A stretch of 64,000 nucleotides of DNA from Octopus vulgaris. Taxonomy: Eukaryota. Shown here in pieces: positions 1 through 64,000 of this stretch. Where the stretch lies: the NCBI GenBank assembly GCA_951406725.2, contig OX597822.1, positions 104,656,001 through 104,720,000 of the forward strand, read 5' to 3'. The notes under the pieces are model-generated. The model was not told where the DNA came from. It searched no databases and was given only the letters and a program-made list of their open reading frames with translations. Each line of letters begins with the position of its first letter. Position 1 is the first letter of the stretch. The position numbers were made by a program, and so were the translations under genes.

Positions 1-209
1 CAGAGTGCAAAAAATCGGAACAAATATTACAGTGCATTTAATCCGACTGTCTTACGACTCTGCCATTATAAGTTACAGCGACTCAACTGTTTGTCAGAAA
101 TCTTTTTTTAACTTTGCTTTAATTTAATAACCTCCTTTTAAATACAGTAGGGTAAAATTAACATAGCATATTTTAAAAGTTTCGAAAAATTAGTGGAAAT
201 TTTGAAATT

Positions 210-249
<40 letters not shown>
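210..249 (+). repeat. (CAG)n microsatellite
   Basis: About 13 consecutive GCA/CAG units, not within a supported ORF. Confidence 0.95.
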
Positions 250-250
<1 letters not shown>

Positions 251-1034
251 CTGGTGCTACTTTCTAAGTTTAAAATTGAAATCAACGTTATCTGTCAGGA
301 AGAGATAGAGAAAGTGATTTGGAAAATGAAAAATGAAACGCAATCAGTCAATATGCTAATACAGAGTAATCAATCTTGACATAGTAACAGAGAAGTTAAA
401 ACAACACTCACCATGGGTATTTCATTGAATGATAATAGAAAGGAAACAAGCCTGGATTTAATGTGAAACGAGTTAAAAAATTTCCTGCAATGGAATGTCA
501 TTTCTTCGAGGAAATAAAATATGAACGAGTTTGGGTATAATTAAAATGGACGTTGTTTGTGCAATGCCATTAGTAAATTATGTTCGCGTTACAATAGAAG
601 TGATAATCAACAGTCGATTTAATTGATTTCGATGCTGAAAGTAACTGATTTCGAGTGAATATGTCAGCAGAAGGCTGAATTAGATTTGAGGAGAAAAAAG
701 GATTTCTTTAGTATTATTATTTAAATCTGACTTAACCAATGATAGTCTCAAAAGATTAAAATTTATAATAAATTGCACTATGGCTAACCAAGTAGTTATA
801 TAACTGATGCGTTTTTGTTAGTTTCCTTTATATCAAATATAAATATTTCCCATCTGATCTTACATAGTAGGCATAACAAATAACCTGCTTTAACACCAAC
901 ATATTGTCCTTGGGTACTTTTAATGGAACCCACTCTATAAGAGTCACTAATACATGGTTTCCAATTTGAGGTTAAATTCCTCCAGTCCTTCAAATAGATT
1001 ACAGTTACTGTAAGCAAATGAAAATATTTTAATG

Positions 1035-1413
1035 CCAGCAAAACGCCCTCCGTCCAATGGACGGTGCTGAGTTGTCAAAAATTTAAACCAAATTTTCTCG
1101 AAACATCATGTCCGACCGTCCCATAGGCCTCCCTTTTGAGAAACACTGATTTAACCTAAATTTGAGACTCCAGCAAAAGAAGAAATAAAGATAGATTTGT
1201 TTTCTATTCCAAAGAAAAACGATTTTATTCACACAAATATGCTTTATCGATCACATTCTCACCTGAAACCGGTTTTTGTAATTTTTGCAAGACTTATACA
1301 CGCCCTGATACCGTCGGTATCTACATATCAAATTTGAGCGCAATCGGATGGAGGATGCCCGAGATTCTAGAAGACACACACACAGACAGAGAGAACGGAT
1401 TTTATATAATAGA
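1035..1413 (-). mobile_element. Non-autonomous Helitron-like element
   Basis: Minus strand starts A|TCTATTATATAAAA followed by (TCTG/TG)n; hairpin CCGTCC-aat-GGACGG at 1050-1064; ends CTGG (CTRR). Confidence 0.65.
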
Positions 1414-2306
1414 TATAATAAAATGCTTTATATAATCTTTAACCAGAAATGCACATAAGTATAAGCCACTTATATCTGATACAAATTCCCTATCAAAATT
1501 TTGAGGAATAAACCTCTTTCTCAGTAAGGATGATGAGCTTTAAATTTACCTTTGTCTTAGATTTTTTAATACATGCAATAATAAATGGATATAGGACATG
1601 ATAATGACGAGGATGATCATTATTATTTATACGTATTTCAATGAGATGTATCAGTCGATTTAATTAAATTAGTTACATTAGACTAATTACTAGATACTTA
1701 GTTTCTCAACTATGAAATAATGAAATGGAAATATAACCTCTACGAAATTTCGACATAAACGATCGTTGTATACAGTATTCTACCAATTATGTCATCCTCC
1801 AACAAGAGATACATATAATATAATATATCTCCGAAAATACATCTGTCTTGTCGCATTATTATATTTTTAAAATAAAAATATATTGGGAAAGACTTTAGAG
1901 ATTAATACGATGTATTATACGCGCCATTAATTTCAATGTGGATTTTGTTAAAAAACAGAAGACGTTATGTAGGTAGGTTTACAGCAAATTTTAGAAGTGA
2001 AAGCCGATATATGTATCTTTCTGAAAACGTATCGGCAAAAATTTACAGAAAATTTATCAGTGAGAGTTAATCTGGAAACATGTTAATTTACGGGCTAAAA
2101 TTAATGGGATCGTCTGTAGATATCAGATTAACTTAGTGACATATCAGTCCAACTAAAGCCAACCTGGTACCCACGTTATTCTTTCTTACGTCATCCATGC
2201 TATGTCTAATCCCATTTTCAGTTCTTCTTCATTTGAACATCAAATCTATTCAATCAATACCCACTTAAGATTTTTATTGCTGTCGTCTTACAGATTTTCA
2301 TATGTA

Positions 2307-3593
2307 CAGGGTGAAGCGGTGAAGACGTTTTTAGAAAAATCACAAAATCATTCATTTTAGCTGCAAGCAAATTCTATTGAGATCAATCTGTTCGCATTGA
2401 ATCATCATTTGTCAAGATCAAGTGTGGGGAACAACATCCATCATGTGGTGTCCGTTTTCATTCATGCATTTCAGAAGGCGTTCTTGGAAGTTGGTCTCCA
2501 CTCTCGCCAGCATTACTCTGTCAATTTGGGCAACTTCCACGCGAATAGCTTCCTTCAAATCGTCCAATGTATGGGGCTTCTGCGCACACACACGTGCCTT
2601 GACAAATCAGGGGACCGAGGGGGCCAAAGAATGTCAGCAAACCTGCAAATGAGGCTGTCACCGAAGAGAAGGTGAAGAACGGCCATTGATGCTCTGGCTG
2701 TGTAGGCTGTCGTCCCATCCTGGTGAAACCACACACATCGACAAGGCATACGTTTTCATCGTAATTCAGTCACAAAGAAGTGGTTTACCATCTCGAAGTA
2801 ACGCTCGGATTTCACACTAACAGAATTTCCATTATTGTCTTCAAAAATGACCAATGGCAACATTTTTTCCAACAGCAGACCAGACGGTCACTTCTGGACT
2901 GTGCAGTAGACTTTCGTGCACTTCTCTAGGATTTTCAAGCGTCCAATAACGACAGTTCTGTTGATTCACCATGCCATAAAGATGAAAATGATCTTCATCA
3001 CTCATTAACAAAATGAAGTTGTCCCTTGTCCCCAAACTGCTTAAGTTAAGCTGCTGCGCATAGTCCCATGGTTTCAACTTTTGCCAAATGATCCATTTGT
3101 ACGGGTGGAAATGCAGGTCTTCATGCAAAATACGCCTTACCAATCGATTAGCCATGCCAAATTCAGTAAAATGCTTCCGAGCAGAACGATTTGGACTCCA
3201 TATCAAAGCTTCTCTGACGCGTTCCACATTTTCCGGGGTCCGTACCGTTAGTGGCGCCCCGATTAGTCTCTTATTCATTAGTGTACCTCGTGTACGATGT
3301 GCATTCATCCAACGTAAGATTGTGTCACGGGAGGAGGGGGAACGGCCTAATTTCGGTGCATGATGAAGTGGCACCGAAACTCACGCAGAGCTGTTGAGAC
3401 AGATTCGTTATTTTTCACGTAACTGTAGGCAAACACGCGATGCTCTAACGTAAACTGCACCATGGCTTCCCCTTAAAATAAAAATAAACGATAAGACACC
3501 ACGGACCAGATGGTACCTATCGTACATATCTCCTTCCGCCTAGGGCACAGAAATAACTATTTCAAAAACATCCGTCCTCTTTGCCTCACTCTG
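2307..3593 (-). mobile_element. Decayed Tc1/mariner transposon, DD41D (rosa/VS-like) type
   Basis: TA-flanked imperfect TIRs (TA-CAGGGTGA... / ...TCACTCTG-TA). ORF pieces carry RRILHEDLHFHPYK, MSDEDHFHLYGMVNQQNCRYW, WFHQDGTTAY and WPPRSPDLS. The PCD motif is deleted; spacing from the second D to the expected third D is 41. Confidence 0.9.
2555..3374 (-). pseudogene. Frameshifted transposase remnant
   Basis: ORFs 2841..3374 and 2555..2749 hold consecutive transposase motifs in different frames. Confidence 0.88.
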
Positions 3594-4071
3594 TATAACA
3601 ACGATCGTATCGTCCTTACCACGTACAGAAGGTTTACAACATTCATAACAACTATCGGTGTCTTTTTAACAAAGTATTTCAGTATCCTACAAGATAAACT
3701 CCTGTAAACAAACAATTTCAATTCATAAGTTGATTACTTTTAATTAACCCTTTCGATACCTATCCGGGGTACTCGTGTTAAAATAGACCTACAAGATATT
3801 CCTCTTTAAACACTTAATTTCCATTCTTTACTGAAATTAATTAATTTTACCCGTCTGAGATCGCTCCTGGTTCTAAATACAAATACAAACTTTCTGTTTT
3901 AAAGTGATCTAAAATAATACGAGGGTAGGTTAAATGTTACCCTCGTGTTAATTTAGCACCCTAATAAACGGTTAGCATCACTTGTCCTGCGGAAGACTGA
4001 ATCATGAATTTCATTTTCGTTGGCGATTCCATCTTCCGCCTTTTGGATTTTGGTTCAAAGGTATAGACAAA

Positions 4072-4305
4072 GGCGGCGAGATGGCAGAATCGTTAGCACG
4101 TCGAGCGAAGTGCGTAGCCGTATTTCGCCTGCCGTTACGTTCTGAGTTCAAATTCCGCCGAGGTCAACTTTACCATTCATCCTTTCGGGGTCGATAAATT
4201 AAGTACCAGTTACGCACTGGGGTCGATGTAATCGACTTAATCCGTTTGTCTGTCTTTGTTTGTCCCCTCTGTGTTTAGCCCCCTGTGGGTAGTAAAGAAA
4301 TAGGT
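4072..4305 (+). mobile_element. tRNA-derived SINE family A
   Basis: Head GGCGGCGAGxTGGCAGAA...GAGTTCAAATTCC; central CTTTCATCCTTTCGGGGTCGATAAATTAAGTACCAG (resembles the Meta-SINE domain); many copies in the window. Confidence 0.88.
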
Positions 4306-4309
4306 ATAG

Positions 4310-4560
4310 AATCTCGCCTCATCAGTGACCATTTCCTCTAAGAAAAATATTCACCTTCATCGCCGTAGCGGTTGAGTAAACGTTGATAATCTCCACTTGA
4401 TTGCGTTTATGCGCTTCTGTAAACTCTATTGGAACTCGTCTCGCGCAGCGCTTCTTGTGGACGATCATACACACTACTTCGTGACAGATCGCTGTCCCCG
4501 TATTGTACTGGAAGTTTGCTGTGAATTTCAGCCCTAGGCACACTTTCAGACCAGAGAAAT
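4310..4560 (-). pseudogene. mariner (DD34D-like) transposase fragment
   Basis: CARRVPIEFTEAHKRNQ is a decayed WVPxxL motif; after a frameshift, QRLLNRYGDEGEYF...MVTDEA is a decayed VTGDE motif. Confidence 0.7.
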
Positions 4561-5253
4561 CAGTTCACTGGTTTCTGTTCTTCCTTGGTGCACACTCTTA
4601 GCGGAGCAGCCATATTTGATCTGTAACACAAGGTAAAAGAAAAAAAAATAGAACAATCAAGGCCAAACCGTGATTACATCACTGAAAGAGTACCAATTTT
4701 ACCATGCGAGCGCTGCGGTCAACCTAAAATAAAGTTTTGGCAAAACTGTGGAGAATGTTTTGACTTCCTCTTGAATTTCCATCAAAATTCTATGCTAATA
4801 TGCGTTTCAAACACCAGATTAATGATCGTTTCAAATCCTTCGCACAGGACAAATAGTTTGCCTGGTATTTATTTTATTGACCCCGAAAGAATTAAAACCA
4901 AACTCAACCGTGGCTGAGTTGGGCTCAGAACGTAAAGACGAACAGAGCGCAAACACCAGCTTAATAATGATGGCTATTTTTACTAGATTCATTATATTCA
5001 AAGCTAATTAAAACAGGCAGTAAATCTCAGTAAAAATATGATAATAAACGAATTAAAAGGATTTAAATTTGGACCTTCCATCAAAATTCAACGTTACTCT
5101 ATGTTTAAAAAACTAGCTTCATAATGGCTAAAACATTTTATATAATTTTATATCATTTAAATATTCATTGAAAGAAAAGCGATGTAAATTCAACATAATA
5201 CTTACTCCTCAAAAAGGTGCAACTGTCACATATCATTCGATATCCACAAGGTA

Positions 5254-5637
5254 TCTCTCTCTATATAAACGGCAGTTTGTCTGTGTGTGTTTCTGTGTGT
5301 CTGTTTTCTCGTACCCTCACCCTGACCACGGCTTTCAACCGATTCTGATGAAACTTGACACACACATAGCCCAATGTCATAATTCAAAACTAACGCAGAG
5401 AAAATTTTGAAAAGTTCCCCCAATTCTGAAAAAGATCGATAAATTCGACATGGGGTCGATAATCAGAAACACAAACCACAGATGGTCTAGGGGACGCAAC
5501 TCGACCTTTTTAACTATCAAAAAAATTTACCATAATTTTTTCCCCCATTTTTTTGCTATTTTTTGGCTATAACTCTCTAAAAAGGCTTTATAGTTATTTC
5601 CCTTACAAACCCGAGCAACGCCGGGCGATACTGCTAG
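5254..5637 (+). mobile_element. Non-autonomous Helitron, type 1
   Basis: A|TC...CTAG|T termini; hairpin CCCG-agcaacgc-CGGG at 5610-5625; near-identical to 47010-47390. Confidence 0.9.
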
Positions 5638-6211
5638 TATTAAATAAAAGCAATGAAAAAACAAACACTAACTATATTGTTATTATAAATAATTATGTAC
5701 TAAGATGTTATTACACTAAACTGTATCAATTGCAGTTGAAGTTTATAAACCAAGAATCAATATTCTCTCTTATTAATATTTCAAAGACGTAAACTATTGT
5801 AAATAACAACTGTCAGTTTGAAGACTAAGAAATACGTGGATGTTTTTTGATAGTTTACGTATTATAAGAATATTCAACAATAAAAATAGGTATCAGAAAT
5901 ATTGAATTGCATAGTAATTATAGGCTGTCATAAAAATCTCCGAGCTAGGTATTTGGTGAATGGAATATGAGAGACTCATATTCATAAAACGAAATCAAAC
6001 ACGCGTACACACATATAGACATATACACATGCATACAACTACATAAACACAAGTTCACATATAAACATACTCCCTGAGTTCCAAATGACTGTTAGTATAG
6101 CTCGCACCACGCGAAAGAGCGTCTGCGTGAGAATATGTTGTACACTACTATGGTGCATGTACATGTGGGCAGAAACTTATGAGATTATACAAACTCACAC
6201 ATGTACGTGTG

Positions 6212-6214
<3 letters not shown>

Positions 6215-6245
<31 letters not shown>

Positions 6246-6283
6246 TAATAATAATGATGATAATAATAATAATAATAATAATG

Positions 6284-6341
<58 letters not shown>

Positions 6342-6432
6342 TCAAGGCACACAGAGCTGCGCTCGGTAGTGAAGTGAAAGCACACTATAAAAATAAAACA
6401 ATAATAATGATAATAATAATAATGATGATGAC

Positions 6433-6486
<54 letters not shown>

Positions 6487-6553
6487 AACACATCCTTTGT
6501 TATTCTACGCTGGGCAAGTAAAGAAAAGGAGGCTATAAAATTAAAACTACTGC

Positions 6554-6599
<46 letters not shown>

Positions 6600-6690
6600 T
6601 AATAATAATAATGATGATGATGATGATGATGATGATAACACATCCTTTGTTATTCTACGCTGGGCAAGTAAAGAAAAGGAGGATAAAGTT
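6215..6690 (+). repeat. (AAT)n/(GAT)n array with short embedded unique inserts
   Basis: Trinucleotide tracts interrupted by a ~55-bp insert at 6343-6400 and a ~45-bp unit present twice (6488-6532, 6637-6682). Confidence 0.85.
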
Positions 6691-7565
6691 AGGGAGATAT
6701 GACAAACAATACAGATTAAAGAAAAAGATATTTATTTCAGAGGTCCTGACTTCTAGACGGGTTTATCTAACGAGATATGGAGTATCTACTCTACTCACAG
6801 TGAGGTAGTCTATCATCCGACGCCAGATACCAACAACACCTGGCATGAGAAGCTAGGTACTTTCATGGTGGCGAGATTTCCTTCATCGCTTAAGAAGCAT
6901 TCCAACTCAAATTCATTTATTATTGTTTCATTGATTTGTTTGTTTCTGTTTTTAGAATCTGTTTTGAGGAAATCTGGTTAAACTGTCCAACGATTAGAAT
7001 AGCACTCAATCAGCAAACACAGTAAAGATTATGTCATAATAAAAATCACAAGTTTTGTGAAATAGAACTACCCGAGGTTTTGTAGCTGAAGCGCAATTCT
7101 ATTTCGTCATTTTTCAAGCAGAGAACGAGACTGTTTGTCCGTTACTTTTAGTTACCATAATAAGAGTCACTCAGCTACTCTTTTTCGGCTTTAATCTGGA
7201 AACTTAAGGACGAAGACATCAAATGGAAAATCCTTTCCACAAACTATCCTTATATTAACGTGTGAAAAAGATGTTCAATATGTTCTGTTGAAAAACTATG
7301 TCTCATGAAGAACTTACGAGCCTCCAACGACTACGTAAATTCTAGAAACGGCATTCTCCCTCTATGTCTGTATTTTGAGAAATACATATTAAAGAAATTT
7401 AAAACTAGGCCATCGGAGATATCGCAAACTATTAGTATCTTGTTTAGGTTACATAGACATTTATTTATTGTAATGTTCCTTATCTCGTCTGTGTTCTTTT
7501 TGTTATGAGCATTCCCTGTCCAAACGCTATCTGCTTGATAAACTACGGACAAACGGTCTTGTTCT

Positions 7566-7847
7566 CAGTTTTATATTTAAGAGATGAGGAATTATTTACA
7601 TTATTTACATTATTTACATTCGACGGATATTTGTCCTCATCTTGTTTGTTGTTAACACAGCGTTTCGGCTGGTATACCCTCCAGCCTTCTTCAGGTGTCT
7701 TGGGGGAAATTTCGAACCTGGGTTCTCATTCCTAAGGTATGCTTCGATGTTATTATTATTATTATTATTATAGGGCATATGGCGTAGTGGTTAAGAGCGC
7801 GGGCTACTAACCCCAATATTCCGAGTTCGATTCCAAGCAGTGACCTG
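7566..7847 (-). mobile_element. tRNA-head/hammerhead element, copy 1 (head inverted relative to tail)
   Basis: Hammerhead-like motif on the minus strand at 7654-7699; tRNA-like head on the plus strand at 7773-7847; TGTTCTCAGTT repeated at 7560-7570 and 7861-7871. Confidence 0.8.
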
Positions 7848-8562
7848 AGCAATAAGGTACTGTTCTCAGTTCGAAAAATGGCCCAAAAATTTAATGTTTG
7901 GGCGACGAAACTCTGAGTATCTGTATTTATGTTTGGGCCCTATTCCATGGATTTAGTAAATTTATTAATGACAAACACTTTGTTACGCAATCATTTTATG
8001 ACTTCGTAAAGAAGTTAAGCAAACTCTGATCTGAAGTGAATATTTCTCAATAACGTACAAGCAAACTACATACATATATACATGCATACATAAATGCATA
8101 CATGTCTACATCCACCACCGTCCATAAAAACATACAGCAATATATATGTGTGTGTATGTATGTATGTATGTATGCATGCATGTGCAGGTAACGATAAATA
8201 GTCTAGTGTGTAATAGATATTGAATAGAGTCTCGTTTCTTTCCGCTCATGATATATTCAGAAGCCAGGTAGTTCAATAGGTTTGCTCAGTAATACACACA
8301 TCCATTTGATTGTCCCTCTCTCACAGATACACACAGTCACACACACACACACAGTCTCATACACACAATCACACAGACACAGAATCACGCACGCACACAG
8401 TCACACACATAGACATACAGACACACACACAGATACACATTATACATATATATGATTTGTCGCTCCTATGTATATATATGTACAAAGACATCATTATTTG
8501 TGCGTGCATGTATATATATATATATACATATAAAAATAATGGCGTGTCTTTGTACATATACA

Positions 8563-8608
<46 letters not shown>

Positions 8609-8625
8609 TATATTCATACATGCAT

Positions 8626-8718
<93 letters not shown>

Positions 8719-9519
8719 CTATTTGCTCGGGTATCCATTAATATATGTATGCATATACACTGCATTGCTATCCAAAGGTTAGCTATGTAAACAATGCGTG
8801 TCTCTCTCTTTCAATATCATTATTTATATTTCTCTGAAACGAATCAAGCAAGGAGTGAAGATTACATTGAATGGACTTTCGACTCAACAATGAATGAAAT
8901 ATTTAATAAAAGGTATCATTGAAGTAGATAATTGTTATGATTAATATTAATACCTTGTTGAAGAGCTTTCCTATAGGTCCAACCTCGGCTTTTGTCTCAT
9001 TGTTTGATCCGGTTAAGCACAAGTGATAGAATACAAATCATTTTTTTTTTGTTATTCTTTTTTCCTCCCATAGATTTTCTTCTCCATTCTATTAATATGA
9101 CAAGAGCAGAAAATAACTTGCATTTATATAATTTCTAGAAGAGCGTTTTTTTTATGCTATCGCTGTTTGCTTTCTTTTTCTTTTTTTTTTTTTTTTTTTT
9201 GAATTTCCTGCTCCAGTGAATAATTTGATGAATATACTAATGTTATTCATTATAGATGGCGCCGAATAAATTAATAAATTAACTCTCATTTGTGCGAAAA
9301 AAAAAAGAAGTTTTTCAATAAAAATTCGTAACAAGTTTCGGATTTGATCCCAAAATATATATTTTTATCTAACTGGAATATTTAATATCATAATCCATTA
9401 CTACGTTCCTTTGTTATGAACCAAAGTCCATTGGCTTCAATCGAACCAACAGAAATTCAAATATTAAAGCGAATGAAAGCCTATATATCCATACAAACAT
9501 ATGTGTATAGACATACACG

Positions 9520-9569
<50 letters not shown>

Positions 9570-10110
9570 TGTTGGGATGTGTTCATAAGTGTGTGTATAT
9601 ATCAATGTATATATATGGATGTATATATATACATATATATATATATATAAATATGTATATATATATATATTTATATATATATACACACATATACATATAT
9701 ATGTATAAATGCATAATATATCTTAGTTCCTTATGGAGACGCATAGTACGTCAAAATTACCCAAATATATTGCTAGAAAAATAAGTGAAACGGTAAATAA
9801 AAAATGAGGTAATGTTAGAAAATTCACCCGAGGAGACGCATTCGCACTTACGAGGCATCATAACTGTTTGTACAGCATTTAACCTGTAGAGTGTCATGCA
9901 TGATGAGTCGAAGCCATTGTAGGGGTTTTGAATAAAGTCTCGAATATTCCATTTTGTGTCTCGTATTGATATATAAACGCTACAGACACAAATGCAAAAG
10001 CAGCGGACTATATCTTCATTCTGTTGTTGACATCAGGTAGCCGCTTATTGTGTATGGGCTTTAAACAGCATCCGGCAAGCTGTCTACCTGAATATAAAAC
10101 AATGAAATTA

Positions 10111-10145
<35 letters not shown>

Positions 10146-10147
<2 letters not shown>

Positions 10148-10300
10148 GAGTGGATGTGTGGTAACAAACTTGCTTCCCACATAGTTTCGGGCTCAGTCCC
10201 ACTGCGTGACACCTTGGGCAAGTGTCTTCTACTATAGCCTCGGGCTGACCAATGCCTTGTGAGTGGATTTGGTAAAGAGAAACTGAAAGAAACCCGTTCT
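10146..10300 (+). mobile_element. SINE family C, partial
   Basis: Matches the 5' half of 36713-37148. Confidence 0.75.
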
Positions 10301-10307
10301 CTCTCTG

Positions 10308-10363
<56 letters not shown>

Positions 10364-10373
10364 GATGCATGTA

Positions 10374-10442
<69 letters not shown>

Positions 10443-10535
10443 GTATATATTGTATATATATATATATATGTATGTATATATATATATAGATGTATATATA
10501 TTTATATGCATACATAATACACGTATATATATACG

Positions 10536-10570
<35 letters not shown>

Positions 10571-11811
10571 ATAAAGAACATACGCACAAATTCTCTCTCT
10601 CTTTCACTCACAATACATTTTAAGAACAAGGTGTGGCTTTTCCTCCTGTGCAATCTTTCATCTGACTGCAGACTAGCAGGTTAAATATCGGTGTCACTGC
10701 CACACCATTGGGAAAAGTATTGTAAATATAGATCATTGATAAATTTTGAGTTTAATATCAACTTGTTTTTTTTATTATACTAACACGTGTTGACGCGCAT
10801 AGGTACAGCATTATCTAAACACACGCAGACGAGAGTCGATTCATATGGAAAAGAAAGTAAACAAAATAATATGATCACATTCTTATCGGAAAATTTGTGA
10901 GTTCGATTTAATGTTTTTTTTTAATATACTCAACCCAAAAGTTCATAATTTCGAGCCACTCTTCTGCCAAATATGGTGAAAATATGTTCAGCCGTTTGCC
11001 AGTAGTTTTGCAAATGCTCAGAAAAAGATACCTTGTTTTCGCTAACGCGCGCAGGGTAGTAATAATGATAATAATAAAGGTGGCCACACGCAATATAAAA
11101 CCAAACTGGGAGAATTCAATTGTTACTAATAGTAGCTGAATGTACATTGTAGCTCGTATATTGCTAAAATAAGAGTCAAAGGCCCGTATAGCCACACGTA
11201 TACCATAAGTCTATGTATAGTCAGGGGAGTTAACTGACCCATAGTGAGCGGAGGGAACGAAATTTGCAAGCCAATTTTGCTTGAATTTAAAGCTAATCCA
11301 CATCCAACTTAGCAGTATATAGATTTTACTATAAGAATCAAATATGTATGCATATATGTATGTATTTATGTATACATGTATGTATATGGTTTGATGGATC
11401 GCCTTCGTTCCTTAATGTGAATTCAATTGTTCGATTAACGCAACAACTTGTACCCAATTTAAGGTATGGATGGTTGAGTGTTCAAAAGAAGCCTGTACCC
11501 ACTGCTCCATTCTTAATCAGAACTAGGGTGACACGGTTTCGGATAAGGATGTACTTCTGAAATGGGGGCACACTCTACACGTCGGGCTTCATTTTATTTG
11601 CGGTGTACTCATTTTCACCCACGAGGTTATAAAATACGACATTACCTCACAATGCACATAGTGGGCTCGATCTCACTGTATGGTTGTTGTGAAGCGAACT
11701 ATAATTCGATTATACTTCGGCTACACGCATACAGACACGCAGAAGCACACACACAAATGCACACACGCACACACACACACTCACTCAAACGCAAACACCT
11801 ACACTTATATG

Positions 11812-12046
11812 TACCTATTTCTTTACTACCCACAAGGGACTAAACATAGAGGGGACAAACAAGGACAGACAAACGGATTAAGTCGATTAAATCGACCCCA
11901 GTGCGTAACTGGTACTTTATTTATCGACCCCGGAAGGATGAAAGGCAAAGTCGACCTCGGCGGAATTTGAACTGAGAACGTAACGACAGACGAAATGCGG
12001 CTACGCATTTCGCCCGGCGTGCTAACGTTTATGCCAACTCGCCGCC
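11812..12046 (-). mobile_element. SINE family A
   Basis: Reverse complement of 4072-4305; TTATATGTA target-site duplication. Confidence 0.9.
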
Positions 12047-12319
12047 TTATATGTATCCCCATACACATACATACACTTACATACATACATATTGTGGAAT
12101 GTTTTCAAAATCTGAATGCTATTGACAGTCATTGTCCAAGTTTTCACCTGCATGGACTGTCAATAGCATGAAAATGCCCTGACAGAGCGGGATCTTTATA
12201 CGGTTGCTAATCGAAGTGCTGGCCTAGATATTGTTCATTCTTCTGAACACTACTGCAATACGCACGCTTGATTGTAGAGCTGGCATCTGCTTCAATACCC
12301 CAGTCTGTTACTATAATGA

Positions 12320-12646
12320 TTTCGATTCCCAGACCGGGCGTTGTGAGTGTTTATTGAGCGAAAACACCTAAAAGCTCCACGAGGCTCCGGCAGGGGATGG
12401 TGGTGATCCCTGCTGTACTCTTTCACCACAACTTTCTCTCTCTATTACTTCCTGTTTCTGTTGTACCTGTATTTCAAATGGCCGGCCTTGTCACTCTCTG
12501 TGTCACGCTGAATATCCCCGAGAACTACGTTAAGGGTACACGTGTCTGTGGAGTGCTCAGCCACTTACACGTTAATTTTACGAGCAGGCTGTTCCGTTGA
12601 TTCGGATCAACCGGAACCCTCGTCGTCGTAGCCGACGGAGTCCTTC
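12320..12646 (+). mobile_element. SINE family B, 5'-truncated
   Basis: Matches 13969-14351 from the B box onward. Confidence 0.88.
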
Positions 12647-12649
12647 CCT

Positions 12650-13160
12650 CTATAATGCTGCCCAAGAAGGTGAAGTCGGTTACATTTCGAACTGGTTCAA
12701 TAAGTTCACCGAACATGAATCTGCAAAACACGTAGTTTCATCAGTATAATCCAAAGCTGTGTATTCTGGTGTATTCCGGCATGTGGTACATTCGTGGCAC
12801 TCAGTACCACAAAGACGATGGTCAGAAGAAATGACAAGTGTGACAGTTGTCAGAGAACAAACCTGTTTCACTCCTGTGAAGATGTTGAAGTCTTTTCTCT
12901 TGCCGCTTCCATATCTTCGTAACTTGTGTTGGCATATAGACGTAGTCTTCTTGAATGCCATTTGCCTTCGTAATGGACCAGACCGATTGTCAGTTTAACT
13001 TGTCAAAAGCTTTATTTAAATCGATAAAGTTCATGACCAATGTTTGCTGGACTTGCCTGGTGCAGACAGTAATGTGATGACCTTACACTTCCTGCAGTCA
13101 CTTATATTGTCTTTCTTGGTAGCTTAAGTATAACTTTTGTCGACTCTTCTGGCACTATTC
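12650..13160 (-). pseudogene. Decayed RTE-type LINE reverse transcriptase fragment
   Basis: Motifs KAFDKL, FNIFTGVKQ(G)C, LDYTDE (YADD) and VTDFTFLGSII across frames. Confidence 0.7.
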
Positions 13161-13367
13161 TCTTTTCCCAATGTATTACATATTTTGATTAAGTCATTAT
13201 GAGAAGGACGAAGATTAACATACACACACACACACACACACATACTCATATATATATATATATATATACTTGTATATATTTACATATATGTGTGTCTATA
13301 TATCGTGCGTATATATGTATGTATATGTACACACACACATGCATACACACACACACACACACACACA

Positions 13368-13444
<77 letters not shown>

Positions 13445-13585
13445 CAGGATGATAGATCGCTAGCCACTACACATTCTTTATTTTCTCTCTTTGCTTCTTT
13501 CTGTGTTTCTTTCTGTGGAAGAGCGTAGGCTCGAAACGTTAAAGACTTTTTCATTTCCCGAACGTTAAACTAATACATCTGTTTC
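13445..13585 (+). mobile_element. PLE pLTR-like short repeat with variant hammerhead (CUGUGGA core)
   Basis: tcttt-CTGTGGA-a-GAGC-gtag-GCTC-GAAA-CGTT-aaaga at 13508-13545; related copies at 46800-46935 and 49880-50055. Confidence 0.65.
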
Positions 13586-13587
13586 CC

Positions 13588-13634
<47 letters not shown>

Positions 13635-13968
13635 ATGTGTGTGTGTGATTGTGTTTCTATATGTGTACACGTCTGTCTGCGTATACATGCGTTTGATATT
13701 TACGGAGTAAGATGGAAAATAATGTAATTGTTTATTGTAATGACAAAATTACTCTCTGACACTACTCAGTGTTTCGCGAATGCCCTTTATTTAGAAAACT
13801 CTTCAGTGGCGACATTCAAATGGTACTGGAAAATATATGCATAAGAACAATATGTTTAAGTTAGTTTAGAGTAATCTAGTGGAATACATAGATATATGCG
13901 TTTGTCTTCAGCCAGTTCCCCAGCCGATGTAACGAGAGTTACAAAAGAATCTTGCTATATATATGTGT

Positions 13969-14351
13969 GGAGGCCCAATGGCCCAGTGGTTAGGGCAGCG
14001 GACTCGCGGTCGTAGAATCGCGGTCTCGATTTCCAGACCGGGCGTTGTGAGTGTTTATTGAGCGAAAACACCTAAAGCTCCATGAGGCTCCGGCAGGGAT
14101 GGTGGTGATCCCTGCTGTACTCTTTCACCACAACTTTCTCTCACTCTTACTTCCTGTTTCTGTTGTACCTGTATTTCAAAGGGCCGGCCTTGTCACTCTC
14201 TGTGTCACGCTGAATATCCCCGAGAACTACGTTAAGGGTACACGTGTCTGTGGAATGCTCAGCCACTTACACGTTAATTTCACGAGCAGGCTGTTCCGTT
14301 GATTCGGATCAACCGGAACCCTCGTCGTCGTAAACGACGGTGTGCTTCCAT
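13969..14351 (+). mobile_element. tRNA(Arg)-like SINE family B (resembles octopus OR-type SINEs)
   Basis: A box TGGCCCAGTGG and a B-box-like GGTCTCGATTTCC; TSD ATATATATGT; five related copies. Confidence 0.88.
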
Positions 14352-14690
14352 CATATATATGTCTTGCGCAAGAAATGTATAATAAACAAATGCACAATAA
14401 AGAGCCCGGAAACCAGAAGATATTAAAATTCCAGCGCTTTCAAATTCAATATAAAAAACTCCTGTATTCTTACGAAGATAGAGAAACTACCTTCAGGTTG
14501 TTCTATTGCGTAATGTATTGAATTCGATATTTCAAAAACCTAGGAGCAATTCATGAATGAACTAACCAGCAACCCACAAACAAATTCCTCAAGCACTTTA
14601 ATAAACACTCACACACATACACACACACTCACACAGATATACATATATATATATATATATATAATCTTATATTATACTATGTTAATTTGC

Positions 14691-14736
<46 letters not shown>

Positions 14737-14762
14737 TATATTATACTATGTTAATTTACATG

Positions 14763-14804
<42 letters not shown>

Positions 14805-14815
14805 TATATTAATAC

Positions 14816-14861
<46 letters not shown>

Positions 14862-15490
14862 ATATATATATATATATATACATACATACATACATACATG
14901 CATACATACATACACACATGTTTATAGACATGCATGTATATGTGTGCATGTGTGAGAGTATGTGTGTGGGTGTATACTATGAGATGCTGCAACAGTAATT
15001 AAAATTTTGCTGATGATATAGGAAATTTCTAATTTAATTAAACGACCAGATAGAAATCGTCAATATATGCTTGTGAAGACGTAATGATAAAACGTATATG
15101 ATGATAGTAGTCTATGGTAGTCCGAGAAAGATGATTCTATAATTTCATGCTGAGCAACCTGTACAAATAACTTGTTTATAGTTGTCAAATTTGTTTATAG
15201 TGTTGTACAGTAACTACTCATGAGCGCCATCAAATTAACGTTACCTGAACAGGTGCGCGGTGTATACGATTATACTATTTTCATAATTTATCGAATAAGG
15301 TAGAGAACTTGGCGCGTGTTTCGGTTTATTAGACCTCATCATCGATGCATATACTTCAACTTAATTACTACAAGTCAGTAGTGATGAGAAAAAGATCAGC
15401 TGAATTGTTTTCGTTATTCATCGATAGATAAATAAATAGATATGTCCATGCATTAATATATGTATGTAAGCATAAGCGCCTATATATATG

Positions 15491-15631
<141 letters not shown>

Positions 15632-15942
15632 ATATATATATAAGATATATATATATATATATATGTGTATATATGTACGTACATGTATGCATAGTTCACA
15701 AAGTTTAATTACTCTGAGATGGACCTGTTAACCAGAGTTGTCTGCCGTTGTTGCGAAAATGATTAAAATATTAGTCTTTGCCTTTCGGCGAATGTGTTCT
15801 CTCCTTCTTATTCTCTTTCTTATTCGCATTAGTACTTATTAGCTTTTTTTTTCGTGCTAAATTCATTAAGTATGCTAGCAATAACTTAGTTGTTCCATGG
15901 AAGTTCTTCATACAAATCAATACTCGACTTTACCTAGAATGC

Positions 15943-16055
<113 letters not shown>

Positions 16056-17586
16056 AATAAATAAATAAAACATATACATATATACATACATATATGTACG
16101 TACCTACCTCTACATGTATATATACAGGCATATATGGGTACAGGACACCAAAAAAACGTCGAACACAATGAGAAACGAAAACATAAACACAAAACCAAGG
16201 AAATGGACTTTTTTTAAAAAACAACGAAAAAATAAGTACAGGACATACAAAACAAGGAAAATTCCCCTTCTTCAGTCGCCTTAATTTCATCTACTCCACC
16301 TTTCAAAAGTCAAGGCGATACATGACTTCAATGAAATTTTCCTTCCCGCGAAAATCAAATTAAATAAAATTTGAGATTTTTTTCGCGGAGGGGTAAAAAT
16401 GGTAACAAAAACAGGACAATAAAGACAGTACAAAATATAAACAGTAAAATATATATATGTTTCTTTATATACATTTATGTGTGTGAGTGGGGTGATTGCG
16501 CTTGCATATATGTATCTTTAATATCAGTTTTTGGTAATCAGGCACTAATATCCAGGTTCATAATGGAAAGAACACGTCACATTGTGCCGTACACGCATTT
16601 CTTAAACACAACAGACCTTTAATCGAAGGTTTTGTGGTTGCTGTAGCCTTTTTTATGCAGACCTTTCATAATGAAATCCATTCTGGTTGTTACCATCCTC
16701 TTAAACTTTTTTTTTTATTCCCACATCAACGAATACATTTTTCATCGTATCGGTTTTTTAAAAAGAAATTTCCAGACAGTAGCACTGAGTAATATGAGAT
16801 TGAATTAGCTACTCCTTCTAGCACGGACAACGATTCGTAAAAACACACTCGTAGTGAAATAACTTAATTCGGAAATAGAAACCACGTTGTAATTTTCGTT
16901 CGGTTCGACCTGTTGCAATATGAGAGTGGTTGCGTGAAATATCGTACCATGCAGAAGACTTTTAAAACTTAATATTGTGTCACGAAATCTGTTACAATCG
17001 ATTTTTACTTTAAAGAATTAAGATTGTTTACTAATAAAAAAAGAATTATCCAAATCAAACAATGTGTACTTTTAAATTTTCTTTGGATTCTTTGTAGTAT
17101 AAACAATACCAAATACATGATTTTGTTTGTAGAAATCTTAGTTCATTGTTTATTGTTATGAACAGATTCAACTCCAACAACATTGCCTATTCAAATGTAG
17201 TTCCGAATTTATGATTATTTTTTCCCCTCAGTATATCGTATAATTGGCATTATTATGTTTCTTAATCAACTCTTTATTGAGTAAAGGATTCTGTTTACAA
17301 TACTGTTTTCACTGCTGTTCACTTTTCTCTTATTACTTCCTTTAATAATAAACTGATCTTTATGTTGTTTAGTCGGATGTCATTTTGTTTTATTTAGTAG
17401 GCCATTTCAGACTTGTCATCCAATCTCTTGTTCTCAGATTTAGTATCTCTATGACTACGTCACCCAACATGTCCTTCATTTATTAGAGACAGTAGAATGT
17501 AATTAATGGAAGATTTTATTGCGATATGTAGAAAGGCGACTGACTGCGTAGACACTCTAATCACCTTTGCAAACAGAACAGATATT

Positions 17587-17797
17587 GCGGTGAGCTGGCA
17601 GAAACGTTAGCACGCCGGGCGAAATGCGTAGCCGTATTTCGGCTACCGTTACGTTCTGAGTTCAAATTCCGCCAGGTCGACTTTGCCTTTCATCCTTTCG
17701 TGGTCGATAAATTGAGTACCAGATGTAATCGACTCAATCCGTTTGTCTGTCCTTGTTTGTCCTCTCTATGTTTAGCCCCTTGTGAGTAATAACGAAA
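17587..17797 (+). mobile_element. SINE family A
   Basis: Same consensus; TSD AACAGATATT. Confidence 0.88.
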
Positions 17798-18682
17798 CAG
17801 ATATTTCGGGTTCTCCCTTTGGTTCGTGTATAATGTTATTTTTGTCAAATGTGTACTCTCAAAGATAAATATACATATCTAAAGATTTTATAAACTGAAT
17901 AGGTAGCAAGATGTTCCATTATCGGGTAAACAACCCCGATCTTAAGACACATTCTAAGGATTTTATGAACCTATTTCCGAGAAGGAATTGTATGATTCGC
18001 TCCCTTCAGTGTACGTTAAAAAAATTAAGATTTGTGATAATCGTCCTTTTACTTATTGGGGTCTACATTGTGTACTTATTAGGGCCTACATTTATATGAC
18101 AGAAAACGTATGATATGAGGGTGATTCGGTGAATTTTCCATGAAAGTCGAGAGGCCACGTAGAGGCAGTAACGTCATAAATATATTAAAATCCTCTTGAC
18201 TGGAAAGTTGCAGGCGATAAACGAACGCCCTATACCAAACACATCTCTTTAATTGAAAAATATAGAATCCAATGCTATAGATCTTCTGATGGGGCCTCCC
18301 ATCAACGCAAGCACCCCTAATTGTTCGATCAAGTGCAAAACTTGATTATTGAATTAGTATGTGAAGTGGTTGAATATACCCAAGGCTCTTATACCCTGAA
18401 AGTAATTCTCAACTAATTTCAATGTGATATAAGTGTGATAAGGTACAGTACAGCCGACAGTCTTCTTTGCAGTTTCTCCTCAACTGCAATTCATCGAGGC
18501 TATGAGAAATGCAGTTATCTAACATGCCAAGCAGTAATATCGAACCCAGGATCTTGTGATTGAGAAGCAAAGGTCTTAACTACTCAGAAATGCTTTTCTC
18601 CAGACAGATCCCATACAACCCGATTAGATACCAAGTGATCTTGATTACAATTAAATTGGCAACACAAAACAAGTTCAAAATT

Positions 18683-18889
18683 CAGTTCTATATTTAAGAG
18701 ATGAGGAATTATGTATATTATTTACATTATTTACATTCGACGGATATTTATCTGAGGAATAAAAACCCAGGTTCGAAATTTCCCCAACATACCTGAAAAA
18801 AGCTGGAGGGTATATCAGCCGAAACGCTGTGTTAACAACAAACAAGATAAGGACAAATATCCGTCGAATGTAAATAATGTAAATAAAGT
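18683..18889 (+). mobile_element. Hammerhead element, copy 2 (headless, 5' inverted end)
   Basis: 18683-18752 is the reverse complement of the 3' end plus an extension; degenerate hammerhead at 18788-18833; 12-bp TSD AAGTTCAAAATT (18671-18682, 18890-18901). Confidence 0.82.
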
Positions 18890-19469
18890 AAGTTCAAAAT
18901 TGTTCAAACTTCCACCACAAATTGTAGAATTTTCAAGTTTTATGCCTTATGTCCCTTGTGATCAATCATTAGCCACAGAACTATAATTTTTAGGGGTGGG
19001 CTTTTGTCGGTACCATCAAACCCAATACTTGACTGGTACTCTATTCGCTCGCTTCCTGGTGGATGAAGAGCCAGACCGACATCTTGAATTTAGAAAGTAG
19101 AGAGACGGAACATAATGCGAAGAATTTCCCCGACTCTTTTGCGATTCTGCCAGCTCGCAATTCGCTTTGATTTGGGTACAACGCCAGCAATTTTGAGGGA
19201 AGCGGTTTTATTGGACATCGTAGTCTCCAGTACTTGACTGGTACTTTATCTTATCAACCCTGGATGGATGAAATTTGAAGTTGATCTCGGCTGGATTTGA
19301 ATTCAGACTATAGCAATCCGGAATAAATATGGCAAAACATTTTTTTCAGACGTTCGATGGATTTTGTCATCTCACTGACATCCATCAAACGAATTCTGGT
19401 TTATATTATAAAAGTTTTTTTTTCTCCATTTGTCAAAAACAATGCACATATGAACTATACTAAGTGATA

Positions 19470-19990
19470 TAACTTAGACAACTTAGATATGTTTCGACCA
19501 AAGATTGGTCCAGGCCATGTCTAACTTAATAGCACCACCTGATAGGATTATTCGAATCCTGTTTAAGCCAAGTTTTGTTTATGGTCCATTCAAGTAGTGA
19601 GTTCTTGTTGGGTGAGTTGTATCCAATTATGGGTGGCTTATCTGGTATTCTTTGAAGGAATCTATCCAGACTCCGTTTAAAGTTGATGGGATCCTTTTCC
19701 TCTTTGATCTCCCTCGGGACAATGTTAAATTGGGCAGGGCCTGTTGAGCAAAAGAAATTATGTTGCAGTGTACATATATGCTGTGATCCTGAATTGGGCA
19801 GGGGACGTACGGCCCGTGGTCACAGTCTTGGATAAACCTTGAAGCTGATGTTAAGGTCGTTTGGGCAAAGTTGGCGGTATATTCTCCACATCGTACAAAT
19901 GATGGATATATATTCCCTTTTGTTTGAGGTAGTAGGTCGTAATTTGTTTAAGATTTGGCAGATACGTCTAACAGGTCTACCGACCAGGTT
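19470..19990 (-). mobile_element. 3' end of a CR1/L2-group LINE
   Basis: Minus-strand translation gives IICTMWRI and GPAQFNIVPREIKEEKDPINFKRSLDRFLQRIPDKP..GY...NSLLEW, then a short repeated tail (tctaagtt). Confidence 0.7.
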
Positions 19991-21719
19991 TATGCTTTCT
20001 CGTTAACAACGTTAACTTAAATAATGTTTTAAATGTGAAAGCATTGCTCACTGGTGTTAAGATGATTGGAAATTCACCAATCTTTCTCACAGAAAACACT
20101 TGATTTCTTTGAAATGATCGATATGAATATTTATTGTTGTGGAATGACCATAATTTACGACGCAGCCATTGTGAACGAAGCAATCTATTTAGCATCGGAA
20201 ACCATAAAGTTTATTGCAGAAAGTAAATTTATTAGTTCGTTTTTAAACATGTATAACATTTTAAAACTGCTGAAATTATGTAAGAGATTTACAATACAGT
20301 AGCATATAAAGCTTCGAACTAAGCTGAATAATATACGGCACCTAGTCCCGATCTATTTTCTTGTCATGTGTTCAAATGGTGTTGAGGTTAAATTTACTTT
20401 CAGTCTTTTCAGAGTTGATTTTAAAAAATAACCTGTCAGCGGCTAGCGGTGATATAATTGACAACGCTATATCTTTCCACTAACTTTGAAGCCTTTTGCT
20501 TAAAAATTTACATTGGTTTCAAATCTTGACACGATGCCAGCAATTTCGGGGAGAGGGTACGTCGATTATATCAACCCCAATACTCAAATGGTACTTATTT
20601 TACTGACTCTGAAAGGTTATAAGGCAAAGTCAACATCGGCGATTTTTGAACACCGAATATAAAGACGGATGTAAAGTTGATGAGTATTTTTCCCAGCGTG
20701 CAAACAATTCTGCTACCTTATTCTCAATATTGATGTTAAGAACCAGAAGGAAATAGAGGAGAGCTGCCTTTCCTTCTCGCCAATGTGAACTAGTCTACGT
20801 GGAGACAAGTGACTCTTGTTTCGTCATATCTTTCTTATTATCTTTCTACTTTTTTTTATTTAACACAACCATTAGGCTTTCAAGTGTCCGAAGTTTCGCT
20901 CTCATTACCATCCAGTATGTGCAAGGTTAAAAAATGTAGTAGTTACGTTATTGTCTTCGGTCTCAGTTTAGTCCCAGATGGATAACATGTTTTCTTGCTT
21001 TGACTATATCGTCTTTTGTATATCAGTAGTTACCACAGTTACGATGAGATCTTCTTACAAAACTGAGGCGTTGAAATTTAACAAAGATTTGGCTGTGATT
21101 TCTGGTAGTTGGTGCTACTACTTTGACACTTCGTTGTTGTTGGTGCTTAATTTATGGTTATCTCCACTCCAATGGCTAATAGAAGGCCTCTCATTCATCA
21201 GGTTCCCATCTTTTCCTCCCTCTTTGCGTATCTAGGAAAACAATATTCCGCATAACCCATCATTTTCTACATGGGAAAGTATAATTTGGGGATGATTTAG
21301 CATTGATATACGCTATACAAATTGATCACATATAAGCTTCTTCATTAGCCCGTAATATACAAAAATAATGTTGTTGACAATTCTTAGTTTTCAAATAAAA
21401 TCTTCATAGATTATGGTGTAACTGTAGCCAGTATCATATTCAGTAGAATCATATACTTCAATAAGCATAATAACCAGAGTCATGAGGGCCGTTGTCATAG
21501 AAAACAGGTTAGGACCATTAAGAGATGAGGGAGAGTGATTATGTACATTATTTACATAATATCCACACGGGCATATGGCGTAGTTGTTAAGAGCGCTGGC
21601 TACTAACACCAAGATTCCGAGTTCGATTCCAGGCAGTGACCTGGATAATAATAATAATAATTATAATAATAATAATAATGATGATGATAATAATAATAAT
21701 AATAGCAATGATGTTGATG

Positions 21720-21788
<69 letters not shown>

Positions 21789-21790
21789 GC

Positions 21791-21847
<57 letters not shown>

Positions 21848-21894
21848 TCGAAAAGTACCTTAGAAATGAGAACCCAGATTCGAAATTTCCCCAG

Positions 21895-21940
21895 GACACC
21901 TGATGATAGTTGGAGGGTGTATCAGCCGAAACGTTGTGTT
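21895..21940 (+). ncRNA. Minimal type-I hammerhead ribozyme motif
   Basis: gacac-CTGATGA-[stem II]-GAAA-CGTT-gtgtt; loopless palindromic stem III (ACGT); GUU cleavage triplet. Confidence 0.75.
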
Positions 21941-21989
21941 AACAACAAACAAGATGAGGACAAATAACCCAGATTCGAAATTTCCCCAG

Positions 21990-22035
21990 GACACCTGATG
22001 ATAGTTGGAGGGTGTATCAGCCGAAACGTTGTGTT
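21990..22035 (+). ncRNA. Minimal type-I hammerhead ribozyme motif (tandem duplicate)
   Basis: Identical to 21895-21940. Confidence 0.75.
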
Positions 22036-22323
22036 AACAACAAACAAGATGAGGACAAATATCCGTCAAATGTAAATAATGTAAATAATATAGGCTGGGT
22101 CCATGTTACATCACTATTTAAGATGATCGGTATTTACTTCAATAAGATTTATAGCATTTGTTTATTCATATTATTATCGCTATAGACAGCCAATTAGTAG
22201 AATCATTAGAGCGGTAGATAAATTAGTTTCTGGTACTCGTTTAGGTTGTCCCCTCTCTAAGTTCCAATTCTGGTAAGATAAATTGTACCTTTCATCCTTT
22301 CGAGGTTGATATACATAGTATCC

Positions 22324-22461
22324 GCGATCTGGCGGAAACGTTAGCACGCCGGGCGAAATGCTTAGCGGTATTTCGTCTGCCGTTACGTTCTGAGTTCAAA
22401 TTCCGCTGAGGACGACTTTGCCTTTCATCCTTTCCGGATCGATTCTGCCAGCTCGCCGCCT
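22324..22461 (+). mobile_element. SINE family A fragment followed by an inverted head remnant
   Basis: 5' half of the consensus, then TTCTGCCAGCTCGCCGCC (reverse complement of the head). Confidence 0.75.
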
Positions 22462-22782
22462 TATATCCCGCTAATACCGCCTTAAAAAAGGAAGTATACA
22501 TTTTGTATGAATCGTGTGCCCCTAGATAGATTATATTTGAATATAACTGTGATAGTCACGGCTGGAATTCTTTTGATCATATATTCCCTTGATGCGAGCC
22601 AAGCAGCAACAATAGCAGTACTTAATGCCTCTACATATAATTTTAATTGTTTGCCTTTTAGTTGCACGGGTCACGTTAGCTAACTTCATTTTATCATCTA
22701 GGTTATCTCTCATTGAAAAAAAAAGAAGAAATAACGTGGCATTCGAATGGCTGTGATTGAATGCATAACTGAAAGGATAAAA

Positions 22783-23012
22783 GGCGAGCTGGCAGAAACG
22801 TTAACGCGCCGGGCGAAATGCTTAGCGGTAGTTCATCTGTCGTTACGTTCTGAGTTCAAATTCAGCCGAGGACGACTTTGCCTTTCATCTTCTCAGGGGT
22901 CGATAAATAAAGTACCAGTTTCGCACTAGGGTCGATGTAATCGACTTAATCCCTTTGTCTGTGATTGTTTGTCCCCTCTATGTTTAGCCCCTTGTGGGCA
23001 GTAAAGAAATAT
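22783..23012 (+). mobile_element. SINE family A
   Basis: Consensus match; TSD ATAACTGAAAG(G/T)ATAAAA. Confidence 0.88.
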
Positions 23013-23488
23013 ATAACTGAAAGTATAAAAAGATTTCTCTGTTACTGTAAAAGCTCGGGTTCGAACCCACGAATTGACATGTTCGGTAAATTTATTTTAC
23101 CATTCATCCTGTTCAGCCCAATACTTCTGGGTGGAATTAAGGAGACATAACCTATATATACTCATGTCAAAGTTATTGTACCTGCAATTTAAAGGTCCGA
23201 CCCAGAATGAAATTGTCACATGTTGATTGATTTTGTCTGAAAAGTACGTTATATTTGGACATATGGCGCGTCAACAACTAAATTCCTGTCGTCGATATCG
23301 ACGGAGAATTCTTGCTTTAGTGTTTTTTTCGTGTGTGTAAAATATTACAAAATAACAAAGACAGTAAAACACTTAGCTACACATTATGTTATTCTGACTT
23401 ATTTTTAATAAAAGTGTGTTTCGCGTCATTTGAAAGGTACACGTATAATTCTTTTTCTCTATTTTCGCGGATTCTCCGGACCCAGTTC

Positions 23489-24220
23489 TTATTTCTTTAC
23501 TACCCATAACGGGTTACACACAGAGGGGACAAACAAGGACAGACAAACGGATTAAGTCGATTATATCGACCGGAGTGCGTTACTGGTATTTATTTACTCG
23601 ACCCCGAAAGGATGAAAGGCAAAGTCGAACTCGGCAGAATTGGAACTCAGAACGTAGCAGCAGACGAAATACCTATTTCTTTACTACCCACAAGGGGCTA
23701 AACGCAGAGAGGACAAACAAGGACAGACAAACGGATTAAGTCGATTATATCGACTTGAGTGCGTAACTGGTACTTATCTAATCGATCCCGAAATGATGAA
23801 AGGCAAAGTCGAACTCGGCAGAATTGGAACTCAGAACGTAGCAGCAGACGAAATACCTATTTCTTTACTACCCACAAGGGGCTAATCGCAGAGAGGACAA
23901 ACAAGGACAGACAAACGGATTAAGTCGATTATATCGACCCCAGTGCGTAACTGGTATTTATTTACACGACCCCGAAACAATGAAAGGCAAAGTCGAACTC
24001 GGCAGAATTGGAACTCAGAACGTAGCAGCAGACGAAATACCCATTTCTTTACTACCCACAAGGGGCTAAACGCAGAGAGGACAAACAAGGACAGACAAAC
24101 GGATTAAGTCGATTATATCGACCCCAGTGCGTAACTGGTATTTATTTACTCGACCCCGAAACAATGAAAGGCAAAGTCGAACTCGGCGGAATTTGAACTC
24201 AGAACGTAGCGGCAGACGAA
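23489..24220 (-). repeat. Head-to-tail tetramer of 5'-truncated SINE A (~184-bp unit)
   Basis: Units start near 23489, 23673, 23856 and 24041; array flanked by CTC(C/T)GGACCCA(G/A)TTCT. Confidence 0.9.
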
Positions 24221-24857
24221 CTCTGGACCCAATTCTATTATTATGAATTTGAAATGGGTACTTGATTCATTGTGAATCTTTCATGAGGTAATTATACAGG
24301 CCGTGTACGCCACCCATATGGATGCGTTGCAGTTATTGTCTTGATAGAGCTTGGTGAATCTGACCGTTGATCTTCTAGGAGTCCTCCACTCAGCATCATT
24401 TTAAGAAGCACCGTTGACTCAGTTGAGCTTTATTGCTACTTCCTCTCAATCCGCCATGCTGTATTCCCCTGTATTCACCGTATCAATAGCAGGGTGGCTG
24501 AACGCGTGCTGCGTCTTGCCAAAGGGCAGCGCATAACAACGCAGAGCACGGTTTTCACTCTGTGAGGTATTTTCAAGATATCCACATACCCAAACATAAA
24601 ATAATTAAATTTAACTTTTACGTAATTTCGTATACAAAACTACTAAAGCAAAATGATGAAATGCATACTAATTTTCAAAAGAAATTGATTTATTAGCTTA
24701 AAATAAAATATATACAAATTTCTCATTTGCATATTGCAATAAATATGCTAGTATTTTCTAAATTTTATCACCCTAATCTCATTCTAATCCATAGGAAACC
24801 TGTCTCTGCTATGCAAAATTACATTTCAATAGAACATATATATTCCTGTATTTCCCA

Positions 24858-25071
24858 GAAGGGGCTAATCACAGAGAGGATAAACAAGGACAGACAAAGG
24901 GATTAAGTCGATTATATCGATCCCAGTGCATAACTGGTACTGATTTAATCGACACCGAAAGGATGAAAGACAAAGTCGACCTCGGCGGAATTTGAATTCA
25001 GAACGTAGCGGCAGACGAAATACCGCTAAGCATTTCGCCCGGTGTGCTAACGTTTCTGCCAGCTCGCCGCC
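24858..25071 (-). mobile_element. SINE family A
   Basis: Reverse complement of the consensus. Confidence 0.88.
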
Positions 25072-25140
25072 TTTCATTAGAACATACAGTTTTCATAAAG
25101 TTATAAGGTACATTCATGTTGGACTTCTTATGTTAACTTT

Positions 25141-25189
<49 letters not shown>

Positions 25190-25253
25190 TGCTTTGCTTC
25201 TTCCCCTTTCTCTGTACGGCGTAGATCATGACTGGAGAAATCAAACAACCAAC

Positions 25254-25887
<634 letters not shown>

Positions 25888-25913
25888 TATATATATATAT
25901 GTATAGATATATG

Positions 25914-25996
<83 letters not shown>

Positions 25997-27041
25997 GGGC
26001 TTTTATTACAAATATTATACAGAGGTGTATTCCATCAAGGAATACCATATTAGCTGCTCCAGGTAATTGATTCTCTGTTGAATAGATTTATGCGTGTTGA
26101 AGTTGTCTATTTTGGAAATGTATGAACATCATTGAATCTCTCATTTACGTTTCAGTCATTTTGATCTGAAACCAAAAAGTACAGTTGACGTAATTATTAG
26201 ATATGTCTTCATCTCTAAAAATAATTTTTAATAACCCGAAGAACTGTAATCTTATTAACAATAAGTTTCAGATCATTAGAGATTTATTTACATAATATCA
26301 ATTTACGAAACTAGAAATCTTTCGCTAATTTAAGAAGAAAGAAATGAAAGTAAAATTCCAGATATCATTGCTATGTTTTTGTCTTGAAATACCATGTCAT
26401 CATTTCATTCTCAAGTATGTTATTAATACATTCACCTCACGTTTACTTCTGTGAAAATCTTTAAATACACGTGTTCCCAAGAAACAATAAACGTTTAAGT
26501 TTATATCTAAAACGCTACTATGTATAATATGCTACATTGAATAGCAAAACTGTCGAATTTGAGATGAATAATGTCTTAAATTTCTCAATATGTATAACCT
26601 GCATTATTACCCGACTACCACAAAAGTGGATAATCTCATATGATGGCTTCTAACTGAGGGATAATTTCAGCAATTTTGACGTCGATGGTTCAGTCGATGA
26701 CACTGATCTCCAATTAGACTGAACTTTGTTTTATTGACCTCAAAAAGATTACAAAATTGGGGTCCACAGGAGATACGCTTAGAATGTAGAGAAAGGAAAA
26801 TACAGCAAAGCAATTTTACCGCACGCTCTAAAGATTCTGCCAGCTGAGTGCCAATACGTGATTTTTAACGTATACTTTTTTATAGATGCAGCGTGGTGGC
26901 ACAATCTTTAGCACAAGCAAAATGCTTTACGGTATCTTGTCCTTCTGAGTTCAAATTCCGCAGAGCTTGACTTTGCTCTTCGTCCTTCCGTGATAGATAA
27001 CAGTACCAGTTGAATTCTGGCATCGATATAGTCGACTAGCC

Positions 27042-27119
27042 CAGTGGTTCCCAACTTGAGGTATGGGGACCCCTGGTGGTCCGCAAAGGTTGTACTGGGG
27101 TCCATGGACTACATTCAAA

Positions 27120-27183
<64 letters not shown>

Positions 27184-27278
27184 TATGTATGTATATGTAT
27201 ATAAGGATAAGCATATTAAGGGGATACTCATTTAAATAAATGGGTTGGGAACCAATGTGAAAAAATTGCAAACCACTG
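27042..27278. mobile_element. hAT-type MITE
   Basis: Ends CAGTGGTT.../...AACCACTG; 8-bp TSD GACTA(G/A)CC; inserted in an old SINE A. Confidence 0.78.
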
Positions 27279-27584
27279 GACTAACCTCTTCCCACTGTAA
27301 TTGCTGGCCTAGAGCCAAAATGTGAAATCGATATTTCCTTTTATACATGGGACACCGAGCAGGAAGAGTCATTAAACGGTGCGGAAATGATTAGTGGCAG
27401 TTCTTTACGTTCTGAGTTCAAATTCCGCCGAAGTCGACTTAGATTTTTATCATTTCGGGTTCGATGGAGTAAGTACCAGTGAAGTACTCTGTTCGATATA
27501 ATCGACTTACTTTCTTCATCGAAATTTCTGGTTTGGAACCAGAATTCGAAGCCACTATTTGATTTTATACAAAGATGGTGAACA

Positions 27585-27997
27585 GGCGCAGGAGTGGCTG
27601 TGTGGTAAGTAGCTTGCTAACCAACCACATGGTTCCGGGTTCCGTGGCATCTTGGGCAAGTGTCTTCTGCTATAGCCCCGGGCCGACCAATGCCTTGTGA
27701 GTGGATTTGGTAGACAGAAACGGAAAGAAGCCTGTCGTATATATGTATATATATATATATATATTGTGTGTGTGTGTGTGTGTGTGTCTGTGTTTGTCCC
27801 CCTAGCATTGCTTGACAACCGATGCTGGTGTGTTTACGTCCTCGTCACTTAGCGGTTCGGCAAAAGAGACCGATAGAATAAGTACTGGGCTTACAAAAGA
27901 ATAAGTCCCGGGGTCGAGTTGCTCGACTAAAGGCGGTGCTGCAGCATGGCCGCAGTCAAATGACTGAAACAAGTAAAAGAGAAAAGAGAATAAAAGA
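27585..27997 (+). mobile_element. tRNA-derived SINE family C
   Basis: GGCGCAGGAGTGGCTGTGTGGTAAG head, internal (TA)n(TG)n, tail ...GACTGAAACAAG(TAAAAGAG)n. Confidence 0.88.
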
Positions 27998-28449
27998 GGC
28001 AGATACGCCGGGACATCAATGTTTAGCAGCATTTCGTCAGATTTAAGGTCTGAGTTTAAATTCCACCGAAGTTGACTTTGCCTTTCACCCTTTCGTGGTC
28101 TATAAAATACGTACCAGTTGAGTACTGGGGTCTACGTAAGCGACTTACCCCACTGCCCCGGAAAACTGGTCTTTGGGCAAAAATTTGAAACCAATAATTC
28201 ATTTCTTGCACAATACGTTTGCTATAAAATATAAAGAAAACTTATCTGAAAAAGAAAACATTTATTCTGTTGTATCTGGGGAGAGTCATTTTCTTTTTGT
28301 GCCTTATAATATAACACACTTACCGGTAAAATTTCCACATTTTTCTTATTTTTATTTACCTAAAATTTTCGTTGCGTCTTGCAACCTTTTCAATATTTTT
28401 GACTCTGTCCATTATTTACACTGCGTCCCCTTTTATTATATTATAAGGA

Positions 28450-28835
28450 GGAGGCGCAATGGCCCAGTGGTTAGGGCAGCGGACTCGCGGTCGTAGGATC
28501 GCGGTTTCGATTCCTAGACCGGGCGTTGTGAGTGTTTATTGAGCGAAAACACCTAAAGCTCCACGGGGCTCCGGCAGGGGATGGTGGTGATCCCTGCTGT
28601 ACTCTTTCACCACAACTTTCACTCACTCTTTCTTCCTGTTTCTGTTGTACCTATATTTCAAAGGGCCGGCCTTGTCACTCTCTGTGTCACGCTGAATATC
28701 CCCGAGAACTACGTTAAGGGTACACGTGTGTCTGTGGAGTGCTCAGCCACTTACACGTTAATTTCACGAGCAGGCTGTTCCGTTGGTCGGATCAACCGGA
28801 ACCCTCATCGTCGTAACCGACGGAGTGCTTTCATT
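28450..28835 (+). mobile_element. SINE family B
   Basis: Full-length copy; TSD ATATTATAAGG. Confidence 0.9.
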
Positions 28836-29764
28836 CCCATATATTATAAGGCACAAAAAGAATATTACTCTCCCCAGACACAACAGAATATGCTTCAACA
28901 CACGAACTGATGTAAAGAATCTTGCAAACCAAATCCAAAAACGAAATACATTTATTACTTTATATTTTTTTCATATCAAATGTGGTTGGTTAAACTTTGT
29001 AGCCTATGTACCATGTATTATAAGTATTCATAATTTGAATCCTTATTTTAGTGAGGAAATATGACATATGGTATATGCAGAGAGTTGTGAGGCGTGTTCT
29101 CAGAAGACAGATTCAACATCGAAAACTGATAATATACTTCAGTGTTCGCGGTTATGCAAACTAGTTGTTCTATAGGCTCCCTCCCCAACCCATCTTTCAC
29201 TTCTATCCCTCCTTCTCTTTCCCCTTCATCGTTTGTCCTCCCTTCAGGAAGATACTTTTATTTGTCTAAAGTTCCACCTTCACCAAGAAATTGATATTTT
29301 ACGAGTGCCGTTATAGAAATCAAATTCTCTACAAATCGTTCGGTAAAATAATAAAAAAAACAAAAAATATGACAGCGAAACCAAATCAATCATACGATAC
29401 GAATACGATTGCATCGGTCCTCATTTCTGCGTCTGAGACTCTGACGGGTTGCTATAAATAAAGGTCATAACAAATAAACATACAATACAAAGAATATAAT
29501 AAATAAACGTTGATATATGACAGTGATTAATAAAATGTTGTTGTGAATTCCATAAAACAGATTTATTAACATTTTATTTCATTCATATAAGATATCATTT
29601 AAAAACATAATGCTGATTTATTCAGCGATTCCATTACCATTTTTAGTAGTTCCTGTGAAGTATGATGTTTTTATATATATATGTTTCTTTTTTTTTTCCA
29701 TTTGTCTCTTTTATTTCTAAAATCTATCTTCTCGAGAAACTTTTGTGTAAATTGCTACTAATAG

Positions 29765-31300
<1,536 letters not shown>

Positions 31301-31734
31301 TTTTCTGGTTTTTTTTTTTGTGTGTAGCTGAGTCTACTGCTGTTTAGCGATGGATCTTATATATATATATTTTTTCTTTCTGCTCCCAGAAAACTGCCTG
31401 CATGTAAGAAAATGAATCAACTTAAAAGCAAGACATAATTGTATCATACTGTTTTCTTTTACAACATAGCTATTACATTCTTGATATATATATATGTCTC
31501 TTTGTTTTGTTTTTGTGTTTTTGTTTTTTGTTTCCTTTTTTGTTTTCATTTATTATTATTAGTTTGTTTTTTTTCGTTAAATTTCTGTTCTTTCTGCAGC
31601 TTACATATTTGAAAACTCTGAAAGAAACCACATTTATAAAACTATTTTGTTTTTTGTTTTATTTGTTTTGTTTTATTTTTTTTTTTTTTTTTTTTTTTTT
31701 TGGTCTCCCCACTCGCCCTCACCAACTGCATTCT

Positions 31735-31758
31735 CATACTACTACAACTACTACAACA

Positions 31759-31822
<64 letters not shown>

Positions 31823-31968
31823 GCAGCACTGCTGCTGCCGCTGCTTCTGCTGCCACTACTACTACTGCTAGTACAGCTGCTGTTACTGCTATTGCACCTA
31901 GTACAACTTTCACCGCAACCATCATCACAACCACCACCAAAACCACCACCACCACCACCATAACCACC

Positions 31969-32016
<48 letters not shown>

Positions 32017-32135
32017 GCTGCCATTGCTGCTGCACTGCTACTACTGCTGTTGCTCCTGCTGCTGCTGCTGTTGTTACCACCACCATCCACCACCATCCAC
32101 CATCCACCACCATCCACCATCCACCACCATCCATG
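31735..32135. repeat. Mosaic trinucleotide low-complexity tract (ACT/GCT/ACC)
   Basis: Alternating (ACT)n, (GCT)n, (ACC)n and (CCATCCACCA)n. Confidence 0.9.
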
Positions 32136-32526
32136 TTCCAATTGTGTGTATTCTCAGTTGTGTACAACATTGTTGTTTCGGGTTTTACATGACTGTAATT
32201 GCATATCGCAATAGTTTAGCTTTGTCGCGGGGGAGTATTATGTAAGTGTGTAAGGGTGGTGCGTTGTGTTCTTCAGCAAAACATCTCCTATCACGTTGCT
32301 ATGGGATCACTTCAATACCTGATGTGTAACACAATGTGCGCCTGCAAGCAACGTGGATTTCGTGGAGGGAGTGAGCTATTTTACAGAACATACGTTTGAT
32401 CACTATAAACAAAATCATTTGTACTGGTTGTCTAGCAAGAGAGTGGTACAGGTGCTTGCGCCTGACGCTGTTAAAATGATCTCGCTTGCTGCACTTTCTG
32501 TTGATGACGTTTTTAGTTTGGATTTT

Positions 32527-32891
32527 GCTGCTGTTGCAGTTGCTGTTAGGCGTAGCGGTCTTCGTCCAGTGGGAGAGGTCCGAAACGTGGTCCTTTGCTA
32601 TTCGTAAGACCCGCAGAAGAGAAAACAGGTCAACCCCCGACACCGAGATGGGTGAATGCGCACCTAGCCTCAACGGTTGCGTAGGAAGTCGGGGACAAGA
32701 AACAGGAAGAAAGAGTGAGAGAAAGTTGGAGCGAAAGAGTACAGCAGGGATCGCCACCACCCCCTGCCGGAGCCTCATGGAACTTTAGGTGTTTTCGCCC
32801 AGTAAACACACACAACGCCCGGTCTGGGAATCGAAACCGCGATCCTCCGACCGCGAGTCCGCTGCCCTAACCATTGGGCTATTGCGCCTCC
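32527..32891 (-). mobile_element. SINE family B variant (same head and core, different 3' body)
   Basis: 32697-32891 matches family B; 32527-32696 is unrelated to the other B tails and ends in (CAG/CAA)-like repeats. Confidence 0.82.
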
Positions 32892-35742
32892 ACTGCTGCT
32901 GCTGCTCTTTACACTGATGTTGTTGGTGTTGTTGTCTGGCCAGAAACTGCAGAACTCTCTTTCAGAGACTACGGGAGACTGCATCACTCGTTCAGTAATA
33001 GCTAGATCCACCTGACACACATTACTGATTTGTGGCGCTATGTGAATACTTGCCGCGTGTAGGGCTGATGAGGTTATCGGCTGAGCCCATCGTGAAGTTC
33101 GACCCATTACCTCCCTCTAACCGGGAAGAAAAAGTTGTTTTATTGGCCTTTTAGCTTGTCTTTCCCGGTGGACTTTCGGAGCAGAGCTTATGGATATCTG
33201 GCGATAAACTCTACAGGCACGGAAGTGCTGTCAGAAGGACGTGTCCGAGATGTGAGTAGCGTGATTAAACCGTTCTGCATGCACTCGTCTAATGTCCGAG
33301 CTTTGCTGACGTGTTGAGCTTTGTCGAACAGCTGTTGACGCGTGTAGGACGGATCTGGCTATCAACAATTACGATCTTCACGAGTCCATCGTGAAGATCG
33401 CCAACCACCTTCTTTTGGCAGGGAAGGGAAGGCAATTTTCCTCTCTCTGGTGGTTATGGCGAAAGTGGTAGTCGTGGGTCAGGTTGAATGAACTCTTCGG
33501 CCAAGTAATTACGAACTTTTTCAGGTTCCACTTAGAGAGGGAAGTGAAGATGGAGAAGGAAGTGATGCCCCATAGTATTTTGGTAGAAAGGTGAGTTGAA
33601 GTGGCGAGGATGGCCTCTGTGAATGGGCTTCCTTTGAGCATGCGCTTGTAGGCTAGAGGGAATGTAGAGTAAAGAGGCGCCTTCCTGAACTACCCAGGCG
33701 ATCGGGATAATTAGGATGAGAATGGCGATATCAAAAGGGAAATAAGGGGAACAACATAGTGCAGAAACAAACCTGCAGAACACGGTCTTAAGAACACCAG
33801 AAATCATAAATTTGAAGATGGTGGAAAAGATCAAGTCAAAAGACAGTGCAAAATGCAAAATAATATATAAATAAGAATAGAGATTATGCTGAAAATTAAA
33901 GGGAACCCCAATGAAAGGAAACTAGAAAGTGATGAGATAAAGTCCACAACACAGGAGAAAATTGAAGGTTACATGGTGGGCTGGAATAGTTGCCCACAAC
34001 AGATAGCCACATATCTCTAGGCAATTTCAACATTCCACATATTTTTATATAACTTTGCCTCAATCCACGCATGCTGCAAATCACATTCAATGTGTTTTTC
34101 CTGTATATTTTGAGGTGTTGCAGCTAAAAAAAAGAGGTTATTTTTATCATTATTATTATTATTTTGAGATAAATTGATGACAGATTAAAATGAACACTCA
34201 AAGATACCTCTTTTTATTCTTTGTTCTGAGATCGTCTTAAACTGTTATTCTTCCAGTTTCATAAATGTAATTACTAATTAAATACTGAGATCGATAGAAT
34301 AGGTTATGCTTGCACCGGAAACTTCCAAACAAGTAATCCTTATGGAGAATCATCTTTATCATTGAAATATAGAATTATCATCTTGACGAAGCGAAATCGC
34401 AATCCTTAATCCTTTTCACATCATTTACGTTGGCAATACACTTAATAAAGATATAAAATAGACTTTCTTAGGACAGCCATAATCTATAATTTAATCTTAT
34501 CCTAAAACTCTCAGACTTCATGCTATGAACGGCAAATCTATTATTCAACTATTTATCAGTAACTCGGTATAATTCCTCTCCGATGCTCTACGTCATAATT
34601 TTAAGATAGATAGCTTATGACCTTTCATTGCTGGTGCATGCTTTGTTCCTATGTGAGCAGTAAATAAAACGACATCGGCCTCAGTAGGATCAGATCTGCA
34701 AAACTACATACATAAAAAAGAATCTGATTCAGTGTCTAGTTATTTGTGTTAACGACACGGAAGCATACTTTTGGTTTGTAATTGTATTACAACATTTAAT
34801 ATTACACATTATTCATTGGGATTTGTAACAAATTTTCATAATTTGAAGTCTAACTCAGAGAATATAGGGACAGTATTAAGCGTTTTTAACTTGATATTGA
34901 ATAGAATTTATTTTCAATCAAGTATCGTTTTGATGTAATAACGGACAAACTATTTAGAAAATTATACTAGGAAACATTGAAACTACACGATAAATGTAGT
35001 TGCTGTAATAATCTTTACAAATAGCTAATGCGTTATTAATTTAGTTAGGACTAATTGTGCTTCGCAAGGCTTAAGCTTGCAGTGAATACAAAGGTTCCTG
35101 TGCAGTAAATTACCAATGTTGTAGAGTGGTATAGCGAGGAATCGCGATTTCTTTGACTGCTTCAATGTCAATAACGCAGTAAAAATATGGACGGGGATAT
35201 ATTGACTGGCTACAGAGGAGCAGCATTATGTATGCAAGCGAGAGCACAGTCGCCTGATGGCTACTGAATAACGGCTTAGGTGGAGTTGGGAACAAGCCAG
35301 GAAAGGCTGAGGTAGTAATGAGCGAAGAAGCAGCGGAGAGATATCATCCAAGGCTGGAATAAAGATGTGGGACATAATAAATGAATAAATAAATAGGTAA
35401 ATAAATAAATAACTAAAGGGTAACATAAATAAAGAGGCTATACTGAATGCAATGTTGATTACTTCTACGTGTAACAGATATTCTAGGCAATTTTTTAGAC
35501 TGTCTGACACAGACATATTTCAGATAAGTCAGACAGTGAAATACTGTTAGGTGTTAAAAGAATAGATAGATGTACGGTACGTGGTGTAATGTTGTGCAGA
35601 TCGAAGCGGGGTGGGAATCCCACATTATAAAAAAAAAAAATAATAAAAGAGACATTCTATATTAAGTAAGTTATAAAAATCTGCATTAATAAAGTAGTTT
35701 ACACCAACAAAAGATATTAATATCAATGATCGCAACATATAT

Positions 35743-36112
35743 GGAAGCACTCCGTCGTTTACGACGACGAGGGTTCCAGTCGATCCGATCAACATCCTGC
35801 TCGTGAAATTAACGTGCAAGTGGATGAGCACTCCACAGACACGTGTACCCTTAACGTAGTTCTCGGGGATATTCAGCGTGACACAGAGAGTGACAAGGCC
35901 GGCCCTTTGAAATACACGTACAACAGAAACAGGAAGTAAGAGAAAGTTGTGGTGAAAGAGTACAGCAGGGATCACCACCATCCCCTGCCGGAGCCTCGTG
36001 GAGCTTTAGGTGTTTTCGCTCAATAAACACTCACAACGCCCGGTCTGGGAATCGAAACCGCGATCCTACGACCGCGAGTCCGCTGCCCTAACCACTGGGC
36101 CATTGCGCCTCC
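35743..36112 (-). mobile_element. SINE family B
   Basis: Reverse complement of the consensus; TSD GCAACATATAT. Confidence 0.9.
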
Positions 36113-36712
36113 ACAGCAACATATATACTAACTACGGTATCAAGAACTAACCAATGTGTCAACATACATAACTAGATAGGGTGTCAAGAATATTGTACTT
36201 TTGCTTAAAGTAGCGGCTGGTTTCCTACTATTTTGAAATTTAGATTTCTATTTCAGAAAGTTAGTATTCGTTGACAATAATAGCAATCTAAACTTAACCT
36301 GAACTAGTTTTGCACTGAAGTGTGGACTATATTGCATGAGACAGCATGAACATAAATACGTTAGAGCATGAAAAGCGGCACTTAAGTGCATGCAAGATAT
36401 TTTTACTATTAAAGCGACTCGATTAAAGTAGACAGCATCTATTTCGCGTCTATAACATTATTCTGCTGTTGTATCGAGTATATATACATACACACGCACA
36501 GTCACATGTATGTATGTATGTATGTGTATGTATGTATGTATGTATGTATGTATGTATGTATGTATGTATGTGTGTATGTATGTATGTAGGTAGTTAGGTA
36601 GGTAGGTAGTTAGTTAGGTAGATAGGTATGTATGTATGTATGTATGTTTGTATGTATGTGTGTATGTATGTATGTGTGTATGTATATATATATATATCTA
36701 TATATATATATA

Positions 36713-36877
36713 GGCGCAGGAGTGGCTGTGTGGTAAGTAGCTTGCTACCCAACCACATGGTTCCGGGTTCAGTCCCACTGCGTGGCATCTTGGGCATGTG
36801 TCTTCTGCTATAGCACCGGGCCGACCAATGCCTTGTGAGTGGATTTGGTAGACAGAAACTGAAAGAAGCCTGTCGTA

Positions 36878-36928
<51 letters not shown>

Positions 36929-37148
36929 TGGTGTGTGTGTCTGTGTTAGTCCTGCTAGCATTGCTTGACAACCGATGCTGGTGTGTTTACGTCACCGTCA
37001 CTGGCGGTTCGGCAAAAGAGGCCGATAGAATAAGTACTGGGCTTACAAAAAATAAGTCCCGGGGTTGATTTGCTCGACTAAAGGCGGTGCTCCAGCATGG
37101 CCGCAGTCAAATGACTGAAACAAGTAAAAGAGTAAAAGAGTAAAGAGT
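36713..37148 (+). mobile_element. SINE family C
   Basis: Full-length copy. Confidence 0.9.
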
Positions 37149-37412
37149 ATATAATTCTAGTGAAGTATCGAACGTATGCCTGTAACGTATCACTAGGATT
37201 ATGTGTGCGCGCGCACGCACATACACACACAGATTCTATCTCTCTCTTACATAACTTAAACTTTTACAAGAAGGATGTCAATGGCTTCGAAATTTTTGCA
37301 CGCTTACGCATCTGAGAAGTCAGCCGAAGGCAAGCAAACCGAAAATTCGAAGTTACTGACAAGCGTGAACTCTACTAAAAGTATTCAGTAACCCTTCAAT
37401 TTAATTTTAAAC

Positions 37413-37476
<64 letters not shown>

Positions 37477-37482
<6 letters not shown>

Positions 37483-37699
37483 AATTTTCAACAAACAGTT
37501 AAAGGTTGTCATCATTATACTCAGAGTTTCGAATGGCGGATCGAAGAGCTACGATACATTCTCGTCGGCTACTAATGGCAACAAACATACACTGTTGCCA
37601 TTAATACTCGACGGGAATACATCGTAGCTCTTCGCTCCGACTTTCAAAACTCCGAGTACTATAACGACAATCTTTTACTGTTTATTCTAAATTATAACA
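37477..37699. repeat. ~220-bp imperfect palindrome (foldback MITE-like)
   Basis: Arms include CGAAGAGCTACGAT/ATCGTAGCTCTTCG and TAATGGCAACA/TGTTGCCATTA around a 9-nt loop. Confidence 0.85.
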
Positions 37700-37755
37700 T
37701 TTACAAATCATCCTCTATTTATCTAATATCGAGGTCTCATTCTTTTGTTGCTACC

Positions 37756-37853
<98 letters not shown>

Positions 37854-39347
37854 AACAGAAACACATAATTTTAGTGAAGCATTGATTACATACCTGTGTC
37901 ACATCACTAGAACATACATACACACACATACAGACACACAAATATATCGTTGTTATAAGCATCAACATTTAGATAGATGCTTGTATGTATGTGCGTCTGA
38001 CTGTCTGTCTGTACGTATGCCTGTATGCATCTATGTATGTATGAATGGTCGCATGTACGAATGCACATTTCATTCTTTTCTACAAAGCGTTTCATTTAGT
38101 GCCATTCACTGCTTAATTAAATGGTATACATGTCAAAGTTTAAACTAAAATTGTTAGAGTAAGTAAATAATCGCCACTACACAGCGTGGTCGGATACTGA
38201 CATTGGTTGCGTGACAACACACATCAATATCTCAAAGTTTATCTTTTTGATATGGACAGGTATGAAAGCTTTCTTACTTTAGGCAATAAGTTGTGTGACT
38301 CTACCTTCCTCCTTAGTACAATAAATACAGCATTAATGATCGGCTCTATATTAAGATTACTTCACGTATAGTCTCCGCTGTCATATAGAAACTCACCCTT
38401 CGACATTTTAATAGCCGAAAGCTAATACATAATATCCCATTTAATATATATTCTGGTTTGAAATATAATATTTATCTTCATCTGTCAGGCAATTACTATT
38501 ATACTTTGAGATCATTTCATTTTCACTAGCAATACTGTAAGCTTAATATTATACTTTCAGGTTTTTTTTTATATGTATATAAACCACCCAGTATTTCACT
38601 TGTACGTATTTTACGCTTCACAAAGTCGTGATCATTGTTCTAAAGAAATATATAATATCTATTCCTCTTTTAATCATCTGGTATATTATTCACCTATTTT
38701 CGCATTGATTGTTTCTTGGTATGACGATTATTTTTGTTTCTACTGTATAAGTTGAATACAACTTGAGCTTTTAATACGAGATAGGCTATTGGAAATCATC
38801 CATCATATACGCACCCTAATTTGAGGACTATGGTTCAGATTCAACAGAAATATCGATCAGCACGATTGAGGATTTTAGTATAAATTGAATGATGAAGCAG
38901 CTTCTTGTTTTCGTCGATTCCACAAAATTACTTAATACTAATGAAATATCTAATAATTAAACGGCGAAATGTTCAAGACGAGTTGTTGATAATAATATTA
39001 TTACCACCCATAATATTAATCCCACCAGAGGTTATAAACACATCTACAACTAAGCTGAGCGATGACGATAAGAATTTGCATCCATAGGATCATCATGTTA
39101 ACTCTGTAAATATATATATATATATAGCAACAACATGAACTCAAAAACACGGAAAAATTATATCTCAAAAATTACAAAAATAAACCTTTTAATACCGACC
39201 CACCAACTTCATATTCGAAAGTGACCCATTAACTTCATTTTCAAGCGCCTTAAATGTAATTATCCTCCCATCAAAATTTTAGGTTTGAATATCAACTTCG
39301 TAAAGGTATTTGACTAAATTCCTCATTATATTCTACATTAATCGGAG

Positions 39348-39575
39348 GGCGGCGAGCTGGCAGAACAGTTAGCACGCCGGGCGAAATACGTAACTGTATT
39401 TCGTCTGCCGCTACGTTCTGAGTTCAAATTCCGCCGAGGTCGACTTTGCTTTTCATCCTTTCGGGGTCGATAAATTAAGTACCAGTTACGCACTGGAGTC
39501 GATGTAATCGACTTAATCCGTTTGTCTGTCCTTGTTTGTCCCCTCTATGTTTAGCCGCTTGTGGGTTATAAAAAA
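39348..39575 (+). mobile_element. SINE family A
   Basis: Consensus match. Confidence 0.9.
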
Positions 39576-40308
39576 CAAATATTCTACATAAATCGTAATA
39601 AGGTAGTGTATCACAACAGAAATATGTTAATGTAAGGGTCGATATCAACTACATAAGACTTCGCAGAAATCGCTATCTGTAGAATACTGGGTAAAATGCC
39701 TGGCGGTATTTGCTCTGGTTTTTACGAACTTTGTTGAAATCCCTCCGAAGTCAACATTACTTTCGTTCTTCTAGTCAAATAACTGAATCGATAATATCGA
39801 GTGTTGGCTCCTGCCGAAGTTCTGGGTTATGATGATATTTGAAATTATAAATTATGCAACAGTTCCATATAGAGTAGCGAATTAAGCCCAGCAATTGTAG
39901 TCTAGCTGGAGCTACAGGAACTCGGCTTTTAAAATATTTTATTGCAGTCGCGGTTGTTGTTATATAGCGTTTGTCATAGCAATGACTGCAAAGAATACAA
40001 CATACATACATACAACCAATCAAATAACTGAGCGCAGCTAACAGAAATGTTGTTCCAAGTATGCCTTTCTCCTATCTTACAGCGTCCCTTATATTACTCG
40101 CTAACACCAATATTTAGTAATAAATGTACGCTGTTAGGGATACAGGGAAAGTGTGAAAATCTAACCATATATTCTTTCCCATGCCCAGTCTGTTTTGGTG
40201 CACTAGAAAATTCAGTTTCTTTTTTGCCACAAATAAGGTAGGTAAGGTAGAATCTAAGTAAACACGATTGTTAAGAAGTGACATGAAATATCTTTTTGAA
40301 AATGTATA

Positions 40309-40469
40309 GGCGTAGGAGTGGATGTGTGATAAGTAGATTGTTTACCCACCACATAGTTCCGGGTTCAGTCCCACTCCGTGGCCCCTTGGGCAAGCCTCGG
40401 GTCGACCAAAGCCTTGTGAGTGGATGTGGTACACGGAAACTCAAACAAGCGCGTCGTATATATGTATAA

Positions 40470-40519
<50 letters not shown>

Positions 40520-40779
40520 ATATGTGTGTGTGTGTATGTGTGTGTGTGTATGTGTGTGTGTGTGTGTGTTTGTGTGTCTGTGTTTGTCCCCCCAACATCA
40601 CTTGACAACCGATGCTGGTGTGTTTACGTCACCGTAACTTAGCGGTTCGGCAAAAGAGACCAATAGAATAAGTACTAGGCTTACAAAGAATAAGTCCTGG
40701 GGTCGATTTGCTCGACTAAAGGCGATGCTCCAGCATGGCCACAAACCAAATGACTGAAACAATCAAAAGAGTAAAAGAG
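40309..40779 (+). mobile_element. SINE family C
   Basis: Diverged full-length copy. Confidence 0.85.
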
Positions 40780-41331
40780 TTACAAAAATGAACAATTCTA
40801 CAGACTGATCTGGTTATGCATCTGCATTCCTCATATTCTGTTCATTTCAGTCAGTAACTATGAAAACATTTATTTCTAATTTTATACATTAAAATATACA
40901 AAGTATAATATATTTGATATTTCCATTTTAAGTAGAAAACATTTATTATTTCTTCTTATTAATATAAAACTTTTGATAACGTAATGTAAAACATCATAAG
41001 TATCGATTGTTTAAAACAAGAACCTGTTTATATTAATGTAGAATGAACAAATTCATCGGTGGTTTTTGGTGGAAAAAAAAATGGTTGTCAAATTCTCATT
41101 AGAGAAATGTTATGGTAATATATTTATGTCGCATTTGATATGCAATTCCATATTAAAAAAAAATTAACAATACTCTGGGAAATTCCAGCTGGAATATCAT
41201 CGAGAAGGCCGCCTGCATATATGCATACATACATGCATGCATGCAACATGCATATACATATGTACATAAATAAACGCACACAAATACATACATGCGTGCA
41301 TATGTACATACATACATATATATATATGCAT

Positions 41332-41400
<69 letters not shown>

Positions 41401-42214
41401 TAAATACACACATGAATATATATATACATATATATATATACATACATACACACACATACACGTATATATATATATATGTATATATGCATAAAACTTACAC
41501 ACACACATGTATATATTCTCGAGAAATGGAAGATAACAATGCAGTGCTTTGGAGTCATTATTTTTTTCTTAACTTGCAAGAATCTATTGACAGTGTTATT
41601 CTTTCGCTCTGTCCCTCTCTTTCTCTCTTTCTCTTACTTCCTCTCTCTCCTCTCACTTCTTCCCCCGTCTCTCTACGAAGATCTGTAAGTAAAGGCAATT
41701 ATTTCTATAAAAAAAACCCAGTATACTTGGTGAAATCATATAACCGTATCAGGTATTTTCTTACGATATGATATTATATTATGTAATATCATATAGCGAT
41801 AGAGTTGGCATACTGTGCTCCGTCTACTGAAATATCATTAGATCCTTGGCTCCAAAATAAAAAAAAAAGAAAAGAAAAGAAACAGGCAGGTGAATCCACT
41901 AAAGAAATGATCCATGAATAAGCGAAAATCCTTTCTGAGTGAATGATTTCAAGGAATTGATAGGAATAAGGGAAGATGTATTTCTATTTTTGTGTTCTTG
42001 CTAAGGGGGAGGGGGTAAATCTTTGTATGGCTTCTTAACACTGTGATAATTGAATTATAAGTCAAGCGGTTGACAGCAAAACATCTAATTAAAATGACTA
42101 CGATTTTAAAAAAATTGTCACTAGAATAGTGAGTTCGAATGTGAAATAACATTTCTAGAGAGGAGTATAGTTAAAAGATTAGTAATTTGTGATCTAGAGT
42201 GCACATTGTATGCA

Positions 42215-42302
<88 letters not shown>

Positions 42303-43480
42303 CTCAGACATACAAACATATATCTACTAAATTTTAAAAAGAAAAAGTTAGTATCAAATTCAATGTTTCCGCTTGCTGTCTTTCATTAGATTTCGAATTT
42401 ACTATCAACCTTTTTCTTGTAAAAGCTTTTATGTCTGTTCAATTTGTCTCATATATTTTAATTATTATTTTTTTAACTAAACAGTTTGAAACTTCGTATA
42501 CTGGTGGAATGTTTCGCGCAGAACAAGGTTTACTTTGAACATTTTAAACAAATTTTGGTATTTTAGAAATTATATTGTGCTAAAGCTGTCGAATTTGGGT
42601 AATTTCAAAAAATCAACGACGTGTATTCAGTTGACCAAAGCTACAGGTCATCTCTACTAAATGTCAACATTCTGTTCTATTCGTATGTCGAGCGAAGACG
42701 ATGTCACCTTTATCCTATGTTCCTTTCTAGTCAGCACCATGCCTTCCTTACTCTTTTCCTCCCTTCCGCACTCGTAACCAGCGAGCGAACAATTACTGCA
42801 TTTCTGATATATATGTTCTGTTTTTACCTTCATGTTTTGATAATTTTATTTTTAAACTAATAAAGACTTTTATATTGACGGAATGTGTTTGTTGTTGATT
42901 ATAGTAAGATAAAATCATGACAATAACAATACATTTCATAGTTGTAAAATGAGGCATTTTGAAACTACATACACGTTAGTAACAACAAAGCTAGCTACAC
43001 ACTTGTAGCTCCATAGGTCTTTTAAACACCGGTGCACTTTATGTGCGGATAAAACATCGATGTCGGGCAAACTAATAAATATATGTAAATAATATTTCTT
43101 CCTTCTTCGATGTTTGCTGATTACTCCGACGCGAGTAAAAATGAAATAGAACGGGGTCAACTCTACTAAATGTCAACATACTGTTCTATTTTATTTTTAC
43201 TCCAATATATGTCTCACATTTAAATATGTGGGTTTTAAACGAGGCACATAAAGACAAACATAGATAAATAGATTGATAGACAGATAGATAGAAAGATACT
43301 TATGCATATATACGTATACACACACAAACAAACACATGTATGTATATATTACTACGAAAATGTTATGTTCCACAGTAATAAATTTATATTAAGAAAACAA
43401 GAAGAAAAAAATCAATGTTTCAAAATACCCTAACTCGCTTTTAAAGACGATATATTTCCGTTAAAAGAAAATAGAACATA

Positions 43481-43874
43481 TCTTTATATATAAAAGTAAA
43501 GTTGTGTGTCTGTCTCCTACGATTTAGATTCCTAACTACTCCCACATTTTGCGGTGCAGTTTAACCAAAACCAGGTATCTTATAGTTGTGATTCATACCG
43601 AGCCCTTCTGGGTATTAGCGCGCGTCTACGATGAGTCTACGATTTTAAAAATAATTTACTATCATTTTTTCCATTTTAATGCATTTTTTCGCTATTATAT
43701 AAGGGAAGTAACTCTCTAAAAATGTCTACGATGAGTCAACGATTTAAAAAAAATTTACCATTATTTTTTTTCCATTTTTAATGCATTTTTTGCTATTTTT
43801 TTGGCTATAACTCTAAAAATGCTTATATAGTTATTTCCCTTACAAACCCGAGCAACGCCGGTCGATACTGCTAG
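43481..43874 (+). mobile_element. Non-autonomous Helitron, type 2
   Basis: A|TC...CTAG|T termini; CCCGAGCAACGCCGG hairpin region. Confidence 0.88.
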
Positions 43875-44768
43875 TACTGAATAAAATCAAATTAAATCAA
43901 ATTAAATTAATTTTTCATCATATCTCTCCTAAAAGTCCCCATGTTGCTCTTATGACCCTTATATAGTGCTGAGGGTGGTTATTACTTATATTACCAGCAA
44001 TTCTTGTGGTGGTGAGTATCGCAGCAAAATTTACCTCAGGTGTGACATTGATTGTCTCCTTTTCTATTTCACCGTTTTCAGAATTGCTTCGTAAAAGGGT
44101 TATGAAAGTTATCACTCTTTTCATTCCTGTTATTGCGTTGTGTAGTGGTAAATTTGATATAGGAAAAACAATAGTAAGATTTATCTTTTCTTACCTGCAC
44201 ATGTGTGTATTTGTTCACTGAATCTGATTTTTCGATAGTATCGTATTTTAATTTGGAAACTTTTAAACATATTCTATGATTTATTTAGATTACATTCATA
44301 ATGAAGAGAATATTCTATACTCATTTCTACCACCCAAGTAGACAGGTTCAACGAGAAATGTAGTGTTTTTCTCATGAACAGAATACATCGCCGGGTCCAG
44401 GAATCGAAACCATACCCTGTCGATCATACGAACAACACCATAACCGATAAACCATGCGCATCCACCTACATAAATACATAAAAATGCGCGCGTGTTTGAG
44501 TGAATGTGTATGCTTGTGTATGAGTGTGTGTGCGTATATGTCTATCTATCTATCTATCTAACGATCCCTATTGATCAATTTTTTTCCTCTCCCCCTTTTT
44601 TTGTCCTCTTTCTCTCCTTTTACGATCCCTTTTGATCGAACACCCCCCTTTTTTATCTTCAAAAGATAAGCTCTACCTTGTAATTTGTTCTATCTGTGTG
44701 CAGCCCTGTGTGGCTAATAAAGAAACATATCTATCTATCTATCTATCTATCTATTTATCTATCCATCC

Positions 44769-44849
<81 letters not shown>

Positions 44850-45296
44850 CTTCTACGATTAAATATTTTTCTATATTTTCATCAAAGTTCAACCGAAGAT
44901 AAGTGCCATGCGCAAAACTCTCATTTTTTAATCACTTTTTTTTAATGTCTTTTGAATAAAAATAATAATGATGTTCAATATATACACATGTACATGTAGA
45001 ATATATATACATACATGTGCGTGCGCGTCTGCACATACAAGCGTACGTATGTGCGTGCGGAGATTCCTGCTTGAACATAAGGCATGCTATGCACGCCTAA
45101 AATATATGAATAAATGCAGCAAAAAAAAATCACAATTTTAATAGAAATCTTTCAGTTCAAGAGAGAAAGTTAGATAAAGGGTTCACGCATGGTATAATTT
45201 ACTATATTTGGACTATCTGCCTTTGATTTTTAAAATTAGATGTTTCAGCTAGTACGTAAGAATGTACACGCAGACACACAGACAGACACACTGACA

Positions 45297-45333
<37 letters not shown>

Positions 45334-45335
45334 AT

Positions 45336-45373
<38 letters not shown>

Positions 45374-45485
45374 GGGCACACACAAACACACACACACATA
45401 CACATGTATAATATACAATATTGTGGATATGTGTTTATATATATTGCATATGTATACATGTATATATATATATGCATATATATAA

Positions 45486-46010
<525 letters not shown>

Positions 46011-46027
46011 ATATATATGTATATGTA

Positions 46028-46091
<64 letters not shown>

Positions 46092-46274
46092 TGAATAAAT
46101 GGTACAACGAAGCACCGATATCTACTGGAAAATAGCGAACGTAATAAATACGACGCTAATGTATAGCTTCACTGCGTATGTACTAGTAAAGATGCGTGTG
46201 TGCAACTAACATGAAAAAAATTGTCTTACCTCTAGGAAAAACATCTGAAAAATGAAAAACCTAGATAATGGATA

Positions 46275-46347
46275 ATGCAGTACCGGTTTCGGATTTTTCA
46301 AGATACGCTTGCCAAACGTATACTTGATTTGTCCTCATCAGCTGCAT
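46275..46347 (-). ncRNA. Type-I hammerhead ribozyme motif with extended stem II
   Basis: Minus strand: atgcag-CTGATGA-gga[tcaag-tatacg...cgtat-cttga]tcc-GAAA-CCGGTA-ctgcat; 6-bp stem I, palindromic stem III, GUA site; lies in a (TA)n-flanked block at 46090-46357. Confidence 0.82.
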
Positions 46348-46354
46348 AAACCTC

Positions 46355-46415
<61 letters not shown>

Positions 46416-46423
46416 TGTATACG

Positions 46424-46459
<36 letters not shown>

Positions 46460-46799
46460 GTGTATTTTCAAATTTTCCCCAGTTTCTTGATAAAAGCACA
46501 CACCCACACACGTGCACACACCAAATGAAAACCGCACATCAACTGCTACACACAAAACTCACACACGTTACACACGCACGCACATACGTCAGAGTCACTC
46601 GCCTCTTTTTACACACACACTCGCACACACCTTTCTCACATACACACACACGCACGCAGACCATCTGTTTTTATGATCACTCTTATCTCTCTTTCATTCA
46701 AACATGTTTAAAATTATTATTTCCCTTTCTTTCAACCGTTTTTTTTTTTCCCATTCGCCATGCTGGACCGTTGAAGGCTACAATACTTTTCAATCTCTC

Positions 46800-46935
46800 T
46801 GTTTATTTTTCTCTTATTCCTTTCTGTGGAAGAGCGTAGGTTCGAAAACGTAAAGGACTTTTTCATTTATCCCCAGCGTCAAAACCAATACACTTGCTTC
46901 TTTTTTATACATCTGTCTTCCTCTTTTGTTTTTGT
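46800..46935 (+). mobile_element. CUGUGGA hammerhead-like repeat, copy 2
   Basis: tccttt-CTGTGGA-agagcgtaggttc-GAAA-acgt-aaagga. Confidence 0.6.
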
Positions 46936-47009
46936 ATAAGTAGTATGCTGATATCAGATTGAAAATCCATTTTGGATAAGACAATCGATTTGAGCTTCGA
47001 GAGCCAATA

Positions 47010-47390
47010 TCTCTCTATATATAAACGGCAGTTTGTCTGTGCGTGCTTCTGTGTGTCTGTTTGCTTGTACCCTCACCCTGACCACGGCTTTCAACCGATT
47101 CTGATGAAACTTCACACACACATAGCCCAATGTCATAATTCAAAACTAACGCAGCGAAAATTTTGAAAAGTTCCCCCAGTTCTGAAAAAATCGATAAATT
47201 CGACATGGGGTCGAGAATCAGAAACACAAACCGCAAACTGTCTAGGGGACGCAACTCCACTTTTTTTTACTAAAAAAAATTTACCATCATTTTTTTCCAT
47301 TTTTTTTGCTATTTTTTGGCTATAACTCTCTAAAAATGCTTTATAGTTATTTCCCTTACAAACCTGAGCAACGCCGGGCGATACTGCTAG
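47010..47390 (+). mobile_element. Non-autonomous Helitron, type 1
   Basis: A|TC...CTAG|T termini; near-identical to 5254-5637. Confidence 0.9.
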
Positions 47391-47444
47391 TTACCAAATA
47401 TAATTATTTCCCATCTATTGAAAGTTTATAAATCCTTCTGTCAA

Positions 47445-47492
<48 letters not shown>

Positions 47493-47880
47493 CAAACTAT
47501 CTTTCTGTCTATCTATCTATATGTATTATAGGCTGTGGCCACAGACTTGCTTCCCAGACATTTGATTCCGTGTTCGGTCCCAGTCCGTGGAACTTCGGGC
47601 AATTGTCTTCTACCATAGCCTCGAGACGACCAAAGCCTTGTGATGAGTTTCCATCAAATTCGAGAATGAGCAAAATCAGAGAAAAAGGATTGAAATTTGG
47701 CTGTAAAGAAAATGACGTAATGAGCTTTCGCTGTTGTAAAGGAAGTAGAAGTATCTAATTATGTGTATATGCCCCATATATTTGGATGTGTAAATGAGCG
47801 CGCATATATATGTGCGTATACATATATGTATTTGTGTGTGAAATAAGGCTACCATTGGTGTCTTTCTAAGAAATGTAGGA

Positions 47881-47992
47881 AAATATTCTAGTGTCTTAAC
47901 AATTTTTCAAGCCGGGGATGTTTTCCAAGATAGAGACGAACAGTTTTCTCCTTGTGATCGGCTTGAAAAATTGTTAAGTCACTAGAATATTT
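47881..47992. repeat. 34-bp inverted repeat (mini-MITE)
   Basis: 47881-47914 and 47959-47992 are complementary at 33 of 34 positions. Confidence 0.85.
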
Positions 47993-48013
47993 CTCTAGAC
48001 TTGCAAATGAAGA

Positions 48014-48050
<37 letters not shown>

Positions 48051-48326
48051 AAACAAGTCAAAATAGAAAATGCTAAAATAATTTTATAAAGAACATTTCA
48101 GTACCGGTCTCGGTCATTTTGAGACCTTTTCAACTGTAACGATTAAATAATTAAATTTAGAAAAATTAAAAGAAAAGTTTTTTTAAAAGAATATTTGTAT
48201 AGTGTTCAAATATAAGTGGCATTCTGCCTTTCTCTGTGTCTCCCTTGTTTGCACTTGTGTGTTCGAGGCCGTTGTGAATTCTTGGTAGGGTAGAAGAAGA
48301 AGAAGGTTGATGAGGAGAGGGGTGGA

Positions 48327-48391
<65 letters not shown>

Positions 48392-48564
48392 GAATACTTT
48401 TTTTGCTCTTTACGTGTTTCAGTCATTAGACTGGGTCCATGTTAAGGTACAGCCTTGATGAATTTTTAGACGAATGAACCGCTAAATTACCCGGACGCAA
48501 ACACATCAATAAAGCTTGCCAACCGTTGTCGGGTGGATGAACAGATAGAAAGACACACCGTACA

Positions 48565-48621
<57 letters not shown>

Positions 48622-48874
48622 GGCGAACTTCTTTCACTCAAGTAATCTCTAGTGAGACATTTAATTGATGTATCCGAAGAAACCGAGAACGGGTCGAAAC
48701 ATGAGTTGTATGCAATAAAATCTATTACACATTCCATCTCCTATTTCATTAACACTGTTACACCAACCGCCACTACAACATTCCTGCAATAAATCTACGG
48801 ATAACAACAGGTAATCGAAACTTTACCGGTGCTTTACTCATCATCTACTTATACATTTTGTACAATTTCCTCAT

Positions 48875-48921
<47 letters not shown>

Positions 48922-48961
48922 TACACAGGCACATACACACACACTCACACACATGCACACA

Positions 48962-48996
<35 letters not shown>

Positions 48997-49724
48997 GTAT
49001 GCATGCATGTATGCAATTTTTGCAATGCATATCCTTTTAGTGCATGGAAGAGTAGAGCATATGAAGATTCTGACGTTTATATTTTTTCTATGGGCATAAA
49101 GGGAGTTCGTTGCAGTATGTATCAAAGTTAAAGCGACATTGAGCAGTGTCGTTCAGTTAAGCTTAATGATTTGTTAATATGTTGATGTTAGTTAATGGTT
49201 TTCCCCTTTTAAAAGTAGTAACGAATGAATTAACAGCTTTATAGAATAGCTATTCATCAGATTCAAAGATGGTGTACCGTGAAGCTCTTATGATTGTTTT
49301 CCGCCAGGATACGAGCAGAATGAATGTCAATTCAGAAAACGATAATTTTTTCTCCAGCTATGATAGACACTTGGTGCTCAAATCAAATATTTTGTTCACG
49401 TGAAGCAGTTTATAAGATGTACATTAGGAACAGTGTGCAAGAAAGGCAGAGAAAGGAAATAGAGAGACGGGAAGAAGTGTGTGTGTACGTGTATGTTTGT
49501 GTGTACGCGTGTCTCGGTGTGTACGTGTGTTTGCGTGTGTGTGTCTATAAATATTATATATAATTGGAAAACTTTGGATATACATATATATATATATATA
49601 TTACATATGAGAGGGATTACCACTATGTGGCATTTTAATTTTAATATATATATATATATATACACAAATATGTGTATATGCATATTATATCATGTTATAT
49701 ATATGTATATTTATATATATATAC

Positions 49725-49778
<54 letters not shown>

Positions 49779-49813
49779 TATTTCTATGTATCGATCTATT
49801 CTCTCTCTCCCTT

Positions 49814-49879
<66 letters not shown>

Positions 49880-49881
<2 letters not shown>

Positions 49882-50055
49882 AGAATTCAAAAATAAACGT
49901 CGAAGAGAGGTGGTGTAGATAACAAACAGATGTATTAGTTTAACGCTTGGGAAGTAAAAAAGCCTTTTATGTTTCAAGCCTACGCTCTTCCACAGAAAGG
50001 AACACAGAAAGAAACAAGGTGGGAAAATAAAGAATGTGTAGTGGCTAGCGATATC
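49880..50055 (-). mobile_element. CUGUGGA hammerhead-like repeat, copy 3
   Basis: Reverse complement of 13445-13585. Confidence 0.65.
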
Positions 50056-50093
50056 CGAAAAAGAAGCACACTCTAAAGTATAGAGCAGTAAGG

Positions 50094-50415
50094 TATTAAA
50101 AGTAATTGAGTCTATGTCCGGTCATAGATTGACCAACAGTTTTGCATCCACAAAGGCTTTAACCTCGTGGACGTCTCGTCAGACTCTAAAGCCGAAGACA
50201 AATACAACTCTTCACGTCTGGGAGGCAGGAATCCTTTATTCTTTGATGATCAACTGATTAAATGACCATAACGGATTCCTGCCTCCCAGAGGTGAAAAGT
50301 TGTATTTGTCTTCGGCTTTAGAGTCTGACGAAACGTCTACGAGGTTAAAGGTCACCGACATCGCGACGTTCACTAGGTTAAAGTTCACAAGTCATCTACC
50401 CAATTACTTTTAATA
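50094..50415. mobile_element. Nested-palindrome foldback element
   Basis: Outer 15-bp perfect IR (50094-50108 / 50401-50415); inner 78-bp IR (50157-50234 / 50273-50350) with 4 mismatches. Confidence 0.85.
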
Positions 50416-52441
50416 TATATATTTACCTACCTCCACCACACGCACACAAAAGTATCTGTCTCTTTGTGCTTGAGTTTGCCGCACCTTCACTGCATAGGAA
50501 CCGGTGTTAGCTTCCTTAAATCTCCGAAACTTCACGATTCGGCTTGAAGGAAACAATAGAATGAATCCCAAATTTTAATTTAAAAACAGCAAGTACTGGA
50601 GTCCATTTCTTTTACTCAATCTTTCAATGAGGCGCCCTAGCGGTTACATCAATACCAGTCTTCAACTGGTACTTATTTTATCGACCCCTATATACTTAAA
50701 AGCAAAGTGGAACTCGGTAAACAGTTGTACTACTATTAATGACTGTTCATATTACGAAAATAACCTGATTCATACACTCTGTTATGGCAAACGCTATATC
50801 GAATATTTTATTTATTTGATTTAGCTTTGTTATTTTATTAAATTTTTGATGAAAATCTTTCTCCTTTTATCCCCTTTATAGTATTTTTGAAATGTCATTT
50901 ACTTCTTTCGGTATATATTTTGTGACAACTGAAATGTGATGTTGCAAATTTCCTTTTGTTATTCAACTTAAATTCGAATATTTTACATTCAACATTCATT
51001 GTCTATAACTCGTTTTCAACAATTTTCATATGAAAGTTAATAGGATGATATTCGCTGGGTTTCTAAAAGTAAGTGTATATAATTCATTTAAAGAGCAGGG
51101 AAAATGAAATAAAAAATGAAATTATACGACACATAAAAAAAAGTCTTCTTAGTACTTTGGTTCATGGGAGATAAACAACTTTACTAAATTAAATGAATAC
51201 ACAATTTTACCTTAATGACTCAATGACATCAGTAGAAAAATCAATAAACCTTCCGATTTACATTTCTTATTTCAGAAAATTTGCCAGCAGATGAATAAGT
51301 TCTTTTTTTTTTTTTACATTTACATGACATATTTTAACGTTGAAGATTACTTATCAAATTGCCGTCTGTAACAATATTCACAATACAGTTGTGTATTACT
51401 GCGTCTACTCCCCATCGCTTCTCTCTTTTCTACGTTTCTTATTTATTACTTGCTATTCTAGTAAATATCGAAACAAAAACATATTCTCATGTAGTTTTAT
51501 TTCTTCGAAATAGTAATATTTCCCTATTATTTCTTTTATTCGTTTTGTTTTTCAACGATGGCATATTATCATAGCATTATTAATTGAATTTTCCATTGTC
51601 CTCTTTATATTGAAGATGAAAAAAAATTCTTCCTTAATCTATTAGAGCTGTTTTAGTTATTCCCACGAATCATGTCACATTCTTTTCAAAAAGATTCTGT
51701 ATAATGTTTCTAGAAATGTAGCTAATTTTCTGTAAATCCTTGAAATAAGTAGATTTTTTTTATTTCTTAAAAAAAAATCGATAATCTAACTGGGTAACAT
51801 ATTTTCCAGGCCAATTTCAAGGTTTCTTTGTCATGAAGTAATTCTTTATAAAGGTATTCAAGAAGCTATTCTCTACTCTTTACAAATAATCGCACTTCAA
51901 CTCCTTAAACGATATTGATTTTTTTCACTTCTATGCAAGGCCATACATTTATAAAAGGAAAATAAGATCGCGTATGGTTATGCTTCTGTGGAGGTCTATA
52001 GCAGCTCTTTTGCTTATGTTAGAATATTTAATAAAAATACGAACCAGAAGAATCTAATGTTTGATCTTGCATCGCTAAGAATTATCTAGTGTAGTTTGTG
52101 AATGTGCTCTTTCACGGAAGGCTTTGCTACGAAGCTAAAACTCCTTATCTCTTTCGGCAGAATTCGATATAATATGGTCCGTGGACCAAATCCAGTTCCT
52201 CTGTTTTGGTTCAAATTCAAACGTTGCATACAAAAGTTAGATCTCAGTACTTCTCTCGAAATGTATAGGCCTTAGCGATATTTCGTTTTTCTTTACATTT
52301 TGAGTTCAATTTCCGCTGCGGTCGACTTTGCATTTCATCATTTCGGGGGCGATAAAAGAAGTACAAATCAAGTACTGGGGTCATGGTAATTGATTTACCC
52401 TATGCCCTGAACTTTCAACCCTTGTGCCAGAATTTGAAACC

Positions 52442-52610
52442 ATTTTTATTACCCTGCGCGAGTAAGCGAAAGCAGGGAATTGTAATCAATCGTCTTTGTC
52501 TGTTTCTGTTCGTAAAATTACTAGAAAACGGCTGAACGGATTTTCACCATATTTGGCAAAAATGCTCATTGGATGAGCGGGCCGAAATTATAGACATGTT
52601 TCATTATCTT
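52442..52610 (+). mobile_element. Helentron-associated (DINE-1/HINE-like) element 5' part
   Basis: TTTTTATTACCCTGC...GCAGGG hairpin, then GTCTG-type repeats and ...GAACGGATTTTCACCATATTTGG. Confidence 0.55.
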
Positions 52611-52983
52611 AAAAAAAAATAATAGAAAATCGAACTTACAAATTTCCTCATAAGCAAGAGACCATATTATTTTGTTTACTTTCTTTTTCATATGAATCGA
52701 CCCTCGTCTGCGTGTGTATAGATCATGGTGTACGTATGCGCGTAGGCACATGTGGGTACATACATGCATACATACATATATACATACATACATACATACA
52801 TAGGTAAATACGTACATAGCTATGCGACCGTGTGTGTGTATTTGCGTGTGTTTGTTTATTTGTGTGTGTGTTTGTGTGTGTGTGTGTGCCGTGATGGATT
52901 CGTGGGTTTCGCTTATTCCCGACCTGATTTCTCAATTTCAGTGGAGTATAAATACCTGCAATTAATACAGTTCTAAATTAATA

Positions 52984-53160
52984 CAGTTCTATATTTAAGA
53001 GATGAGGAAGTATGTACATTATTTACATTATTTACATTTGACGGATATTGTCCTCAAGACACTTGATGAATGCTGGACGGTATATCAGCCGAAACGTTGT
53101 GTTAACAACAAGCAAGATGAGGACACATGCCCGACAAATGTAAATAATGAAAATAATGAA
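52984..53160 (+). mobile_element. Hammerhead element, copy 4 (headless, 5' inverted end)
   Basis: Inverted end plus extension at 52984-53056; hammerhead-like gacac-TTGATGA...GAAA-CGTT-gtgtt at 53058-53103. Confidence 0.8.
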
Positions 53161-53874
53161 AAAAAAATCAAATAATAAAATAAGTAAATAAATAAAACAT
53201 ATAATTAAGTAAATAAAATAATTAACAGAACATCGAACTTACAAATTTCCCGATATGCAAATGGTCACATTATTTTCAGTTTCTTTTTCATATGGAATGA
53301 CCATCGTCTGCATGTGTATAGATCATGGCGTACCTATGCACATAGACACGTGTGGGTACATACATTACATATATACATACATTCGTAAATACATGCATAG
53401 ATATGCGACTGTGTGTGTGTGTACGTGTGCGTACCTGTGTACAGTGATGGATTCCAGGGTTTTGTTTATTTATGAGGGGATTTTTAAATTTCCCCGGATT
53501 ATAAATTCTTATAATGGAGATACTTCAAAATGAAAAGAAAGTGATAATAATAATTCAGCTCAATTAAAAAGCTTGAGTAAGTAGCACATTGTGAGCCTCA
53601 CTGTAATTTGCGACAAAAATTATCCTCGCGTGGGATATGCATCGCCCCTCCGCTGCCTTTTTCATTATTATTATCATTTCAACAATTATGATTGTTATTA
53701 CTTTTTTATCACTTCATTATATGTAAGGCTCCACCATTTATATTTTTCTTTGTATTGTCTCCCCGCCCCATGTTCTTCGCCCTGTAATATCTATCGGCTT
53801 TTCTTTCTTCCTTATCGCATACCTTGTTGACAGCTGGGCATGCTATATCTATGATCCAGCATCATTTGCTTCCT

Positions 53875-53975
53875 TTCTCAATTAAGACTATCGAAAATGA
53901 TAATGCAAAGATCCAATGGGATTTTATGATTCAGTGCGACCATGAGATAGAGAATAGGAAGCCAGTCACAGTGTT
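53875..53975 (+). pseudogene. R4/Dong-type LINE restriction-like endonuclease fragment
   Basis: IENDNAKIQWDFMIQCDHEIENRKP matches the EN..KILWDF.IQ.D..I...RPD motif. Confidence 0.75.
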
Positions 53976-53998
53976 AATTATTATAATCATCATCATCA

Positions 53999-54060
<62 letters not shown>

Positions 54061-54061
<1 letters not shown>

Positions 54062-54432
54062 TATGTTTGAATTTTGCTTTACATTTGTACAAGTTGGCTC
54101 CAAGTCTCATCCAGAGAACTCAAGAGACAACAAGTTGGAAGATCATGTTGGTGTTATGCCTAGTGTGCCATATATTTGGTTTTGTACTTAGTGTCGTACT
54201 AGCGAATACCTAAAAAACCATACTAAAATTATGTTTGTTTTAAAACTTGAGATTACATAGAAAGTATTTTGCGTAGGATATGAGCAGTTCCCATGAGCAC
54301 TATCTTTTGAACATATTGTCTTTGAAGAATCTAACACGCTTTTCATACCTCGCTATGCGGGCAGCTTTAGCAGATACCTTTTGCTTGATGGTTTCTATGG
54401 TGGCATCAATATCAAGTATAGTTTTCATATTA
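54061..54432 (-). mobile_element. Internally deleted R4/Dong-like element ending in (TAA)n
   Basis: IETIKQKVSAKAARIARYEKRVRFF joins directly to QKIVLMGTAHILRKILSM*, then a 3' UTR and (TAA)n. Confidence 0.75.
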
Positions 54433-54458
54433 TATTTCTTCTTCTTCTTCTTCTTCTT

Positions 54459-54489
<31 letters not shown>

Positions 54490-54511
54490 TTATTATTATT
54501 ATTATTATTAT

Positions 54512-55068
54512 TTTGAATGAAAGAGCAGTGCATGCCATCAAAATGACACTGGGGTAAAATATACGAAGCCCAGTATATCCATCATGACTACACGTGTGAT
54601 AAGGGTACACTAAGCACATGCATCACAACCATATGTGCGTGACATGGTGATTTCATATCAAGATTAACAGCACATAACCTTGCAGGTGGGGCCCAGTTAG
54701 AATTTTCTTCAGGTCGAGTAACCTATCCCACCCAAAACGTCACTGAATAAGGGTTATTTAAGGATGTTGAACGAAACACCCATGTTTCCAGAGGTGAATT
54801 ATGTAAACCCCAAATAATTGTTCTTAACACATGGCTATGATGCTCCCCCACTACTTCTGTTCGTGATCAGAGATGCACATATCGTCAGCCACTAAGGGAC
54901 ATGCTCAACTGGTTAAGGTATAAGACATGACAAGCAAATCTGTGTTACTGAGCAGAGTATTTGTTGTATCCCATCTTTTATACCAAGACAAAACAATGTA
55001 CATAACACTTCCAATAAGTTAAGATGAGAAGCCATGAAAGCCACAGCCTTGTACTGCATCAGGGCATT
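54512..55068. repeat. Unclassified interspersed repeat between (TTA)n tracts
   Basis: ~550-bp block of higher GC bounded by microsatellites; single copy in this window, so its class cannot be shown here. Confidence 0.35.
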
Positions 55069-55088
55069 TATTATTATTATTATTATAG

Positions 55089-55133
<45 letters not shown>

Positions 55134-55326
55134 CTGTAAGCTGCTGGCTCATCACAGCAAGGTATGATTTGAATTCATTGTAATTTTTTGAATTAGTACA
55201 TTATATACTCTAGCAACCTCCTCCTGTTTTTTTGTCTCATGTATCCCTCCAGGGACGAAATACATAAAAATGAATATATGGACATGCAATATTATTGTCA
55301 ACTGCATTTTTGTATATTTCTTTTCG

Positions 55327-55400
<74 letters not shown>

Positions 55401-55401
<1 letters not shown>

Positions 55402-55574
55402 TCTTTTACTCTTTTAATTGTTTCAGTCATTTGACTGTGGCCATGCTGGAGCACTGCCTTTAGTCGAGCAAATCGACCCCAGGACTAATTCTGCCGATCC
55501 GCTAAGTTACGGGGACGTAAACACACCAGAATCGGTTGTCAAGCAATGCTAGGGGGACAAACCCAGACACACAA

Positions 55575-55619
<45 letters not shown>

Positions 55620-55762
55620 TACGACAGGCTTCTTTCAGTTTCCGTCTACCAAATCCACTCACAAGGCATTGGTCGGCCCGGGGCTATAGCAGAAGACACT
55701 TGCCCAAGATGCCACGCAGTGGGACTGAACCCGGAACCATGTGGTTGGTTAGCAAGCTACTT
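55401..55762 (-). mobile_element. SINE family C, 3' part (interrupted)
   Basis: Reverse complement of the consensus up to GTTAGCAAGCTACTT; its head resumes at 58011-58047. Confidence 0.9.
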
Positions 55763-58010
55763 TATTTCAAAACATTTGCCATAAAGGCAGTACACAGATT
55801 AAGTTAGCTTTGCGGGCTGGACGAGGACATTAATGAGGTGAATGATAATGAAAGAAAGATGATAAGGATGGGAGAAGACAAAAAGCGCCCGCCGACTTTC
55901 GCTTCTCTAAAACATTGTTCTTTTTAAAGATAAACACAAAACGAGGTATTAAACCTCTTACAATTTTTCCAATTTTTGGACTTATCAGTCCATTATTAAT
56001 ACAAAACGAGGTATTAATCCTCTTACAATTTTTCAATTTTTGGACTTAAGTCCATTACTAATAATAACAGTTCAATAATTACATATCGTCCTCGAAATAG
56101 CTTGTGCCCGCGCCCTCCACCATCAACCACGCCTCCCTCAGAACGTAGTCAAGTTCCGAGTTCGCGTCGACCGGGACCAAGTTATAATCTTCATTGAGCT
56201 CCTTTAGCCCAAGCGTCACGTCGAACGCCATGGCCTCCACAGCTACCTGCGGAGGCCATTCGGGGTCCTGTGTGAAGGCTAAAGGTGCTCCCTTGTAGTG
56301 CTCTTCCATCACTTTTTCAATTTCTCCTCCTCTATAGAAGAGGACCAATACGTTCAGTTCTTTCGTTGGCGGCACAGTTTCCGCCAACGGTATTCCTTCT
56401 CTTGTCGGTGGCACAACCCCAACCGACGGTTCCGGGACATTCCGGTGCTACACTGACAGCCGGTAATGTCCCGTTTTTCTTCCTCTTTTTCTTTTTTTCC
56501 CTTTGCAACTGAGGGAGGGTGCGTCTCCTCCGTGGCTGGAAGATTCGCCTTCCTCTCCTCATCCCTATTATCCTTTGGTGAGCACCCATTGTTGCTCACC
56601 TTCCTCTTTCGGCCTCTGTTTGAGGAGTCCTCTGCTTTCTCGGCCGTTATCGTTCCCTCTTCTAGAGGGGTTTTACTTAACTGTTCCGGGATCCTATTTT
56701 GTTCCCGAGGACAGTTCTTCTTTATGTGGCCGGACTCCAAGCACCGATGACACTTAGGGGGCGACCCTCAAGCATCACCGAGTACCTGCACCCGGCCATT
56801 TTCAAAAATTCTGGAAGAACCAGATTGGCTGATTGGGTCCACAGGGTCAAAATTGCTTTTGACCCAACCCAAGCAGGCACAGGAAGAACTTTTAAATTGA
56901 GGAGCTTAGTTTCGCTGTCACCCAGACCCCGGCGGATAGTCTCCTCTATCCACTCGGGTTCTATGTCGGGTGGCAGTCCGCAAATCCAAGCTTTCATCAA
57001 TTTCTTTTTTTGTACGTGGGCAGGAATAAGATTTCCTTACCCTCCAGGGGTTTGCTAGCAAATTTGCAAGCCTCTTCAGGGGTGTCAAATAGCAACCACA
57101 CCGTTGCATATTTGACACCCCTGGAAATGAATTTAATTGTTGGCAAATACTCTTCCAACTCCTTTTCAATTGCCGTCTTTTCGAATAGGGCGATGGTGTC
57201 AAGTGCCTTGGAGTAGGTTCTCAACACCACCGTCCTATCTTCACGGTCTTTTAACCACCTTTTAGGTGGTATGATTTCCCACTCCAAAATTTTGTTATTT
57301 TTCATTGCCATGTTTTTTTTTTTTAAATATTCAAATTAAACTCAAAAGCAGGAAGAAAAAAAAAGTCCAAATAAACTTTGATAGAATTTTGAAAAAACAA
57401 AAAAGGAGAAAGCACAACAGAAGGGAGGAAATTAACGGAAAGTCGCAATAAAGAAAAAAAAAACAAAAGAGGGGGTTAAATGAAGTTCAAAAGAAAGTTA
57501 ATAAACAGAAAAAAAACACAGCAAAAATATTCTGGCCTTGCGGTACTCCCGGCCTGGGTTGAACCTGGAACGCCGCAACTGCAACACAACCTCCACAAAA
57601 ATGGGTCCGAAAGGTAATCCAATAGTGGCTTATTTTTATAATTTTCTTGCGAAGTACTCTGACAAGGGAATAAATTCAACAAACCCAAACACAGCACTGG
57701 CTATCGCCAACAGTAATTTTAACAGTAACTGTATTGAATTCTGAGGATACGCCCCTCCACTGTTTTTCTTTTTTTTTTTCAATGAACACAAAAACGGCAG
57801 CCGCCGAGAGCAGGCGAAATTGTCTCAGAGTTGGACACAACTTACTGAAATAATAATTGGCACGCAATAAATTGTGCCCAACTCACAATAAACAAAATCA
57901 CTTACCTCGACAACTTTCCGTTTTTGGTCTTTTTTCTTTAATTGGACGGAGCTGATTGACTCGCGTCCACTCTGGCTGAACGGGAAGCAACTGACTAATT
58001 GCGCATGTGC
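55763..58010 (-). mobile_element. ORF1-only (HAL1-like) non-LTR retroelement, Tx1-like ORF1
   Basis: Perfect 15-bp TSD GTTAGCAAGCTACTT (55748-55762, 58011-58025); ~700-bp 5' UTR; one disrupted ORF; ends at AATAAA. Confidence 0.8.
56079..57311 (-). CDS. Tx1/L1-group ORF1p-like nucleic-acid-binding protein (about 410 aa, at least 3 frameshifts)
   Basis: Consecutive ORFs 56997..57311, 56722..57000, 56354..56740 and 56079..56414; RRM-like N-terminus, AWICGLPPDI and EGRP(P)KCHRCLESGHIKKNCP (CX2CX4HX4C). Confidence 0.75.
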
Positions 58011-58047
58011 GTTAGCAAGCTACTTACCACACAGCAACTTCTGCGCA
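58011..58047 (-). mobile_element. SINE family C, 5' head remnant
   Basis: Reverse complement reads GCGCAGAAGTTGCTGTGTGGTAAGTAGCTTGCTAAC. Confidence 0.85.
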
Positions 58048-58055
58048 TATATATA

Positions 58056-58091
<36 letters not shown>

Positions 58092-58649
58092 AGTTTCTTT
58101 CAGAATAAGTAGCAGTGCCTGCAGAATTTGAAAGCCTTGGGAGACACGTGACATATTTGATGCCGTAAAAATTTTGCTAAAAGTGCGGTAAAATCGTATG
58201 CGAAATCTGTGAGTGGTTGTATATATTGGTGATGAGACGATGGAAACTGAGCAAGACGAGTGTAGTTGAGTGGAGGTAGAGACCAGCGAACCCAAATTGC
58301 AAAGGCAGTTGTAATGGCAGTAGAAGATACAGCATATCTGAAGGCCAGAGCAAGCAGCGTGCCTGCGAGTGACTTTATGAATCAATCGTACGTAATTTCT
58401 CACGAAGCTATCAACGATGCTTCCCTGTGTGGTAACATCAACGTTCATTGTGCAGCTCCCACCTGAGGGTGTCTGTACTTGTATATAAGTATATAAATGT
58501 GTGTTTGTGTGTGTTTTGGGGTATTCAATGCTTTTTATTACGCAGCGTCGTAAAGGAACGTTCCCTCTGACGTTATCCCGTAGCTAATGAGCACATTATC
58601 AAAACGCATAAATTAAGTGTGCCATTAGTAATATCTATCTACCTACCTC

Positions 58650-58765
<116 letters not shown>

Positions 58766-58773
58766 TCTGTCTG

Positions 58774-58826
<53 letters not shown>

Positions 58827-58851
58827 TTATCTCTCTCTCTCTCTCTCTCTC

Positions 58852-58892
<41 letters not shown>

Positions 58893-59073
58893 TAAATGTT
58901 AGGGTAGCAAAAATATTTAGAAAAATTCTTTGCTACCAGTGGTCTAGTGAGGAGGAATTATATATATATATATATACAGAGAGAAACATAAAGAGAGAAA
59001 AGAAAGAGATGGATATATATGTGTATATATATATATGTATGTATATATATATACAGAGAGAGAGACAGATAGG

Positions 59074-59157
<84 letters not shown>

Positions 59158-59651
59158 ACAGATACAAGCTATAATTATAACGGTATAGAATACGGAGACT
59201 CGTTCGTTCTCAAAATATATTTCCTCTTATTTTACAATTTATATTATGGTCTTAATGGCCTACACGTGTGTGGTTAGCTCAAAAACTAACCAAATGCATA
59301 CAACCTGCAGAAGCTGCACTAAAAAATCGTGGCAGGTTGCATCTGCATCTCCTCATAATCGGTACAGTGGAAATACGTGTAGATCCATAAGATCATTATA
59401 ATATGCTGTAAAAGATTGTAAGATGAGCAAATTTCCAAGTTCTATTTCGTGGTAATTATTGTTAATAGATTCTCCAGAAAATATTACTGTCCAGTGAAGC
59501 GAATACGGAATTACCCATCGGAGGAATTAACAAAGTGACTGGCAACTATTAATAGTCATAGACGTGAAATACTGATCGATGTTGTTAGCCATAACCTGGA
59601 GCATGACGGAGAGCCACCACGGTATCCACCATTATGATATAGCTCTCCAAA

Positions 59652-59759
<108 letters not shown>

Positions 59760-60863
59760 GTACTGACCCGTGATAGAAAGTTTAGCAAAAATGTACTCCT
59801 TCTGGTGAGAGATAAATATTATCCCTTTACACGTCACAATACATGTATTAAAGCGCTACTATTAGTTTCATATGTTGAGAAAACCCAAATATATACTTCA
59901 GGCGAAAACCGCATACCATAACGAGCTAAAGAAATTGGATAATAGAAGAAACGCGAAAAAATTGAAAACAGTAAAAATCCCAAACCGAAAAACGGAAAAC
60001 GAATATCAATCTAAACTGTAAAAAATCAAAAGGAGAAAGGTAAAAGAGCCATCCTCCCTTGACCTTAAATGAAAAGGCTTGAAAGATATCAAGTCAGTCA
60101 GAAATAGACGTAATTTTCCAATTCTTCAAAATATATTTATACATATGCATGCAACCACTGAATATTTCTGACCTGGGGTTCAATAGAGAGTTAGGGATCT
60201 TAGATCTGAACAGGATCTACACTCTTTCGGCCAAACAAAGTGTACATCCATGTAAACATCTAAATATTCAATTATAGAGAGATTAGAAGCTACTGTAATT
60301 TTAAGTCTTAATTGATTAAAGGTAGAACTTAGTTGCTTTCTAAGTCCATCAAAGGTGTGACCATCGCACCCATGGGAAACACCCTAACTGTCGTCACAGT
60401 ATAGGCCAAAGTCATGAGATGGGTATCTATATATCATTGTGTTTAATATAAATAAACCCACAAGATCACAGATGTCAGCACTATCATATGACCCCATAAA
60501 TACATCAAACAGTTCGTCACTAAGTGACTTATTACCCATACTAACCCTTTACTGAACAGTAGTGTTTTCCTCACATATCTGATAAAACGTAGGTCTATAG
60601 CATCAGTGATTTAGCATATGATTTAGCAAATTCAATAGCTTTAGCAAGCAGTGATCTAGATATAGAGGGATAAATGTCTATAATTTCAAACTGGGTAAAT
60701 TTAGCCTAATTCTTATTCTTGATATCATTAAACCAATCTGTTACAGTTATTCCATTGTTGAAGCCCAGTAATTTTCCCTCATTCTAATATTAATATTTTA
60801 GCTACTAGCCCAATTTGAGATCTCGCTGAGTTTAACATTCTACATGTAGGACTATCTTGAGAA

Positions 60864-61169
60864 TTGGTCTTATGCTCTTTTAAAGTAATAAACGCCTCTC
60901 TCTTAACTACTAAGTTGGCTAGCTACGTATGGACTTTGAAAGATAACGAAACACCGCATGTGATTAAATGGAAAGTAATTGAGAAATCCATACCTCATGT
61001 GAATGGATCGAATAAATGTAGACTTTGTTTGGCTGAAAAATCGCAGATTGTGTTTAAATCTAAAATTTCTAACACTCTATTGAACTCCAGCTCAGAAATT
61101 TTCAGTGGTTGCATGCATATGTACAAATATATCATGAAGAATTGGAAAATTACGTCTATTCTTGACTGA
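60864..61169 (+). pseudogene. C-terminal part of a PLE GIY-YIG endonuclease domain
   Basis: TKLASYVWTLKD..IKWKVIEK...CRLCLAEK..I...LLNSSSEIFSGCMH. Confidence 0.85.
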
Positions 61170-61358
61170 CTTGATATCTTTCTAGACTTATCTTTTAAGG
61201 TCTAAGTAGGATAGCGTTTTTACCTTTTTACTTTTTATCTTTTACACTTTAGTTTCTGTATTTCGTTACCGTCTTCTGCGTTTTCTATATGCGGTCTTCT
61301 CAATTTTTTCGCGTTTCTTCTATTAATCTATTTCTTTATTTCGCTAAGATATGCCGTC

Positions 61359-61413
61359 TGCGCCTGAAGTATATATCTGAGTTTTCTCAACATATGAAAC
61401 TATTAGTAGCGCA
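61359..61413 (+). ncRNA. Hammerhead-like motif in the PLE pLTR
   Basis: tgcgc-CTGAAG(T)A-[stem II]-GAAA-CTATTAGTA-gcgca; mirror copy on the minus strand at about 59852-59904. Confidence 0.62.
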
Positions 61414-61437
61414 TTAATACACGGATTGTGATGTTTA

Positions 61438-61490
<53 letters not shown>

Positions 61491-61509
61491 GTGTGTGTGT
61501 ATCTTTCTC

Positions 61510-61754
<245 letters not shown>

Positions 61755-61804
61755 TATGTATATATACATATATATATATATGTATGTGTGTGTGTGTGTG
61801 TGTA

Positions 61805-61842
<38 letters not shown>

Positions 61843-62011
61843 CATACACATATATATATATGTATATATATATATATACATTCCGTATATTTGTATGCAT
61901 ATCTTTATTTGATTATCTTCCTTCTTATCTATCTATCTAACTATATACGCGCACACAGACGCGCCTACACACACACACGTTCATGCACCCACATGCACAG
62001 ACAGACAAACA

Positions 62012-62052
<41 letters not shown>

Positions 62053-62636
62053 GTGAGCGATAAGAAGTGGGACAGCGACTGAAATATCGACGTATGTAAC
62101 GATAAAGAAGATACTTCCATACGACCCATTAAAAATATTCATCATTTACGCGGTACGTTTAATGCGTTATTAACGACGTAGGCAAACAAAAAAATTTCTA
62201 TACATCTAATACGTATGATCTGTAGATAATGTTGACGGTTTGAGATTTGCAGAAGAGTTAATTGTATAAGCAAGCGTAACCTCAAATTTATTTGTATTAA
62301 GATATATTTAAAATTTCCACCTGTTTTTGATTATTGTATTTGCTTCAGAATATTTGCGAAATGAGTGGGGTTAGAATACGGATTTTTATACCTTCTCAGT
62401 ATTTTCTTGCTTTATTTCTTCAATTAATTTATCGTAGTGTTAATGTCAATCAAATGGCGTTTATACAACTGACCCAGTTTTTAGTCAACAACATTTTCAT
62501 GTACGCTTCGTTGGTATCGTTATCTTCTTGTTCATATTCAAATTGCTTGTTTTTTTTTATTTCACATGTGTACCTCAGCTCCACATCAGAAAAGAGTGTT
62601 ATGTGTGCGTGCCAGTACATACATACATACGCATGT

Positions 62637-62674
<38 letters not shown>

Positions 62675-62688
62675 GTATATATATATAT

Positions 62689-62851
62689 ACATGTGATCAT
62701 ATACGCTAAACTCGTGACAATTACACCACACGCAAACATACACACACATAATATATTTTAAAAAAATTATGTGTGTATATGTGTGTGTTTGAGTGTATTT
62801 GTGTATGTTTGCGTGTGGTGTAATTGTCGCGAATTGAGCGTATATGATCAC

Positions 62852-62896
<45 letters not shown>

Positions 62897-63005
62897 GTTG
62901 TGTGTGTGTGTGTGTATTGGCACGCACACATAACACTATACATGTGATCATATACGCTCAACTCGCGACAATTACTCCACACTCAAGCATAAACACACAC
63001 TCAAG
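62689..63005. repeat. Palindromic MITE-like element, copy 2 plus one further arm
   Basis: CATGTGATCATATACGCT..ACTCG.GACAATTAC arms at 62689-62855 (inverted pair) and 62940-63005. Confidence 0.8.
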
Positions 63006-63616
63006 CACACACATACTCACACATATATATATATATTTAAACGTGTTTGTGTGCGCGTGCGTGTGCGTGCGTGTGTGTATATATACATAAACGTATATAT
63101 GTATAACTGCATATAGAGTGACAGAGCGATGGAAAGAACTGAGAGAGAATGGAGAACAGCAATGTAGCTTGCTTGAAACATCGTAGAATAAGTTGAGAAT
63201 TAGTGAGGTGTCGTAGGCGATAATAAAGCAAATGAAATACCAAAAGAAATATTTCAGTAATAAACATGTAAAATGTTACCTTGGACATATTTAATTGGTT
63301 TTCATATTTCCAATTAAACCTACCTTTTTTTTTTTTGCAGGAGCATTACTATACTAGAGATATATCTTACCTGTTTAGTTCATCTCATACATCGAATACT
63401 TGCTAGGGATATTTGCAATATCATATGTAATTGGTGAAGTACAGCATAATGACGAGTGTTGTATACCTCGGCTATCACAGACTGAATGAGATATATGTGT
63501 ACGAAGGGTAATTGGATCAACTATTTCGATGCTGGGTATCCATAGCTTTTATCGGCCATGGGCCTTCATTTAATTCAAGCTGGTTGTTAATTGCTGGCTT
63601 ATTTTCTGAGCAATAA

Positions 63617-63826
63617 GGCGGCGAGCTGGCAGAAACGTTAGCCGCATTTCGTCTGTCGTTACGTTCCGGGTTCAAATTCCGCTGAGGTCGACTTTGCCTT
63701 CCATCCTTTCGGGGTCGATAACTTAAGCACCAGTTACGCACTGGAGTCGATATAATCGACTTAATCCGTTTGTCTGTCCTTGTTTGTCCCCTCTGTGTTT
63801 AGCCTCTTTTGGGTAGTAAAGAAATA
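63617..63826 (+). mobile_element. SINE family A
   Basis: Consensus match with a small deletion in the head. Confidence 0.88.
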
Positions 63827-64000
63827 TATAACTTTCTGAACAAATAGATTCTTTATGTGCCAATTATCAATCTAGACTGTATGGTAACTGCGGCCTCTTC
63901 GTTTATATACTGTCGTTTCTGAGATGTTTCTTTGTTTATGTTTTGTTGCATGCGTTTCCATGGTCTTGGATTGAAATATGGTCGGATCCTACTACCATTA

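Follow-up and report, generated by a model that had tools for sequence, protein, structure and literature searches.

The window analysed here is a whole stretch of 64 kb of Octopus vulgaris DNA. Its positions 18671-18901 hold two oppositely oriented pieces of one repeat element, enclosed by an identical 12-mer, AAGTTCAAAATT. A search of both strands of the window found no further occurrence of this 12-mer, which bears out the perfect 12-bp target-site duplication (TSD) described in the initial annotation. The left piece is the reverse complement of the 3' end of the element, including a short extension (the tail), which is 32 nt long when the last repeat unit is the starting point of the count. 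The features of the locus are as follows.

18671-18682, plus strand: left TSD, 12 bp, identical to 18890-18901 (the sole two occurrences in the window)
18683-18752, minus strand: inverted, 5'-truncated arm with its tail-bearing end at the distal site, 94% identical to the copy at 7566 over 70 nt
18683-18714, minus strand: tail, 32 nt, from alignment with the parent 5' ends L299 and L304
18749-18889, plus strand: forward, 5'-truncated arm with a tailless end in 9-nt repeats, overlapping the inverted arm by ~4 nt
18786-18833, plus strand: putative minimal type I hammerhead motif, decayed, with core CTGA at 18793 and GAAAC at 18821
18890-18901, plus strand: right TSD, 12 bp, identical to 18671-18682

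A 28-mer from the extension matches at 18683 (0 mismatches), 52984 (1 mismatch), and 7566 (1 mismatch), and in none of 100 shuffles. Including a fourth copy at 7566-7855, the other copies in the window consist of the following arms, all placed by alignment.

7566-7760, minus strand: long arm of the fourth copy, with tail, whole body, and AAT tract (also by the 28-mer match)
7771-7855, plus strand: opposite arm of the fourth copy, tRNA-like segment only
21518-21560, minus strand: short inverted arm with a partial tail
21569-22092, plus strand: forward arm with tRNA-like segment, AAT tract, body, and tailless end
52960-53056, minus strand: inverted arm with tail, extended by 5 nt of the parent ORF continuation and with a 16-nt piece of the end duplicated
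53044-53160, plus strand: forward tailless arm

As had been annotated, the copies at 18683 and 52984 open with the reverse complement of the 3' end plus the extension, the tail at 21518 is partial (the distal 10 nt are absent and 6 nt are inserted), and the forward ends of these three copies, at ~18889, 22090, and 53157, lack the extension. The fourth copy has a TSD of 16 bp with two mismatches (7555-7570 and 7856-7871). The best candidate for a TSD at 21518 is 18 bp with five mismatches, which is not convincing, and no convincing TSD was found at 52984. Within the forward arm at 21569-22092, an A-box-like motif is located at 21576 and a B-box-like motif at 21619, and ~95 nt of the body are tandemly duplicated at 21871-22064, resulting in two consecutive hammerhead motifs.

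The pLTR (pseudo-LTR, as this unit is called below) has the predicted features of a minimal type I hammerhead. The copy at 7566 is predicted to fold into the hammerhead core motifs with stems I and II (z -1.73). The motif at 18786-18833, in which the conserved G of CUGANGA is an A, does not fold in this way (z -0.22). The predicted structure has a long helix II and a palindromic helix III, as in the motifs described in the available text of PMC4209133; an Rfam hammerhead search gave no match. For the 7566 copy, folding also predicts a 9-bp stem whose 3' side is in the tail.

Two further features were observed in the same window. A second dispersed repeat of ~235 nt is present in four copies with 85-92% identity (4070-4306, 11812-12048, 24836-25074, and 39348-39575), and the minus strand at 2841-3380 contains a 179-aa open frame that by eye resembles a fragment of a Tc1/mariner transposase.

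A protein-coding parent with a tRNA-like head

Several copies of the element share sequence upstream of the tRNA-like head, and this led to the parent element. The conserved upstream sequence codes for the C-terminal part of a PLE protein, and longer copies contain reverse transcriptase (PF00078, E 2.4e-10 in L272). The head and body follow the end of the ORF in most of the loci L262-L290, and the body and tail continue into the ORF in eight of nine inspected 5' ends, so that the tail lies within the first ~52 ORF codons. The pLTR is present at both ends of the ORF and overlaps its start. Since the ORF-bearing parent carries the head, AAT tract, and body at both ends, the short element is its pLTR. 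The initial annotation had taken the inverted ends as independent support for a SINE mobilised by Penelope, a claim that falls here: everything, head as well as body, belongs to the pLTR of a PLE with a coding ORF, and the tail forms the start of that ORF, so no separate SINE is implied. A SINE-like subset may nevertheless be re-mobilised from short copies.

The parent copies examined bear stops and frameshifts. An intact homologue of 847 aa (P0004) is 55% identical in the reverse transcriptase region and 53% over 320 aa at the C-terminus, and its N-terminus matches the body peptide (44% over 48 aa). The reverse transcriptase region of the parent is 38% identical to Anolis P0050 and 31% to another PLE of the same genome; these pairwise identities point to membership in the Penelope/Poseidon clade. 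Two C-terminal stretches (L281 and L265) gave no match to PF01541 (GIY-YIG), and we infer a putative C-terminal endonuclease from position and homology.

Other routes to the parent were unproductive. No shared continuation past the tail was seen by eye among the first 100 of 301 pattern matches, and no long ORF was found by peptide search among 150 scored candidates. The GIY-YIG families and a Naiad-like family of the same genome were rejected as the parent on comparison, the latter showing no similarity to the element. The Naiad-like family (L192-L220) has many open frames of ~900 aa, some in tandem. Another PLE family of this genome (L171:2245-4587 and at least 15 further places) has many open 781-aa frames of reverse transcriptase plus GIY-YIG with an upstream ORF, and looks recently active. 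Contig C31 contains nine near-identical, rearranged parent copies with common flanks (L267, L274-L276, L278, L283, L286, L287, and L289), which were probably amplified inside a larger repeat. The only protein match to the body peptide is P0001, a predicted Octopus sinensis protein in which the N-terminus of the element ORF is fused to cysteine-rich sequence resembling a membrane protein; the fusion is an exonisation or an annotation artefact.

The head has A and B boxes of the tRNA-derived type. Among 30 genomic tRNAs compared, the best match is to tRNA-Arg, with 50 of 74 positions identical (z 7.2 versus shuffles) and tRNA-Thr tied. Neither ARAGORN, which called no tRNA in the window, nor Rfam identified the head as a tRNA. 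Among 80 head-bearing segments, 51 end between -20 and +10, 21 end within the head, and 8 extend further; this sharp 5' edge suggests a transcript start, although an imperfect palindrome is also located there. T4 runs are absent from ~2.6 kb of the sense strand and average 0.07 per 840 nt over 29 copies, versus 2, 6, and 2 in another PLE. Departure from null models is weak (P 0.043 for a synonymous shuffle of the first 503 codons, 0.067 and 0.24 for Markov orders 1 and 2), and a test on three single copies gave P 0.11-0.74. On these sequence features, we hypothesise that the element may be transcribed by polymerase III. Unstranded RNA reads from a related organism were rejected as evidence on promoter or strand, their loose ends at the same two positions representing genomic copies in read-through transcripts.

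One tail per two-arm insertion

Copies elsewhere in the genome were sampled with an exact, tail-neutral pattern in the element core, which biases the sample towards well-preserved copies. The first 91 of its 361 matches were fetched and gave 90 loci, all on C1-C4. A peptide search of the genome produced 37243 first-look candidates, and 20 arbitrary 10-kb stretches contained two insertions; the family therefore comprises tens of thousands of arms.

Two head-to-head arms are present in 55 of the 90 loci, and 54 of these insertions have exactly one tail (binomial 1.6e-15); one has two tails and none lacks a tail. Pooling the neutral sample with loci picked for an inverted layout or a tail and with three window stretches gives 101 pairs, of which 95 have one tail, six have two, and none is tailless at both ends. 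Of these six, two continue into the parent ORF rather than ending an insertion, one is located in an AAT tract, two are unexplained, and L236, with two tails and a 10-bp TSD, is a real exception. The rule of one tail per insertion is shown for two-arm insertions only; the other 35 loci have a single arm, tailed in 17 and tailless in 18. Five of these (L033, L057, L069, L078, and L090) have a short partner of the opposite type and an 8-12-bp TSD, L120 has a possible short second tail, and no partner could be assigned in the remaining 29.

TSD scores of at least 8 were obtained for 39 of 54 pairs versus 5 of 300 mismatched pairs. TSD length ranges from 9 to 20 bp in the 46 pairs whose tail end is clean and whose TSD is good, and is 12 bp in 19 of them. 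The inner breakpoints are scattered over about 1000 nt, in agreement with the variable inversion breakpoints expected in the initial annotation. Inverted ends and a TSD are also what a MITE with terminal inverted repeats would produce, and the variable breakpoints argue that the element is not one; since the two ends are unequal, TSD length varies, and the parent encodes reverse transcriptase, this origin is rejected.

In the 50 clean two-arm pairs of the neutral sample, the tail arm extends further 5' than its partner in 18, less far in 28, and equally far in 4. The tail is thus also common on longer ("forward") arms, and the fourth copy in the window has it on the long arm. The tie between the extension and the inverted 5' piece, on which the initial annotation relied, is contradicted by these arms. 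Its reading of the inverted end, tail, and TSD as a Penelope footprint is upheld, and two primers are the likely cause; the expectation that the extension would be scarce on forward ends largely fails.

Insertion ends, junctions, and a model of integration

The bases past the tail are biased to TAT.A in 50 ends, a bias seen before the parent was found, and the parent goes on with TATTA. Where bases past the tail are not duplicated, they match the ORF continuation in 17 of 27 cases, and in 13 of 23 once four loci whose selection pattern itself contained these bases are set aside (~5 expected by simple arithmetic); in the other 10 of the 23 the extra bases differ from the ORF. Many of the templates therefore carried the ORF. 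Short duplications at the tail end (window 52960-52983, L033, and L309) point to slippage at the distal start site or to repeated initiation there.

At tail ends, target and template share at least two bases in 14 of 32 cases (10% expected). Homology at tailless ends averages 2.3 nt versus 0.45 nt (34 of 39 ends), these means being somewhat inflated by a TSD search that prefers long matches. Tailless ends are located at variable positions in the 9-nt repeats, within the loop of the predicted 9-bp stem (z -1.41, weak). At both types of end, the 3' end of the target strand abuts antisense sequence, and each end therefore behaves as a primer.

The same asymmetry would result if both ends primed at the distal site and an endonuclease or repair then removed one tail, along the lines of the endonuclease-mediated resolution to which PLE tails are ascribed in the available text of PMC8557442. 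Microhomology-mediated repair could also imitate homology of the priming type. However, the excess repeat homology at tailless ends and their variable positions are as expected for priming, and a second internal start site was observed in vitro (PMC11167929, available text). Removal of a tail is accordingly an explanation that we rate as quite improbable.

At the junctions between arms, homology averages 1.8 nt versus 0.65 nt in the 34 clean junctions of 95, and extra bases are present in 6; 55 of the 95 were skipped as microsatellite, palindromic, or gapped. Sister arms have a subfamily variant in common in 54 of 60 pairs (57% expected; three pairs with other bases were left out), and their divergence is 0.062 per site versus 0.065 for random arms. 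More repeat sequence than in the sister arm was found at 5 of 34 tailless ends. The six variant disagreements, the near-random divergence, and the longer tailless repeats argue against strict copying from a single RNA. Between sister arms, the numbers of repeat units are not significantly correlated (rho 0.26, p 0.14).

Junction microhomology, the imperfect palindrome at the pLTR start, and variants common to both arms are also compatible with a fold-back, in which a single cDNA or antisense RNA snaps back and copies itself, a form of the self-priming idea in the available text of PMC3846280. However, a copy cannot acquire a tail that is missing in its template, which means that no partner should extend further 5' than the tail arm. 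In 28 of 50 pairs, and likewise at 18683, the tail arm is the shorter one. Fold-back could apply to the remaining pairs, and as an account of the family it is very improbable. The near-absolute one-tail rule, the end homologies, and the arm lengths exclude its simple form and provide a direct prediction for the in vitro system.

We consider it probable that 18671-18901 is a head-to-head double insertion of the pLTR of a decayed Penelope/Poseidon-type retrotransposon, with one tailed and one tailless end inside the 12-bp duplication, likely formed when reverse transcription started from each end of a staggered cut, at two distinct internal positions of the element RNA. The endonuclease would make a staggered cut with 3' overhangs of ~12 nt. 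One target end would prime just past the tail, and the other ~30 nt upstream, in the 9-nt repeats within the loop of the predicted stem. Both cDNAs would extend towards the 5' end of the RNA and terminate at positions that vary or at the tRNA-like segment, before being joined head-to-head through microhomology. This scheme fits the anole Poseidon protein, a predicted dimer that in vitro extends both target strands and has two internal start sites flanking the tail (PMC11167929, available text). The in vitro start site showed no difference between strands, and the protein required RNA up to ORF position 172, beyond its start sites (PMC11167929, same text).

With start sites positioned where the ORF begins, short copies could arise directly from the parent transcript by priming in its upstream pLTR, and no separate SINE master would be needed. 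The alternative is a separate tRNA-headed SINE that is transcribed from short genomic copies and uses Penelope enzymes. Consistent with such a SINE, short copies are far more numerous than those with an ORF (first-look candidates: 37243, 3041, and 389), 51 of the 59 arms that reach the start of the head end there, the head resembles tRNAs, and the 10 of 23 extra-base cases noted above differ from the ORF. However, the head, AAT tract, and body adjoin the ORF without a break at both ends of the parent, the tail-end bases match an ORF continuation that short copies lack, and the RNA requirement of the anole protein extends into the ORF (PMC11167929, available text). A separate SINE is therefore unlikely. 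Extending the two-site priming reading, we tentatively raise the possibility that the pLTR of an autonomous Penelope acquired a polymerase III promoter of tRNA origin at its start, and that a strictly asymmetric integration complex uses one RNA at both cut ends, with two start sites 30 nt from each other. By priming close to the 5' end of its transcript, the element might then have produced palindromic inserts that look like SINEs in the tens of thousands, without any SINE master gene.

Comparison with known elements

In twin priming of L1, two target ends prime on the RNA, resulting in an inversion joined by microhomology, with non-overlapping arms and a variable second site. The 7566 copy likewise has non-overlapping arms. 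Unlike in L1, octopus arms usually span the same 3' region, with starts ~30 nt apart. Octopus tRNA-derived SINEs were reportedly described by Ohshima and Okada in 1994. The present family may be one of these under a SINE name, or may otherwise already be named.

Naiad/Chlamys PLEs also form inverted 5'-truncated copies with a 30-40-bp tail at either end, often at one only, and differ in their N-terminal endonuclease and in being without canonical hammerheads (PMC8557442, available text). As described in the available text of PMC3846280, Pen2a_Av of Adineta vaga has an inverted pLTR, a 31-bp tail on one pLTR that lies in the first ORF codons, TSDs (8-10 bp), and a palindrome at the pLTR 5' end. 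Unlike Pen2a_Av, the octopus element is present mostly as pLTR-only copies, its TSDs are centred on 12 bp, its pLTR starts with a tRNA-like segment, and the asymmetry has been counted over 101 pairs. The inverted pLTR, the one-sided tail, the TSD, and the minimal hammerhead (PMC4209133, available text) are thus already published PLE features. Neither a tRNA-headed PLE pLTR nor paired tail-end counts were found in the available text of the literature covered, including PMC13282606, a retrozyme preprint (10.64898/2026.07.22.740005), PMC10886601, PMC9115989, PMC8967140, and PMC3531059.

In Poseidon_Ac of Anolis carolinensis, the ORF start likewise overlaps a hammerhead motif, the start site is in a stem-loop, two internal start sites bound the tail, and both target strands are extended (PMC11167929, available text). 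No strand difference in start site is reported in that text, nor are the ends of single events paired there, whereas the two ends of octopus insertions are anticorrelated. Tens of thousands of short copies allow the ends of single events to be paired, which bears on how PLEs form their inverted ends and optional tail. The family also illustrates that what would be classed in an annotation as a tRNA SINE can be the end repeat of an element that encodes a protein. Relative to the systems above, the new features of the octopus element are the measured asymmetry of the tail and the tRNA-like segment at the start of the pLTR.
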